Positions 1 to 64,000 of a stretch of DNA of 64,000 nt are shown here, one piece after another. The notes under the pieces were generated by a model. It searched no databases, was not told the DNA's origin, and worked only from the letters and a program-made list of their open reading frames with translations. The position numbers were made by a program, and so were the translations under genes. This stretch comes from a virus: the IMG/VR virus record IMGVR_UViG_3300037348_000049, positions 1-64,000 of that record. The stretch is one strand, 5' to 3'. The stretch's first letter is position 1; every line of letters begins with the position of its first letter.

Positions 1-56
1 CTGAACCAACTGAACCAACTGAACCAACTGAACCAACTGAACCAACTGAACCAACC
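1..56 (+). repeat. 9-bp tandem repeat CTGAACCAA (about 6 copies), encoding EPT repeats
   Basis: Read directly from the sequence; in frame with the first CDS. Confidence 0.95.
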
Positions 57-1673
57 GCGAAAGCTAAGCCCGCTAAGCCCGCTAAGCCCGCTAAGCCCGT
101 TCCAAAAACGGTAGATGATACCAGAGAGTTGCCTACTACTAAAGAAGAGCCACCTCTACTTCCGCCAACTAATACTACAGAAGGCCCGCCTAAAGATAGG
201 ATCGACGACGGCGGCGACATTGTGCACAGTCCTATAACTGATGAAGAGCGCACCGAGGCAATTAGAAAAAAGATACCTGCCTTCATAACTAAAATGGGAC
301 GCATACTAGAATACTTTGACAATAACGGAAAGAGGAAGCAAGCTTCCGACCCGTTTGAGCTACTGAACTCGCTAGCCGAAGCGTATCCAAACGCTAAATT
401 TACTCCCGAGGGCGACGCGCTAATTCTCGATCGCAGAATAGACAGCGACGGTAGGGTTTTTGAGCTCAGGGCATCTAATACTGGGTCTAAGGCCTTAGTC
501 TACTCCATGAATTGGACTGACCCCGAGACTGGCAAAGTTGAAACTCTAATTCACTACGACAAGCGTCACTCTATAACATCAGTCTTTAGGAAAGACAACT
601 CCTCGGATGGTCTGATGGCTAAACTACTCAGCGTTGAGCCATTGAAGCAGGGAAATGCTTCACCTATTCCTGGTTTCGGCGAGGCCTCTCTCAGAGAGCG
701 TGCTGAGTGGTACAAGATGAAGCAGAAAATGTTTACCCCAGAAGGTCTTGCAACTTTCTATGGCAATGGCCGTCCAAAGATTTTCCACAAAGACAAGGGC
801 ACATTCAAGCACCGAGACGTACTTAGTATTTGGGAAGCTTACCCTGAGTACAAGGACGATCCTAGCGACCCTGAGCTGAAAGACGCCATATATCACGGTC
901 TACTTGGAGTATTTGGAAGATTGCCTATTGACCCACGTGTCCACAGGGAAGCTAGAAGGCAATTAAGATTAGAGTTTAGAAAGCGTTTCCCTAAAGAAAA
1001 CGCTCGCAAGATGGGTGCACTAATTACTAATGCCTCTAGGATGTCTATGGGCAAAACATACGATCTAGACCCCGATACTAAAGCTAACCCTTATGCATCA
1101 AAGAACCGTGTCACCCCTATCGAGCCGGGTCAGATTGTGGAGTACACAAACAACAAGGAAGAGCTAATAAACCTTGTAGTTACTGGCTACGCACCAAACG
1201 TCAACGTTAGCCCGGGCAATGAAGGCTACGATTACAACGACTTTATATACCTAAAAGATGCCGATGGAAAAACTGTACGTCTTAACGCCATACAGTTGAG
1301 GATACTAAAAAACCAGGACACCCCCTTAACTAAATATAGTCCAAATATTGAAGGTAAAGAGCTACGGGATCATCGAGCAAAACTTGGATTCTATGACGAT
1401 TCATCCACCGACAGACCTAATAACCCAACAGGTGTTGACACGTTTGCTGGAGAGCCCGACGCCCCGTTACCAGGTGTTATAGATGATCTAGAGCCTGGAG
1501 ACGTGCTTCCTAACCTAAATGGTGAAGGCATTCTTGGGGAGATTATATCCTCTAGGTTTGTTAGAGGCAAAGATGACGAAGAAGGAATTGCGTTTACGGT
1601 AGTAACTGATAGCGGTGAGACTAAAATCGTAGTGTATGCTCTTGGTAAAGAGATACCACCAAAAAAAGACTAG
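3..1673 (+). CDS. 5'-truncated large protein (C-terminal part of a probable polyvalent/virion-associated protein)
   Basis: The frame is open from position 3 (EPT x6, AKP x4, then VPKTVDDTRE into the tracked ORF at 129), so the true start is upstream of the window. The C-terminus has two short beta-rich, SH3-like segments. Confidence 0.75.
   Translation, partial: EPTEPTEPTEPTEPTEPTAKAKPAKPAKPAKPVPKTVDDTRELPTTKEEPPLLPPTNTTEGPPKDRIDDGGDIVHSPITDEERTEAIRKKIPAFITKMGRILEYFDNNGKRKQASDPFELLNSLAEAYPNAKFTPEGDALILDRRIDSDGRVFELRASNTGSKALVYSMNWTDPETGKVETLIHYDKRHSITSVFRKDNSSDGLMAKLLSVEPLKQGNASPIPGFGEASLRERAEWYKMKQKMFTPEGLATFYGNGRPKIFHKDKGTFKHRDVLSIWEAYPEYKDDPSDPELKDAIYHGLLGVFGRLPIDPRVHREARRQLRLEFRKRFPKENARKMGALITNASRMSMGKTYDLDPDTKANPYASKNRVTPIEPGQIVEYTNNKEELINLVVTGYAPNVNVSPGNEGYDYNDFIYLKDADGKTVRLNAIQLRILKNQDTPLTKYSPNIEGKELRDHRAKLGFYDDSSTDRPNNPTGVDTFAGEPDAPLPGVIDDLEPGDVLPNLNGEGILGEIISSRFVRGKDDEEGIAFTVVTDSGETKIVVYALGKEIPPKKD
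63..98 (+). repeat. 9-bp tandem repeat GCTAAGCCC x4, encoding AKP repeats
   Basis: Read directly from the sequence; in frame with the first CDS. Confidence 0.95.
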
Positions 1674-1690
1674 CCCCCAATCAGGGGGGC
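1661..1690 (+). other. candidate -1 programmed ribosomal frameshift signal
   Basis: In-frame A_AAA_AAA heptamer (1661-1667), a 5-nt spacer, then the hairpin GCCCCC-AATCAG-GGGGGC (1673-1690). The -1 frame is open from 1649 to 4354. Confidence 0.6.
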
Positions 1691-1789
1691 GGTAGCCCAG
1701 AAGGGACTAACGATGGATCAGGACCAGGAGCCGAAAGTGACCCAGGGGGATCGGGACCAGATGGCAAAAGTCTACCCTCAGGAGAGGGA

Positions 1790-4354
1790 GTGGACGGACG
1801 CGGAAATCGAGATGGCAAAAGCCCTTGGTCATCTCTAGATAGTCAACTACCCGAGGCAACTCGCGCTCAAGAGTTACGTGACTCTGGCTCATCTACTCCG
1901 GATTTATTTGAACTAGACCCTCAAAAAGACGCTGAGGCATTCCGAGACGCAATTCAGAAGCTAAAAGAGAGCAATAAATACTCAGCATCTGTCTATGTTT
2001 ACGATGTCGAAGAGTATCGTAACATGCGACTTTTCTCAACCGAAGATGGTACTGCTGGTATTGCACTGAAACCAGATGGCGACATTGTCTCCGGGTTTGT
2101 CTACGCTGACTCCCCACATAAAAGAGCCATCTCATCTATGCTGTCTCAAATGGTCGAGCTTGGCGGCGATCGTTTGGATGCTTTTGACACGGTACTACCA
2201 GGGATATACGCTAATTCTGGGTTCAAGCCAGTAGCCAGAGTTCGTTGGGACAATGAGTTCGCACCAGATGGCTGGGATAAAGAAACCTACAGTAAATTTA
2301 ATAATGGTGAACCAGATGTAGTAATTATGGCGTATGACTCAGATCGTGTCGGATCTGAGTACGACCCTACAGAAGGAGAAGTCTTTGATGACTATGATGC
2401 AGCCATGGAGGCCCGCAATACAGAGCTAGAGGAACTAAAAAAAGAAAAAGAGCCGGATCTTTCTCCTGACAATGAGTACGCTGATCCTGACCCCGGCCAC
2501 GCGGAGATCGAAGCAAATAAAGTTAAATTTGACAACAACCTATTCTATTCAGTTATGATTCCCCGAGTGCTGCTAGAAGATTTGAATGAGACAAGTGCTC
2601 TCGAAAATGATGAAGAAAATTTCATATACAAGCCGGGTAAATACATCCTAAAAGGTGATCGACTGAATGGGTTAATTTCTGCCATTGAGAACAGGATAGA
2701 ACTCTACCGTGACGACAGAGAAGGCTACTCTGATGTAGGACCTTCGGCCATCAGGGCCCTAAAAAACTTTAGAGTAGCTAGTAAAAACCCTGTAGACGCT
2801 ACGGCCGAAAAAGCACCTGCAAAAAATAAAAAGGATGAACGCCGCAAATTAGTCGACAAGCTTGTCGAAGCATCCTTCAATTTCTCGGAGACGGAAAATC
2901 TAGGACAGCTTTCGGAGGCAGAAGTCATAGAAAGTCGAACTGCTATGTGGCCGAATAGTAAAGCCTATTTAGAGAGAAAAATTGCGGAAGGTGGTGACTT
3001 CGACGGGTCACGTACTGCAAGATTAAAAAGAGGACTAGACGGCTTTATACAAGAAGGTCTAGACTCCCTGAGAGAGCTTAGGGAAGCAGAAAGAGCACTG
3101 GCCATATTTGACGGAGAATTAGCAGGGGAGCCAGAGAACGCTCCCGAAGCTCCCTCGATAGAGACAGGCTCGCCTGGCCCCGTCTCGAGAGAGCGTCCTT
3201 CTTTCGATGCAGGGATCTCTGACTTTGAGGTCGACGATAGCGAATTGGAGACCGGCGAAGAAGAGGACCTATCTTCCGCGGTGAAGCTTAAAAGGCTAAT
3301 AGCCAATAACCCTGGCCTCTCTAGATTTATAAATCGTATGGCTAAGGCTCCTGTGCGAAACCCAGTAAAAACGCTGCAGAGCGCAAGAGACCTGAAGAAA
3401 GCACTTGCGGACCTTGACGTGTCTGACTTTGAGGTAGAGGGGTTCACTCCAAGCGTAAGTCATTCAGGAATGAGTCGCTCTGACATAAACTTAATTAGGG
3501 ATAATCTTTCTGCTAATAATATAACCGTTTCCCCAGAAGAAGCAAGAGACCTGGCGGATATCCTCAACTACGTAATTAACTTTGAAGGTATGACCACCGA
3601 AGAAGCTGTTATAGCCGCACTAAAGAAAGACGGGATTAGATACTCTAACAAAAATAATATTGCCGTCAAATCTGTAGATCTCCCGATCACATTTGAAAAC
3701 GAAGATTCTAAAGAGTTACCGGATCCTAAGACGGCTATACTGGTTACCACTCCGAAAGAGACCAAAGATATTCTTGCTGCCATGGGCAAGATAAATGCTT
3801 TTTTTGAGAGTGAAGGATCGCTTCCGGGCACCTTAGATCCAAACGCTATCTCCATTAGAGTTGTGCCAAATCAAAATGCCTTCGACAACCTATACAACTT
3901 GTTAGACATAACAGAGACAGGTAGAATAAAATCTCGTGCTACCACTTTTGGTGCAAACATACCCAACCTTGTAGAGCTCCCAGTTGAAGAATACCTAGCC
4001 GGTAGAATTCCCCTAACCGACAACAGAGATCTGAGCAGCAACATCATACTAAACTTAAAGTTCCTCAGGGAATACGCAGATAAGACTAAATTTGAATCAG
4101 GTTCCAGAATTCAGGAAACATTAATCCACGAATTTGGCCACACTCTTCATCGATCCTTCGGCCTCAGTTGGGGTCGTAAAAAGACTGTCAGTAGTCTTGG
4201 CGAGTACTACAGCGTGTTCAAGCAATTTGTCTCGGATTACGGAACAACAAGCCCTAAAGAGCACTTTTCCGACTCGTTTTCGCAGTACCTCCTAACCGGT
4301 GATTCTCCCCAGGGGTGGAAAGCATTCATGAAATCTCAGGGTATACTTAAATGA
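1790..4354 (+). CDS. polyvalent-type protein: GNAT-like acetyltransferase domain plus C-terminal zincin (HExxH) metallopeptidase
   Basis: LDAFDTVLPGIYANSGF resembles the GNAT Y-x3-GF motif. IHEFGHTLH followed by VSDYGTTSPKEHFSDSF is a zincin signature with a downstream Glu. The frame is open back to 1649. Confidence 0.65.
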   Translation: MDGRGNRDGKSPWSSLDSQLPEATRAQELRDSGSSTPDLFELDPQKDAEAFRDAIQKLKESNKYSASVYVYDVEEYRNMRLFSTEDGTAGIALKPDGDIVSGFVYADSPHKRAISSMLSQMVELGGDRLDAFDTVLPGIYANSGFKPVARVRWDNEFAPDGWDKETYSKFNNGEPDVVIMAYDSDRVGSEYDPTEGEVFDDYDAAMEARNTELEELKKEKEPDLSPDNEYADPDPGHAEIEANKVKFDNNLFYSVMIPRVLLEDLNETSALENDEENFIYKPGKYILKGDRLNGLISAIENRIELYRDDREGYSDVGPSAIRALKNFRVASKNPVDATAEKAPAKNKKDERRKLVDKLVEASFNFSETENLGQLSEAEVIESRTAMWPNSKAYLERKIAEGGDFDGSRTARLKRGLDGFIQEGLDSLRELREAERALAIFDGELAGEPENAPEAPSIETGSPGPVSRERPSFDAGISDFEVDDSELETGEEEDLSSAVKLKRLIANNPGLSRFINRMAKAPVRNPVKTLQSARDLKKALADLDVSDFEVEGFTPSVSHSGMSRSDINLIRDNLSANNITVSPEEARDLADILNYVINFEGMTTEEAVIAALKKDGIRYSNKNNIAVKSVDLPITFENEDSKELPDPKTAILVTTPKETKDILAAMGKINAFFESEGSLPGTLDPNAISIRVVPNQNAFDNLYNLLDITETGRIKSRATTFGANIPNLVELPVEEYLAGRIPLTDNRDLSSNIILNLKFLREYADKTKFESGSRIQETLIHEFGHTLHRSFGLSWGRKKTVSSLGEYYSVFKQFVSDYGTTSPKEHFSDSFSQYLLTGDSPQGWKAFMKSQGILK

Positions 4355-4533
4355 TGAAGAAAAAAGCGGTTACAGTGCTACCAATTACTATCGACACTGA
4401 AGACGGACCTGTCGAAGAGTTAGTAAACTTAGATGATCTGACCTTAGATCAGATAACAGAGCTTGCGAGAGCTGACAAATCTTATATCCCTTACGCACTA
4501 TCTAGGTACTTAGAAGAGCCACTAGACAAATAG
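4351..4533 (+). CDS. small hypothetical protein
   Basis: ATGA start/stop overlap with the upstream gene; 60 aa. Confidence 0.6.
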   Translation: MMKKKAVTVLPITIDTEDGPVEELVNLDDLTLDQITELARADKSYIPYALSRYLEEPLDK

Positions 4534-4544
4534 TTGGTAATATA

Positions 4545-4553
4545 TGATAAGAT
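4545..4553 (+). promoter_or_regulatory. extended -10 promoter element TGATAAGAT
   Basis: TGn+TANNNT pattern in the AT-rich gap before the head operon; near-identical boxes at 28185 (+) and 47489 (-). Confidence 0.5.
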
Positions 4554-4596
4554 TATAGCTAGATCCAACTAGCTATAGAAAAAGATTAGGATCAAA

Positions 4597-4989
4597 ATGG
4601 CTGAAGAGCAATTCGAACTTTCTGGCGACCCTACGATCTACTTCTACGTAGATAAGGAAACCGAGCAAGTAGATGGAATCTACATGTTTAGCATGTTTGG
4701 CATAATGGGCCGAATTAAGGGGGAAGACTGGGAGATAGCCTCTCGTGCAGAAGAGCCTCTGAACGGTTACATCACCTCTCCTGAAAAATATACGGTCTAC
4801 GCTTTTGACTGGGATACTGACATTCTTCTTGCAGAAGATTCTGACCCAGACGACGATGAAGAGTGGAACCCAGTAGTAATCCAAGCCTGGGGACGTGGCG
4901 AAGACCTCTCTGTAGACGACATCTCAGGGTTTAGCAGAGTAATTTCGGCCGGTGAATCGGTTGACCCCTCTGAAGTAACCCCATCTTAA
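4597..4989 (+). CDS. acidic hypothetical protein in the head module
   Basis: 130-aa ORF with AGGA upstream, immediately before the protease gene. Confidence 0.75.
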   Translation: MAEEQFELSGDPTIYFYVDKETEQVDGIYMFSMFGIMGRIKGEDWEIASRAEEPLNGYITSPEKYTVYAFDWDTDILLAEDSDPDDDEEWNPVVIQAWGRGEDLSVDDISGFSRVISAGESVDPSEVTPS

Positions 4990-4998
4990 TAACGGAGT

Positions 4999-7900
4999 AT
5001 GATGAGCACTAATCGTATGTACACTATCCCTGGCGGCGTTCAGAATGAAGCTAAAAAGGCTCTAAACTGGCGCAAGGAGGCCAAGCGAGGTGGCACACCG
5101 GTAGGAATTAATAGCGCGCGTACTCTTTCAAAGGGTGGTCAAATTGGTATCGAAAAAATTCGTCACATTGCTAAATACTTTCCTCGTCATGAGGTTGACA
5201 AGAAAGCAAAAGGCTATGAGCGCGGAGAAGATGGATTTCCATCTAACGGCCGCATTTCATGGGCTCTTTGGGGTGGGGACGCCGGGCAGAGATGGGCTTC
5301 TGCAATTGTAGAGCGTGAAAACAAAAGAGCCATCGCTGCAGGTGGATATGATCTATCTCATGGCGAATCCGATTACAGAGAAACGCCCCACTATGAGCCT
5401 GACCTCAGTGCGTTTAAGCAAGCCCACGAATTAGACCTATTCCTTGGGCCAGAATTCATGGTTCGTATACGTCTAGACAATTCTGGTATAGATCGTCTAT
5501 ATAAAATTGATGTTGATGGAATGGTATCCGTCTGGGACGACTGCGGCTGGGACGACATGGGCCACGTTGATGGTGATGTTTATTCATACGACCGAGCTTT
5601 AGATGCTGATATTGAAACTTCCGAGTTCGACCATGTAATAATAGACCCCTCTGCTGCGGTAATTATTTCAGCCTTTCTACAGGCTAGACCTAATCAGCCG
5701 GTTAGATTAGATGAGATAGACCCAGAAGAAACCAGGCTTGTAGCCGATGGTCTTATGGAAGAAGACTTTGTAATGATCGACAGGGTTATTACTGCTGCCG
5801 GGACCACAGATTCCCCTACAGATAAAGACGGTGACTTTACTCCTGAAGAAAGATCTAATCTAGCCAAAACTCAGCCGAGAGACGCTAGTGGGCTTTTTGT
5901 TAAGGTCGGCTCGCGAACTGTTGTTGGCGGAGACACAGAGCGAGGTTCTGGAGTAATTACCGGGATTGATTACGCGATGGGAAAAGTTAAGGTAAAACTT
6001 GACAGCGGAAAAGATATTTCCGTGGACTCTAAATTCACGCAAGGTGAAGACTCCGTTGAGGGGCCGATGCCAATTCCAAAAAACATCGCTCCCTTAGACC
6101 TCAGCGGTATCGTTGCCGAGCCCAGGACCCCAAGAAACTCTCCAATTGCTCGTCTACCCGGGACACTGCCAGTTTTGAGTGATAAAGATATTAATTCCAT
6201 TATTAATGATTTTCCATCATATGTAGCAAAAATGCGTAAGTCTTATAAAACTTATGATGACAAGCCTAAGGGTTTAAAGGCATATGACAAGAAATTAGTT
6301 AAAGAACGTCACGGTATAAACGCCGCCGCCACTGGTGACGTAGATCAGATTAACGACCCGTCGGAATCGGACGTCACTGCTAAATACTTAGCGATCGTGT
6401 CTCCTGACGACAAGGGTGCGGTAATGGATTTGATTGCAATTGTTCCTGCAGCAACAAGCTCTACGCAGCCGGAAATATACGAGCGCAAAGAGGGCAAGTG
6501 GCAGAGAAGTGAACAGCTTCTAATGGACTTAAAATCATCAACACCACCTCCCGTAGTCGAGCTTGATGATAAAAAAGTTCTAGACGATGTACTTAAGCAA
6601 GCTGACGAGGCTTCACCTATGCAGGCATCCGCATACGAATTCTCCATTTTCTGGGAAAGAGTAGTGGAGCCGTTGCTCTCAGCTGGTGGTGCTGACCGTA
6701 ACCGTGGTAATGCAGATGCACTTCGTCGCTACTGGACTAAGGGCAAGGGCGCAGCAAAAATCCGTTGGAACACTCCCGGTGATTGGACTCGCTGTGTTCG
6801 CCAGCTCTCTAAATACATGGGCCCACGCGCGAAGGGCTACTGCCAACTTCGCCACAAGGAAGTAACTGGTGTCTACACTGGAAGCGAAAAAAATGTTGGA
6901 AAGAGAAAGGGCTTAAAAGCTTCTACTTCTCTATTTGCAACTGAGAAAGAATTTGATTCAGCAGTCTTTGAAAAGTCTCGTCTAGCAGCAATAGCATCCG
7001 ATGCGCGTGAAAAGGTTGCTCTAATCGCTGATGCTTCCTATGGTAAGTCCGGGGCTGAATTCTACATACCTCTGATTGTGCCTGAAGAAGCCGAATCTGG
7101 TGATGGTAGAAAATTTAAAAAAGGCTCGATAAGCGTACGTGACTTACCGATCCCGCTTCTTTGGCAGATTAAAACTGGTGCAGGCCACGATGGATCCGTA
7201 GTTGTAGGTCGAATTGACTACGTTGAAAGGATTGAGGGAGGTGTTGGAAACGCTCGTGGTGTTTTTGATTCCGGCCCTTACGGTCGCGAGGCAGAGAGAT
7301 TAGTTAGATATGGTTTCTTGCGTGGAGTCTCCGTGGATTTAGATCAATTTGAGGCACAAGAAAACAAGAGCCCAAAGACTGAAAACTCTGAAGATGGCGA
7401 AGTTATGGGCAAGGATAAATTAACCATAAACAAGGCCCGTATTATGGCTGCTACAATTGTAGCTAAGCCTGCATTTCAGGAGTGCAGCATATCATTGCAA
7501 GAACAAGGGGAGCAGGAGTACGAAGTGACCCCTAAAGATGGCATATATGAAGAATGCATTGACGGTTTTTGCGACCTTGAACCAATCATGGCTTCTGGGT
7601 ACCTGGAATCCGAGATTCCAATGGCACCACCTGCCCAATGGTTTGCTGACCAGAAACTTCTCAAGCCAACGCCACTAACTATAGATAAAGACGGTCGTGT
7701 CTACGGACACATAGCCGCGTGGCACATTAGCCACATTGGACTGCCACGCTCAACTAAGCCTCCTCGATCTCGTAGCAAGTACGCATACTTCAACACTGGA
7801 GTAGTTAGTACTGCCGAGGGCACTGATGTCACTGTTGGTCAACTAACCCTTGCTGGTGGCCATGCTCCACTAAATGCGGACGCCTCATCTGCTGCCAGAC

Positions 7901-9363
7901 ATTACGACGACACCGCCTCAGCTATTGCAGATGTACATGCTGGCGAGGATCAGTTTGGTATTTGGGTATCTGGCTGCTTGCGTCCAGACGCTGATGAAAT
8001 GCAGATACGAGCACTTCGCGCCTCAGCACCTTCTGGGGACTGGCGTCCAATTAATGGGTCCTTAGAACTGGTTGCTGTTTGTCAAGTTAACGTTCCTGGA
8101 TTCCCTACTGCACGTGCAATGATTGCATCCGGCAAAATATTCGCGCTTGTTGCCGCTGGAGCTAGCCACATGGCAGTACTAAAAAGCCAAGCAGTTCAGA
8201 CGTTATCTCAGAAAGCAAACACTCTAGGTCAGCTCGCCGCTACTGCTCCAGACCTAAAGATGAGAGTAAGGGCTGCCAAGAAATCTCTTCGCGAGGCCAA
8301 TCTAGAGGCAATAACCGCTAGCGCTACCCTGATGAAGGAAAAATCACTAATTGCGGCTGCCGTATCAGAGCTGGCTAAGATCCCAAGTGATCTAAGGATG
8401 GAGTTAGCAGAAAAGGGCTACGCCATGAAAGATGGCTCTTACCCCATTCGTGACACTTCTGATTTACAAAACTCCATTAAAGCGTACGGAAGAGCAAAAG
8501 ACTCTGAGAAATCCGCAGTGCGTAAGCACATAACTAAGCGTGCTCGTCAATTAAAGGGATTTAGTATGATTCCTCAGGGATGGGCTTATGCAAACTCTAC
8601 GGAAGCAGCCGACAAGGTTGACTTAATGCGTAGATCAATCACTGCCGCAGCAAATTCTGATTGTGGTTGCGACTTACCTGTTGAAACAGTGGTGGCTGCT
8701 GTCCCGAAAGATGAAATCTCTGAAACTGAGCTAAAGAAGCTAAAAGACGCAAAGTCTGAAGCCGACAAGCAAACCGAAAAAGAGATTGAAGCAGCTAAAG
8801 CAGTCAAATCTGGTAAGGCGGACATTGAGGATCTAGATGAGGACGGTAAGCCTAAATACGTTTCTGGTGTAAACCAGCCACGTGACGCAAAAGGTAAGTA
8901 CCGCACAGTTCTAGCTCGCCTAAAACAGAACTTAGGTGTTGCAGGTCTGGCAAAAGCATTGAAAAAAGCTGAAGATGCTGAAAACCTAGACTTTGCTGGT
9001 GACTATCGGGCTTCTGCGGACGCAAGCGGCGAGCTGATCGGCATGATCGACCGAATTGACTCAAAAGCCTTAAATTCAGAAGCGTTGGAGAATGTTCGCG
9101 CAACTGCCGGAGAGTTGGGCAAGGTTATTTCGAATCTGCCCCTGCCTTTCGGTAAGGACGCAGAAAAACTAAAGTTTAGCGATCTACCGTTTGGACTAAA
9201 GGATTTAATCAAGAAAATGATTACCCGAGTCGAGGCAAAAATCGGTAAAGAGGATGCAAATATTGCTACGCAAAGTTTGAAATCCTACATGTCGGGTGCA
9301 GATCTGTACTCTCAGGGTGAAGTTCAATCTGAGATGAGCAAGTTGCTCCGACTCCTTACCTAA
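4999..9363 (+). CDS. multi-domain capsid maturation (prohead) protease
   Basis: Lies directly upstream of the major capsid gene. ESGDGRKF...LPIPLLWQ...GHDGSVVVGRID...RGVSVDLD...RIMAATIVAKPAF fits an HK97-type prohead protease. A second similar module runs GRVYGHIA...SGDWR...LELVAVCQVNVPGF. Accessory modules include ISWALWGGDAG, LRRYWTKG...GDWTRC and DGSYPIRD...DLQNSIKAYGRA. Confidence 0.7.
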   Translation: MMSTNRMYTIPGGVQNEAKKALNWRKEAKRGGTPVGINSARTLSKGGQIGIEKIRHIAKYFPRHEVDKKAKGYERGEDGFPSNGRISWALWGGDAGQRWASAIVERENKRAIAAGGYDLSHGESDYRETPHYEPDLSAFKQAHELDLFLGPEFMVRIRLDNSGIDRLYKIDVDGMVSVWDDCGWDDMGHVDGDVYSYDRALDADIETSEFDHVIIDPSAAVIISAFLQARPNQPVRLDEIDPEETRLVADGLMEEDFVMIDRVITAAGTTDSPTDKDGDFTPEERSNLAKTQPRDASGLFVKVGSRTVVGGDTERGSGVITGIDYAMGKVKVKLDSGKDISVDSKFTQGEDSVEGPMPIPKNIAPLDLSGIVAEPRTPRNSPIARLPGTLPVLSDKDINSIINDFPSYVAKMRKSYKTYDDKPKGLKAYDKKLVKERHGINAAATGDVDQINDPSESDVTAKYLAIVSPDDKGAVMDLIAIVPAATSSTQPEIYERKEGKWQRSEQLLMDLKSSTPPPVVELDDKKVLDDVLKQADEASPMQASAYEFSIFWERVVEPLLSAGGADRNRGNADALRRYWTKGKGAAKIRWNTPGDWTRCVRQLSKYMGPRAKGYCQLRHKEVTGVYTGSEKNVGKRKGLKASTSLFATEKEFDSAVFEKSRLAAIASDAREKVALIADASYGKSGAEFYIPLIVPEEAESGDGRKFKKGSISVRDLPIPLLWQIKTGAGHDGSVVVGRIDYVERIEGGVGNARGVFDSGPYGREAERLVRYGFLRGVSVDLDQFEAQENKSPKTENSEDGEVMGKDKLTINKARIMAATIVAKPAFQECSISLQEQGEQEYEVTPKDGIYEECIDGFCDLEPIMASGYLESEIPMAPPAQWFADQKLLKPTPLTIDKDGRVYGHIAAWHISHIGLPRSTKPPRSRSKYAYFNTGVVSTAEGTDVTVGQLTLAGGHAPLNADASSAARHYDDTASAIADVHAGEDQFGIWVSGCLRPDADEMQIRALRASAPSGDWRPINGSLELVAVCQVNVPGFPTARAMIASGKIFALVAAGASHMAVLKSQAVQTLSQKANTLGQLAATAPDLKMRVRAAKKSLREANLEAITASATLMKEKSLIAAAVSELAKIPSDLRMELAEKGYAMKDGSYPIRDTSDLQNSIKAYGRAKDSEKSAVRKHITKRARQLKGFSMIPQGWAYANSTEAADKVDLMRRSITAAANSDCGCDLPVETVVAAVPKDEISETELKKLKDAKSEADKQTEKEIEAAKAVKSGKADIEDLDEDGKPKYVSGVNQPRDAKGKYRTVLARLKQNLGVAGLAKALKKAEDAENLDFAGDYRASADASGELIGMIDRIDSKALNSEALENVRATAGELGKVISNLPLPFGKDAEKLKFSDLPFGLKDLIKKMITRVEAKIGKEDANIATQSLKSYMSGADLYSQGEVQSEMSKLLRLLT

Positions 9364-9372
9364 AAAGTAGGG

Positions 9373-9378
9373 TAAAAT
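9373..9378 (+). promoter_or_regulatory. putative -10 element TAAAAT for the capsid transcript
   Basis: GGGTAAAAT just after the protease stop, followed by a leader of about 95 nt rich in hairpins. Confidence 0.4.
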
Positions 9379-9479
9379 TATCCCTAGGTGGAGCGCCTCT
9401 CGTTTTTACGCAGAGTCCCTCGGCCTTGACTGTAATCAAGGATGCTAGACATCCAAAAATAACTGGCCTAGGAGGTACA

Positions 9480-11627
9480 GTGTACGACCAGATAAAGACT
9501 CAGCTAGATGCAATTTCTGAGCTTGGTGACGAACAAGTCGCAGAGCTACAAGCAGACATCATCTCGCAGTTTGAAATGGTTGAGGGTGAAGACCCGACTC
9601 CTGAGACAGTTGATGCTATGACGTTACTAGCTGACTCTCTAGACATGGTACGCGGAGAACTATCAAACCGCGAAGCTCAGACTGCAGAACTTGCAGCCCG
9701 TGCTGCTGAAGCTACTGCCCGTGTCAAGGGTGGAGCAGAGGACGTCGGAGAGGAAATGGCCATGACCGAAGATGAGCCTATGGTAGAGGAAGCCCCTATG
9801 GAAGAAACTCCAGAAGAGGTAACCCCTGAGACCGAGGTAGAGGCAGAGGAAATGCCAGCCGAAGAAGAGGAAAAGGAAGAGGAAGAAGAAGAGATGTCAA
9901 TTAAGGCATCCGCTTCTGACGAGACCTCCCTCGAGGCTGCAGGAGACGCCGTTGTCGAAGAGACTACAACCGAAACTGAACTTTCTACCGAAGAGGTAGC
10001 AGAAGTTGTAGTTGAAGAAGCTGTCGCAGAGACTTCAGTCGAGACTGAGGCTGCCATCGAAGAAATCACTGAAGCTACAACCGATACCGAAGCAGAGTTC
10101 TCTGCTGAGGGAGAAGTTGTTACCGAAGAGGTTATCGAGGTTGTCGAGGACGCCACAATCGAAGCATCAACTAATCAGGTAGACGGTTCTGAACTATCAA
10201 CCCCAACCGAAGAATCCGCCGAACTATCTACAGAGGAGACTGCAGAAGCAGTTGCCGAAGTGGTAGAAGAAGCAGAGCTTTCGTCAGAAGAAATTATTGA
10301 AACATCAACAGCTCTCGTAGAAGAGCAGAAGGAGCAGGCAGTGACCGCTGCAGCTGAACAGCCTTTCGAGGCCCCAGCCGACCGTCAACCAGTAGTTCGG
10401 GTAACAGAGGCTCCAGTGGCAATCACTGCTGGCGCTGACATTCCTGGATACACCGCGGGAAGCACTATTAATAGCATGTCTGATGTTGCTCAGGCCATGG
10501 AAAAGAGACTTCACTCTCTTCGCCGTGTAAACGGTGGCGACGGAGAGCAGCACATTGTTGCATCTTTCACCACACAGTACGCAGAAGACCGCATATTGTC
10601 CTCAGACCCTCTAGAGAACGCTGCAAAGATTGAGGCTGTAACTTCCTCAGAAGCACTTATTGCTTCTGGTGGACACGCTGCCCCAGCCGAAGTCCGCTAT
10701 GAGGTCTACAGCATTGGTGGCACCACCGCACGTCCAGTTCGTGACGCACTTCCTGCGTTCCAGGCTGACCGTGGTGGCGTTCGCTTCGTAACTCCTCCAA
10801 TCCTGTCTGCTCACGCAGATGCTGTTGGTGTATGGACTGCTGCTACTGACGCTACCCCAGGTGGCGCAACAAAAGCTAGCCTTACCGTTGTTGCTGCTGG
10901 AGAAAACGTAGTATCAACTGACGCTGTAACTCTACAGATGCAGTTCGGTAACCTAATGACTCGCGCGTACCCAGAGTTGATCGCTCGTCACAACGAGCTT
11001 GGTCTAACTCAGCACGCACGCGAGGCAGAGGTTAACTTGCTGTCCGCTATTGGTGCAGCATCAACCTCTATCACTACCACCTCACTAATCGGCTTTGGTC
11101 GCGACTTCCTAGTCCAGATCCGCCGTGCAGCAGCTGGTTACCGTAGCCGTCACCGCCTATCGCCAGACGCTCGCCTAAAGGCAATCGTCCCAGCTTGGGT
11201 GTATGACGCAATGTCCGCTGACTTGACTCTGTCAATGCCAGGCGACGGAACCCTAGGTGTCGGCCAGTCCGAGATCAACGGTTACCTAGCCGGTGCAAAC
11301 GTCGACCTAATTGCATCTCTTGATGCAGGCGCTTTTGGCGCACAGGCTACGGGCGTTATGACCGAGTTCGCAGACAGCTTCGACTGGTACCTATTCGCCG
11401 AAGGAACATTCTTGTTCCTAGACGGAGGTACCCTGGACCTCGGAATCATCCGCGACTCCAGCCTGGTCGGCACCAACGACTACAAGATGTTCGTTGAGAC
11501 CTTCGAGAACGTTGCCAAGGTTGGCATCGAATCTCTAAAGGTAACTTCAACCATCTCGGTCAACGGTGTAGCCGCTGCCCTACGCGACACCACTGGTGGC
11601 GCTGCTGCAGCTGCAATCGAGCTCTAA
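9480..11627 (+). CDS. major capsid protein with long acidic N-terminal scaffold-like region (probable hexamer-forming MCP)
   Basis: GGAGG at 9471-9475 points to the GTG at 9480 rather than the tracked TTG at 9426. About 290 Glu/Thr/Ala-rich residues precede a capsid-like C-terminal half (ALIASGGHAAP...FQADRGGVRF...LDLGIIRDSSLVGTNDYKMFVETFENVA). Confidence 0.85.
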   Translation: MYDQIKTQLDAISELGDEQVAELQADIISQFEMVEGEDPTPETVDAMTLLADSLDMVRGELSNREAQTAELAARAAEATARVKGGAEDVGEEMAMTEDEPMVEEAPMEETPEEVTPETEVEAEEMPAEEEEKEEEEEEMSIKASASDETSLEAAGDAVVEETTTETELSTEEVAEVVVEEAVAETSVETEAAIEEITEATTDTEAEFSAEGEVVTEEVIEVVEDATIEASTNQVDGSELSTPTEESAELSTEETAEAVAEVVEEAELSSEEIIETSTALVEEQKEQAVTAAAEQPFEAPADRQPVVRVTEAPVAITAGADIPGYTAGSTINSMSDVAQAMEKRLHSLRRVNGGDGEQHIVASFTTQYAEDRILSSDPLENAAKIEAVTSSEALIASGGHAAPAEVRYEVYSIGGTTARPVRDALPAFQADRGGVRFVTPPILSAHADAVGVWTAATDATPGGATKASLTVVAAGENVVSTDAVTLQMQFGNLMTRAYPELIARHNELGLTQHAREAEVNLLSAIGAASTSITTTSLIGFGRDFLVQIRRAAAGYRSRHRLSPDARLKAIVPAWVYDAMSADLTLSMPGDGTLGVGQSEINGYLAGANVDLIASLDAGAFGAQATGVMTEFADSFDWYLFAEGTFLFLDGGTLDLGIIRDSSLVGTNDYKMFVETFENVAKVGIESLKVTSTISVNGVAAALRDTTGGAAAAAIEL

Positions 11628-11640
11628 AAAGTAATTGAAT

Positions 11641-11683
11641 AGGGTGGCTCCCCGGGCTTAGGCTCGGGGGGCTCCCACCCCCT
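11641..11683 (+). terminator. GC-rich hairpin after the MCP gene (terminator or mRNA stabiliser)
   Basis: GGGTGG..CCCCGGGC-TTAG-GCTCGGGG..CCACCC, followed by an AT-rich run. Confidence 0.6.
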
Positions 11684-11712
11684 AAATTTTAAGTTCTTAA
11701 GTAAGGAATGAA

Positions 11713-12576
11713 ATGGCTTTCACTAAGACAGGCGTAGTATCGGCACCCGCAATCGTGCCATCCGCCTTTGGTCTACTTGCTGTTGTTGAGCCAGAGAACG
11801 CTCCAGGAGAGGACCAGTGGGTCCGAGGTTTTGCCCAAGAATGGGAAACCACCGTACAGGAGCTCAAAAACTGGGATGACACAGACAGCACCAGCGGATC
11901 TGTAGTTGCCGGCGGAGTTATCAACTACTACGATGACATCAAGCCGTTTTTTATCGAATTGACCGAGACGCGCTCGGGACTAAGTTTCAACGCTATTGAC
12001 AGAATTGCTAGACTGTCTCGTCAGATCGAAGGCATGAGCCAGAAGTCCATAGAGGCAGAACTTTGGGACGGTGCTATCCGTAAAGGAGAGTCGCACGACA
12101 ATAAAGCCCTATCTGATGCCGGAACTGCTTTAGTTAACAGTGGAACTGCACTTGGTGCTATTTTAGCCCTTGCTGAACTAGAGCGCTCAATGGCGGTTGC
12201 TTCAAATGCCGGTGAGCTTGGAGTAATCCACATGACCAGCGATGTAGCTTCGCTTCTAAATAATAGATTAGAGACGTCAAAAGACGGAACTCTTGTCACT
12301 AGGCTTGGCACCCCTGTAGTTGTGGGTGCAGGCTATTCAGGTAATGGCCCAACAGGTGCAACTGGTGCTGCTGCATCAGGCATCAACAAATGGATTTATG
12401 GCACAGGCGCTGTCAAGGTATACCTTGGTGACGTCGACGTCGTAAACGACAATCTAGCGCAAGCTTATGACGTGTCGGGTAATGCAAATGACATGCGTAT
12501 CAAGGCAATCCGCCCAGCGGCAGTTTACTTTGACACATCCATCCACCTAGCTGTCAGAGTTGATCTAACAGCTTAA
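11713..12576 (+). CDS. second capsid protein (probable pentamer-forming capsid protein)
   Basis: Lies between the MCP and major tail genes. The N-terminus VSAPAIVPSAFGLLAVVE resembles, from recall, the protein that follows the MCP in Rosebush/cluster-B-like actinophages. Confidence 0.5.
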   Translation: MAFTKTGVVSAPAIVPSAFGLLAVVEPENAPGEDQWVRGFAQEWETTVQELKNWDDTDSTSGSVVAGGVINYYDDIKPFFIELTETRSGLSFNAIDRIARLSRQIEGMSQKSIEAELWDGAIRKGESHDNKALSDAGTALVNSGTALGAILALAELERSMAVASNAGELGVIHMTSDVASLLNNRLETSKDGTLVTRLGTPVVVGAGYSGNGPTGATGAAASGINKWIYGTGAVKVYLGDVDVVNDNLAQAYDVSGNANDMRIKAIRPAAVYFDTSIHLAVRVDLTA

Positions 12577-12600
12577 TCAAGAAATAAGGAGAATAGCTAA

Positions 12601-13635
12601 ATGGCTACTCAAGAATATGCAGCCAGCATTCAAGGTGTGTCAGTCCGTGTCACTCGCCTAGATTCAGCTGGCAACCTGCTAAACGGCCCTGGAGACAGCT
12701 ATGTAACTAGCGGCTTCATGCGTGCCTCGTTCACCCCAGAGTATGAAGAAGGCGACGAGATCACCGAAAAGAACGCTAATGGCGTTGTTTGCGTGACCTA
12801 CAAGGCTCCGGACACTCTAAAGCGAATCACTATGGAACTTGCTATCTGCGAGCCAGACTCTGAGCTATCTGCTCTTATCTCTGGTGGACTGTTGCTACGT
12901 AAGAACGTGAACGGAGCCAATAAGTCAATTGGTTACGCATCACCTGGTGTCGGCGACGACCCAGCTGGTAACGGTGTTGCAATTGAAGCCTGGTCTCATG
13001 CTGTAAAGGAAGGCAAGAAGGCTAATGTTCTTCCCTACTTCCACTGGGTATTCCCATATGCAAAACTACGTCTATCAGGTGACCGTGTTATTGAAAACGG
13101 CATGCTTGCCACTACTTTCGAAGGCTACGGGCTAGGAAATGCCACCTTTATGTCTGGACCCGACGGCCGCTGGGAGTTCCCAGTTGCTGCAGAGCGTCCA
13201 TACAGCTACTCGCGTGCTGACTGGGCCCCAACTGGCCTGTCCGGGTTCTTTACCTGGGACAGCGTGTCTGGTGGCTACACTGAGATCACTAACCTAGATA
13301 CAAGTGCCAAGTTCAATGTAACTAAGAAAGAGATCCTCTCTAACAAGGCAATCCTTACACTTGAGGACACTCATGGATTTACGGTTGGCGAAACTGTCAA
13401 TGTTGAGGGAATTGATTTGACCTACAACGGTACATACACACTGACTAACGTAACTGCCAAGACAATCTCTTACGCTAAGGTTGCTGCAGATGCTGGCGTA
13501 ACCACCGTAACTGCACCTACTGCTTTGGTGTTCTCACCAACATCAACTTCCGAAGGTCAGTACAACGTCCCAGGTAACATCAACTTCAATGCTGATGTAA
13601 CTGTAGACAACGTAATTCGTTCAAACGAGGACTAA
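12601..13635 (+). CDS. major tail protein with C-terminal beta-barrel decoration domain
   Basis: AAGGAG RBS. RVTRLD..G, YEEGDEITEKNANG..CVTYK and YFHWVFP are tail-tube-like. The C-terminal HGFTVGETVNVEG..YNGTYT module is appended. Confidence 0.8.
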   Translation: MATQEYAASIQGVSVRVTRLDSAGNLLNGPGDSYVTSGFMRASFTPEYEEGDEITEKNANGVVCVTYKAPDTLKRITMELAICEPDSELSALISGGLLLRKNVNGANKSIGYASPGVGDDPAGNGVAIEAWSHAVKEGKKANVLPYFHWVFPYAKLRLSGDRVIENGMLATTFEGYGLGNATFMSGPDGRWEFPVAAERPYSYSRADWAPTGLSGFFTWDSVSGGYTEITNLDTSAKFNVTKKEILSNKAILTLEDTHGFTVGETVNVEGIDLTYNGTYTLTNVTAKTISYAKVAADAGVTTVTAPTALVFSPTSTSEGQYNVPGNINFNADVTVDNVIRSNED

Positions 13636-13643
13636 GCGAAAGT

Positions 13644-13710
13644 TAAGTAGCTAAACGGGCGATGCGTCTCTTGGTATCCTAGATACTGGATGCATTGCCC
13701 GTTTTACTTA
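13644..13710 (+). terminator. long imperfect hairpin after the major tail gene
   Basis: TAAGTA..AAACGGGCGATGCGTC / GATGCATTGCCCGTTT..TACTTA, with an inner TGGTATC/GATACTG stem. Confidence 0.6.
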
Positions 13711-13720
13711 GAAGGACATC

Positions 13721-14806
13721 ATGGCTAGTAATTTATGGATAACGACCGAAGAGCTGGGTAACTACGGCTTCACTGAATATGCTGACGAGGCAGTTCAGGT
13801 TGCGTCTAACCTACTCTGGGCCATGTCGGGCAGAAAGTATACTGGTGTCACAATTGTTACGGAGAGGTATACCTGCACTCTTAGAAACAACCGCATGGGG
13901 CCTTCTAAAAACACTAATAGTGCAGTGCTTTTTGGTGGAAGTGTCTATAACATTCCCTCTAGTGACTACGATGAGTACTCGGAGCTGACTGCAGATGGCA
14001 CGTCTGCGGACTCTAGAATAAAACTTCGCGGTCGTCCAGTTACGAAGATACATTCGATGCGAAACAGCCAGGGAACCATTATTGATCCTAGTAACTATTA
14101 CCTAGTAGATCACTCAACTATTCACGTCAGTGCGGGAACTCCTTGGACTCCTTGTAATACTGAAATCACTTATTCTTATGGAATTCCCGTCCCCGTAGCA
14201 GGCAAAATGGCAGCTCGTAAATTGGCCATTGAGTTTGCTCGCTTGTGGTCTGGTGATGAAGATTGTGAACTGCCTCAGCGCGTTACGTCTGTGTCACGTC
14301 AGGGAGTGTCTTACACAATCCTAGATAACCAAGAGTTTATTGATGAGCTGCGTACCGGAGTATATGAGATTGATTTATTCCTAAAAGTAGTAAACCCGGA
14401 TAATGCTCGCCGAAAAGCAAAAGTATTTTCTGTAGATGCTCCAAGAGCTCGCAGGTACACACCAAAGACAGTAGAACTTCCCAAGAACTCAGATTATGAT
14501 CTTGTATCCAGTATCGGGTCCACTGTTACTTGGGATTCATCGCCTATCCTTGATCTATCTCCTCTGTTCCCCAACCCCTCACTAGAAGTGAGGTTGAGAA
14601 ATTACGGAGGCTCCAAATCCGTTATATTGGATTCTTCCGATATCAGTGCAGACGAGTCCTTGCTGACAGTTTCGTTCACCATCCCGTATGCGAAAGCCAA
14701 TGCCGCTCTTGGCATGGTTGACCCGGGGACCTGGGAACTCTGGTCAACTGCCGAAGGCTCGGTAGAAGAACTTGCATCTGGAAACCTCCAGATCAAGATG
14801 TATTAA
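13721..14806 (+). CDS. head-to-tail adaptor
   Basis: ASNLLWAMSGRKY, ITYSYGIPVP..GKMAA..LAIEF and LPQRVTSVSRQGVS match actinophage adaptor motifs; position in the tail module fits. Confidence 0.7.
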   Translation: MASNLWITTEELGNYGFTEYADEAVQVASNLLWAMSGRKYTGVTIVTERYTCTLRNNRMGPSKNTNSAVLFGGSVYNIPSSDYDEYSELTADGTSADSRIKLRGRPVTKIHSMRNSQGTIIDPSNYYLVDHSTIHVSAGTPWTPCNTEITYSYGIPVPVAGKMAARKLAIEFARLWSGDEDCELPQRVTSVSRQGVSYTILDNQEFIDELRTGVYEIDLFLKVVNPDNARRKAKVFSVDAPRARRYTPKTVELPKNSDYDLVSSIGSTVTWDSSPILDLSPLFPNPSLEVRLRNYGGSKSVILDSSDISADESLLTVSFTIPYAKANAALGMVDPGTWELWSTAEGSVEELASGNLQIKMY

Positions 14807-14819
14807 GAAAGAAGATATT

Positions 14820-15017
14820 ATGTCAGCTCAAACTAACTTCCGTGCCCAAGACATGCTAGGTGCTCCGCAGCCAAAAACCGCCCCTAAGGCTGTTAAAAAA
14901 ACTGCCGCGCCAAAGCCACCGGTTGAAAAAGCTCCGGAAGTAGAAGTAGAAGTAGAAGTAGAAGTAGAAGTAGAATTAGAAGAGTCCCCTGTACAGGAGA
15001 CCTCAACTGAGGAGTAA
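14820..15017 (+). CDS. small Lys/Pro then Glu-Val low-complexity protein
   Basis: ATG at 14820 after AAAGAAG is more plausible than the overlapping tracked start at 14772. Confidence 0.6.
   Translation: MSAQTNFRAQDMLGAPQPKTAPKAVKKTAAPKPPVEKAPEVEVEVEVEVEVELEESPVQETSTEE
14937..14972 (+). repeat. (GAAGTA)x6 microsatellite encoding EV repeats
   Basis: Read directly from the sequence. Confidence 0.95.
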
Positions 15018-15020
15018 CAC

Positions 15021-15524
15021 ATGATAATTGACCAATCAGGAGTTGCCGAAGGTGCTCTCAATCTGAAAAACATGCTGGACGGAATAGTCCCTCGGATTGA
15101 GGCAGCTTTTGCGGAGTACAATGTTGAGCTACCTAGTCGTCGCTACTGGACCATGGGTCAGCCGGCTATTGATTGTGATCAACTTGTTGTCTACTTTATA
15201 GAGGCATTCCTAGGAACTCCCGGTGAAGAGGTTGGGCAACCTCAGCGTTGCTACGTACCAAGGAGTGCCACTGTTGGCATCTCTATTGCGCGCGAGGTCC
15301 CGACTGTCGGTGTCAATGGTAGGCCCCCATCTGCTGAAAAAATTCAAGAGTACTCGGGTAAGTCTGCAATCGATTCTTGGGTACTCCTTGAGTCAGCCAG
15401 GAAGTTTGACATGTGGGATGAAACAGGCGGCTATGGACCGGGCATAGTAGTCAGTCTAGACGTTAGTCCACCAGAAGGTGGCTTTCAACTTGTCAACATG
15501 ACGTTGACAATGACAATACCGTAA
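15021..15524 (+). CDS. head-tail joining / tail completion protein
   Basis: GAGGAG RBS; position among connector genes; size 167 aa. Confidence 0.5.
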   Translation: MIIDQSGVAEGALNLKNMLDGIVPRIEAAFAEYNVELPSRRYWTMGQPAIDCDQLVVYFIEAFLGTPGEEVGQPQRCYVPRSATVGISIAREVPTVGVNGRPPSAEKIQEYSGKSAIDSWVLLESARKFDMWDETGGYGPGIVVSLDVSPPEGGFQLVNMTLTMTIP

Positions 15525-15534
15525 GGGGAACCAT

Positions 15535-16053
15535 ATGCCAAGAGGCTTACCAGACTCCTGGGGAACTTATGCTATAGGTAAAGCTGCTAGATCTTTTAAA
15601 AATGCAGGTCGAGGTCGCGGCGTAACCGGTGGCATAACTACAACTTATACCATTACTAAAGTCAACGTTTATAAGAGCGCCCTCAAAACTTTCCTGAATA
15701 CTCCAGCAGGCCCTCTGTGGCGCGAAGTGGAGAAGCGAGCGGTACTGGCGCAGATGCAGGCAAGAAAAAGTGTGGGAGTAAAAACGGGCGCATTAAGGTC
15801 CTCTATATACAAAAGACACCTAGGTAACTCCACTGGTCAGTATGTGGTAATTGGCTCAGATAAAAGCTACGCTTACGCGCATCACGAAGGTACAAAGCCT
15901 CACATAATTACTGCATCTTCCGGAAAGAACTTAAAGTTCTCTAAAAATGGAAGAATGATATATACAAGCAGTGTTTTTCACCCCGGGAATAGGCCAAATA
16001 GGTACCTCACGCGGCAGCTCAAATACTTCGTCAAGCCAAAAATAGTTATCTAG
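15535..16053 (+). CDS. HK97 gp10-like neck / minor tail protein
   Basis: VGVKTGALRSSI...YAYAHHEGTKPHII...VFHPGNRPNRYL is typical of this family. Confidence 0.7.
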   Translation: MPRGLPDSWGTYAIGKAARSFKNAGRGRGVTGGITTTYTITKVNVYKSALKTFLNTPAGPLWREVEKRAVLAQMQARKSVGVKTGALRSSIYKRHLGNSTGQYVVIGSDKSYAYAHHEGTKPHIITASSGKNLKFSKNGRMIYTSSVFHPGNRPNRYLTRQLKYFVKPKIVI

Positions 16054-16125
16054 CACTTACGGTAGAATAGATACAGGTATTAACGTACCTTTATCAATAA
16101 ATGACTATAGAAAAGAGATGCAGAG

Positions 16126-16461
16126 ATGGCTGAAATGAAAGATTTTGGTAGCAATTTTGTAGGAGAAAAAGAATCCCCCAAGTTTAAGTTGCATGGGGAA
16201 GAGTTTGAGTGCGTTAAAGCTATTCAAGGAAAAGTTCTTCTAAACCTAACAGCTAAAGTAGCAAGCGAAGATCCCGCAGAGCAAGCAGCGATGATTACTG
16301 GATTCTTTAAAGATGTTCTTATCTCAGAGAGCTATGAACGCTTTGATGCCTTGCTCGATAGCAAAGATAAAATTGTAACCGTAGAGGCTCTTGGAGAGAT
16401 TGTTGGCTGGATAACTGGTCAGTTGACGGCACGCCCGGAAGAGCAGCCAAAGGTCTCCTAA
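16126..16461 (+). CDS. tail assembly chaperone (gpG-like)
   Basis: Two genes upstream of the tape measure gene; 111 aa; ends TARPEEQPKVS. Confidence 0.7.
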   Translation: MAEMKDFGSNFVGEKESPKFKLHGEEFECVKAIQGKVLLNLTAKVASEDPAEQAAMITGFFKDVLISESYERFDALLDSKDKIVTVEALGEIVGWITGQLTARPEEQPKVS

Positions 16462-16487
16462 CCTGGGCAGTCGATCTTTGGCACTAC

Positions 16488-16856
16488 GTGAATGGAAAAG
16501 CCCTAACAATGAAAATAGACCTCAAGGAAATGAACGGAGAAGACATGTGCGACGTTTTGCACTACTTCTTTGAAGAGGACACCCACTACCAAAGTGGGGA
16601 GGAAGCCGAATCTGTGTCTAAGATGCGCACTGGGCTTTATGAATTGTATGGAATGCCATACAACTATGCAGTAGATAGCTCTGGTTCTAGTGCCGGCTCT
16701 GGTGGTCGTCAGTATATTAATGATCACGAAGATCTAGGCTTCCAGGATCCAGCTACAACAAAGTACATAAGCAAAGGTTTCACCCCTGCAACTGATGTTA
16801 AGGGTGAATCACTAGCACCATTTGGTGCACTACTAGACCCCCCTATCGGTGGATAA
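16488..16856 (+). CDS. tail assembly chaperone extension (gpT-like), probably reached by -1 frameshift
   Basis: Lies in the -1 frame relative to 16126-16461; that frame is open from 16371 and overlaps the upstream ORF end. Sits directly before the tape measure gene. Confidence 0.6.
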   Translation: MNGKALTMKIDLKEMNGEDMCDVLHYFFEEDTHYQSGEEAESVSKMRTGLYELYGMPYNYAVDSSGSSAGSGGRQYINDHEDLGFQDPATTKYISKGFTPATDVKGESLAPFGALLDPPIGG

Positions 16857-16872
16857 GGCATAAAGGCAGATC

Positions 16873-19638
16873 ATGGCAGTTGTAGGTAGCGCATCAGTCT
16901 TAGTGCGGTTTATTACTGCTGGCGCTGCGCAACAGTTAAAGAAGGACCTTACCGGCGTTTCGACAAGTGCTCGAAGCGCCGGAGGTTCTGTTGGTAAGTC
17001 TTTTGTAAGTGCTTTCAACGCTGAGCAAGGCGGAGTATTCAAAAAGCTTGGATCTGGATTTAAATCCATCGAGGGCCCTGCTCGTGCAGCCAGGGAGAGG
17101 TTGCAGAGTTTAGTACGAATAAGCAACTTCCTCTCCCCTGCCATTATAGGAGTTATAGGCGCTGTTGGTGCGCTTGGCGGAGTACTAGTTACATTGGTTG
17201 GAGTTCTCGCCGCAGCGGGCCCAGCTCTTGGGGTGGTTGCTGGAGGGTTTGTAACACTCGGTATTGCGGCTATTGGTGCCAAAATTGGCCTAAGTGGTAT
17301 TGGTGCTGCAGTATCTAAAGCTACGAAACAAAACGGGGCTCTTGGTAAGTCAATTGCTGTAATACGCGAAGAGCTTCAACAACTAGGCTTCGACGCTGAG
17401 GCGGCAGCTAACGCAGAGTCTCGAGCTGCGCTCAATCTGGAAGTTGCCCGGGAGAATTTAATACGAGTTCAGGACCTTCCGCCAAATTCTCGCGCTCGCC
17501 GCGAAGCCCAGCTAGGGTATGAAGAAGCAGAGCTAGCTTTCCGTAGGGCGAAAGACAATGCTGCTGACCTACAGAAGCAGCAAAAAGATGGGGTAGTACC
17601 CTCCAGCGTAGGCGGAGACGATCCTTTCGCCGGCCTGAATGCAAGTCAAAAGGCTTTTGCTCAGTACTTAATTTCTTTAAAGCCGCTATTTGATGAATTA
17701 GAAAATAGAATTTCTAAAGGGTTTATCCCATCCCTGATTTCTGGCTTTAAGAGAGTAGAGACGGAACTCCTTCGTACTGAAGACTTTGAAACTGCTATTG
17801 ATAACTTTGGTTTAGCCCTAGGGCGTGCTGGCCAGAGTTTCTTCAATGGAATTTTAGACAACGGTGGTGGACAAGCGGTAATAGACATCCTAGAAATGAT
17901 GTCAGCCGAAGGTGGGAGCATCGAGACACTAGGAGCAGTGCTTGGTAACGTCTTTGGGATATTCTTACAACTTCTAGTTGCGGCTCAGCCTGTGATAACT
18001 GCGCTATTCGGGGACCTAGAGAAGGGGACTTCTGGTTCTCTGGCTAATCTAAAGGGTCTAAACGAGAACGGGGACTTAACGAAAACATTTGGTGACTCGT
18101 ATGCAATACTCAAGCAACTAGTAGGCATTCTTGGTTTATTTCTTTCTGGATTTGGTGCTCTTGGTACTGCTGCCACGTCTAGCGGAGCTGCTGGAGCTCT
18201 ACTAACCTGGCTAGAGACTGTTGGTACGGGTTTTGCTGGACTTGGCGAGAATGAAGAGTTTAAGAAGACACTTGCTGGTGCTACTGATAATGGAATTATT
18301 CTTCTTCAAATAATTGGGGATATCCTAGGCTTCATACTTGAGCTTGGTGCTAGGCCTGAGATTGGTGCCTTCTTACAAGGACTACGTGATTTAGGCCCTC
18401 AGTTTGAAACATTGTTTAACAGCTTCTTAGAAGGCCTCCCTGGGCTCCTGGAGCTAATTGAGAACCTTGTTGGTATAGGAAATGCATTAACTGCTGACGG
18501 GGCACTGACGTCCTTTTTTGACACTCTTAACCTAATTGCTGGGACTATTAAAGATGTCCTAGAAACTAAACAAGCTCAGGACTTTATTGGAGCATTGTTC
18601 CCTGTTCTCCAGATTTTTAACGCTATCTCTCTCGCTGGTACATTACTGTTGAACTTCGTATTATTGCCGATTATTGGTGTACTCTTCACTCTTGCCACAC
18701 CAATTCTCTTACTAAGAAAAGGTCTTAGCCTAATTGGAGTAGACGGTATAAAACTAGGTAAATTCTTTGGTGGAATTGGTACATTTATAAAAGGGGTCTT
18801 TATGGGCCTTTTTACACTTATCAAAACCATACTTATAGCTATCGGTACAGCAATTAGGGTTGCATTCGCTACTAACCCTCTTGGCGCAATTATTACTGTA
18901 ATCGCTTTAGTAATAGCTGCCCTGGTTTATTTCTTTAGTCAGACAGAAATTGGCAAAAAAATCTGGCAAGGTTTTGTCGACTTCATCTCCGGTCTCATAG
19001 GGAACATTGGTGCCTTCTTTACTGGACTCGGCGAAAGTATTTCCGAGAGCTTTGGGAGAACGGTAGAGAATCTAAAGCTCTTTTGGGATGGCTTCGTGGG
19101 CTTCTTCCAAGATGCAATTGGCAATATAGGTGGCTTCTTTGAGACCGTATTCAATAATATTAAAACTTTTTTCAAAGACGTAATTAACAATCTAATCGGT
19201 TTTGCAGAAGGATTCGTGAATTTCTGGATTAAGGGGCTCAACTTTATTATCTCTAAGATAAACGAGATACAATTTGAGGTTCCAGATTGGGTTCCACTAA
19301 TTGGTGGTAACAAGCTAGGCTTCAACTTGCCGTTGCTTTCCGAAATTCAACTCCCTCGCTTGGCTAAGGGTGGTGTTGTGCTACCTCAATCCGGTGGTCA
19401 GATAGTAACTGTGGCTGAGGCGGGGCGACCAGAGCGCATTGAGCCACTAGATCCTAGTGGGCTCTCTCGTCGTGATAGAGCTCTTATCCAAGTGTTGTCA
19501 GGTGCTGAAAATAGTAGCAATAAACCAAGTGTAGTTAACACAATTAATGTATACGCCACTCCAGGCATGGACGCTAAAGAACTGGCTGAAGAAGTTTCCC
19601 GTAGAATTGCTTTCAAAGTTAGAAAGGGTGCCTTCTGA
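16873..19638 (+). CDS. tape measure protein
   Basis: 921-aa Ala/Gly/Leu-rich helical protein with hydrophobic stretches and W/F-periodic repeats; C-terminal IQLPRLAKGGVV...VTVAEAGRPE motif. Confidence 0.9.
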   Translation: MAVVGSASVLVRFITAGAAQQLKKDLTGVSTSARSAGGSVGKSFVSAFNAEQGGVFKKLGSGFKSIEGPARAARERLQSLVRISNFLSPAIIGVIGAVGALGGVLVTLVGVLAAAGPALGVVAGGFVTLGIAAIGAKIGLSGIGAAVSKATKQNGALGKSIAVIREELQQLGFDAEAAANAESRAALNLEVARENLIRVQDLPPNSRARREAQLGYEEAELAFRRAKDNAADLQKQQKDGVVPSSVGGDDPFAGLNASQKAFAQYLISLKPLFDELENRISKGFIPSLISGFKRVETELLRTEDFETAIDNFGLALGRAGQSFFNGILDNGGGQAVIDILEMMSAEGGSIETLGAVLGNVFGIFLQLLVAAQPVITALFGDLEKGTSGSLANLKGLNENGDLTKTFGDSYAILKQLVGILGLFLSGFGALGTAATSSGAAGALLTWLETVGTGFAGLGENEEFKKTLAGATDNGIILLQIIGDILGFILELGARPEIGAFLQGLRDLGPQFETLFNSFLEGLPGLLELIENLVGIGNALTADGALTSFFDTLNLIAGTIKDVLETKQAQDFIGALFPVLQIFNAISLAGTLLLNFVLLPIIGVLFTLATPILLLRKGLSLIGVDGIKLGKFFGGIGTFIKGVFMGLFTLIKTILIAIGTAIRVAFATNPLGAIITVIALVIAALVYFFSQTEIGKKIWQGFVDFISGLIGNIGAFFTGLGESISESFGRTVENLKLFWDGFVGFFQDAIGNIGGFFETVFNNIKTFFKDVINNLIGFAEGFVNFWIKGLNFIISKINEIQFEVPDWVPLIGGNKLGFNLPLLSEIQLPRLAKGGVVLPQSGGQIVTVAEAGRPERIEPLDPSGLSRRDRALIQVLSGAENSSNKPSVVNTINVYATPGMDAKELAEEVSRRIAFKVRKGAF

Positions 19639-20552
19639 TGTATGAATATTATGATTCAACAACAAATGCTGCTGCGCAAGAAAACGAAAATAAAAAAGTA
19701 AACTTAGGGCTTAGTCCTCTACCAACACCACACATAACTGGGCTCAAGTTAGCTGCTGACGTAGCTATAGGATCCTTAACGCTAAACACTATCGATGAGA
19801 ACGGCGTAGTTTGGGTTATGACAGATTTAGAGGGCTGGTGGCAGCAGGCCGAGCCTGAACTCCCATCCCTAAGACGTGGTTGGGGGGACGGAGACTACGA
19901 TGCTGTAGGACGCTATGGAGCTAGGAATATAACACTGACCGGATCTTTCTTGACCCAGGACCCATCACAAGTGGCAGCAGCTCGCGACAAGCTCATTAGA
20001 GCAACTAATCTAGTGCGAACCGCTGATTGGCTTATTGTTAACGAATCTCCAGTCGCAAAAGCTGCATATGTCAGATTGAGTGGTGCTCCGCAAATTGAAA
20101 CCATCTCTGCGCGTGGCCGAACTAACTTTTCAGTGGGATTTAAAGCAGCGGACCCCATAAAATACGAGTGGGTGGAGGGAGCTGCAAACAACTTCCGAAC
20201 CGCGGGTCTAAACTCTGGTGGGATCACCGTAAATAACCTTGGCAACACTCCGGTTCCTGTAGTCTTTGAGCTTTTTGGCCCAGTTAGTGCCTCTGCAGCA
20301 TCCCCCGTGCGCATATCTAGAGTAGGCGGAGGTTCCATAGCTATTGTAGATTCTATTGTGTCCGGTCAAACTCTAGAAATTGATTCTATGAATCGAGAAG
20401 TCCTCTTAATTGAGGGTGAATCGGTTCTTAGTGGTAGGTATAAGACGGCTACCCTATTAGATTGGATATATCTACAACCAGGACCCAATACTCTCTCATA
20501 CAACGGTTCGGGAAGCTGTAGAATATTGTATAGGTCAGGCTGGATAGGCTAA
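19638..20552 (+). CDS. distal tail (Dit-like) protein
   Basis: Follows the tape measure gene; LEGWW..., GARNITLTG, FKAADPIKY and WIYLQPGPNTL motifs. Confidence 0.75.
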   Translation: MYEYYDSTTNAAAQENENKKVNLGLSPLPTPHITGLKLAADVAIGSLTLNTIDENGVVWVMTDLEGWWQQAEPELPSLRRGWGDGDYDAVGRYGARNITLTGSFLTQDPSQVAAARDKLIRATNLVRTADWLIVNESPVAKAAYVRLSGAPQIETISARGRTNFSVGFKAADPIKYEWVEGAANNFRTAGLNSGGITVNNLGNTPVPVVFELFGPVSASAASPVRISRVGGGSIAIVDSIVSGQTLEIDSMNREVLLIEGESVLSGRYKTATLLDWIYLQPGPNTLSYNGSGSCRILYRSGWIG

Positions 20553-20574
20553 CTCTAAGGACTAAACGACAATT

Positions 20575-22617
20575 ATGACAAAAACGAGACAAGTTGCGCA
20601 AGTAGACTACCGATATTTTGTGGTGGACCTAGTCAGCAATACCTTGCTTGCCGAGGTGCCCTTTGTTGGCGTCTCTTATAGTCGATCCTTACGGGAGTCT
20701 GGGACTTTTTCTGGATCCATACCCATCACAGAGGATACTTACAATCTAAGTCTCTATGAAAACACTCTGCCCGGTACAAGAGCACTTTTTGTTACCAGAA
20801 ACGGTGTCACGGTTTGGGGCGGAATTATATGGTCGAGAACATATGACATCGTATCAAAAAACCTAGAGGTTTCGGCATCTGAATTTACCAGCTATCTATA
20901 CAACAGGGTGCTTTGGCAAACCTTTTCAAATTCATTCAGTGGCAACGCAGAGGTAGTTGCCGGTGTTGCTACTATAAATCTAGATTTTACGGAATACGCT
21001 TTCATTGTGGGCGAGCCAGTGTATTTAGACTGGGGTACAGATAGGCGTCAATATAACGGATATTACAGCGTCCTCACTACCAACGGTACTGATAGCTTCA
21101 CTACCACAGCTGAGTACGTAACCGGTCAAGGCGTCACTAAGACAATTCCGGATCAAATCGTAGAACCTGCTATAATGACTGTAGAAATTAGACAGGACAC
21201 TTACGAATATGCGCGCTACATTCTTGGAGAGCTAGAGAATGATTTTTTTGATCTTAGCTTTGCTAATGACGCAATTGAGCCAGGCATCGATCTTTTCAAT
21301 GAGATTGAGCTATACAGTCGGTCAGGAAACGTTGCTTCCATAATCTTAAAACAGCCGCATCAATTAGTAGTGGGTCAAAAAATTGAAGTCACAGACTCCG
21401 GAAATGGTTTTAATACTTTAGAGGCAAAAGTTAAAGAAGTTTTAAATGACAGTACTTTTAGTTATGACAATCAGGGACCTGACCTAACGGTAGCATCAGC
21501 ACTAACTTCATCTTCTGGACTTGCTTTCTGGCAGAGGCTCAATTCTGTAGTTACGGTCACGACAGAAGCAGCTCATAACTTTAACCTCGGTGCAATTGTA
21601 TATATTGAGAATCTAAACCCTACAGTAGATGGCTTCCATACAATCAGTTCGGTTGGTACTCCCGGAGCAAATAACTTTCAGTTTGTATCTGCTGGCAACA
21701 TCATAGCCTTTAGCCCAGCCGCAGCGGATGCCGAAGCTACCGTGTCCCCTGCAGTAACCTACTCTACCTACGGATCCTATGCAAACAATTCTACGCTAGG
21801 GATACAATTCGAAGGGACTCCTTCTAGCGACAAAAAGCAGAGGAACAGCACTATACGCGGTTATGAGTTAAAACCAATTGGAGACATACTAGACGAATAC
21901 TCCAACGTACCTAATGGCTTTGAGTACCGTATCGATTGCGAGTTTGACGAAGTTACTAATAAGTTTAAAAAAATATTTAAGTTTCTACCACTAATACCAC
22001 CAAGCCTCGCGACATACCTATCAACGCTGCCCGAGGGCAAGCTGCCTGTTGGAGAGCTCGCACCCGTTAGTGCGTTTGGTGCCGATATTAATGTGTTTGA
22101 GTACCCAGGGAACGTCAGTTCTGCATCTCTAGAAGAGAGTGCGGAAGATTCGGCAACTCGCTTTTGGGTACAAGGTAATGACCCAGATCTCAGTGGTGAT
22201 GCTAGTCAGCCATATGCAGCAGCGGCGGACGTTGACTTACTGAGCAGAGGATGGCCAATTATAGACCAGACTGAAACTGTAGAATCAGCAGATGAAGCGT
22301 TACTGCAGATCTACGCAAGTAGATACTTAGATGAAGCTAGACCACCTGTTAGCAATTTCACTATCTCAGTAAACGGATCACTGACTCCCGAGGTGGGGAG
22401 CTATAAACCGGGGGATTGGTGCTCAGTTATTATTAATGATGATTTTGTCAACTTGCGTCTACAAAGCTATATAGAACTGAGAGATGGCACAAATAGGCAG
22501 GTACTGCTTAGGAAGATAGATGCGTTTGAGGTAACTATCCCGGACAACCCATCGTTTCCTGAAGAAGTTTCTCTTGAACTAGTTACAGAACCAGAGGTGG
22601 ATAAAATTGGCAATTAG
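20575..22617 (+). CDS. minor tail / baseplate hub protein with inserted beta-barrel repeats
   Basis: Follows Dit. YRYFVVDL...GTFSGSI...VWGGIIWSR N-terminus and YKPGDWCSVII C-terminus; three internal H-x-[LF]-x2-G-x2-[VI] modules. Confidence 0.7.
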   Translation: MTKTRQVAQVDYRYFVVDLVSNTLLAEVPFVGVSYSRSLRESGTFSGSIPITEDTYNLSLYENTLPGTRALFVTRNGVTVWGGIIWSRTYDIVSKNLEVSASEFTSYLYNRVLWQTFSNSFSGNAEVVAGVATINLDFTEYAFIVGEPVYLDWGTDRRQYNGYYSVLTTNGTDSFTTTAEYVTGQGVTKTIPDQIVEPAIMTVEIRQDTYEYARYILGELENDFFDLSFANDAIEPGIDLFNEIELYSRSGNVASIILKQPHQLVVGQKIEVTDSGNGFNTLEAKVKEVLNDSTFSYDNQGPDLTVASALTSSSGLAFWQRLNSVVTVTTEAAHNFNLGAIVYIENLNPTVDGFHTISSVGTPGANNFQFVSAGNIIAFSPAAADAEATVSPAVTYSTYGSYANNSTLGIQFEGTPSSDKKQRNSTIRGYELKPIGDILDEYSNVPNGFEYRIDCEFDEVTNKFKKIFKFLPLIPPSLATYLSTLPEGKLPVGELAPVSAFGADINVFEYPGNVSSASLEESAEDSATRFWVQGNDPDLSGDASQPYAAAADVDLLSRGWPIIDQTETVESADEALLQIYASRYLDEARPPVSNFTISVNGSLTPEVGSYKPGDWCSVIINDDFVNLRLQSYIELRDGTNRQVLLRKIDAFEVTIPDNPSFPEEVSLELVTEPEVDKIGN

Positions 22618-25369
22618 GCGTCGTAGAAAAAAACTAACTAACTTATTAAGCACACTCGATAGGAGAGTGAAAGGCCTGGAACTTAGGCCTATTGACCTTC
22701 TTAGTGCAAATCAAGCCGCCTTTATTCAAGAAACAGCTGCGGATGCGATTGACGTCATTGTCTCTGACAGTGCACCATTCCAATATAAGCCAATTTATAA
22801 AGCATACTTTTATGGGAACAAGGTAACGGGGTCGGGCTCTCAGGTTGAGTTGTTTTTTGAGTCCGACACTGGAGCGGGTGTAGGAGATAGACTCCAGGTC
22901 AGTGGACTAAATGGCACGAGCTCGGTTAGTTTAGAGATTTCGGGAGATAGCTTTATAGCTATCAGGGAAGGATCTCCCGACTGGGATCAAGAGGGTAGAA
23001 AAACTTGGCAGTACACTCCTAGTGCACAAGAAAGCAACTTAAGTCATTCGTTGGTGTACAAAACCAATGTCGCGGCTCCCGGTTCCTTTTCTGGTGCTAA
23101 ATCTCTTTCGGTTAGGGCTAGGATAGCTAGCTACCAAGCAACAGGTAGTACTGTGCGGATAAATCTCACAGATGCCCATAAGTTTAAAGTCGATGACATA
23201 CTATATGTTGAGCTCGGGGTTGAAAACCCTATTATTTTTGGCATAGACGGTCTATTTAGGCTCACGGCCGTAGAGCCTACGTATGTTGAGTACGAGATTT
23301 CCAGCCCGCTAGCAGAACCCATTGGTGTAACTCCTGTTGTCACAATTATTAGATACATATACGCAGTAGCTCATGAGTATGTCCGAGAAGGTGCCACCTG
23401 GATTGATAGTAGCGGAGATTCCGATGTTGTCTATATTTGGAAAGATTTTCGCTGGGTGAGCTTTAGCTCATATGTTGGCGACGACGGGATAGCACCAGCA
23501 CCCGTTACTAACTTATCTGCTGAAACTAGCACTCGTGGTGTCAATGGTGTACAAGCAGGTGTTGCTACGGTCACTCTGACATGGACTAATCCAACCAAAA
23601 ACGCTACTGGTGGTCCTCTCGATGACTTATTTGGCTTTGACGTTTGGTATAGATATTCCGCTTCCGACAAGTGGAATAAATCTGGAGTAGTTCCCGGCGA
23701 TGACAGTGAGTGGACTCAAGACGGCTTCGAAGTACCTAAGAACGTTACTTTTAGGGTTTATGCTATAGATAGCGGTGGGCTACCATCTGCTCCAGCTGAC
23801 ATTACAGTAGCCACCGTGCCTGGTGCAAAAGAGATTAAGGCTCCTACCCCTCCACAGATCACCCAGTATTTAGGAACACCCAGATTTGAATGGAATGGTC
23901 TACAACAAGACTTTACTACTCCTCCATCAGATGCCTACGAAGTTGAAGTCCATCTATCCACTATTAATGGTTTTTCAATAACAGACGGGGCTTTTCCTGC
24001 AGGGTCTTTTTACGGTAAGTTTTCCGCTATTCCTGGCGGGTACTTGCTGGTCAATGCTAATGACCTAACTGATGGTGCTGCTTACTATGTTCGGTTTGTT
24101 TTGACGGACATTTACGGAAATAAAGAGGCCTCTCAGCAGGGAACCTTTACGGCTAAAGTTAGCAAAGTTGTAACGTTCGATCTACTAGACGTAGGGACAC
24201 TAAATGGTCAACTAATTACAGGATTGGGGATTCAGACAGGCCAGAACGTTGCTGGCGGCTTTGGAGATCAGAGTGGTCTTATCCTTGATACAAATGGACT
24301 AAGAGCATACAACAATGGTGGTGCTCAAACCGTAAACATTGATGCAAACACAGGAGCTGTTAGCTTAACTGGCAGTATTAACATTAGTGGTTACGCAAAA
24401 ACCTCAGATTTGACAACTGCCATTAACAATCTCCCAGACAATGGCCTAAGCACACAGGACATTATCAACGCAATTAATAGTTCTGGTGCTGGTTCAATTA
24501 ACGAAACCGTTGTTAGCCCAAATGGGATAGTAACCCCAATAGTTGCAGCAAACACATTTATTGCGCTTGGCAGTAGCAGAGACATCCTTGCGGCTGGTAC
24601 CACAATTAATGGTAGCAAGATAACGACAGGGACAATTGACGCCAGCAAGGTGACGGTGTCAAACATAAACGCAGATAACATAAAAGCTGGAACTATTACT
24701 GGAACGAGTCTGCAAACTGCTGCGTCAGGAAAGCGAATTCTGATCAGTCAGGTTAGCAATTCTATCGTGGTTTATGGTAATAACGGGTCTGAGGTTGGTC
24801 GTATACAGGCCGCTATTAACGCTGGCACGTTTACCCTTAGTGGAACCGGGTCTGCAGGTATTTCTATAGGGCTGGTCTCTACGCAAATACGTGGAGGCCT
24901 GGGAACAGTTGGAACTAGCTCTAACATAACCGCTGGGGGGAGATGCGGGCAAGTGGTCTTCTCATCGCTAGGTACTACTTCCTCTGTAGGCAGGTCCACT
25001 ACTTTTGAGACCCAAGGGCTTTTTGGTCCAGCGGCATCTGACGCACGGCTAAAGGAAAACGTTATAGAGCTGGAAAACAGCTTGGATCTTATAAACCAAC
25101 TGCGCCCAGTTAAGTTTCAATTTATTACTGAAGAAAACGGTCCGGTTAGCTATGGCCTAATTGCGCAGGAAGTGCAGCCTCTATTTGACGACAACGACAA
25201 CGTCGTTAACGAAATGATTGTCGGTGACCCCGAAGAGGGCGAAGACAACACAACTTACCTAAGTATCGAGTATGACGCCTTTATAGCTCCACTCATTAAG
25301 GCAGTTCAAGAACTGTCCGAAAAGAACGACGCACTCGAGGCTAGGCTGGAAGCACTAGAAGGAAACTAA
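22607..25369 (+). CDS. tail spike / host-specificity protein with FN3 domain and C-terminal peptidase S74 intramolecular chaperone
   Basis: APVTNLSA..VTLTWTNP..FRVYAIDSGG is FN3-like. SDARLKENV..LRPVKF..GLIAQEV..LIKAVQEL..LEARLEALE is the S74 chaperone signature. Confidence 0.8.
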   Translation: MAIRRRRKKLTNLLSTLDRRVKGLELRPIDLLSANQAAFIQETAADAIDVIVSDSAPFQYKPIYKAYFYGNKVTGSGSQVELFFESDTGAGVGDRLQVSGLNGTSSVSLEISGDSFIAIREGSPDWDQEGRKTWQYTPSAQESNLSHSLVYKTNVAAPGSFSGAKSLSVRARIASYQATGSTVRINLTDAHKFKVDDILYVELGVENPIIFGIDGLFRLTAVEPTYVEYEISSPLAEPIGVTPVVTIIRYIYAVAHEYVREGATWIDSSGDSDVVYIWKDFRWVSFSSYVGDDGIAPAPVTNLSAETSTRGVNGVQAGVATVTLTWTNPTKNATGGPLDDLFGFDVWYRYSASDKWNKSGVVPGDDSEWTQDGFEVPKNVTFRVYAIDSGGLPSAPADITVATVPGAKEIKAPTPPQITQYLGTPRFEWNGLQQDFTTPPSDAYEVEVHLSTINGFSITDGAFPAGSFYGKFSAIPGGYLLVNANDLTDGAAYYVRFVLTDIYGNKEASQQGTFTAKVSKVVTFDLLDVGTLNGQLITGLGIQTGQNVAGGFGDQSGLILDTNGLRAYNNGGAQTVNIDANTGAVSLTGSINISGYAKTSDLTTAINNLPDNGLSTQDIINAINSSGAGSINETVVSPNGIVTPIVAANTFIALGSSRDILAAGTTINGSKITTGTIDASKVTVSNINADNIKAGTITGTSLQTAASGKRILISQVSNSIVVYGNNGSEVGRIQAAINAGTFTLSGTGSAGISIGLVSTQIRGGLGTVGTSSNITAGGRCGQVVFSSLGTTSSVGRSTTFETQGLFGPAASDARLKENVIELENSLDLINQLRPVKFQFITEENGPVSYGLIAQEVQPLFDDNDNVVNEMIVGDPEEGEDNTTYLSIEYDAFIAPLIKAVQELSEKNDALEARLEALEGN

Positions 25370-25375
25370 AGACAT

Positions 25376-25846
25376 ATGCATGAAGTGAGAGATGGATCCA
25401 GGACTTTGCAGTTTAATGGCACCTTGGTAGCGGAGTCTAGTTCGGAGAGGTACAACTCTCTGAGATGGATCGAGTTCAAGCTCTATAAGACAGAGAACGG
25501 CTCTTATGTTTTATCTAGGGTTGGCGTTTCTCTAATGTTCCATGGAGCCGCTTGTCATTTAGTGAAGAAATATAACCTCCAAGAAGGGCCAGCGGTTGAG
25601 CTGCACGAAGAGGCCGTTGCCTGCGAAGAGTGTAACCCTGATGAGAGTGCGGTCCTGGTTTTTCCTGAAAAAAATCGCACTTGGGCTCAAGTTAGCGATA
25701 AACCCGATGCTGTATTGAAAGCTCTATACAAGTATGACCAAAATGGGGCAAAGTATCTAACTGGAGTCGCACAAAGATTATTAGAATCTGCATCTAAGGT
25801 TGACATAGAGATTAATTCTGTATATAATTTTGAGGTAATCCCGTAA
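25376..25846 (+). CDS. hypothetical protein
   Basis: 156-aa ORF between the tail and replication blocks; contains CHL and CEEC cysteine motifs. Confidence 0.7.
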   Translation: MHEVRDGSRTLQFNGTLVAESSSERYNSLRWIEFKLYKTENGSYVLSRVGVSLMFHGAACHLVKKYNLQEGPAVELHEEAVACEECNPDESAVLVFPEKNRTWAQVSDKPDAVLKALYKYDQNGAKYLTGVAQRLLESASKVDIEINSVYNFEVIP

Positions 25847-25868
25847 TCAACTAAAATGAAAAGACAAA

Positions 25869-27686
25869 ATGACAGGACTCAGAGGGGTCCAATTTGAGCT
25901 AGTGGACAGTTTAGATCAAGCTAATCGCTTTCTATCCTGGCTAGGTCAAAAACGACCTTACGACGCTATTTCAATAGATACCGAAACTGGTGAACTACCA
26001 GGTAGGGATCGAAACGATGCACTATCTCCCTGGAAGGGTAGATTACGGCTTGTTCAGGTGGGCGATTCAGATATTGGTTGGTCAATACCCTGGGATGAGT
26101 GGCGTGGCGCTTTCTATCAGGGAATGGCCAGATACGAAGGCCTAATAGTCTGTCACAATGTTGCTTTTGAAGCAAAATTCTTTGAACTTCACTCTAAGTG
26201 GAAGATTCCATGGCATCGGGCCCACGACACCATGATTATGGCTCAATTGTTGGACCCTCTGGGCTCCGGTGCACTAAAAACCTTAACCGCTCGATACATT
26301 GATCCTTTTGCCGCTTACTTGCAAGATGAGCTTGCTGCCGGATTAGCCAAAAACGGCTGGACCTGGGGAACTGTTCCTATAGAATACGAGCCATATTGGG
26401 CTTATGGAGCAATGGACCCTATCCTGACTATGAGATTGTTCGCAGAGTTCTGGCCGCAGGTGAAGCCTGGAACTGCTTTTCACTATGCCTACGAATTAGA
26501 GATGAATACAAGACGAATAGTTACCACTATGGAGCTCAACGGCGCCAGGGTTGATCTTGACTATTCTCAGAAGAAATATGATGAACTTGTCACGTATACG
26601 GAAACAGTGAAGGACTGGGTTAAGGACACTTATGGCTCCTCTGTCACTAGCAATGCTCAGATGGCACGGCTGTTTCAGGATCGAATGGGTGCAGAGATTA
26701 ATGAAAGAACCCCTAGCGGTCAAGCTTCTTTATCTAAAGATCAACTTAAGTATTTTACTATAAATGGAACTGATGAAGTTAAGAACCTTGCTGATGTTAT
26801 GTTAAAACAGCGAAAAGCTGACAAAATTGCTGGTACCTACTTCTTAAACTTTATAAACGACAATGTAGACGGCTTTGTTCACCCGTCTATTAAGACAATG
26901 GGCGCCCGTACTGGTCGAATGTCTATCAATAATCCGGCCCTGCAGACTTTGCCCAAGGGCGATGACGTTGTTCGGCGTGCATTCTTACCCAAAGATGACG
27001 ACCACGTAATTATCACTTCGGACCTTGACCAAGTCGAGTTTCGTATGTTTGCATCTCTTTCCGAGGATGAAAATCTTATTAGCCTCTTCAGAAACGCTGA
27101 TGCTACGGGGTCTGATCCGTTTACTGAGATTGGTCGAGAGATTTACCAAGACCCGTCTATGCAAAAATCTGACAAGCGACGCAATCTAATCAAGGGTGTT
27201 ATTTATGGACGTCTATACGGTGCCGGAATATCTAAACAAGCTCTCACCGCAGGCGTGCCAGAAGAACAAATGCGAACTGTCTCTAACGCTTTTGATAGAC
27301 GCTTTCCGGGCATGACCCTATTTCAGAAAAAAGTTGAAGCTGTCGGACTGCGGCGACTACATTCCGAAGGTCAGGGTTACGCAAAAACTTGGACTGGTAG
27401 ACGACTACCCTGCGACGAGGACCGAGTGTATACGCTTGTGAATTACATGATACAAGGCGGCGCAGCAGAAGTCTTTAAGTCTAACCTTGTAAAGTTGGAC
27501 GCAGCGGATCTAACTCATCTACTTATTGTTCCCGTACACGATGAAATAGTGCTGAACGCGCCTCGCGCTGACGCAGAAGAAATTAAAAGAATAGTTAAAG
27601 AATGCATGACTACAACAGAAGGATGGGAAGTGCAGCTCACGGCTGATGCTGACGGTCCACTAGAGCACTGGGGAGCAAAATACTAA
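25869..27686 (+). CDS. polA: family A DNA polymerase with 3'-5' exonuclease domain
   Basis: ExoI SIDTETG, ExoII HNVAFE, ExoIII YGAMD; RTGRMS..NPALQ; motif A DLDQVEFR; motif B RNLIKGVIYGRLYG; motif C VHDEIV. Confidence 0.95.
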   Translation: MTGLRGVQFELVDSLDQANRFLSWLGQKRPYDAISIDTETGELPGRDRNDALSPWKGRLRLVQVGDSDIGWSIPWDEWRGAFYQGMARYEGLIVCHNVAFEAKFFELHSKWKIPWHRAHDTMIMAQLLDPLGSGALKTLTARYIDPFAAYLQDELAAGLAKNGWTWGTVPIEYEPYWAYGAMDPILTMRLFAEFWPQVKPGTAFHYAYELEMNTRRIVTTMELNGARVDLDYSQKKYDELVTYTETVKDWVKDTYGSSVTSNAQMARLFQDRMGAEINERTPSGQASLSKDQLKYFTINGTDEVKNLADVMLKQRKADKIAGTYFLNFINDNVDGFVHPSIKTMGARTGRMSINNPALQTLPKGDDVVRRAFLPKDDDHVIITSDLDQVEFRMFASLSEDENLISLFRNADATGSDPFTEIGREIYQDPSMQKSDKRRNLIKGVIYGRLYGAGISKQALTAGVPEEQMRTVSNAFDRRFPGMTLFQKKVEAVGLRRLHSEGQGYAKTWTGRRLPCDEDRVYTLVNYMIQGGAAEVFKSNLVKLDAADLTHLLIVPVHDEIVLNAPRADAEEIKRIVKECMTTTEGWEVQLTADADGPLEHWGAKY

Positions 27687-28144
27687 TGATTAGACACGTT
27701 CTAGCAGTTGATCCAGGTAAAGCTACTGGTATAGCCCTATTTAGCCACCAGACGGGCGGTGAGCCGGTTTTAGAGTGGTCTATTGAAGTACAACAGGAAG
27801 ACTACGCCAAGCCGCTACGTGACGCTTTACTTGATCACCCTGCTGCAGAGGTTGTTTGCGAGAGATTTACTATAAATGCTCAAACTGTCAGAAACTCTCA
27901 AGCGCCCTACTCCCTAGAGCAAATAGGCATACTCAGACAATGCCTACTTGACTCTGGTAGGGCTGCTGATGACATCTACTTTCAATCGCCTGCGGATGCA
28001 AAAGCAATGTTTGACAATAAAAACCTTAAAAAGTTAGAATACTGGCATAGGGGTGGTGAAGGTCACGCACTTGATGCAATTAGACATGGCCTACTAAGAT
28101 TGGTCAAAACTGGATGGAAACCAATAAGATTATTAGAAGAATAA
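27686..28144 (+). CDS. RuvC-like (RNase H fold) Holliday junction resolvase
   Basis: VLAVDPGKATG N-terminus, VVCERF, and HALDAIRHG C-terminus. Confidence 0.7.
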   Translation: MIRHVLAVDPGKATGIALFSHQTGGEPVLEWSIEVQQEDYAKPLRDALLDHPAAEVVCERFTINAQTVRNSQAPYSLEQIGILRQCLLDSGRAADDIYFQSPADAKAMFDNKNLKKLEYWHRGGEGHALDAIRHGLLRLVKTGWKPIRLLEE

Positions 28145-28149
28145 TTTGT

Positions 28150-28193
28150 TTATCAAGAAAATAAGTTACAAAGTTGTTTTTTTCTGATAATAT
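28150..28193 (+). promoter_or_regulatory. inverted repeat overlapping extended -10 TGATAATAT
   Basis: TTATCAAGAAAA (28150-28161) and TTTTCTGATAA (28180-28190) in the AT-rich gap before the helicase. Confidence 0.5.
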
Positions 28194-28229
28194 AAGTAGT
28201 ATATACACACAAGAAGGAACGGAAATAAG

Positions 28230-30056
28230 ATGACTATAAGTGTAGAGCTGAACACAGAGCTAACGCACATCAACATCTTTGCTGAATATCGATATAAAGA
28301 GATTTGCAAAGCCCTGCCCGGTGCCAGCTGGGATGTCAAGCTAAAGATTTGGAGAATCCCCGTGTCCTGGGGTGGGTGTCTTGCTCTTAGGTCTACTTTT
28401 AAGCATGACCTCGAGATAGGGCCTCTTTTAGGAGGCTGGGCTAAGAATGAGCTTGAGCAGAGGATTGCACCAACAAATAGTCTTAGAGAACTTGAGTCTT
28501 ACGACGACTCAGATAACGAAGACCTGTTCCCACATCAGAAGGCTGGAGTAGCATTTCTTGCAAGTGCGAGACAAGCGCTTCTGGCCGACGAGCCGGGTCT
28601 TGGTAAGACTGCTCAAGCAATTAGAGCTCTAAAGAAACTAAGTGAGCAAGGCGAAGAAGTTTTTCCAATATTAATAGTGTGCCCAAATACACTAAAGAGT
28701 AACTGGAAGCGAGAGTTTGAGCGTTGGTGGCCTGAGATGGCTGTAACGATAATAAAAGGACCTGCTAGCAAGCGTAGAGGATTATTTGACGAGCCCAGTC
28801 AAGTTTTTGTTATAAACTGGGAGTCTTTGCGCTCCCACTCACGGCTTCTGGGTTACGGATCGATTGCGTTGGCACGATGCCAAGACTGCGGTGGGCACGA
28901 TTCGAAAATCTCTGAGGCACGTTGCGAAGTACACAAACGTGAATTAAATGGTATGAATTTTAAGGCAATAGTTGCCGACGAGATTCACCGCTCTAAAGAT
29001 CCTAAGTCAAAGCAGACTAGAGCTCTTTGGGCTGCCAGTGGTGACGCGGAAATACGTTTTGCACTAACTGGAACACCAATTGCAAAAGATGTAGTAGACC
29101 TCTGGCCAATCTTGCACTGGTTAAAGCCCAGTGAGTGGCCTAGTAAGACTAAGTGGATTGATCGCTTTGTAAACACGATGCTAAATGCTTTCGGCGGGAT
29201 GATGGTCTTGGGGCTTAAGCCAGAGAAAGAAGAGGAGTTTTATGCAAGCATAAACCCTCGAATGAGAAGAATGCTGAAAACTATAGTTCTTCCCTGGCTC
29301 CCGGCTGTGCTTAGAGATCGCCGTGATGTCGAGATGAATGCTAAACAGCTGAAGGCTTATAGGCAAATGTCCGAAAACATGATTGCAATGATTGATAAAG
29401 ATGGTTCTATTGACTCTAGTACTGGCGACGTTATTGTCGCGCCTGATCCGCTCGTACAGACAATAAGATTACTGCAGTTTGCAAGCGCGTATGCAAGTGT
29501 CACAGTCGATGAGTCTGGCAAGGAGAAGGTTCTGCTCTCCGACCCATCCTGCAAGGTAGACGCATTAATGGATGATATTAGCAATAAGGACTTTGGCGAA
29601 GATTCTGTTGCTGTATGTGCAGTTTCTAGGCAACTTATCGAAATCCTTAGTGCGCGTATGCAGAAGGAAGGGATAAGGCACGGATTAATTACTGGTGCTC
29701 AGTCACAAGAGGAGCGCCAGCAAGCTGTTGACGATTTTCAGGCTGGTAAGACAAAATGGATCCTGTTCACTGCGCAAGCTGGTGGTGTTGGAATTACCTT
29801 GACAGCAGCAAGAAGACTTGTTATGCTTCAGAGACCGTGGTCACTTGTTGACTATAAACAAGCGCTAGATCGTGTTCACAGGATTGGGTCAGAAATCCAT
29901 GACTCTGTTTTGATAACAGATTATGTCACAGAAGGCTCTATTGAAGAGAGAGTTATAGATGCTCTTGACGTAAAGGCCGAGAACTTTGAAGAAATTGTAA
30001 AGGATAAGGAGCAACTGAAGAGAATGCTACTTGAAGGAATTGAGAACACTAAATGA
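28230..30056 (+). CDS. SNF2-family (SF2) helicase
   Basis: DEPGLGKT, ADEIHR, ALTGTP, AGGVGITLT and QALDRVHRIG motifs. Confidence 0.9.
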   Translation: MTISVELNTELTHINIFAEYRYKEICKALPGASWDVKLKIWRIPVSWGGCLALRSTFKHDLEIGPLLGGWAKNELEQRIAPTNSLRELESYDDSDNEDLFPHQKAGVAFLASARQALLADEPGLGKTAQAIRALKKLSEQGEEVFPILIVCPNTLKSNWKREFERWWPEMAVTIIKGPASKRRGLFDEPSQVFVINWESLRSHSRLLGYGSIALARCQDCGGHDSKISEARCEVHKRELNGMNFKAIVADEIHRSKDPKSKQTRALWAASGDAEIRFALTGTPIAKDVVDLWPILHWLKPSEWPSKTKWIDRFVNTMLNAFGGMMVLGLKPEKEEEFYASINPRMRRMLKTIVLPWLPAVLRDRRDVEMNAKQLKAYRQMSENMIAMIDKDGSIDSSTGDVIVAPDPLVQTIRLLQFASAYASVTVDESGKEKVLLSDPSCKVDALMDDISNKDFGEDSVAVCAVSRQLIEILSARMQKEGIRHGLITGAQSQEERQQAVDDFQAGKTKWILFTAQAGGVGITLTAARRLVMLQRPWSLVDYKQALDRVHRIGSEIHDSVLITDYVTEGSIEERVIDALDVKAENFEEIVKDKEQLKRMLLEGIENTK

Positions 30057-30982
30057 CAAATGAGCCAATTAGAATATCTAACTCAGAGATTCAAACATTT
30101 AAGGATTGCCGCAGACGTTGGTGGTTGACTTATTACCGTCGCCTAAAACCAAAGATGCAAGATTTTACTGGAGCTCTGGCTCTTGGGTCTCGTATCCACG
30201 AGGCTCTAGATCGACACTACTCAACTGGACAAGACCTTTTAGAGGCGCACAGTGATTTGGTGCGTGTTGACATGGAAACTCTCACAAAAGACTATAGGGA
30301 TACCTCGAAATTAGAAAGCGAAGCTGAATTAGGTCGCATCATGCTTGAGGGGTACCTCGAGTGGGTTGAGCAAGAAGGTATTGACGCAGAACTCGAAATG
30401 ATTTCCACAGAAGAGATCCTCGAGCGTCCGATGCTTGACGGTAAAGTCATCCTTCAGGGCAAGATTGACATGCGTGTACGTCGAAAGCTTGACGGTGCTC
30501 GCATGATTCGTGACTTTAAGACCGTAGGTGGCTCTTTTGCTGATTTCGGTTCCATGGCACACATGAACGAACAAGTCAAGACTTACATGCTTTTAGATGA
30601 AGCTCAGGAAGTAGAGGGCGAGCGTACAGATGGAGCAATCTTTACGATGCTACGTAAAGTTAAGCGTGGCGCATATGCCAAGGCCCCTTTCTACGATCAA
30701 ATTGAGGTTCGACACAATAGGTTTACACTCCGTGCTTTTCTAGATCAACTAGAAGGCACACTAACCGACATGCTGGACGTGCGTGAAGCACTGGATGCTG
30801 GCGGTAGTCACTATAGAAATGCATATCCTACACCCACTAAGGATTGCAAGTGGAAGTGTCAATTCTTCGCTACTTGTCCGCTCTTTGATGACGGCTCTGC
30901 CGCAGAGGCGGCACTTAGCGATGCGTTTGCGGTCTCCGACCCTTACGGTTACTACAACAACGAGAAAAAAGGAAATGAGTAA
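30053..30982 (+). CDS. PD-(D/E)XK Cas4/RecB-like exonuclease
   Basis: ISNSEIQTFKDCRRRW, GSRIHEAL, GKIDMR..DFKT, and C-terminal CKWKCQFFATC. Confidence 0.85.
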   Translation: MTNEPIRISNSEIQTFKDCRRRWWLTYYRRLKPKMQDFTGALALGSRIHEALDRHYSTGQDLLEAHSDLVRVDMETLTKDYRDTSKLESEAELGRIMLEGYLEWVEQEGIDAELEMISTEEILERPMLDGKVILQGKIDMRVRRKLDGARMIRDFKTVGGSFADFGSMAHMNEQVKTYMLLDEAQEVEGERTDGAIFTMLRKVKRGAYAKAPFYDQIEVRHNRFTLRAFLDQLEGTLTDMLDVREALDAGGSHYRNAYPTPTKDCKWKCQFFATCPLFDDGSAAEAALSDAFAVSDPYGYYNNEKKGNE

Positions 30983-31761
30983 TGTCTAACGACGTACAGC
31001 GCTCCCTGACTTTAATGGTCTATGGAGAATCAAAGGTTGGTAAATCAACCTTTGCGGTAACGTCCCCCTATCCTCGGCTCATGTTGGACGTTGAGGGTGG
31101 ACATCGATTCCTCCCAATTACTGCCAAATACTGGGATCCGATGAAGGAGGAGCCGCCAATAGCCGACGGCACTTGGGACACTGTAGTGGTCCAAGTCCGC
31201 GAATACGAAACTGTCATGAAGGCATTTCAATGGCTTCAGAGCGGTAAGCACCAGTTCAAGTCCCTAATCATTGACTCCATCTCGGAGTTGCAGGTTAAGT
31301 GCATGGACAACATCGCTGGCACAGAGCAAATGAAAATGCAACAGTGGGGCGAGCTACTTCGTCACATGGGTGCACTACTTCGTGACCTTCGTGACCTCAC
31401 GATGCACCCGACACAACCTCTCGAGGCCGTGATACTAACAGCTATGGCACGAAAAGGTCAGGATGGTGTATATCGTCCCTACCTCCAAGGTCAGCTTGCA
31501 GTTCAGGCTCCATACTTCTATGATGTACTTGGAGCCATAACAGTTGAAGAGATCCCTAATCCGGACCCTCTACAGCTACCATATAAAGTCCGCAGGATGT
31601 ATGTTGAGCGAACAAGTCAGTACGAAGCTGGCGAGCGAGTTCAGGGTCGCCTGGGAAAAATAGTTGAGCAAGGCGATCTCGGTGTAGAGCGTCTTCTCGA
31701 CATGGTCTTCGGAGAAAAGAAGACCGAATCCACTAGTAAAAATAAGTCAGGAGATAAGTAA
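30982..31761 (+). CDS. Sak4-like AAA (RecA-fold) ATPase / recombinase
   Basis: Walker A GESKVGKST and Walker B LIIDSISE; lies between the exonuclease and SSB genes. Confidence 0.8.
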   Translation: MSNDVQRSLTLMVYGESKVGKSTFAVTSPYPRLMLDVEGGHRFLPITAKYWDPMKEEPPIADGTWDTVVVQVREYETVMKAFQWLQSGKHQFKSLIIDSISELQVKCMDNIAGTEQMKMQQWGELLRHMGALLRDLRDLTMHPTQPLEAVILTAMARKGQDGVYRPYLQGQLAVQAPYFYDVLGAITVEEIPNPDPLQLPYKVRRMYVERTSQYEAGERVQGRLGKIVEQGDLGVERLLDMVFGEKKTESTSKNKSGDK

Positions 31762-32309
31762 TGAGTTCACTAAATTGGGACAGCATAATTGCCGAAGCAG
31801 GAGAAACTACTAATTCTTACGAGCCCCTACCAAAAGGTGAGTACGAACTGAAGGTAATTGATGCCAAGGCAACAATGGCTCAGACTGGTAAGACCATGTT
31901 TAAGCTAACCACAGAGGTACAGGGTGGTCCGCACGCTAATCGTCGCGTATGGGACAATCTTGTAATCTCACCTGAAAACCCTAAGGCGCTCAACATGTTC
32001 TTCATGAAGATCGGTATCCTTGGGCTAAATCGGGAGTACTTTAAGTCAAATCCTAGTAATGCTCAGATTGAGGCAGCACTGATGAACCGCACTTTCCGTG
32101 GCTCCATCGGTACCCGCACCTATCAGGGTAACATCAGTAATGAAATCTCCCAGTACCACAAGGGTGATAGCTCTACTGCAACTGAAGCCCCCCAGGCAGT
32201 GGCAGTTTCAGCCGCGCCTGCTCCAGCTCCAGCTCCGGCTCCGGCTCCGGCCTTTGCTCCACCAGCAGCACCGGTGTCCCCAGTAAGCGGAGAAGACACT
32301 CCGTTCTAG
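31761..32309 (+). CDS. single-stranded DNA-binding protein (DUF669-like)
   Basis: YEPLPKGEYELKVIDA, GGPHANRRVWDNL, an Ala-Pro linker and a C-terminal EDTPF tail. Confidence 0.8.
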   Translation: MSSLNWDSIIAEAGETTNSYEPLPKGEYELKVIDAKATMAQTGKTMFKLTTEVQGGPHANRRVWDNLVISPENPKALNMFFMKIGILGLNREYFKSNPSNAQIEAALMNRTFRGSIGTRTYQGNISNEISQYHKGDSSTATEAPQAVAVSAAPAPAPAPAPAPAFAPPAAPVSPVSGEDTPF

Positions 32310-32317
32310 AACATTGA

Positions 32318-32351
32318 TTTAGAGGGGCTTCCCGTAAGAGGCCCCTCTAAA
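32318..32351 (+). terminator. hairpin terminator after SSB
   Basis: TTTAGAGGGGCTT-CCCGTAAG-AGGCCCCTCTAAA. Confidence 0.75.
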
Positions 32352-32369
32352 CATTCTTAAGGCGACAAA

Positions 32370-33356
32370 ATGAAAATACTATTTACAGGAATGTCCTCGT
32401 ACCACTGTAAGCCCCCTAAAACTACTAGATATTTTGGCACCTTGGCCAAAGCTGTAGCTAGGGTTGCAGAAGTCTCTTGGGCGATCCCTAGTGTTAAGTG
32501 GTCTCTGGAAGACCTTGCTGAGTATGACTATGTCGTAGTTGGGGTATCCCCGCCGACGTCTCTCAGTGCTAACAAGGCCTACGGAGGCCTTCATGTTATG
32601 AACTTACTTTGGGATGATCCCAGACTAAAATTAGTTGTTGACTCTCCTCAGATTTGGCAGTATAAAAACAGTATCAATAGGTCAAGCAAGAATTTAATTA
32701 GTGGACTGTTCCCTGCCTTCTATGCTAACAGGTGGGAGTACTCGGAAGCTTTGACGTCTACCTCAATACCAGATGTCATAGATAAACTTAATAACAATGC
32801 CTGGCCTGTCACTATTTTTCCAGGACTTCCCTGGAAGTCAGATGAGTCAATTGTGAAGTCTTTTGGTTTAGATGTAGGTAGCTCTATTATTAGCTTAAAT
32901 CTTGACGCTATTAATTTAACGGACCCTGTGGAATCAGACGTACGTCAGCCGTTTTGGTCGATAGATGATGCTAATTTAGGCTGGTCACAGTCTCTAGCTA
33001 AAACCATTAAGTACGAGACAGTGGACGTTAGGTCCAAAAGGGGATACCCTGATCAAGAAGCAACCGAAACAATTCTGGACTCTGTGGGGCTAATAATTCC
33101 ACCGCAGGAAAGAAAGGTTGGAACTTGGTGGACATATAGATATGTTCAAGGAATGAATACTCTCACACCAATTGCAACCGACTGGTTAGAGACAGTTAAC
33201 TTTAGCCCTTCGTGGTCAAAACTTGCCTATCAAATAGAAGACATGAGCTCAGAAGATAGGAGATCCCTTGCACAAACGCAACGAGAAGACTATGTGAGAG
33301 CCATCCCTTCGGTAGAACAATTAGACCAATTAATAACTAGTAGAATATTTAATTAG
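32370..33356 (+). CDS. hypothetical protein, possibly GT-B fold glycosyltransferase (T4 BGT-like)
   Basis: MKILFTGM start, YDYVVVG, TYRYVQGMNTLTPIATD, and a C-terminal helix. The spacing parallels recalled T4 beta-glucosyltransferase features. Confidence 0.35.
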   Translation: MKILFTGMSSYHCKPPKTTRYFGTLAKAVARVAEVSWAIPSVKWSLEDLAEYDYVVVGVSPPTSLSANKAYGGLHVMNLLWDDPRLKLVVDSPQIWQYKNSINRSSKNLISGLFPAFYANRWEYSEALTSTSIPDVIDKLNNNAWPVTIFPGLPWKSDESIVKSFGLDVGSSIISLNLDAINLTDPVESDVRQPFWSIDDANLGWSQSLAKTIKYETVDVRSKRGYPDQEATETILDSVGLIIPPQERKVGTWWTYRYVQGMNTLTPIATDWLETVNFSPSWSKLAYQIEDMSSEDRRSLAQTQREDYVRAIPSVEQLDQLITSRIFN

Positions 33357-33374
33357 AGTACAAGAGAGGTACAA

Positions 33375-33797
33375 ATGCCTGAAGTAAATCACGAGTGGGT
33401 TAAGAAGCAGTTAGAGGCAGCAAAAGTGAAAATTGGCAGTGGAAAAGCTGTCTTACAGCTCCTCTCAGTTTGGGAAAACTTTAATTTAAGTGGACCCATG
33501 TCCAGAGAAACAATAGAGGTATTCTCGAAGCTGGCATTGAATCAGGCGATTGACCTTGAGGAGGCTACAGAAGAGGTTTGGATAGCCCTACAACCTGGAA
33601 ATATACTTGTTGGAGACGAAGTTAGAGTCTTTCCTGACGCTTTCGAGGGAAACCTCGGCCCCACTCACAACGGGAGACGCGGAACTGTAGTGGCTGTTAG
33701 ATATGGAGATGTTATTTTTAACGCAACGGACGGAAAGCTACCTGAGCTTAAAGGTGTCCACTATTCTCCGTACAAGCTAGAGAAAAGAATTAAATAA
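33375..33797 (+). CDS. hypothetical protein with SH3-like C-terminal domain
   Basis: GAGG RBS; VGDEVRV...GRRGTVVAVRYGDV. Confidence 0.7.
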   Translation: MPEVNHEWVKKQLEAAKVKIGSGKAVLQLLSVWENFNLSGPMSRETIEVFSKLALNQAIDLEEATEEVWIALQPGNILVGDEVRVFPDAFEGNLGPTHNGRRGTVVAVRYGDVIFNATDGKLPELKGVHYSPYKLEKRIK

Positions 33798-34052
33798 ATG
33801 AGGACAAGTTTTGAACTAAAACTAGTTGCAGCTACTATAAACGAAGCTAAGTCTTTAGCTGCTTATCAAGTTGCTAATTTTCTTGATATCTCTGAAAAAG
33901 AGGTAGAAAGTAGAGTGGACTTCGAGTTTAAAATATCCTACCCCAAGGCCGAGACCATAGCTGAGATAGAGAGTTCTATAAAAGCTGGAATCTATCAGGT
34001 GACAGTGTATGGATCGGTTAAAAAGAGTGTAACTAGCTCATTTAATAGCTAA
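33798..34052 (+). CDS. hypothetical protein
   Basis: 84-aa ORF abutting the upstream stop. Confidence 0.65.
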   Translation: MRTSFELKLVAATINEAKSLAAYQVANFLDISEKEVESRVDFEFKISYPKAETIAEIESSIKAGIYQVTVYGSVKKSVTSSFNS

Positions 34053-34090
34053 TTTTGTAATCTACGGTAGTATTTAATTTTTAGAAGCTT

Positions 34091-34456
34091 GTGAGTAGTA
34101 AGATTCTACTTATGAAGGATATAAGAATCGGCGAATCTCTTTGGTTCACCTGGGAGGGCAATGAGTATGAGCCTAATAGCACGAGTTCTTATATATATTA
34201 TACCAATGGCCATATTGATCTAAACGAAGATGTCGTCAGAGGTGCACTCGCCTCTTTATTACAAAGAGATGGGATTTCTTACTCTTTGGGGCAAGGGTTT
34301 TCTTTAGTCGAGCGTGCCGTAATAAACTACCTTCAGGCTGGTTTTGAGGATGGTGAGTATCACCCAACTATTTCAGACAGTGACGGGAACTCTATAAAAA
34401 ACGAGATAGAACTAATCGGTCTATTCGATCTGACGCTAGTTGAGATAGAGAATTGA
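34091..34456 (+). CDS. hypothetical protein
   Basis: 121-aa ORF preceded by CGGTAGTAT (-10-like) and overlapping the WhiB start (TGATG). Confidence 0.65.
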   Translation: MSSKILLMKDIRIGESLWFTWEGNEYEPNSTSSYIYYTNGHIDLNEDVVRGALASLLQRDGISYSLGQGFSLVERAVINYLQAGFEDGEYHPTISDSDGNSIKNEIELIGLFDLTLVEIEN

Positions 34457-34923
34457 TGTTTGAAGACTTGCCCGATTGGTATGATGATGCAGAGTGTGCT
34501 AAACCTGAAAATCAAGAACAGACTCCTAACTTTTTTGCCAACAAGCCCTCTAAGCAATATCAAGCTAAAAAGCTATGTGGTGCTTGTCCTGTAAGGAAAG
34601 ATTGCACTCAGTGGGCATTGAATAATAAACAAATTTGGGGAATCTGGGGGGGTCTTGGTCCGGAGCAAATACGTAGAACCCTGTCAGTTAATTGGGAGGG
34701 TCAAGAGATGCGTCACAAGAGGTTCCCAATCTGTCCTTACTGTAAAGCTAAGACTGAAAGTCTTGGTACTAAAACTGTCGACCGGCCTGATGCTGGGCGG
34801 TGGTCAACTATGAAAGTTGTCTACTGCAAGGAGTGTAGCTTTTCTTGGCAGAGTCGAACTAGCGCTAATGCTGTAGAGGCGTATTACAACCAAGAGGACA
34901 GGAAGAAGAAAAAACTTCCTTAG
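34453..34923 (+). CDS. whiB: WhiB-family Fe-S transcription factor with C-terminal zinc ribbon
   Basis: WYDDAEC...AKKLCGACPVRKDCTQWAL...WGIWGGL is the WhiB Cys4 plus GIWGG turn. An extra CPYC...CKEC follows. Confidence 0.9.
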   Translation: MMFEDLPDWYDDAECAKPENQEQTPNFFANKPSKQYQAKKLCGACPVRKDCTQWALNNKQIWGIWGGLGPEQIRRTLSVNWEGQEMRHKRFPICPYCKAKTESLGTKTVDRPDAGRWSTMKVVYCKECSFSWQSRTSANAVEAYYNQEDRKKKKLP

Positions 34924-35342
34924 GATTTTTTATCTCGCTCAATAAGCTTTTCTATTGGCGTGGAATCGTTCGCGGGGCGGCTATCCATCTCTAGCTTTTT
35001 TTCTATCCTGTATATACGCCTGTCAAGCTTGTAGATGTTTTTGTTTCCTTCATCTAGTCTCTGATGAACCTTATCTACTGAATCCTTTAAAGAGTTTCCG
35101 CCATTATTTTTTAGATTTCCGTCGATGTCACTCAACCGCTCCATCACCCCTAATGTTGCACCCCTGCCTGGTCTAGCTTTCTCTCCCGACCAGTCGGCCA
35201 TGAAATTCTCCCAGGTTAAAATGCGGCGCCTTATACCAAGATACATGGGACGAATTAACCTAACTACCGCAAACCAGGCTGCTAGTATTGTTGTTATTGC
35301 TACAGCTATAGCGGTTAACAGCATCATTTGATCTTCAGTCAT
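34920..35342 (-). CDS. membrane protein with one N-terminal TM helix and coiled-coil tail
   Basis: LLTAIAVAITTILAAWFAVV hydrophobic helix; WSGEKARPG..GVMERL..GGNSLKDSV resembles small actinophage membrane proteins. Confidence 0.7.
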   Translation of the reverse strand: MTEDQMMLLTAIAVAITTILAAWFAVVRLIRPMYLGIRRRILTWENFMADWSGEKARPGRGATLGVMERLSDIDGNLKNNGGNSLKDSVDKVHQRLDEGNKNIYKLDRRIYRIEKKLEMDSRPANDSTPIEKLIERDKKS

Positions 35343-35348
35343 AAAATA

Positions 35349-35378
35349 TAAACCTAAACCTAAACCTAAACTTAAACC
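35349..35378 (+). repeat. hexamer repeat (TAAACC)x5, one copy TAAACT
   Basis: Read directly; lies in the non-coding gap before the primase gene. Confidence 0.9.
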
Positions 35379-35515
35379 TTGAGTTTGCGCGAATGTCGTA
35401 TACCCAACTGAACCTGCTGGATTCCTCTAGATAATTGTACCTCAATAAAAAACATTCTATTGGGTGCTCTTAACGTGGTAAATTTTTAAAATTTATATTA
35501 TTTCTATTTAATGAC

Positions 35516-35557
35516 TTGCATTTCTCATAGTGACGTGTAGAATGCTATTAGTCACTA
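35516..35557 (+). promoter_or_regulatory. SigA-like promoter for primase, with -10 flanked by an inverted repeat
   Basis: TTGCAT (35516) - 16 nt - TAGAAT (35538). TAGTGAC (35528-35534) and GTCACTA (35551-35557) bracket the -10. Confidence 0.55.
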
Positions 35558-35609
35558 AGCACAAAGAAAGATCCATGCATTTTTATAGAATAACTAGGAT
35601 TTCAATATA

Positions 35610-38252
35610 ATGGCAAGTCAATGGGAAGAGTCCTCTGGACGCCTCGGGCCTGCTGCGGCTTATTATGCCAGCAAGTACGGTTGGAAAATACTACCAGTAC
35701 ACGGTCTTGGCAGGGACGGTAAATGTACCTGTGGTAAGACCCATATAGATTCCAAGGAAATTGGAAAGCACCCGGCTATTAACAACTGGAATACCCAAGC
35801 GACGGACGACTTAGAGCAGCTTGCTACTTGGTGGGGGATCAATCCGGACTACAATGTTGGAGTTTTTGCTAAAGAATCCGGCTTCTTGGTTATTGATGTA
35901 GACCCTCGCTCTGGCGGCGATGAGTCGTTCATAACACTAGAAAATCGCGCAGAAGGGGCCCTACCTCCTACTGTAGAGGCAATAACTGGCGTTTGGGACG
36001 ACCGTCAAGGGAGGCCTACTCGTGGTCGTCACCTTATATATAAATGTGACCCTAACGAAAAGTTCATAGGAAACTTTAAAAGCGAAGGTCTTGGCGGAAT
36101 TGACGTTAAGCACAACGGATACATACTACTTACGCCATCTAGACATTTCTCTGGCGTTAACTACGTATGGAAACCTGGACATGCCCCCTGGGAGATGGAC
36201 ATAGCGCAGGCTCCAGAGGAATTGTTGAATGTTATCCGACCTAAGAAGAAGGCCCGTGGCACTGGAGTCTACGGAACCGCTGACTGGTCCTGGATTGGTG
36301 AGCTTGAATTTGCCGGTGAAAAAGTTGATGTTGATAAAATTATGGAAGAGGGCATTAGTGAAGGCTCTCGTGCTGTGGACATCTATCGCTTAGCCTGTGC
36401 GCTGGCAAACAAATACGGTACCGATAACGCAAACCGAACTTACATCGAAACATTGATGATTAGATTCAACGCAGAGATGGTAAAACCTCCAATGGAGCTC
36501 GAGGGGCAAAACTCCCTGCTTATGCACGTTCATAGAGCAATTGATTTCGTGGCCAATAATCCCAAGATTGATTTAGGCTGGGGCGGTCTAAGCGAGTGGG
36601 TAAAAGGTGAAGGAACCGAGTGGGCAGCTAAGAACCAAGAGGAAAAGATTCCTAGCAGGGACATAATTGTTCCGATTGTCCTGGGAGGCACGGATGACTC
36701 AGGGGGGCCAACTCCTACTTATAATCTTGGTCAGCAAATCAAAGATTTAGCATCTAGAGGTATGTCTGTAACTCAGGCTTCAAGCGGTGGTAATCTAAAT
36801 ATTCCCAACGACGTTGATGCCGTAAGTGAGTCTGACGGTGGTCGAGAAGGTTATCGCACACTAACTGATACTGGCAATGGGCGTCGCATGATTGACGCGT
36901 TCTCTTCAGTAGTAAGATATACAGAAAGTTTAGGATGGTTTTATTGGGACGGGGCCCATTGGAAGCATGACGTAGAACAGCTAAAGATTAAAGAACTTGC
37001 GAAAAGAGTCTCCCCAATGATTGCCGGTGAAGTCATAAACTACGGCCCTGGAGACGATTCAAAGAAGCAGGAGCTTGTTTCCTGGGCCAAGCAAGGTAAG
37101 TCTAATACTAGAATCTCCAACATGATAGCCAGCTCGCACACTGACGAGAGAATAACATCTCACGTTGATCAGTGGGACGATAAGCCACATCTTTTAGGCG
37201 CGTCTAATGGAATTATTGACCTAAAGACTGGAGAACTTCTCAAGGGGCGTCCAGATTTATATATGACAAAAAACACACCTGTCTCTTACACACCCGGACT
37301 AAAAAATATTCGTTGGACTGAGTTCTTAAACTTTGTAACAGACGGAGACGAAGAGTATCAGAGATGGCTTCAAAAGGCCGTAGGATACACCCTGACGGGA
37401 CTAGTAGAGCAGGACGTTATGTTCTTGGTATATGGCCCTCCAGGGTCTGGTAAGAACACTTTTGTGGAAACTATTGTAAACGCATTGGGCACAAAAGAGT
37501 ATGCTTTTTCTTTAGATAGTCAGGTCCTAGCGTCTAATGACGGTATGTCCAGTAGGACTGACGAGTACTACATGGCAGAGGTTAGGGGGCGACGTATGAT
37601 TTGGCTAGATGAGTTGCCTGATGGCGGTCGAATGAAAGAGAATCAAGTCAAAAAGATGACTGGTTCTCAGGAGTTGCAGGGCAGATCTCCTGGAGAGAGA
37701 CCTTTTACTTTTAAATCTCAAGGTAAGCTCTGGGTGACTACGAACCACAAGCCGATTATTACCGATGATGCAATGTGGCGCAGGTTGAGGCCCATTCCTC
37801 TCCTTAACATTCCTGACAAGCCTGACAGTAGCCTAAAGCCATACCTTTCTGATCTAGACGGAGGACTACCAGCCGTGCTTTCCTGGGCGGTAGAGGGTGC
37901 CATTAGGTACCTCAACTCTTCAGAGTCGGACCCGCTTGGCTGGTGTACGGTTGTGAAGGAAGCTGCAGAAGTCTATCGAAAGAATGAAGACAGAATTGGG
38001 ATCTTCCTAGATGAAGAGACAAAAGATATGCCTGGAGCCTCTTTGCGTGTAAAAGACTTGTTTATGACTTATAAATTCTGGAGTGAAGATCGCGGCGAAC
38101 GCCCAATGACGCAGATAGCCTTCCACAGGAAGATAACTGACAGAGGGCTAAAAGTTGTTGGTACTGGATCAAAAGCCGAAATTAAAGATATGTCCAAGAA
38201 TCTCTCAATTGTGAGCAATTCTTCTGAAGTTTCATGGAGCAACTTAATCTAA
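35610..38252 (+). CDS. bifunctional primase-polymerase fused to D5-like SF3 helicase
   Basis: LVIDVDPRSGG, GRHLIY and GIDVKHNGYILLTPSRH are Prim-Pol motifs. LTDTGNGRR, Walker A GPPGSGKNT, Walker B WLDE and motif C WVTTNH mark the helicase. Confidence 0.92.
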   Translation: MASQWEESSGRLGPAAAYYASKYGWKILPVHGLGRDGKCTCGKTHIDSKEIGKHPAINNWNTQATDDLEQLATWWGINPDYNVGVFAKESGFLVIDVDPRSGGDESFITLENRAEGALPPTVEAITGVWDDRQGRPTRGRHLIYKCDPNEKFIGNFKSEGLGGIDVKHNGYILLTPSRHFSGVNYVWKPGHAPWEMDIAQAPEELLNVIRPKKKARGTGVYGTADWSWIGELEFAGEKVDVDKIMEEGISEGSRAVDIYRLACALANKYGTDNANRTYIETLMIRFNAEMVKPPMELEGQNSLLMHVHRAIDFVANNPKIDLGWGGLSEWVKGEGTEWAAKNQEEKIPSRDIIVPIVLGGTDDSGGPTPTYNLGQQIKDLASRGMSVTQASSGGNLNIPNDVDAVSESDGGREGYRTLTDTGNGRRMIDAFSSVVRYTESLGWFYWDGAHWKHDVEQLKIKELAKRVSPMIAGEVINYGPGDDSKKQELVSWAKQGKSNTRISNMIASSHTDERITSHVDQWDDKPHLLGASNGIIDLKTGELLKGRPDLYMTKNTPVSYTPGLKNIRWTEFLNFVTDGDEEYQRWLQKAVGYTLTGLVEQDVMFLVYGPPGSGKNTFVETIVNALGTKEYAFSLDSQVLASNDGMSSRTDEYYMAEVRGRRMIWLDELPDGGRMKENQVKKMTGSQELQGRSPGERPFTFKSQGKLWVTTNHKPIITDDAMWRRLRPIPLLNIPDKPDSSLKPYLSDLDGGLPAVLSWAVEGAIRYLNSSESDPLGWCTVVKEAAEVYRKNEDRIGIFLDEETKDMPGASLRVKDLFMTYKFWSEDRGERPMTQIAFHRKITDRGLKVVGTGSKAEIKDMSKNLSIVSNSSEVSWSNLI

Positions 38253-38276
38253 CTTTGAAAGTTATTAAATAAAAGA

Positions 38277-38326
38277 ACCTTATCAGTAGTGACATAATTG
38301 AACTAAGTGATCAACTACTGATAGGT
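38277..38326. terminator. hairpin in the convergence zone
   Basis: ACCTTATCAGTAGT ... ACTACTGATAGGT inverted repeat. Confidence 0.55.
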
Positions 38327-38335
38327 AACCCTATA

Positions 38336-38434
38336 TTGAGTAAAAAAGACTACGTCTGTAGCAAATGTCAAAAAAATTGGCCCGTACCGTCCTTGGCAAA
38401 AGCTTGTCAAGAAAAACACGGGCCAACTGTATAA
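38336..38434 (+). CDS. 32-aa zinc-finger micro-protein (absent from the ORF track)
   Basis: TTG start with AGGT 9 nt upstream; translates MSKKDYVCSKCQKNWPVPSLAKACQEKHGPTV, i.e. C-x2-C-x12-C-x3-H. Confidence 0.6.
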   Translation: MSKKDYVCSKCQKNWPVPSLAKACQEKHGPTV

Positions 38435-38450
38435 GTAACGTATCTAGTAA

Positions 38451-39539
38451 CTACTCATTACTCGAGGATAGTCTCTGCTGCTCTAAAGCATGATCATAGT
38501 GAAGCTGATTTACAGCAAGCCTACTATCGTTACTTAGAGATAGAGCAGTAGTATTGTAGCTCACTGCCTCCGAGTACAGCCCAAGGTTGTAGCTCGAAAC
38601 CGCGGCTAAGTCCCAGGGTAGGTCACCCCATGCAAAATCCTCGCAAAGATACTCTAATGGTCTTTCGGGTATAGCGCATGCATTCGTTGCGTAAGTCCTG
38701 CAGCTATCCCAAGAACCTTGTTCGTAGTAGTACTGAGCCAACTCAACTAGTGGCTCTCGTCTACCAGGGGCCTGAGCGACAGCCTGTATTAGCCAGTCAA
38801 CTCTGTTATCCGGCTCTACTTTGGATAGATATCGCATAGATGCAGCACGTTCCGGGGCCCATGTAGCAGTTGGTAGATTTAGGTGTCGCTTGAATTCGAC
38901 AGCAGCCTCTTCATATCGGCCGTAAAAATAAAGCTCTCTGGCGTAATAAAAAGCATTTCTGTCATCGTACAAATCTTCCTTCACAGCTTGCGCCAACAAT
39001 GGCAAGTACTGCGACCTGGGCTTTGTATTATCTGGATGGTGATGTATTTTTAGCCCTGTCCAGCTCTGTGTCTCTGCTTCATCACCATATCTAGTCAAAA
39101 CTTCGTGTACTGGATGCTTCCAGCGATAGCCAAAACGTGAGTGAATCTTATCCCCTCCGTAAACAAGCCCTGGGGAGGTCTCAGCTGAGTTCTTCCAACT
39201 CCAAGTGTACTCATAGCGAGGCCTGGTGGTGCCCTTTTCGAGGGCTTGTTCTAACTCTTCGCGCCAACCAGGGAGCAACACTTCGTCCATATCTAAGGCG
39301 ATGCAATAGTCTAGATCCTGAGGCATTGCTGCTAGGGTCGCGTTTCTGGCCATGTCAAATCTCCATGGCTTTACCGACACATCGATTACGTGTATGCCAA
39401 GCTCACCAGCTTTTTGAACAGTTAGATCGCTAGACCCAGTGTCCCCAATCATAATAAAATCAGCTTCTTTTGCTGATTCATACCAACGTTCTACGAATTG
39501 CTCTTCATTTAAAGAGATTGTGTAGACTCCTACTTTCAT
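38451..39539 (-). CDS. GT2-family glycosyltransferase with C-terminal TPR repeats
   Basis: YTISLNEEQFV..W, DTGSSDLT, FDMARNATL, IALDMDE (DxD) and WKHPVHE, followed by NAFYYARELY and EPLVELAQYYY helical repeats. Confidence 0.88.
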   Translation of the reverse strand: MKVGVYTISLNEEQFVERWYESAKEADFIMIGDTGSSDLTVQKAGELGIHVIDVSVKPWRFDMARNATLAAMPQDLDYCIALDMDEVLLPGWREELEQALEKGTTRPRYEYTWSWKNSAETSPGLVYGGDKIHSRFGYRWKHPVHEVLTRYGDEAETQSWTGLKIHHHPDNTKPRSQYLPLLAQAVKEDLYDDRNAFYYARELYFYGRYEEAAVEFKRHLNLPTATWAPERAASMRYLSKVEPDNRVDWLIQAVAQAPGRREPLVELAQYYYEQGSWDSCRTYATNACAIPERPLEYLCEDFAWGDLPWDLAAVSSYNLGLYSEAVSYNTTALSLSNDSRLAVNQLHYDHALEQQRLSSSNE

Positions 39540-40738
39540 TTTTGCACTCCTAATACGCTGATGTTTTCTCGGGGATCAAAGCTTCCGCCAATGACCATTG
39601 TTAGCATTCCTGGATTGGATTCCATGCCGCTACGGTCTCTGTACCATTCGCTTCCCGGATCTGTCGTAGGGGCCTGTACCCACAATCGGTTTCCTATGTC
39701 CATAGTCCTAAAATTATGATAGTGACCTGACACCCAGACATCAGCACTACCTAGAGGCGTCTGCCCCGCTGCGTGCCCTGATAGAAACTTCATGACATTG
39801 TTCTGTGAAGCTTGGTGGCCATGGAATATACCCAGCATACAACCATCAACATCTACCGTTAAAGTTTGGTGGCCCGAACTAGGGTATCTGAACTCAACGT
39901 GAGAAAGTTCTGGATTCTCCGCACAAATATCCTGCACTGCAGACGCAATCTCTACGTTCCACCCATCAGCTGGATCGGCAGCAACTTGACGAGTCACCTC
40001 ATCGTGGTTACCGTTAACTACAGGCACCACTAATCGATCAACCAAAGGGGCTAGAGCTTTTATTTGAGCTAATAGTAATCTACGGGCAACTCTAACTTGC
40101 TCTGTGAGTCCGAGATCTGAAGCAGCAAGACCTTGAAGTCGTCCGTTTTGGGAGGTGTTACCTTCAACGTGGTCTCCGGGAAGAGCTAGAACAATAGTAC
40201 CAGGAGCTACACCACCTTTTTTTAGTGAGTTAAATTTTTGGATTGATCTATCAGTGAGGTGTAGAATTCTATCGACAGATTGGGCACTTCCTTGTCCATT
40301 TGCTTTTTTACCAAGTTGCTGGTCGCTGGGCACTACAAGAAATGCACCACCACCAGTAGATTTTTTGACGCCCTTGGATGGTCGCCACTTTTTTATGTCT
40401 TTAATGAGTTGCTCAGAGTCAAATTCCCCGGAGAGAGCCGCGTTAGTCGGGATCACGTTCACTCGGATTGACTCGAGGTACTCTCCATCAAATTTCTGCC
40501 ACTTGCCTTGGCGCAACGAGGTGACTATCCAATTGTTCGGGTTTAATCCAAATTCTTCTAAGACCCCGGCAGCATCGGCTTCGTTTCCGGCCGGCCTGGG
40601 CTTGCCTATAAGGAAGCCACCTTTTTCGCTGTCAACGTCCATTCGAGGACGCCAATCTTCAGGTATGCCTAGCTTCTTAATATCCGACCCCGTTTGCCCT
40701 GGCTCACGCAGTTCGTCTAACTTGCTAGACAATCCCAC
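39536..40738 (-). CDS. calcineurin-like metallophosphoesterase
   Basis: SDQQLGK, GDHVEG, NGNHDE, FHGH and SGHYH motifs. Confidence 0.85.
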   Translation of the reverse strand: MGLSSKLDELREPGQTGSDIKKLGIPEDWRPRMDVDSEKGGFLIGKPRPAGNEADAAGVLEEFGLNPNNWIVTSLRQGKWQKFDGEYLESIRVNVIPTNAALSGEFDSEQLIKDIKKWRPSKGVKKSTGGGAFLVVPSDQQLGKKANGQGSAQSVDRILHLTDRSIQKFNSLKKGGVAPGTIVLALPGDHVEGNTSQNGRLQGLAASDLGLTEQVRVARRLLLAQIKALAPLVDRLVVPVVNGNHDEVTRQVAADPADGWNVEIASAVQDICAENPELSHVEFRYPSSGHQTLTVDVDGCMLGIFHGHQASQNNVMKFLSGHAAGQTPLGSADVWVSGHYHNFRTMDIGNRLWVQAPTTDPGSEWYRDRSGMESNPGMLTMVIGGSFDPRENISVLGVQK

Positions 40739-40740
40739 GG

Positions 40741-41016
40741 TCAGACCCCACTACTAAAGCAAGCACACTCTTGACGTCTATGACGCTCTATGCTGGAGTT
40801 GCTCATCTGAAAACCCTCGGCTTTCAGTGCTCCTACAAGACGAGTGGCTGGTAGATACTCTGGGTGTAGAGTATCTATGTTTTGGAGCGTCTCTAGGTAA
40901 GCAGTTACATCACTCTCAGTAAGCCTACTTGACGTTGTTATGCGGATAGCTGCGCATTGTTTTGTTCTGTTCCTATGTAGCTTAGAAACCCTATCTATGC
41001 TTTCGGCCAATGCCAT
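40741..41016 (-). CDS. small hypothetical protein (C...HRRQEC.C, possible Zn/HTH)
   Basis: AAGGAG RBS; directly upstream of the phosphoesterase gene. Confidence 0.7.
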   Translation of the reverse strand: MALAESIDRVSKLHRNRTKQCAAIRITTSSRLTESDVTAYLETLQNIDTLHPEYLPATRLVGALKAEGFQMSNSSIERHRRQECACFSSGV

Positions 41017-41045
41017 AAGTTCTCCTTGGGTCGGTTATGCTGCCA

Positions 41046-41074
41046 AGCCTACCACAAGATGACGCGTTTATGAA
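41046..41074 (-). promoter_or_regulatory. SigA-like promoter
   Basis: Minus strand TTCATA - 17 nt - TAGGCT, with TGn directly before the -10. Confidence 0.55.
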
Positions 41075-41096
41075 GTATATTAGAAGTTTATTTTGA

Positions 41097-42503
41097 CTAA
41101 GCCCAGAACTTCCAAGAGCTCCCAGTCCAGACATATGTCTCTGTAGATGCCCAAGTCGAGCCATTCCAGACACTCACATCCGGTAGTGCCCAGTCGGCAC
41201 CGTTCCAAACCCCTCCAATAATATTTGGAAGTTGGATTCGATTAGAGGTTGTATTGATGCTAAAGTCAGCGTTGCTTGCAGTACCTGCCCAGCTGTAGAT
41301 CCCTCCGGGGGTTAAGCCTGTTATTATTTCGTTTCCACTCTGACTGGATGAATTTAAGCCAGTACCCGAGACCGAGACTGATGTTGCAAAACTGCTATTC
41401 CAGACAACACGAGCACTAGTTGAGTCAATAGCTGTTGCGGAAATATTTAATGTTGGGGTATTACTAAGAGTCTTTACTGAGGTCTCTACTGTCTCACCGC
41501 CCTGAGCGTTCGATACTTGTATTGAGTATGAATAAGTGGTGTTGGCAGACAATCCGCTAATGCTAGTTGATCCACTGCTGGAGTTGCTAATAACTGAGTT
41601 ATTATCCAATCGCCTAACAGTCACGCTGGTTGGTGCGGCGTTGCCTTCAGAAGAGCTCCAACTGATATCTACTTGACTCTGGGAGTTGCTAGACGCTCCA
41701 ATTTGACCAGTTGCCGGCTGTGCATCACTCGGGGTCTGTACCGTGCTACTGGTTGCGTTTGTCCCTGTGTGATATGAGGTACTAGTAACACCACCACCAT
41801 GTGCTGCAGAAACATTGCTATGCGCAGCAACTTTAAACGCGTAAGATGTGTTTGGACTTAACCCCGATATGGTGGCTTGGGTAGTGCCACTACCTACATT
41901 AGTGGCATAAGACCAGCTTCCGTTATTTGCTTGAGAAAGCACGCGGTATCCGCTGATTGGGATTCCTCCATTGTCACTTGGTGCTGACCAGGACAAGAAA
42001 ACACTACTGGAACTTTGTACACCTGCACTAAGATTGCGGGGGGCACTCGGAACAGTGTCTACCACGAATTCCCCGCTAAGAGTTCTACCAGATGCGTCTC
42101 CTCCTCGGCGGGCATAGATAATACCTCCAGAGCCAGCAAAAAACTCGGTACTAGTACTATCACCCTTAGAAAACCCGTAATATACAGTATTGCCTGCAAA
42201 TTTAGCTAGGTTAGGATAATCTCGTCGCTGACCGGTACCAGTTGTGGTAACTGAATCAGCGTAACCGTCTGTACCACCACTGCTGTTAGCAATGCGTAGA
42301 CGCACGACTCCACCAGCTGATGAATTTGTAAAATTTATGGCAAATTGAGTGACCCTAATTGGCATCGAGCTCTCTTGACCAATTGCACCACTAGTATTAG
42401 TATCACCGGTTCCAAAGGTATATGGACTTGTTAAATACTCAGCGCTAAATCCATTGTTTCTAACAAAAGAGTTAGAGCCTAATGGAAATGTTTTCCTAGG
42501 CAT
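41097..42503 (-). CDS. fibronectin type III repeat protein (probable virion decoration)
   Basis: VPSAPRNLSA..VFLSWSAPSDNGG.PISGYRV..GLSPNTSYAFKVAA, plus two degenerate FN3-like copies; ends WNG..W..WNG..W. Confidence 0.8.
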   Translation of the reverse strand: MPRKTFPLGSNSFVRNNGFSAEYLTSPYTFGTGDTNTSGAIGQESSMPIRVTQFAINFTNSSAGGVVRLRIANSSGGTDGYADSVTTTGTGQRRDYPNLAKFAGNTVYYGFSKGDSTSTEFFAGSGGIIYARRGGDASGRTLSGEFVVDTVPSAPRNLSAGVQSSSSVFLSWSAPSDNGGIPISGYRVLSQANNGSWSYATNVGSGTTQATISGLSPNTSYAFKVAAHSNVSAAHGGGVTSTSYHTGTNATSSTVQTPSDAQPATGQIGASSNSQSQVDISWSSSEGNAAPTSVTVRRLDNNSVISNSSSGSTSISGLSANTTYSYSIQVSNAQGGETVETSVKTLSNTPTLNISATAIDSTSARVVWNSSFATSVSVSGTGLNSSSQSGNEIITGLTPGGIYSWAGTASNADFSINTTSNRIQLPNIIGGVWNGADWALPDVSVWNGSTWASTETYVWTGSSWKFWA

Positions 42504-44320
42504 TAGTAACTAATCCAGACATCCCCCAGTTGGGCACTAGAGGGCCCAACGGTTCCTGATTTAACGTAAACTTTTCTATAAGCTGCTCCATCTACGTAGT
42601 ATACATAACCACTGGTTATAGACACCTCTCCAGCACCACTAATCGATAAAGGCGTCTGTGCGGTAGAAACTATTCCAGTAGGCCCTGTGGATCCAGTTGG
42701 TCCTTGAACGCCCTGAGCACCTGTTGGTCCTAACTCTCCTTGAACACCCTGTGGCCCCTGCGGACCTGTTGCGCCTACGCTACCTGTTGGTCCTGTAACA
42801 CCCTGCTCACCCTGATCACCTTTAGGTCCAACAATAGGTCCAATATTTTGGAATATTGACCCGTTCCATACAAAGGCATTCTTAGTGTCTAGGGTTATGT
42901 ACGCATCGTTTAGCGTATTTCCACTTGAGGGCAAGTCTGACTGAGTTGCAACAGTTCCGCGGAAATTTATTGACAACCCCTGCGGACCAGTTGGGCCGAC
43001 AATTCCCTGAAGACCTCTAACACCCTGCGGTCCAGTTGGCCCAGTTGCGCCTTTTTCAATAATTAAGGACCAGTTTGCGCCAGCTGCGCCAGGGAAATAT
43101 TGAACACCACTCACGTTTAGTGAGCTCGTTGCGTAGTATGCTCCTCCATTGAAGCTTACCGCGTCTCCTTTTACGTATGCCGATAGTTCTTGCCAAGCAG
43201 TACGCCAGGTTAATCCAACTGGACCTATTGCACCAGTTGCACCGGTTAGTCCAGTTGCACCTGTTGGTCCAGTTGGCCCAACTACTCCGGCTAATGCAAG
43301 GATCTGCCAATTGGATGTAGATGAACCAGGAAAATTTCCAACTCCACTAACGTTTTCAAAAGTTGGCGTATACCAGGTCGTACCAAGATAGGTAACTACG
43401 TTACTCTCTACGTAGTTAGAACTGGACAGCCAAGCTCCTCTGTAGGTAAATCCAACAGGACCCGACGGCCCCGTTGGGCCCAACTCCCCCTGAGTTCCCT
43501 GGATACCACGAAGCCCCTGTGCACCCGTTGGCCCAGTCGGACCTATAGGGCCAGTCGGCCCACCAGATGGTCCTGTTGGTCCCGTTGGGCCATCCTGACC
43601 CGAAGAACCATTATCCCCCTTGACTCCAGCCGGTCCAGTAGCACCAACAATTGGACCGGAATTTATCCAGGTAACATTCTCGGGGTCCCAAATATACAGA
43701 TCTCCCTGTACAATATACCCATCACCAGTGAGTCCAGCAACCTGATCCTCTAATAACTCTTCTTCTGTGTTATATTGACCCTTAATAAATACACCAGCAC
43801 CAGTGTCGCCTTTTTCGCCAGTTGCACCCTGACTGCCGACAGCACCCGTTGGCCCAGTGGGCCCTGCATCAGCAATTGTGACAATTTCTCTCCACTGATT
43901 TAAAATTCTAAAATATACAGAGTTGTTATTGCTATCCACCCAAATGTCTCCAACCTGCGGAGAATCTGGTTCTTGGGGGCCATATGTGACATTGGCGCGG
44001 CCATCTGTCTCATAGGCTGAGTTCATTGAAAAACTGACGCCAGTCCTACTGGCAGCAACTCTAACTTTGTCACCTACGTTTACAGCAAATCTAAAAGTTT
44101 CATAGCTCTGGCCGGCCCCTACTGAGATATTAGAAGCTAGATATATTCTTGAAGACTCTGCGCCACCACTTTCGGCTGGGTCAATGTAGATTGTTGATGT
44201 GACCTCTAGAGCATTTTTGTTGGTAACAACAACTGCGGCAACGGCAAAATAATCTGATGTCGCCAATAGGGTTGTTGTCTCTGCGTCGGGGGTTGTATAC
44301 CCAACTCTTCTAATTGGCAT
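42503..44320 (-). CDS. collagen-like modular fibre protein
   Basis: G-X-Y runs (GPTGPTG), two CBM5/12-like W-x-[GT]-x-W..Y..V..G..Y modules and two LP..ND[AG]Y spacer modules. Confidence 0.85.
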   Translation of the reverse strand: MPIRRVGYTTPDAETTTLLATSDYFAVAAVVVTNKNALEVTSTIYIDPAESGGAESSRIYLASNISVGAGQSYETFRFAVNVGDKVRVAASRTGVSFSMNSAYETDGRANVTYGPQEPDSPQVGDIWVDSNNNSVYFRILNQWREIVTIADAGPTGPTGAVGSQGATGEKGDTGAGVFIKGQYNTEEELLEDQVAGLTGDGYIVQGDLYIWDPENVTWINSGPIVGATGPAGVKGDNGSSGQDGPTGPTGPSGGPTGPIGPTGPTGAQGLRGIQGTQGELGPTGPSGPVGFTYRGAWLSSSNYVESNVVTYLGTTWYTPTFENVSGVGNFPGSSTSNWQILALAGVVGPTGPTGATGLTGATGAIGPVGLTWRTAWQELSAYVKGDAVSFNGGAYYATSSLNVSGVQYFPGAAGANWSLIIEKGATGPTGPQGVRGLQGIVGPTGPQGLSINFRGTVATQSDLPSSGNTLNDAYITLDTKNAFVWNGSIFQNIGPIVGPKGDQGEQGVTGPTGSVGATGPQGPQGVQGELGPTGAQGVQGPTGSTGPTGIVSTAQTPLSISGAGEVSITSGYVYYVDGAAYRKVYVKSGTVGPSSAQLGDVWISY

Positions 44321-44343
44321 CTGTTATCCTGTCTTTCCTGTAA

Positions 44344-47300
44344 TTATAACTCTGCGTTAGCAATGTAAGTAGAGGCAAAGAAAGCCCCTGATGTGGTGCT
44401 ATTTGCGTTTCTGGTCTCTACAAATCCATCGATAGCCTGTTGAGAAGGGTTACCTGAAGTATTTACAAACCCAACAGCAGCAACACTGGTTAAAGCTATT
44501 GTTGGAACAGTCCTCATTGCGAGCGGTAGGCTGTACTTAGCATAATATGCGGTTCCAGAAGTAACATTTCCACTAAAGATTGATCCATACACCCCTGCAC
44601 TACTGGCATAGTAGTATCGATAGCAGTTCTGGAACTCCACCAAGCTAGTGTAACCACTCCTTCTGAATGGAGCTGCGGCATCTGCCGCCTCGATCTGTAT
44701 GCCAGTAACTTCTATGTAGTCAGCTGGTCCAGCTGTTCCTACTGGTGTGTAAGAGATTCTTATGCCAAGTTGACCTGTAAAAATACTGAGATTTGGTACA
44801 GTTATTGAGTATCTCTGATTAACTCCTGGTGTCAGAATAAATGTACTTTGTGCTTCTGCGCTCTGTGTCTGAAAGCCGTCCCAGAGATTTCCGTCCGTAC
44901 CATCTCCTGTTATTATTTGCGCCAATATTTGACTGTTCGCAGAAGAAAAATTATTTCCAGCACTGGCGTAGAACGAGAAGGTTACTGGACCTCCGGTCAG
45001 GGATGAAACATCACTTGCAACTAAAGAAGTTGCGAGGTTTAAGTTTGACTCACTAGTATTTGAGGGAGTTCTTCCCATTCTTAGTGCATATTGCAGTCCT
45101 GGTACAGCGCTTAGCTCCTGAGACCACGTACCTCCAGAGGCTCCGCCAGTTCTATATACTTGAAACCTGTCTGGACCATAATATGGGCTAGAGTTCATGT
45201 TTCCCGTGAGCCCACGCTGCCAGACATCAAAACCACCATTTACTGCAAGATTTATGGCTTGAGTTTCGCCTGTCGAGCCGGTTGGACCCAGTAGATTTCC
45301 AGTAGATCTCCAGTCACTTAGTCCTAGATCCCACACATACAGTACTCCAAGAACAAAGTAGGCATCTCCTGGACTGCCAGTAGGCTCAGCTATCCTAAGT
45401 TCATCTAGCGTTTCATATGTAGTACTGCTTATGTCTGTGTACCCTGTAGGTCCAGTTGGGCCACGAGCACCTGTTGGTCCAGAGGGACCCGCGACTCCAG
45501 CAGGGCCAGCCGGGCCTAATACGGAGACTGTAATTGCACCTGACAAAGTTGCATCATTTTGAGCAACATAATAAAGAGTGTCAGGAGCATTAAATGGAAT
45601 TTCCCAAATAATCTCTCCGCTGTCTGCTCCAGGGTTTGTAATTCCCGTGCTGTACTCAAAGCTTGCACCGTACGGCCCTGCAATTGTCATAAACCGCAGC
45701 GGGTAGCCTCCAACGGACTCCCCCAGTGAGAATACGTAACGATGGCCTCTAATAACTGATAGTTGAGGGTCGTCAGAGCCGTTTATTGTATAAGAATTAA
45801 AAGCTGCATTAACTGAGACGTTGAAAGTTATGCCACCGCTCGAACCTGTTGGGCCTGTCGACCCAGTACTACCCTGAGGCCCCAATCCACCGGTCTGACC
45901 AATAGCCCCCTGAGGTCCAACAATCTGACCTGCGTTTGTAAAGCTTGTGCCACCCCAGACGTAAAGATCGCCGTTGTCCTGATTTACATATGCGTCATTG
46001 ACAGAGTTAGATGTTATGACCAATGAACCGCCTGAGCCATATCCCGCTGCTGAACCATTAACACTTACAAAGTATAGAGTTGGAGCACCTTCTGGAACAA
46101 CGATGGTCAAAAGACCGTTGGTTCCAGAAGTGCCCGTATATGTTACGCCGCTTGAGTACGCAAAATCAACTACAAATCCGCCAGTAGAGTGGTGGCCATT
46201 AGGCGTAGCTGATAAGTACATCTGGTTGTTTAGATTAGATCCATTGAATTGATTGAAGACATATTTTCCCCCCTCGTGTAAAAATAGGGTCGGCACAGCC
46301 ACACCATCAAATAGGTACCTAACACCATCTGGCGTGCTATCGATTGTCACGACACGGGTTATGTCGTCGGCAGAGTCCGGAAGTGCTGCTTCGTTTTTAA
46401 CTGATGCAATAAGGTTTATGGCAGTACCTTGAGGCCCTGTTGGTCCAGTCGACCCTATCTCGCCGGTCGGTCCTACAATCCCTTGAGGGCCAGTTGGTCC
46501 GACAATCTGGCCGACAGAGTTCCACTCAGTACCGTCCCAAACATACAAGTTACCATCTGCAGTAACTACATAAGCATCATTTACACTGTTACCTGAAGCT
46601 GGAAGGTCTGCGGACGTCGCTACGGATCCCAGTAGAACTATCGAAGCACCCTGAGGCCCGATATCGCCCTCTGGTCCAGTCGGGCCGTCAACACCTACAT
46701 CACCCTGCGGTCCTGTTGGTCCTGGCGTGGTGGAAACTGCACCTGTCGGTCCTGTTGGTCCAACATTACCTTGCAATCCGGTCGAACCTGTTGGTCCTGT
46801 TGCGCCTACGCTACCTGTTGGTCCCGTTGGACCAGCAATCTTACCAACGTTAAACCACCCACCAATAGCATCGGCTACGTATAAGTTGTTATCGTCATTA
46901 ACTACTATAACTGCGTCACCCTGAGACGGGTCAACTATACTATCTAGATCTGAAATATCAGGAACACTACCCACTAAGGTTACTGACACACCTTGAGAGC
47001 CAGTCGGACCAGTCGATCCCTGCAATCCCGTCGAACCAGTTGCCCCAACTGGACCTAATGCACCGGTTGAGCCAGTTAGACCAGTCGATCCTACGTCACC
47101 CTGAGGTCCAACAATTTGACCTACGTTCGACCAAGTTCCGCCATCCCAGACGTAAAGATCACCGGTGTCTGTTGTTATGTATGCATCCGCTACAGTGTTA
47201 CTACTTAAAGGTAGATTTGCCGCCGCTGCCACGGAACCTTTTAGTACTATATTTGTACCTTGAGGCCCTGTTGCTCCAGTAGCACCCAGTGCACCATCAA

Positions 47301-47448
47301 TACCAGTAGAGCCTGTTGGCCCAGTTGGACCTACGGCTATGATTGTCTCTAATGAGTCCCATGTGGTACCTGACCAGACCCATTGCCTGCTATCGGGTGC
47401 AGTGAAAACCTGGTCCGCTATCGGAGAGTCTGGGAAGTTTAAAGGCAT
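44344..47448 (-). CDS. collagen-like fibre protein with cupredoxin-like inserts and C-terminal carbohydrate-binding-like domain
   Basis: [10 protein letters not shown]-terminus; G-X-Y runs; two P.L...G..YVF...[AP]..LY[FY]V domains; C-terminal [14 protein letters not shown]...IQIE...CYRYYY. Confidence 0.85.
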
Positions 47449-47488
47449 ACCTTTTTCTCTTTCGTCCTTATGGACTAATTATGTCCAG

Positions 47489-47497
47489 ATTTTATCA
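47489..47497 (-). promoter_or_regulatory. extended -10 element TGATAAAAT
   Basis: Minus strand, in the 115-bp gap upstream of 47448; a second TATAAT lies at 47529-47534. Confidence 0.5.
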
Positions 47498-47563
47498 TAG
47501 TGAGATGTCAAAAAATAAACTCAAAACAATTATACACCCCTAAGGCGTTGGCCAGTGCGGGTA

Positions 47564-49147
47564 CTACTCAATACCGATGGAAAAAGTTTTTTTAGCACCA
47601 AAAGGTATATATGCAAGACTATTTGTTCCTCCCCAGAGGCTATTTAGTACGGTGTAGTCATTATTTTCACCACTATCGTACATAGTAGCCTGCGCCTCTC
47701 TAACTAGCCAGTTCTCTACCTGAGCAGGAGACCACTTTGGATGCACCTGCAATAGCAGAGCTATAATTCCACCTATTTGCGGTGCAGAAAACGAGGTGCC
47801 TGATAGAGTCTCCTGCAAGTAAGCACTATTGCCTGAGTATGTCGAGGACGAGGAATAGACATTGTTGTCACTCATTGCGCCAGTAATATTAGTACCTGCG
47901 GCATATATATTGACCCCTGGACCGGCGTTACTGTACGCTGCTTTGAATTCAGTAGCGTTTGACGGCCCAACCGTGGTATTACCTAATGCTCCTACTTGAA
48001 ATCCAGGCAAATTATTTACGTTTGGGGAGCCACCTCTGTGGTAGTAGTAGTTTTGTAGACCTTCTAGGGTTATAAAGTTATTGTAGTCAGCCCCTCCTAG
48101 GCTGTCTGCTTTGACTGATTCGTTGCCAGAGGCGTTCACTACATGAATCCCTGCGGCAGTCAGTATCCCGATGTCAGTGTCTAGTGATGGCGAGGTGTAC
48201 GGAAACTGAAAAACGTTCTCCGCATACTGTTGACCCGTGTGACCTTTTGTTGGGTCTTTTGTGGCGCCTGGCCAGGGCGTACCTCTATACTCACCGCCAT
48301 TTACCGAATAATACGCTCCGTCCCCAGTAGGATTGAAAGTCAATGCGTCCTGTACAGTGTCCCAGAAGATTCCGAGACCCCAGGCGTTAATAACTACTGA
48401 TGGTCTGTCATTGGTTTTATTTGTATGCCATCCAACCAGAACGTCCATAGCTTGAGTCACTGACAGTCCTGGAAATGGGTCTGACGGCCCCCTGAGTGAG
48501 TTCAACTTTATGGCAAATATTTGAGCCTTTTTTGCCCACCCAAAAGTGTTACCAGCCACTATGCTTGCGACGTGGGTTCCGTGTCCATCATAATCTGCAT
48601 AAAATCCGTTTGGTTGAGTTCCGAACACACCAGACTGAGAGAACCAATTAATTTGTTGAACCCTAGTGTTGCCCGCTTCGTCTAGAAATTCTGGGTGATC
48701 TACTTGGATTCCGCTATCTAAGACCACAATATCTACGCCACTACCGTCTAATACGTAGTCATACGTCCTACCAGGGTCTGCCGAGAATGAACCAAAGACG
48801 TTTGTTTTATATATGTGACGTACAAGTCCCCAATTTTGCCTAGAACCGGTACTGGCGGAGGTCTTTGGAAAACTGCCTGCTTGAAAAGCTCTCTTTATTG
48901 GCTTTATCTCTTCGGGATCTAAAACCTCCGCGACTCGAGGATCTTTCCTCAGCTGGTTGGCTTCTTTTGGGGTTAGCATATAATGAGTGCTTGTAGGATT
49001 TGTAGTTCTAGCATCTGCAACAGCTACGGACCTCTTGGGTATTGCGCCCGCCTGATTAGGGCTTTCTTTAGTTAAATCCTCTAGAACTGACTCTGCCTCA
49101 CCTGTGTTTGGAGTGTATACAACATACTCTCGTCTTTTATTAGACAT
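47564..49147 (-). CDS. subtilisin-family (S8) serine protease with propeptide
   Basis: Catalytic triad DIVVLDSG / HGTHVASIVAG / SGTSFSAP; oxyanion NASGNE; propeptide-like HYMLTPKEANQLRKDPRV; no signal peptide seen. Confidence 0.92.
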   Translation of the reverse strand: MSNKRREYVVYTPNTGEAESVLEDLTKESPNQAGAIPKRSVAVADARTTNPTSTHYMLTPKEANQLRKDPRVAEVLDPEEIKPIKRAFQAGSFPKTSASTGSRQNWGLVRHIYKTNVFGSFSADPGRTYDYVLDGSGVDIVVLDSGIQVDHPEFLDEAGNTRVQQINWFSQSGVFGTQPNGFYADYDGHGTHVASIVAGNTFGWAKKAQIFAIKLNSLRGPSDPFPGLSVTQAMDVLVGWHTNKTNDRPSVVINAWGLGIFWDTVQDALTFNPTGDGAYYSVNGGEYRGTPWPGATKDPTKGHTGQQYAENVFQFPYTSPSLDTDIGILTAAGIHVVNASGNESVKADSLGGADYNNFITLEGLQNYYYHRGGSPNVNNLPGFQVGALGNTTVGPSNATEFKAAYSNAGPGVNIYAAGTNITGAMSDNNVYSSSSTYSGNSAYLQETLSGTSFSAPQIGGIIALLLQVHPKWSPAQVENWLVREAQATMYDSGENNDYTVLNSLWGGTNSLAYIPFGAKKTFSIGIE

Positions 49148-49155
49148 TAACTAAC

Positions 49156-50619
49156 CTACGATCCCTGTAGAGGTGTGATGCTGTTAACCATAGAGGCGTG
49201 GATTGAACAAATATACCTATATAAAGTGGCATCTGTATTTGAAATATCGTAGGGTAGCGTGAAATATAGCGTTCCTGTTGTCTTACCCTGAGCACCGGAA
49301 CCTGTCGACACGGTGCCGTTAGTTGCTACGTGAGTCAAGCCAACGGTAATATCGGAATACGAGCTACCTCCTGCGGGATCTGCTTGAATTTTAAAGGGAT
49401 GACCAGCAACAGAAAGCTTAAATGCAAGGGTGAGTCCTCTATAACTGTATATAGCTGGATTTAATCCGGTATATGGAAATGAGAAGACGTATTGAGTTCC
49501 AGCATTGGTTACAGACACAATTGAAGCAGCAGGATACGCGACCGTGTCTATAGTAACTGCAGCTAAAGTTGGCTCGGACAAAGTGTTAAATGATGCACCT
49601 GGACCAGTGTCACCTGTGGCGCCTGTTGGGCCAGTGCTTCCGCTAGAGCCTGCCGGGCCTGCCGAGCCTGCTGCCCCAGTCGGACCAGTTGGACCTGTTG
49701 CCCCGGATCCGGAACCGCTACCTATTGCAGCCCAAGCAGTACCGTTCCAGACATATACGGCGGCATTAGTAGTGTCATATACAATTGCACCAGTACTAGG
49801 AGTAAGTGTTAAACGCTGTGTCTGAGTGTTGTTCGATAGGATAAATGGTGCAGAATTTAAGGTTTCCGTAGTCGGATTTAAAGTTATTGAAGTGGGAGAT
49901 GATATAGAATATGTCCCCACTAACGTATCGGGTGGTTGGATGGCGGACGTCTCGATATTGCTGACAGCTAGAGTCTCGGAAGTCGCGTCATAAGTGATTC
50001 CTTCATTGGTTTTCCCACCAATTGATCCCGTGGCATCGTCATACAATCCAACAAAAGTCGTAGCTTGTGTGGTGTTAGCGACATCAACAGACCCGCCTCC
50101 ACCCCCGCCTACACCTGCACCCGCAAAAAGCTCCCATGAACCTAATAGATCTGATGGGTCCTCATTCAGGCTTGGAGAGACTGCAATATAGCTGTTACTG
50201 CTGCGCTCTACCGCATCATTTAGCACATATGATGTCAGATCGGACCACGTCCCGAGCCAATTGATTCCAAGAGGACCAGTCGGACCAGTTGGTCCAGCGA
50301 CTCCTATTGGTCCGGTAGGTCCTTCAATATTTCCCGCACTGACCCACTGAGCGCCGTCCCAAACGTATAACTCCTCAGTATCAACTAAGACGTATGCATC
50401 ATTTTCTGAATTATCAGCAGTAGGCAAGTCAGCCTCGGTTGGTACGGATCCTTTGAAAATAAACCCGATCCCTTGAGGCCCAGTTGGTCCAACTGGACCT
50501 GTCGGACCCTCGAGCTCAACTGCCACAACCTGCCAGGCAGTGCCGTTCCACTTCCAGGAGCGATCTGCTACTGAGAATATCTCGTCTGCTGCGGGGGAGT
50601 CTGGAAAATTAATGGGCAT
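49156..50619 (-). CDS. collagen-like fibre protein with C-terminal cupredoxin-like domain
   Basis: MPINFPDSP N-terminus; G-X-Y runs; C-terminal GHPF...YRYICSIHASM. Confidence 0.8.
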   Translation of the reverse strand: MPINFPDSPAADEIFSVADRSWKWNGTAWQVVAVELEGPTGPVGPTGPQGIGFIFKGSVPTEADLPTADNSENDAYVLVDTEELYVWDGAQWVSAGNIEGPTGPIGVAGPTGPTGPLGINWLGTWSDLTSYVLNDAVERSSNSYIAVSPSLNEDPSDLLGSWELFAGAGVGGGGGGSVDVANTTQATTFVGLYDDATGSIGGKTNEGITYDATSETLAVSNIETSAIQPPDTLVGTYSISSPTSITLNPTTETLNSAPFILSNNTQTQRLTLTPSTGAIVYDTTNAAVYVWNGTAWAAIGSGSGSGATGPTGPTGAAGSAGPAGSSGSTGPTGATGDTGPGASFNTLSEPTLAAVTIDTVAYPAASIVSVTNAGTQYVFSFPYTGLNPAIYSYRGLTLAFKLSVAGHPFKIQADPAGGSSYSDITVGLTHVATNGTVSTGSGAQGKTTGTLYFTLPYDISNTDATLYRYICSIHASMVNSITPLQGS

Positions 50620-50631
50620 GATCTAATTATA
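50620..50631 (-). promoter_or_regulatory. -10 TATAAT six bases before the ATG (possible leaderless transcript)
   Basis: Minus strand reads GGTATAAT-TAGATC-ATG. Confidence 0.45.
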
Positions 50632-50640
50632 CCTAACTTG

Positions 50641-53220
50641 TTAAGCTGTTAAATCGCCATACAGGGTGTATGAACCAGATGCTGTACAGATGAGTGTGAC
50701 CTTAGACCACTGACCCGAAGTCAGACGGTCAGCATTCTTAGAGTTTAGGGTGACACCAATTCCAGGAGCGAAAGTCAGCGCGCCAGTACCGCTCTGTATG
50801 AAGTCAACGGATTGCCCAGGGGATAGCACATTATTTACAGTACCAGTCGCTGCTACAGGAGATAGAATTAGCTTGCCCGAGTCACTAGATATGACGGAAA
50901 AATCACCAGTCTTGCTATTAACGGTTCTTGCGACCTCAAACCCTCCAGTTGCACCTGTTGGTCCGGTTAGGCCAGTTGCACCTGTTGGTCCAGTTGGACC
51001 TGCTACACCTACGCCACCAGTCGAACCAGTTGGACCTAGAGGCCCCTGAAACCCCTGGGGCCCAACAACTGAGCCGACTGAGCTATACTGAGTGCCGTCA
51101 TACACATACAAGAAATCATCAGCATCTACGATGTAAGCATCTGAGGTTGTGGCACCTTCGGGCAGATCTGCTACTGTAGCGACCGAACCTAATAAGTTTA
51201 TTGAAGTGCCTTGAGGCCCTGTTGGTCCAGTCGGGCCTGTTGGCCCCAAGGAGCCTGTAGGTCCAGTTGCACCAATTAATCTTCCAACATTATTCCACTG
51301 AAACGAATCCCAAGAGTATGCAGAGTTTTCTGTAGTTACGTTAAACGTATCGTTAACAACGTTACCAGATAGAGGTAGATCAGCTAAGACACCTACACTA
51401 CCTTTAATAAACAACGTGGCGCTTTGAGCACCAGTTGCACCTGTTGGGCCAAAAACCCCTTGTGGTCCTTCGGGTCCAGTAGGACCAGTTGGTCCCTCAA
51501 CTGTTGAGTCCGCGCCCTGTGGACCAGTTGGACCTACAGGTCCACCAGATGGTCCTGTTGGTCCCGTTGGCCCCTGTGCTCCTGCTGCGTTTTGAGCTGA
51601 TTCCACCCAGTAATTATCGAAGTATACGTAGAAACGCCCGCTGGTCCCGTCAAACCAAACATCACCCTCACTTGGGTTTAGTGGAGCTGAGTCTGAGGTT
51701 AAGAATGTGCCGTCAGGTCCAGTCGGACCAGTCGGACCAGTCGGACCAGTTACACCCTGAATTCCCTGTGGGCCAGTTGGGCCTGTAAGTCCTCGAGGCC
51801 CTATGGAACCGGTTGCACCAACAGCACCAGTTGCACCGGTTAGGCCAATTGCACCTGTTGGACCAACCACTGCCCCGGCATTGAACCAGTTGTTGCCACT
51901 CCAGATATACGATTCTTTGCTAGATTGAATAAAGTAGGTATCACGAAGAACGTTCCCAGATGTTGGCAAGTCCTCTGGAGTCTGTAGGCTGCCTTTGACG
52001 TTGATGTTTGTGCCCTGAGGCCCTGTTGCTCCTAGCAACCCGGTAGGTCCAGTAGGACCAGTTGGTCCAGCAGTATTTGGTAGTAGCTCTACCCAGAAAA
52101 GATCATAATATATGTACGCTTTACCGCTTAAGGTGTTGTACCATACGTCGCCGGCGGTTGGATTTTCTGGAGCGGAGTCCCCTGGCCCAAATGCCCCCTG
52201 TGGGCCTGCACTACCTGTTGGACCTGTTGCACCCAAGATTCCAGAAGCTATCACCCACTCTGTACCATCCCAGAAAAATATGGTTGCACCACTCTGCTGA
52301 GTAGGCCCAATGTATGCATCTAGTACGTTAACTCCCGCGGCTGGGAGTGATAAGAACCCTGGGACTGTTCCCAAAATGTTAAATACAACTGCGGGAGATC
52401 CTTCTGGGCCTTGTGCCCCTGTCGGACCTACAGTTCCTTGGGGTCCCGTTATAGGTCCAATATTTACCCATGAAGAAGAATCCCAAAAGAAGATATCCCC
52501 AGTGTCTAATGCAACGTATGCATCGCCAACATTTGCACTTGAAGGAGGTAAGTTTAAAAAGCTTGCTACGCTGCCTCGCAGATCTACTGGCAATCCTTGA
52601 GCACCTGTTGGTCCAGTTGACCCGATTATGCCTTGAGGTCCAGCTGGGCCCGTCGGACCAGTCAAGCCTTGATCACCCTGCGGTCCGAGTAATTCTGCTA
52701 CTGATCCTGCCTGCTCCCACCCGGTGTCGGTTAGTATTTCTAGTTTTTGATAGTCCGTATTAAACCTGACGTATCCAACCTCTACGTTAGTCGGGCGTTG
52801 AGCGACGGTGCCTCTGGCAAAGTAAATAGTGTTTGTATCACCACTAATTATTTTATTTTTAAAGGTTTGCTGTATGTTCTGAGGTAAAACTGCATCATTT
52901 TGTGGTATTCCATTACAGGAAAATGAAATATTAGGACTAGTAGAAGAAACGTATAGCGTGTCTCCCGGATTTACGGCAAACCTAAAAGTTTCAAACGATT
53001 GACCTACTGATATCACAAGATTTTTTGCTATGTACACAGCATCGGCCTCTGTGGTGTAATTCACCGGCCTAATGTACACGTCGACTTTTGCAGAGCTAGT
53101 TGCAGACACGTTTAGGTTTGATACGATTACAGCAACTAAGTGCTCTCCCGTAAACGAAGCTAGCGGGTACGCTGAATCTGCTGCGCTAGCATTTACTGAA
53201 CCTAATCTAATGATTGGCAT
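50641..53220 (-). CDS. collagen-like modular fibre protein
   Basis: N-terminal domain paralogous to that of 42503-44320 (GQS[YF][10 protein letters not shown]); five spacer modules; two P..GDVW..W.E modules. Confidence 0.85.
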
Positions 53221-53232
53221 TTTACTTCTTCC

Positions 53233-56200
53233 TTACGCCTGAGCCTCAGTCCAGGTCAGTTTAGCACCTGTAGTAGTGTCAGCAGCGGTCAAACGAGAAA
53301 CTGCAATGGTCAAAATATCTGGACCGTCAGGGAAGGTGGAGTCTCCGCCCAAAATTGAGTTTGATAGCTCGAATAGATCATTAACATCTACCGTTGTTGA
53401 CTCTTCCTGACCACCCTGCCCACCAGCTGCACGGAAGTTGTAGACCTGAACTCCACCAGAAATGGTGTCTGCAGGAGTGTGCTCAACAATTTGAACCAAA
53501 GACGGAGCATTTACTGATTGGAAGTTCAAGTTGTTCAACCTACCGTTCAATAGAAGCTTCACGTCAATGAGTCTGGTCGATGAGATACCAACTTCTTGTA
53601 GACGTAGCTGCATGCGGTTGATAATGTCTCGGTCACCGAGCTTACCCGTCAAACCTTCAGACACCGATGGGCTCAATCGGATTGAGATAAGTGGCTGGTA
53701 GTTTGGACCAGAAGTGTTGTTTAGCGAACCATTTGGGTATAAGAAATAAGTGTACTGAGAGTTACCTTGGGAAGTAAAGTCTACTCCCTGATAAATTTTA
53801 GCAGCCGAATCAGCACCAACTGCTACAGTAGCAGTCTCAGTAGTAGGTACGTCATATGTGAAAGTCGTAGCATTTGATGATGCTTTCACTTTATACACTC
53901 CGTTTGGAACTCGGGTAGACCCTACAATTTTTACCGCCATTTGATCAGTCAACAAGTGAGCCACTGACGTGACAACAGTGACGGTCACACCTGCCTGCTG
54001 AGTTGTTGATATAGCGTTACCAAAAACATTGTCTGGAACCAGCATGACTGTGTTGTCGTCAATAATCAAAGAATCATACACCCTGGAATTCTGTAGATTA
54101 TCAAATGCATTGGCATTCTCCACATTTGTAGTTCCTGGCATCTGAACATTTAATCCAGGGAGTCCGTCAGTTGCAACACCCTCGAATTGTAGCTGGTCAC
54201 CATTTCTGAATCCGTGGTTAGCTATGGTGATAGTATTTTCAGCTGCGTCTATGCCCTGAGAGCTAAAGGACTTTGCTGTAGTCCCAAGAACTGGCAGTGA
54301 CTGGCTCGATGCGGTAAATAGATATGCACGATCGTCATCAAACTTACCATCCATGATTACTGAAGTACCCCAGTGGAATAGTGATGGAATGTAAGTTGGA
54401 TCGTTGTATGTAATTACCTCATAGCGGGCTGGCATGTTTCCAGAACGGAAGTACGACTCATAAAGTTGGTTGTTGTGAACAAACTCATGGATGTATTCAA
54501 CTTGACCACCAGTAGTTTTGAATCCGAAACGGATCTTACCAGCACCATACCATGAGTAATCTATGTAGACCATCTGAATTCTCGATACGTCTAGGTTGTA
54601 TCCAGTTTTTCCCGTACCATCACAGGGGTCAATTGACCAATCTGTCTGAGGTACTCTAACGTCCACAGTCTTTGTAACGATAATGCCTGATTTTGCAGGC
54701 GTTAGTGCGTGAATAGCTGTGGTCCCTACTGAGGAAAGGTCTACGTTTGACTCTGCGTCAGGCGCGGCTTTCAGCTTAAAGGAGTTGTTGTCGATTAAGT
54801 CAACGTAATAAGTATTACCGTTGATTAGGCCACCAATTTGCTCTCCGTCAATTGAGTCGTAGATTACTGGTATGCCTTGAGAGAATCCATGCCCAACTAG
54901 TTGGAACGTGTCTGAAGCCAATCTTACTGCTCCTGCAGTTCCATTACCTGGGTCAAACTCCTTCTGAACTCCAGAGGCACCCTTGTATTCGGGCCTAATA
55001 GTCAAGCGTGTGTCGCTCTCAATGTCGGCGACACGATAAGTTTGGCCACGCAATACAATGTAATCTCCCACTACTAGTTGTGCAGTGAATGCAGTATTCG
55101 TGCCGAAGACAAGCTCAGAGCCTTGTAGGCAAGATACGCTACCGGCCAACTGCTGAGTAGAGGACCTCCGTACAGCATACATTTGCTGACCGTCAAATTC
55201 ATAGAACATTCCGTTTTGGAAGTCAAACATCCCTGATCGAATTGCGCCGTTAGTCCACTCTCTTACGTTAAACTGAGGGAATCCGTAAGCTCGAGACTCC
55301 ACGCCTGCTGGTACTTCACCAACGGCATTAATACGGAAAGTTGTCAGATCATCAACTGTTACTTGAAACTCTCCATTATATAGAGCGCTTAGGTTGCCAT
55401 CAGAGGACTCTGACTGATCTACAACAATAAAAAGACCTGATATCAACCCGTGAGGGCGGCGAGTCTTGCATATAATTTGAGTAGTAGAGAATCTATTCAT
55501 TGATTCTAGATCAATAGAAGGCTTAAAGTTTAGACCAGCGGAAGTCTGGATTCCCTTACCTGACTGATAACGGAAGTACTTACGAGTCTGACGGACAATC
55601 TGACCCAACGAGGTTCCAGCACCGACCGACATCTCAACACCACCATCAAATGGGCGGTGTAGCGCATACCCCTGAGGGCGTACATATAGAAATGTTGGGT
55701 AAGTATAGCTAGCCTCGGAGAACTCGTTAGCGTATGGACGATCTACTGTAATCTGAGTGTCAGAGCCAATGGCGGTAATCTTTCGGATAATTGCGCCAAT
55801 TGGTGCTGTAAAGGTTAGGTGGAAATCTGTTCCAGATCCAACAGAGCTTATATTTACGGTGTTCAGGTTGTTGTCTGCATCGTTTTTCGTGTTATGAAGC
55901 GTTATCTGTGTGGCAGATATTGCACGAACAAAGTAGTAGTATCCATCAACCAAAGGAGCTGGAGGCTGTCCTCCTACCGCCTCAAACTTAACGGTCTCGC
56001 CAGTCGTAAACGTGTTATCTTTTGTAATGATGTCCGTAACTTCACTCACGTCTGCACTACTAAAAACAATCTGCTTAATTATGTTCGGAGGGAATAACCG
56101 GAATCGGTCTCCCACTTTAAGGATCTTGGAGAAAGATGTACCAACCCCAGTAACTAGCACAGAACCAGCGTTCACTGAGGCTGATCCACCACCAGTTATG

Positions 56201-59067
56201 TTTCCATTAATCTGCGTAGTGGCTAACTGGTGCGCAATTCCGGTGCTAAAACTAGTTAATGGAATAGTTATACCAGCGGCTGCATTTTCTGCCGAACTTG
56301 AGAGTTTTATGTAATCCTTATTAATAGATACTACGTAGTAACTTACGCCATCAACCATACCGCCGATGTCTGTGGCAGAATCTCCCTGGGTATATATGAC
56401 TTCAGTGCCAGTAATGAATCCGTGTGACTCTAAGAAAATTTCATCTAGATTCAGATCCAGTGATGAGCGAGGGTTGAATACTTTCTCAATTCTAGGAACT
56501 GTTCCACTTGCTAGTACAGTAAACTTCTTCTTGTTGCCGTCTACCTCAGAGTCCTTGATCTCATAAATGCCGTCAGGAGTCTTGCTCAATGAGCGCAGTG
56601 AGTGGGTGCCTACTGCTGCAGGGGTGTCTGTAAGATCTACCGCGGTTCCTTCGACTGCATCTGCAGGTGTTACAGCAAGCTTGATGTTATCGCCATTAAC
56701 AAATATCACGTAGTAAGGAGTAGCTGTAGTCAGCCCATCTACTACTTGCTGTCCTTTAGAATCGTACTCCACTAGCTCTCCGGCAAGGAATCCATGGCCC
56801 GGTAGCGTGATGGTGTCTAATTCAAAGTTAAGAGAGGTAATTGTTAGCGAGTGCACGCCAGTAGATGTTGCAGTCAAGTTTATTACCGTACTAATTTCAA
56901 GATTTTGATTCTGTGTCAGCTTAATTAAGCTGGAATCTACCTTTATTATGTAGTATGTTTCGCCATCTACAAGTCCACCAATCACTGGATTTGCTCCAGG
57001 GGAATAGACAACACTTTGTCCAGACACAAGTCCGTGGTTAGGAATGTACAAAGTATCTTCTGGAAGGTTTACAGTCAAGAATATGAATGAGTGACCTGTC
57101 CCTGTTCCTGCGCTAACAAAATTGATGTTGGTTGGTGCATCTAAGGATGCCTTTAGCTTAATCTGGTCAATACTGACCACCTCTGCAACATAGTACGTAC
57201 TGGCTTCTTGCAGTGGGATAATAGGAGTCCCCCCGTTTGTGCTATATGTAAGAGGCTGATCTACCAAGAATCCGTGGCTAGGAATTGTTAGGGTTTCGGT
57301 AATAGTGTTAACTACCACCCTACTCAGAGTGTCACTACCTAAAGTTGTGTAACTAGATGGAATCGTAAAATCTAGTAATGAATAATTTGGTGCAGGTGTT
57401 GTACTCAATTGGAAAGAGTAAGCGTTAACTGTTTTTACGTAATATATGGTATCGTCGTTAATGCCCTCTGGTGATGTGCCCTGAAACCCATAAATAATAG
57501 CCTCGCCGTCACTTAAAGTGTGTGGTGTAGAGCTGTGTATGACGTCAGCTTCTATATCTAACGAAATTGGTACAACTGAGTGGTATGAGGTTCCTCGAGG
57601 GGCTATTTCAATAATATTAGTATTATTTGCAGCGTCTGTTGCAGTAGGGTGGACTGTGTTACCGGTAGTAAATGAAGTTTCTAGTGTTACTGAAACCTGC
57701 CCATCTGCTGTTGACTTGTACGAACTCAAATTTGTTATTGGCACACCGTTAAATGTGTTTTGGGTGTCATAAGTACCGTTAGATGTACCAACAAGAGTTG
57801 CAGTCGGGGTAATGAATATACCGCCACCACCACCAGTAGAGTTTGCTGCAGTGTTCCTTGAACCAGCTCCACCGGAGTATCCTCCAGCCCCGCCTGATTG
57901 CCCACGGAAAACACCATCAGCCTGAGCACCTCCGCCAAACCCGCCGTACCCGCCGCTTCGCGCGTTTGTGTCCATGGTCAATCCGCTGTTGAAGCCGCCT
58001 CCACCGTTGGCGATAACTTGACCATTATTGAATGATGCAGTTCCTCCATTAGTCAAGAAGCCACCGCCACCACCGGAGTAGCCACCACCGGACAGTCCGC
58101 CCTGCCCAGGATTTGTTCCAGCACTACCATTAGTAGAGGAAGACCCTCCAATTCTTCCCATCGAAGCATCAGCTCCATTAGTCGTATTTGAATCAGCCGA
58201 ACCGCCGCCTGCGACGAATAGTGGCTCGTTACCAGCTTTACGGACCACAAAGGTTCCGCCTCCTGAGCCTCCGTATAGATCTGCTGATGTAGGACCGCTA
58301 CCTGTTTGGCCTACAGCAATAGTTATTACCTCACCTTTAGTTAGGGCTACCCTGCCCGTAACAACTGCTCCTCGACCGGCTGTTCCTGAACCCGAGCCGT
58401 TGTATCCGGGGGCACCGGAGAGATTGAAGGTATAATTACCTGATACCGGTACAGTCCAGTCCTGGTAGCCCTGGAAAGCGCCTTGGCTCAAGTACAAATC
58501 ATCCCAAGGGGTGTTGTACGCTGTGCGCATTTGCTGCTGGTCCGGCCCAGTCCTACCTGTCACTCCACAGCTAGTAAAAGTGTGATTTGTGAAACTGTAC
58601 AAAGATTGAGACCCAGAAAATTCTGAGATGGATACGTTTCTTAGGAAGTACGTTTCCCCGCTAGTCATTCCATCTATGGGGTCACCGTTTGTAATGTACT
58701 TTACTGCTTGATTGTCTGGAGTAGATCCATCAATGTTCAACTTATTAGCGTAAACAACTGGGGAGTTAAACGTCACTCCTCCAGGGGTGCTGTCAGTTAT
58801 TGGTATGGGAGCCCCTCCAGCAGTTGCGCTAAAAGTAAGTTTCTTTGGTTGTTCAGTTGTTACGTAGAACAAATCGCCATCAGTAACTCCTAAGATCGAA
58901 CCAACAGCAGAGTTGTATATAAAGGTTGTACCAACCGTGAAGGTGTCGGGTATTTGATTCTCTGGGTCTTGGTTCTTGAAGTATATGTAGTCATCGTCAA
59001 AGTTAACGTTAGTCTTGGAAAAGGAGTGTTCGCCTGCAAGACCAATAGTTGTGATGTCAACTGCCAT
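53233..59067 (-). CDS. 1944-aa probable virion protein: ALK/LTK-like glycine-rich domain, about 9-10 beta-barrel repeats, C-terminal lectin-like region
   Basis: HTFTSCGVTGRTGP...GYQDWTVP...VAGGG; repeated HG[FL]..G..V.Y....GL.DG..YYV units; RQTRKYFRYQSGKG and YSWYGAGKIRFG. Confidence 0.7.
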   Translation of the reverse strand: MAVDITTIGLAGEHSFSKTNVNFDDDYIYFKNQDPENQIPDTFTVGTTFIYNSAVGSILGVTDGDLFYVTTEQPKKLTFSATAGGAPIPITDSTPGGVTFNSPVVYANKLNIDGSTPDNQAVKYITNGDPIDGMTSGETYFLRNVSISEFSGSQSLYSFTNHTFTSCGVTGRTGPDQQQMRTAYNTPWDDLYLSQGAFQGYQDWTVPVSGNYTFNLSGAPGYNGSGSGTAGRGAVVTGRVALTKGEVITIAVGQTGSGPTSADLYGGSGGGTFVVRKAGNEPLFVAGGGSADSNTTNGADASMGRIGGSSSTNGSAGTNPGQGGLSGGGYSGGGGGFLTNGGTASFNNGQVIANGGGGFNSGLTMDTNARSGGYGGFGGGAQADGVFRGQSGGAGGYSGGAGSRNTAANSTGGGGGIFITPTATLVGTSNGTYDTQNTFNGVPITNLSSYKSTADGQVSVTLETSFTTGNTVHPTATDAANNTNIIEIAPRGTSYHSVVPISLDIEADVIHSSTPHTLSDGEAIIYGFQGTSPEGINDDTIYYVKTVNAYSFQLSTTPAPNYSLLDFTIPSSYTTLGSDTLSRVVVNTITETLTIPSHGFLVDQPLTYSTNGGTPIIPLQEASTYYVAEVVSIDQIKLKASLDAPTNINFVSAGTGTGHSFIFLTVNLPEDTLYIPNHGLVSGQSVVYSPGANPVIGGLVDGETYYIIKVDSSLIKLTQNQNLEISTVINLTATSTGVHSLTITSLNFELDTITLPGHGFLAGELVEYDSKGQQVVDGLTTATPYYVIFVNGDNIKLAVTPADAVEGTAVDLTDTPAAVGTHSLRSLSKTPDGIYEIKDSEVDGNKKKFTVLASGTVPRIEKVFNPRSSLDLNLDEIFLESHGFITGTEVIYTQGDSATDIGGMVDGVSYYVVSINKDYIKLSSSAENAAAGITIPLTSFSTGIAHQLATTQINGNITGGGSASVNAGSVLVTGVGTSFSKILKVGDRFRLFPPNIIKQIVFSSADVSEVTDIITKDNTFTTGETVKFEAVGGQPPAPLVDGYYYFVRAISATQITLHNTKNDADNNLNTVNISSVGSGTDFHLTFTAPIGAIIRKITAIGSDTQITVDRPYANEFSEASYTYPTFLYVRPQGYALHRPFDGGVEMSVGAGTSLGQIVRQTRKYFRYQSGKGIQTSAGLNFKPSIDLESMNRFSTTQIICKTRRPHGLISGLFIVVDQSESSDGNLSALYNGEFQVTVDDLTTFRINAVGEVPAGVESRAYGFPQFNVREWTNGAIRSGMFDFQNGMFYEFDGQQMYAVRRSSTQQLAGSVSCLQGSELVFGTNTAFTAQLVVGDYIVLRGQTYRVADIESDTRLTIRPEYKGASGVQKEFDPGNGTAGAVRLASDTFQLVGHGFSQGIPVIYDSIDGEQIGGLINGNTYYVDLIDNNSFKLKAAPDAESNVDLSSVGTTAIHALTPAKSGIIVTKTVDVRVPQTDWSIDPCDGTGKTGYNLDVSRIQMVYIDYSWYGAGKIRFGFKTTGGQVEYIHEFVHNNQLYESYFRSGNMPARYEVITYNDPTYIPSLFHWGTSVIMDGKFDDDRAYLFTASSQSLPVLGTTAKSFSSQGIDAAENTITIANHGFRNGDQLQFEGVATDGLPGLNVQMPGTTNVENANAFDNLQNSRVYDSLIIDDNTVMLVPDNVFGNAISTTQQAGVTVTVVTSVAHLLTDQMAVKIVGSTRVPNGVYKVKASSNATTFTYDVPTTETATVAVGADSAAKIYQGVDFTSQGNSQYTYFLYPNGSLNNTSGPNYQPLISIRLSPSVSEGLTGKLGDRDIINRMQLRLQEVGISSTRLIDVKLLLNGRLNNLNFQSVNAPSLVQIVEHTPADTISGGVQVYNFRAAGGQGGQEESTTVDVNDLFELSNSILGGDSTFPDGPDILTIAVSRLTAADTTTGAKLTWTEAQA

Positions 59068-59092
59068 TTTTTATCCTTCTAGTTGCGTTGTG

Positions 59093-61825
59093 TTAAAGTC
59101 TTGTGATGTTTACTCGACCATTGCCATAAGAGGCTTGGTTTGAGTTAGATTGGTTGTTACCACCATTGTATGAGCCGCCGCCGCCTGCTGAGGAAGACCA
59201 GTATGATCCACTACCACCGGAGTACCCGCCGCCGCCGCCAGCGCCATAGTAGGTGCTGTAATAGCCTGCGCCTCCTCCAAAGCCTCCTCCGTTGTTCCCT
59301 CCAGTACCATTTGAGTTAGCAAACGCATAACCTTGACTAGGAGAACCGCCACCATCGCCATAGAATCCGCCGCCACCGCATCGTCCCCAAGTGCCACCGC
59401 CACCATTACCATTGCTACCGCCACCAAAGTTATAACCTTGGCCATTCGTGCCGGTAGTAGCATGTCGTTGGTTATAGTTGCTTGGAGCACCACCACCACC
59501 ACCACCTGAAACGATCATAGGGCTAGTGTTGGATGTTGCAACGAAAGTCCCACCACCACCAGCAGTCGAGGCATATTGGCTTTGACCAACTTGACCACAG
59601 ACAATTTGGATTACGTCACCCTGAGTTAGATTGAAGTCACCGCGCATCCGAGTTCCTGCGCCGCCTTGTGAGCCCCAACCGTATGCATAACCTCCCACAG
59701 CACCATACGTCTCTATTCTGTATGTAGCGTTTTGAGGAACTGTCCATCGCTGATATCCAGCTTTAGTCATGTTCAAGAACGAATTAGCCCATGAAGGATT
59801 TCCTACACCGCTGCGAGCTTGGGCGATGCTTGGACCGTTGGTATCACTCCTGCCGCCGTTGTTGAAAGTTGCAGAGTTGAAGGAATAAAGGAATGGTGGC
59901 TGATTGAACTGATACAAGTGGGTCTGAAATCCAGTATTTCCTTGTGAGTCTGTAATAGTAATGACAACTTCTCTACCAGGCTCTGGGATAATTTCCTGAG
60001 AAGTTCCAGACACCACTCCAGTTGAAGTATTTAGGGTTAAGCCAGTAGGAAGAGATCCAGAAGTAACCGCGAAAGTGTAAGGTGCGGTGAAGCCAATTAC
60101 CGTCATCTCGGTAGGCGTAATTGGGTTAGTCTGAGCATCAGTTCCTGTGCGGTTTATGTTGCGCGGCACTAATTCGCCGATGCTAGAAAGGACGTCAAAG
60201 TTATGCTGATCGTATCTAGTATCTACGAAATAAAAATTAACTTCATCTAGGGCAGCGTCAGCAACATCAAACCTACCGGAGACTGGAAAAGAGTAGCGAA
60301 TCATATCGCCCTCTTCGTAGCCGTGATCCTTTATGTGGAAAATGTTTTTATCTACCGATATTCCTGCTTCGGTGAATTTTTCAATTCCGCTCCCGCCGCT
60401 AATCGTGGGAACTGGGTCGGAAGTTGGTAAGCTTCGTATAGTAAAACTGTAACGATTGGTGCTACCCTGCTGGAAGAAGCTGTCGATAAAGTAAGTAGTG
60501 TTCGCTGTCAAGCCGCTTGCGGCAACACCTGCCTGAGTAACAGTCGTGCCATCCTCCGCAAGTTCATCCTCAACCGTATAAAGCACCATGGTGCCCGAAT
60601 ACCATTGCCTATCGACATCCATAGGAGCGCCACCCTCGATGTCAACCGTAATGAGCGATCCGCTGTATGAAGACTGGATCCCAACATAACCATTTTCGTT
60701 AGCACCATCAAACACTTTGGGGGTGTCTTTCAAGATCGAGACAGTAGTTTCGGTTTCCAAGTTAATGTTATTTCCAGCAAATGTACGAGCTTGATTTGCA
60801 AGCTGGAATGTACCGCTAATTGTTGCTGGTAACTCAATAATGTCCCCGTTAGGCTTATCGCTAACGGTAAATGTGGTAGAACTCGTTGTTGAATCATCCG
60901 ATATGACTGATATAAAGACGACTCCACGGGGCCTGGTTGCAAAGAACCCACTTCCTGTAGTTATGCTGTAATAAAGTGGATCGCCTTTTTTAGAGAGTGA
61001 AAAGTTTTCAGTAGTGTGCGTCACTACGATTTGATTAGTGTCTGTTAATGTTTCTACCACAGTACTGATTGTGCCACCTACAACAGAGCTGTTGCTGTAG
61101 TCAATGTTAATAGTTGATAGGGTGTTTGATCCATCAAATGTCTGCGCTGTGGCAGAGTTTGAAGAATCAAAAGATCTAGAGGATGTGTTAGACGAATCAA
61201 ATTGCTGACTAATTGTAGAGTTTATGTTTAGAAAATAGAACGGTGTCTTTCTTCCAAATCCATGCGTAGAGTCAGTTGTCACAGTTAGGGTAGAAATTGG
61301 CTCAAAGTCAGTAACTAAACCAGCGGAATCGGATATTCTAATCTGAGAACCCTGGAAAAATTCACCTGTAACTATCGAGGAGTAAAGATCCTCGATGGAC
61401 AGTGTCTCTGCCTGGTCGTCTTTGCAGAGGTAAGTAAAAGTACTGGTATCTGGTATCGAGTTAATGATGTAAGCACCATCAGCAGTAATAGACTTGGTAC
61501 CCTGAACGTTAATGGGAATACCTGCGGCAAGTCCGTGATCAAGCTTTGTTTTTACTGTGATCTCTCGAGTACCAGCATTGGTAGTGATTGAGTTGATGCC
61601 ATCAATGGTAGTGTCGCCAGACTTAGAGAAGAATGACGGAGTATTGTTAATTAGCTCAACGGTCTCCCACTTGGTTGGCTGTAGTCCGTACTCAAAGTCG
61701 GTGTCAATCATTGTCTCAGGTTGAGACACACGTAGTTTTGTTACTGGGTCAATAAGTTCTTTTGGAAAACTGATTTCCCCGCCAGCGCCGCCGCCGCTAG
61801 TACTTCCACCAAGATATCCAGGCAT
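59093..61825 (-). CDS. 910-aa probable virion protein with putative Ig domain and C-terminal ALK/LTK-like glycine-rich domain
   Basis: KLRVSQPETMIDTDFEYGLQPTKWE N-terminus; FAVTSGSLPTGLTLNTSTGVVSGT (putative Ig); GYQRWTVPQ...GDVIQIVCGQ...GGGGYSGG. Confidence 0.7.
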   Translation of the reverse strand: MPGYLGGSTSGGGAGGEISFPKELIDPVTKLRVSQPETMIDTDFEYGLQPTKWETVELINNTPSFFSKSGDTTIDGINSITTNAGTREITVKTKLDHGLAAGIPINVQGTKSITADGAYIINSIPDTSTFTYLCKDDQAETLSIEDLYSSIVTGEFFQGSQIRISDSAGLVTDFEPISTLTVTTDSTHGFGRKTPFYFLNINSTISQQFDSSNTSSRSFDSSNSATAQTFDGSNTLSTINIDYSNSSVVGGTISTVVETLTDTNQIVVTHTTENFSLSKKGDPLYYSITTGSGFFATRPRGVVFISVISDDSTTSSTTFTVSDKPNGDIIELPATISGTFQLANQARTFAGNNINLETETTVSILKDTPKVFDGANENGYVGIQSSYSGSLITVDIEGGAPMDVDRQWYSGTMVLYTVEDELAEDGTTVTQAGVAASGLTANTTYFIDSFFQQGSTNRYSFTIRSLPTSDPVPTISGGSGIEKFTEAGISVDKNIFHIKDHGYEEGDMIRYSFPVSGRFDVADAALDEVNFYFVDTRYDQHNFDVLSSIGELVPRNINRTGTDAQTNPITPTEMTVIGFTAPYTFAVTSGSLPTGLTLNTSTGVVSGTSQEIIPEPGREVVITITDSQGNTGFQTHLYQFNQPPFLYSFNSATFNNGGRSDTNGPSIAQARSGVGNPSWANSFLNMTKAGYQRWTVPQNATYRIETYGAVGGYAYGWGSQGGAGTRMRGDFNLTQGDVIQIVCGQVGQSQYASTAGGGGTFVATSNTSPMIVSGGGGGGAPSNYNQRHATTGTNGQGYNFGGGSNGNGGGGTWGRCGGGGFYGDGGGSPSQGYAFANSNGTGGNNGGGFGGGAGYYSTYYGAGGGGGYSGGSGSYWSSSAGGGGSYNGGNNQSNSNQASYGNGRVNITRL

Positions 61826-61871
61826 TTAAAAACGTCCTTTTCCTACAATTGCTACGAGAGGTCTGATTAAA

Positions 61872-63998
61872 TTATACACCGAACCACCAAGCTTGAGACA
61901 GAGCGTATTGTCCCGAAATACCTTGCGGTCCAGTTGGTCCAATGTTACCTGATGCAACTTCAACAAATACACCGTTAAATAGTACATAAGTTTTAGCATC
62001 TTGAGTATTGAACCAAGCAACACCGTCTGTTATGCTGTTTATATCTGGTTGAATACTAGTTGTGAGAAACTTTCCAACACTTCCTTCTGGCCCTGTTGGT
62101 CCAGTCGGGCCATCCACACCAGCCACCCCTCCTGGCCCTGTGGCACCAATTGGGCCTAAGTAGTTTCCGGTAAATATCCAGGTAGCACCATTCCACACAT
62201 AAATTGAGCCCTCGGCTTGGACGTAATACGCGTCACTAGGTGCTGCGGTTCCTGGTAATTGATTTGTTGTTAAAACTGTACCGAGAACATTTAGGGAGAC
62301 ACCTTGCGGCCCAGAAGGACCCGTAGAACCAGTAGGTCCAGTCGGACCAGTAGGGCCTAAATCACCCTGAGGTCCAAGAAGCCCTTGAGGACCTACTAGC
62401 CCCTGAGGACCCGTTGGGCCTTGATCACCAGTAGAGCCTGTAGGGCCAGTTGGTCCAAGATCACCCTGAGATCCCACGTCACCCTGAGGTCCAACAATTT
62501 GACCTACGTTCGACCAAGAACTCCCACCCCACACAAAGAGGTCACCAATATCTTGAACAACATACGCGTCATTTATGTCGTTAGTTATAATCGAAGCTGC
62601 ACTACTCCCGCCAAGAGCTGGTGTTGATTCCGAAACATAGTATAAAACTTCAGGAGCATCTTCAGGGACGACAAATATTAACGAGCCATTAGTGCCTGCG
62701 GTTCCAGAATAAACAACTCCGCTGGTATACGCGAAGTCAATCACTCCACCCACTGCTGAGTGGTGGCCGTCTTGACTTTCAGATAGGTATATTTTATTTC
62801 CCGCATTGGATGCAGCCGACTGCGAGAAAACATAAGTTCCACCGCGGTGCATAAACAGGTTGGAAGTTAGCTCTCCTCCAATATAAAACTTATTTCCTTC
62901 TTCTGTAGATTCAACTGTTACTACAAATGTAACTGAAGAAGTAGATGATGGCAAAAAGTTAGAGGAGGGTACTGATCCCAATAAACTTATAGCGGTACCC
63001 TGAGGACCAGTTGGACCAGTAGGGCCTAAATCACCCTGAGGTCCAACATCACCTGTAAATTGAGCAACGGAATTCCATGCAGTGCCGTCCCAAATATATA
63101 CAAAGCTATCTTCTAGAACAACATACGCGTCATTGTCCTGATTACCAGTAAGTGGGAGGTTACTCACTGTAGAGATAGGCCCGATTAGATTTACTGGCAA
63201 CCCACGAGGACCAGTAGGGCCTAAATCACCCTGAGGTCCAACAATTTGACCTGAATCGGTCCAAGACGTGCCGCCCCAGAAATATAAATTACCGTCTTGA
63301 TCTACAATTCTTGTGTCGTTTAAGGAGTTTCCACTAGAAGGCAGATCTCCAAATGTGGCAACAGAGCCTTTAAGTGTCAGGTCAACGCCACGAGAACCTG
63401 TTGGGCCAAGGTCACCCTGAACACCCTGTGGGCCAGTGGCACCTACGTTACCAGTAAGACCTATAGAGCCAGTGGCACCCGTTGCACCCGTCTGACCTGT
63501 AGCACCAATTGGACCTTGTACGCCAGTTGAGCCAGTTGGACCCATTGGTCCAGCAACACCGGTTAGGCCAGTTGCACCTGTTGGGCCCCTGTCTCCAATA
63601 AACTGACCTGCGGAGACCCAGTTGGTTCCGTCCCAAATATATAAATTACTTGTTGCTGCTACAGCAAGAGCATCGTTAGTATTGTTGCCGAGCAGGGGTA
63701 GGTCTTCTTCAGTATTTACAGAGCCTCTAATGTTTATAGAAGACCCTGTTGCACCTGTTGGTCCAGCTAGACCAATGTCTCCATCATTACCCGTTGGCCC
63801 CTGAGGACCAGTCGGTCCTACGTCACCCTGAGGTCCTGTTGAGCCAATCGCTCCTACGTCACCCTGAGTACCTGTTGGACCTATGGGGCCTCCAACTCCT
63901 TGTGCACCTGTTAATCCAGTATCACCCTGAGACCCCTTAAGGGCCAAAATCTGCCATTGGACACTGCCCTGGGGCACCTCTCCAGTAGTTGTATCAAG
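61872..63998 (-). CDS. 5'-truncated collagen-like modular fibre protein
   Basis: The frame stays open past the tracked GTG at 63977 to the window end ([11 protein letters not shown]); G-X-Y runs, five spacer modules and one cupredoxin-like insert. Confidence 0.85.
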
Positions 63999-64000
63999 AG

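Follow-up and report, generated by a model that had tools for sequence, protein, structure and literature searches.

A probable programmed -1 ribosomal frameshift joining a portal-adjacent phage protein to an acetyltransferase-like and metalloprotease extension

Near the beginning of the DNA analysed here, from an uncultured phage (the window, 64,000 nucleotides, positions 1 to 64,000 of IMG/VR record IMGVR_UViG_3300037348_000049), a long open reading frame, ORF1, ends just beyond a run of seven A residues at a point where the -1 frame stays open for a further 2.7 kb, which raises the question of whether the two frames specify one protein or two. The original prediction was that a programmed -1 ribosomal frameshift joins ORF1 to the frame that follows, ORF2, and on comparative sequence evidence we assign this reading a probability of roughly 0.85. 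Some copies of the protein would thereby very probably gain a module with acetyltransferase-like and metalloprotease parts. The features at the junction are as follows.

1..1673, + strand: 3' part of ORF1, the proposed carrier, ending ...EIPPKKD-stop
1661..1667, + strand: slippery heptamer A_AAA_AAA (Pro-Lys-Lys), in the ORF1 frame CCA AAA AAA GAC TAG
1671..1673, + strand: ORF1 stop codon TAG, one sense codon past the heptamer
1669..1693, + strand: stem-loop, putative stimulator, with six G-C pairs (1673-1678 with 1685-1690) and a 6-nt loop
1667..4354, + strand: -1 frame extension, ORF2, 895 codons and a TGA stop
1667..1816, + strand: Gly/Ser/Pro-rich linker, mostly 5' of the GTG at 1790

The contig is circular (129,444 bp, its last 127 nt being identical to its first 127), and the whole of ORF1, at 962 aa, begins with an ATG at contig position 128229 and runs across the circular junction; its truncation in the window reflects the contig end and not biology, which corrects the first reading. 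The gene lies in the order TerL, portal, ferritin-like protein, a 242-aa protein, ORF1/ORF2, protease-like protein and major capsid protein. Searches of ORF1 against Pfam and PHROG families gave no match, and about 20 homologues of 850-1121 aa were found at 36-90% identity. When 19 proteins of the family were aligned (mean column identity 31%), 17 terminated in PKK[D/A/V] and one in LKKA.

Heptamer, spacer and hairpin were each found where they had been predicted and in phase with ORF1. The hairpin arms, GCCCCC (1673-1678) and GGGGGC (1685-1690), follow the heptamer after a 5-nt spacer, and the stem, which is short at 6 bp, could be lengthened by ACU/GGU pairing past a bulge. Its folding energy of -14.0 kcal/mol compares with a mean of -3.3 for 28-nt windows over the window's first 12 kb, placing it in the best 0.2%; a 100-nt fold around the site was no more stable than its own shuffles (z = -0.5), so that only the local hairpin stands out. 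Runs of seven A residues are unremarkable by themselves, with 15 observed in the window and 15.8 +/- 4.6 expected from shuffles, and the weight of the case consequently falls on conservation in relatives. In E. coli, A_AAA_AAA is less shifty than A_AAA_AAG, and the host here, probably an actinobacterium, may differ.

The frameshift, if it operates as proposed, would proceed as follows. On reaching CCA_AAA_AAA, ribosomes translating ORF1 would have a Lys-tRNA in each of the P and A sites, and the GC hairpin, beginning 5 nt further on, would hold them at the heptamer. The majority would read one more codon and stop, releasing the 962-aa short form, while in a fraction the tRNAs would move back by one base with perfect re-pairing on AAA AAA, and reading would continue for 895 codons to give a 1,856-aa long form, consisting of the carrier, a Gly/Ser/Pro linker, a GNAT-like domain, a middle module and a zincin metalloprotease. 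The slip may in this way set the dose of enzyme-bearing copies.

Nine related loci, representing seven distinct sequences with 34-99% ORF1 identity, were taken from six other contigs, of which five are IMG/VR records and one belongs to a metagenome. They keep both heptamer and stem, one of the two outcomes that the original prediction had envisaged for homologues. The sequence CCAAAAAAAG is unchanged in all nine, with an A run of exactly seven and never longer, and each locus has the same succession of heptamer, one sense codon, TAG or TAA, and GC stem-loop. The stems themselves differ (GCCCCC/GGGGGC, GCCCCU/GGGGGC, CCCCGA/UCGGGG, UCCCCG/CGGGGA and CUAGCCCCU/AGGGGCUAG); in the relatives they begin 5-7 nt past the heptamer, and each ranks among the best 0.1-1.7% of the windows around it. 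Read in the -1 frame, the CCCC and GGGG arms also specify Pro and Gly, so that constraint on the RNA is partly confounded with constraint on the peptide. Of the seven distinct sequences, four (L016, L012, L017 and L019) have GGAG or GAGG 7-8 nt before the heptamer; no such Shine-Dalgarno-like element precedes the heptamer in the window's own group. The other envisaged outcome, in-frame fusion, was found once, in P0166 (1276 aa), an ORF1 homologue fused in frame to ArdC-N and MPTase-PolyVal domains, which has neither the PKK site nor the heptamer. By comparison, carrier and extension are a single polypeptide in other phages.

The -1 frame carries a TAA at 1646-1648 and then, as first reported, no stop from 1649 until the end of ORF2 at 4354. 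Its first ATG, GTG or TTG is the GTG at 1790, and with no start between the TAA and that GTG, codons 1-41 of ORF2 can be reached from ORF1 only; the bridging peptide reads RLAPNQGGGSPEG..., as originally quoted. The locus could instead be read as two separate genes, with ORF2 starting at GTG 1790 and the heptamer and hairpin having no recoding role. The GGAG at 1781-1784, 5 nt upstream, makes this a plausible start from which some independent initiation may occur in the window, and gene callers do give separate proteins (P0006, P0008). Translation from the GTG alone, which the original prediction had already raised, is nevertheless very unlikely because of linker homology, start-less lineages lacking a Shine-Dalgarno sequence, and purifying selection. 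The linker 5' of the GTG has its counterpart inside P0007 (1172 aa), aligning there with the linker between the zincin and GNAT-like domains, and representative-search alignments to giant proteins start at extension residues 7-17. The GGAG is gone in L014 and L015, and between the window and L015 the linker differs by a 3-nt indel and contains zero stops. No lineage has a -1-frame start between the preceding stop and a point 40-99 codons beyond the heptamer, the first starts sit at non-homologous places among lineages, and, the window excepted, no Shine-Dalgarno sequence precedes these first starts in the lineages examined. Between L016 and L012, 96 start-less codons comprise 31 identical, 29 synonymous and 36 non-synonymous, with differences by codon position of 28/19/54 and zero stops in the -1 frame against 7-13 in the other frames, a pattern that is clear in pointing to purifying selection on this stretch in the -1 frame; the window's own group gave no clear synonymous excess in the linker (6 synonymous against 16 non-synonymous). 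The two-gene reading also offers no explanation for PKK-stop, the best-conserved C-terminus of a family whose mean column identity is 31%.

Transcriptional slippage, in which the polymerase stutters on A7/T7 and adds one A to some mRNAs, would yield the same fusion, and the comparative evidence for ORF1-ORF2 joining fits it equally well. Homopolymeric A runs are a known substrate, as in Thermus dnaX and some IS elements. Efficient slippage sites are usually nine or more residues long, whereas the run here is held at exactly seven in every locus, and slippage has no role for a hairpin at 5-7 nt or for a fixed phase, yet both are conserved; we regard it as unlikely. Sequencing errors are common at homopolymer runs, and an assembly miscount of a true A8 in a single ORF, or a frameshift mutation that had recently inactivated the gene, would also produce the arrangement in the window. 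The same A7, stop and -1 continuation nevertheless recur in the six other contigs and in lineages down to 34% identity, where an error or fresh mutation would not be expected to recur identically, and open frames of 263-895 codons would not be expected to survive decay, which makes artefact or decay highly improbable. Finally, the hairpin and the minus-strand T7 might constitute an intrinsic antisense terminator whose place at the end of ORF1 is incidental, and a consensus scan with a loose pattern does return GCCCCCCTGATTGGGGGC then TAGTCTTTTT on the minus strand. Five non-T bases separate that stem from the T run, however, and from contig position 112000 to window position 38252 all listed gene ORFs of at least 150 aa are on the + strand, with just two minus-strand ORFs, both inside + strand ORFs. 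A terminator would in addition leave the conserved phase, the conserved stop and the start-less coding frame unexplained, and we give it almost no weight.

The domains of the extension that the predicted frameshift would add, and the small gene that follows it, are as follows.

1817..2470, + strand: GNAT-like domain (phrog_2563), AF2 model with mean pLDDT 92.3
2486..3172, + strand: middle module, 229 codons, also in P0007
3650..4351, + strand: zincin metallopeptidase module, HEFGH at 4127-4141, third-ligand Glu (first residue of EHF) at 4259-4261
4351..4533, + strand: 60-aa gene, its ATG overlapping the extension stop (ATGA)

The GNAT assignment holds at the level of the predicted fold: the best 50 structural matches of the model were all GNAT acetyltransferases (best Z 10.5, rmsd 2.7 Å over 132 residues), with a Foldseek E of about 2e-3, while the Pfam GNAT search and the PDB sequence search gave no match. 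Where the acetyl-CoA pyrophosphate-binding motif Q/R-x-x-G-x-G/A would be expected, the window reads H-K-R-A-I-S, and judged by eye in alignment A4 the position does not seem to be conserved in the canonical form. More than 1600 homologues of this domain were found at E<=1e-10, mostly within proteins of 2000-5000 aa. The assignment of a gluzincin-type metallopeptidase gains support from an HExxH and a downstream Glu that are invariant in the zincin alignment (A6; H160, E161, H164, E204 and the E-H-F), and from a match of the zincin profile to the catalytic core of anthrax lethal factor (E=4e-5) that aligns H160, E161, H164 and E204 to the catalytic helices. Matches to Pfam ATLF and Peptidase_Mx1 are weak in the window, where ATLF scored 14.3 bits, below its gathering threshold of 27.4, and stronger in relatives, of which only L016 clears Peptidase_Mx1 (26.6 bits, cut-off 25.6). 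ORF2 gave no match to MPTase-PolyVal (PF18818) at E<=0.1; only the fused P0166 did so, at 91.8 bits.

Across the relatives the extension ranges from 263 to 895 codons and consists of GNAT only, zincin only, or zincin with a possible second GNAT-like segment, and ArdC-type modules occur as the in-frame fusion. The near-identical L013 is without the middle module, a 229-codon in-frame indel that leaves the extension open. The extension may be a swappable effector cassette. Each of the five distinct zincin-bearing sequences has the 60-aa gene, which both GNAT-only loci lack, and a TxDTxDGP motif is invariant in its product. In a model of the complex, the 60-aa protein is predicted to plug the zincin active site, making it a candidate active-site inhibitor that may keep the zincin silent.

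Frameshifting has been described for several phage structural genes, including gp5A/gp5B of Lactobacillus phage A2 (Garcia et al. 2004, cited in PMC10885494). Like the sites in the lambda tail assembly chaperone (gpG/gpGT) and the T7 capsid gene (10A/10B), the A2 site lies close to the upstream ORF's 3' end and makes a major short and a minor long form from a single mRNA, and these sites are conserved among relatives, as here. The present locus differs from all three: ORF1, about 960 aa and encoded beside the portal, is neither a chaperone nor a capsid protein, and its extension, which varies between relatives, comprises 263-895 aa of enzyme domains. Among the annotated joined genes of SEA-PHAGES, 2397 of 2476 are tail chaperones. 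A recoded gene of the present kind would be a class beyond tail chaperones and capsids. The signal itself resembles that of E. coli dnaX, which has A_AAA_AAG, an upstream Shine-Dalgarno-like element and a hairpin 6 nt downstream; dnaX and the orfA-orfB junctions of IS3/IS911 also combine a Lys-Lys heptamer with a simple hairpin at 5-7 nt. In the IS elements the shift fuses two ORFs and adds catalytic domains, as proposed here, whereas the dnaX shift shortens the protein where this one would extend it, and the heptamer here ends in A, not G. It would be a family-wide A_AAA_AAA signal with a minimal hairpin, apparently in actinobacterial hosts.

In domain content the locus can be compared with polyvalent proteins, multi-domain products with zincin metallopeptidase and GNAT domains whose genes lie beside portal and terminase and for which packaging and injection have been proposed (Iyer, Burroughs, Anand, de Souza, Aravind 2017, PMC5512222). 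ORF1/ORF2 shares their site among portal, terminase and head genes, and several conflict-type domains would be together in one polypeptide only in its predicted frameshifted product. The word frameshifting occurs nowhere in that paper (PMC5512222), where the domains are in one continuous ORF; here, by contrast, the effector part would be reached by recoding. ORF1 itself may be a virion-packaged protein of polyvalent type with its N-terminal QPRDxxGxW leader as the targeting part. Six proteins of 2154-3729 aa, all carrying the GNAT-like domain of ORF2 internally, have N-termini that match residues 1 to 60-120 of ORF1, and the leader also matches an N-proximal stretch of three further proteins of up to 4068 aa.

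In retroviral Gag/Gag-Pol the carrier, a structural or packaging protein, is in excess and a frameshifted minority brings enzymes into the particle. The likeness to the present locus is one of logic, without homology, and packaging of either form here is a possibility suggested by gene position. The presumed role of polyvalent proteins, which would enter with the DNA, is to blunt host defences. By frameshifting, the phage would keep its bulky enzyme-bearing copies at a low, fixed dose within a larger number of plain ones, and it would also have a stable joint for cassette exchange. We found no published case of frameshifting used in this way in the literature. As a broader and distinctly tentative picture, in a family of lake actinophages the PKK-stop-hairpin might be a conserved docking point, with a head-packaged, QPRDxxGxW-led carrier made in bulk, a minority set by the frameshift bearing interchangeable GNAT-like, zincin or ArdC-type cassettes, and a small gene silencing the protease until delivery, in a Gag/Gag-Pol-like dosing of injected weaponry. 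Gene callers split such genes and invent wrong starts for the second half, so that effector domains become detached from their carrier in databases; P0006 and P0008 look like examples.

ORF1, the 962-aa carrier gene near the portal gene, ends in the window with CCA AAA AAA GAC TAG, and a hairpin lies at its stop codon, giving the following arrangement at the joint between ORF1 and the -1 frame extension, ORF2:

1661-1667, + strand: slippery heptamer A_AAA_AAA, a run of seven A, in phase with ORF1
1671-1673, + strand: ORF1 stop codon, TAG
1673-1690, + strand: stem-loop pairing GCCCCC (1673-1678) with GGGGGC (1685-1690) around a 6-nt loop

The run of seven A means nothing as a signal by itself, there being 15 such runs in the window against 15.8 expected. 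The local hairpin, at -14.0 kcal/mol, is among the best 0.2% of 28-nt windows, and a 100-nt fold around the slip site is no more stable than its shuffles, so that no extended structure or pseudoknot is claimed. The -1 frame has a TAA at 1646-1648 and is thereafter open to 4354, with GTG 1790 as its first ATG, GTG or TTG, and the tryptic peptide LAPNQGGGSPEG...DGK is encoded in this frame upstream of that GTG. A slip after Lys-961 would yield a protein of 961 + 895 = 1,856 aa. Taking the comparisons below together, the joint is very probably a -1 ribosomal frameshift, to which we assign a probability of about 0.85, and the recoding signal, judged from the sequences, is genuine and conserved.

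One check set by the original prediction was whether homologues keep the heptamer and the stem, and they do. Scans of IMG/VR and metagenome contigs, the latter adding one locus, gave nine loci including the window (seven distinct sequences, ORF1 identity 34-99%), and all nine have CCAAAAAAAG, one sense codon, TAG or TAA, and a GC-rich stem-loop that starts 5-7 nt past the heptamer. The stem sequences differ between lineages, and every stem falls within the best 0.1-1.7% of windows in its own locus. They are given for each sequence, since the loop lengths differ and an ungapped MAFFT alignment leaves the 3' arms misaligned.

Stems at the joint in the window and related loci (5' arm/3' arm; loop)
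Window and L013: GCCCCC/GGGGGC; 6 nt
L014 and L015: GCCCCU/GGGGGC; 6 nt
L016: CCCCGA/UCGGGG; 8 nt
L012: UCCCCG/CGGGGA; 3 nt
L019: CUAGCCCCU/AGGGGCUAG; 4 nt
L017 and L018: L019 stem with a weakening C-to-G change; 4-5 nt

Among 19 aligned ORF1-family proteins, 17 have PKK, then D, A or V, then the stop as their C-terminus, one ends in LKKA, which is still compatible with A_AAA_AAA, and one has PKKA followed by 9 more residues; for P0004, P0005 and P0158-P0171 the PKK ends are known from protein sequences rather than DNA. Such constancy of the C-terminus, in a family whose mean column identity is 31%, points to selection acting at the nucleotide level. As a separate observation, four of the seven distinct sequences carry GGAG or GAGG 7-8 nt before the heptamer, in conserved G-x-E-I/V codons (regions L016:6609-6638, L012:2353-2382, L017:6624-6653 and L019:1715-1744). 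This may be a Shine-Dalgarno stimulator of the dnaX type, and the window's own group lacks it, having AGAG instead.

The stretch of the -1 frame that precedes any start codon behaves as coding sequence. No lineage has a start codon in this frame between the upstream stop and the heptamer; past the heptamer, 40-99 codons go by before the first one, which sits at positions non-homologous between lineages and, except in the window, has no Shine-Dalgarno sequence. Between L016 and L012, 96 aligned codons precede any L016 start, of which 31 are identical, 29 synonymous and 36 non-synonymous, with differences of 28/19/54 by codon position and with no stops in the -1 frame versus 7-13 in the other two frames. 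In the window's group the start-less stretch, a Gly/Ser/Pro linker, evolves fast and has one 3-nt indel and no stops; its 6 synonymous and 16 non-synonymous changes give a weak signal. The window linker aligns with a linker inside the 1172-aa protein P0007, between the zincin and the GNAT-like domain of that protein, and alignments of the extension to giant proteins start at residues 7-17, well upstream of Val-42.

These observations also bear on the other ways in which the extension might be made. Transcriptional slippage would give the same fused protein, but it leaves unexplained both the conserved hairpin and the run of exactly seven A in every locus, and we consider it improbable. Independent initiation of ORF2 could draw on the Shine-Dalgarno sequence before the first -1 start in the window; that sequence is found in no other lineage, and this reading, which fails beyond the window's own group, is more improbable again. 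An assembly error at the run of seven A could not recur in six other contigs, making it very improbable. The least probable reading, that the hairpin is a minus-strand terminator, was set aside, as it has a terminator-like look only, accounts for none of the coding evidence and leaves that evidence untouched.

Ribosomal frameshifting, the preferred reading, would join two parts that form one protein elsewhere, on two counts. The in-frame fusion that was looked for among homologues exists in P0166 (1276 aa), an ORF1 homologue without the PKK site that runs on into ArdC-N and MPTase-PolyVal domains. In addition, six proteins of 2154-3729 aa have N-termini that match ORF1 residues 1 to 60-120, the same leader matches an N-proximal stretch of three further proteins of up to 4068 aa, and the giant proteins with an ORF1-like leader hold the ORF2 GNAT-like domain internally. 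The frameshift mechanism is canonical, and the gene class and purpose are not yet described in print. Full-text searches for literature on frameshifting with polyvalent proteins or MuF toxins found no relevant paper, and frameshifting is not mentioned in the paper on polyvalent proteins (PMC5512222). In SEA-PHAGES genomes 2397 of 2476 annotated frameshifts are in tail chaperones, whereas the present signal sits in a different class of gene, ORF1, by the portal.

Extension residues 51-268 were modeled with a mean pLDDT of 92.3, and their fold matches GNAT acetyltransferases only (Z up to 10.5, rmsd 2.7 Å over 132 residues). The domain profile had no match among PDB sequences. The alignment shows no clear acetyl-CoA loop motif of the canonical kind, so any acetyltransferase activity is putative. 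In the C-terminal module HEFGH and EHF are invariant in the alignment, and its zincin profile aligns with anthrax lethal factor at the catalytic helices (E=4e-5), the Pfam scores of the window module being under threshold. Across the loci, the joint stays constant and its cargo varies:

Content of the extension downstream of the joint
Window: linker, GNAT-like domain, middle module, zincin; 895 aa
L013: as window minus 229 codons, in frame
L014 and L015: linker and GNAT-like domain only; 263 aa
L016: zincin, no GNAT-like domain; 386 aa
L012: zincin, no GNAT-like domain, about 180 residues without family match; 566 aa
L017-L019: zincin, and a C-terminal part in which a GNAT-like motif is seen by eye; 702 aa

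The 229 codons missing in L013 correspond to window 2486-3172, and L013 is otherwise near-identical (7 mismatches in 2001 aligned bases), which looks like gain or loss of a module inside one population.

In every zincin-bearing lineage a gene of about 60 aa (60-112 aa) overlaps or abuts the extension stop, possibly with translational coupling through an ATGA overlap, and lineages whose extension lacks a zincin lack this gene as well:

Window 4351-4533: small gene
L016:7806-8000: small gene
L012:4092-4277: small gene
L017:8761-9099: small gene
L019:3852-4190: small gene

TxDTxDGP is invariant in the small protein. Its modeled complex with the zincin scored 0.66 versus 0.12 for the best of three controls, on a scale where 58 of 80 solved complexes attain the mark, versus 2 of 110 mismatched pairs, counts that hold only roughly for a complex run on our own alignments. 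At least 81% of contacts are common to the runs, the partner pLDDT is at least 72, and in the model the TxDTxDGP strand touches zincin H160, E161, H164 and E204. The model supports binding at the catalytic residues, making the small protein a candidate cognate inhibitor of the zincin; an active-site inhibitor or a substrate would contact the same residues.

The IMG/VR contig is 129,571 bp long. Its last 127 nt repeat its first 127 nt exactly (contig 129445-129571 and window 1-127), within the part of ORF1 made of TEP/AKP tandem repeats, and the assembly is therefore circular, with 129,444 bp, though labeled linear and 75% complete. ORF1 starts at the ATG at contig 128229 and encodes 962 aa. 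The gene order is terminase large subunit, portal (phrog_776), ferritin-like 152-aa protein, 242-aa protein, ORF1/ORF2, two small genes, 1454-aa protease-like protein and major capsid protein (phrog_777), with genes matching major-tail and head-tail-adaptor farther downstream. The ferritin/Dps-like gene is directly 3' of the portal gene (L011:14987-15445, contig about 126986-127444; Pfam Ferritin, E=2.9e-14). The major capsid protein is closest to those of actinophages, with 68% identity to Actinomycetia phage DSL-LC01 (129,469-bp genome, lake water), and the host is likely an actinobacterium. In DSL-LC01, which is the closest relative in culture, the slot of ORF1/ORF2, three genes downstream of the portal and ahead of the capsid maturation protease genes, holds a single 3289-aa hypothetical ORF (L021:2801-12670; OQ999401.1 52800-62669) with no detectable homology to ORF2.

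Neither window 1-4400 by megablast nor ORF1 by tblastn matched any phage record, and ORF1 has no Pfam or PHROG family, no ESM Atlas lead and no convincing match in a fold search; the model of its window-encoded part (pLDDT 72) contains just two small SH3/Tudor-like barrels (Z about 7, not diagnostic). In six-frame translation the whole genome has just three copies of QPRDxxGx[W/F/Y], one in the ORF1 leader (contig 128307, in L002/L011) and two in the protease-like 1454-aa head protein (window 5875 and 8878). The motif also comes before the GNAT-like domain of P0050, a solo homologue, and may serve as a peptide for capsid targeting or portal docking. Given this motif, the adjacency to the portal and the leader common to giant polyvalent proteins, our best guess is that ORF1 is a packaged polyvalent-type carrier. 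At contig 85626-85701, outside the window, ARAGORN reports one tRNA to which it assigns no type and an anticodon of four bases (gtta).
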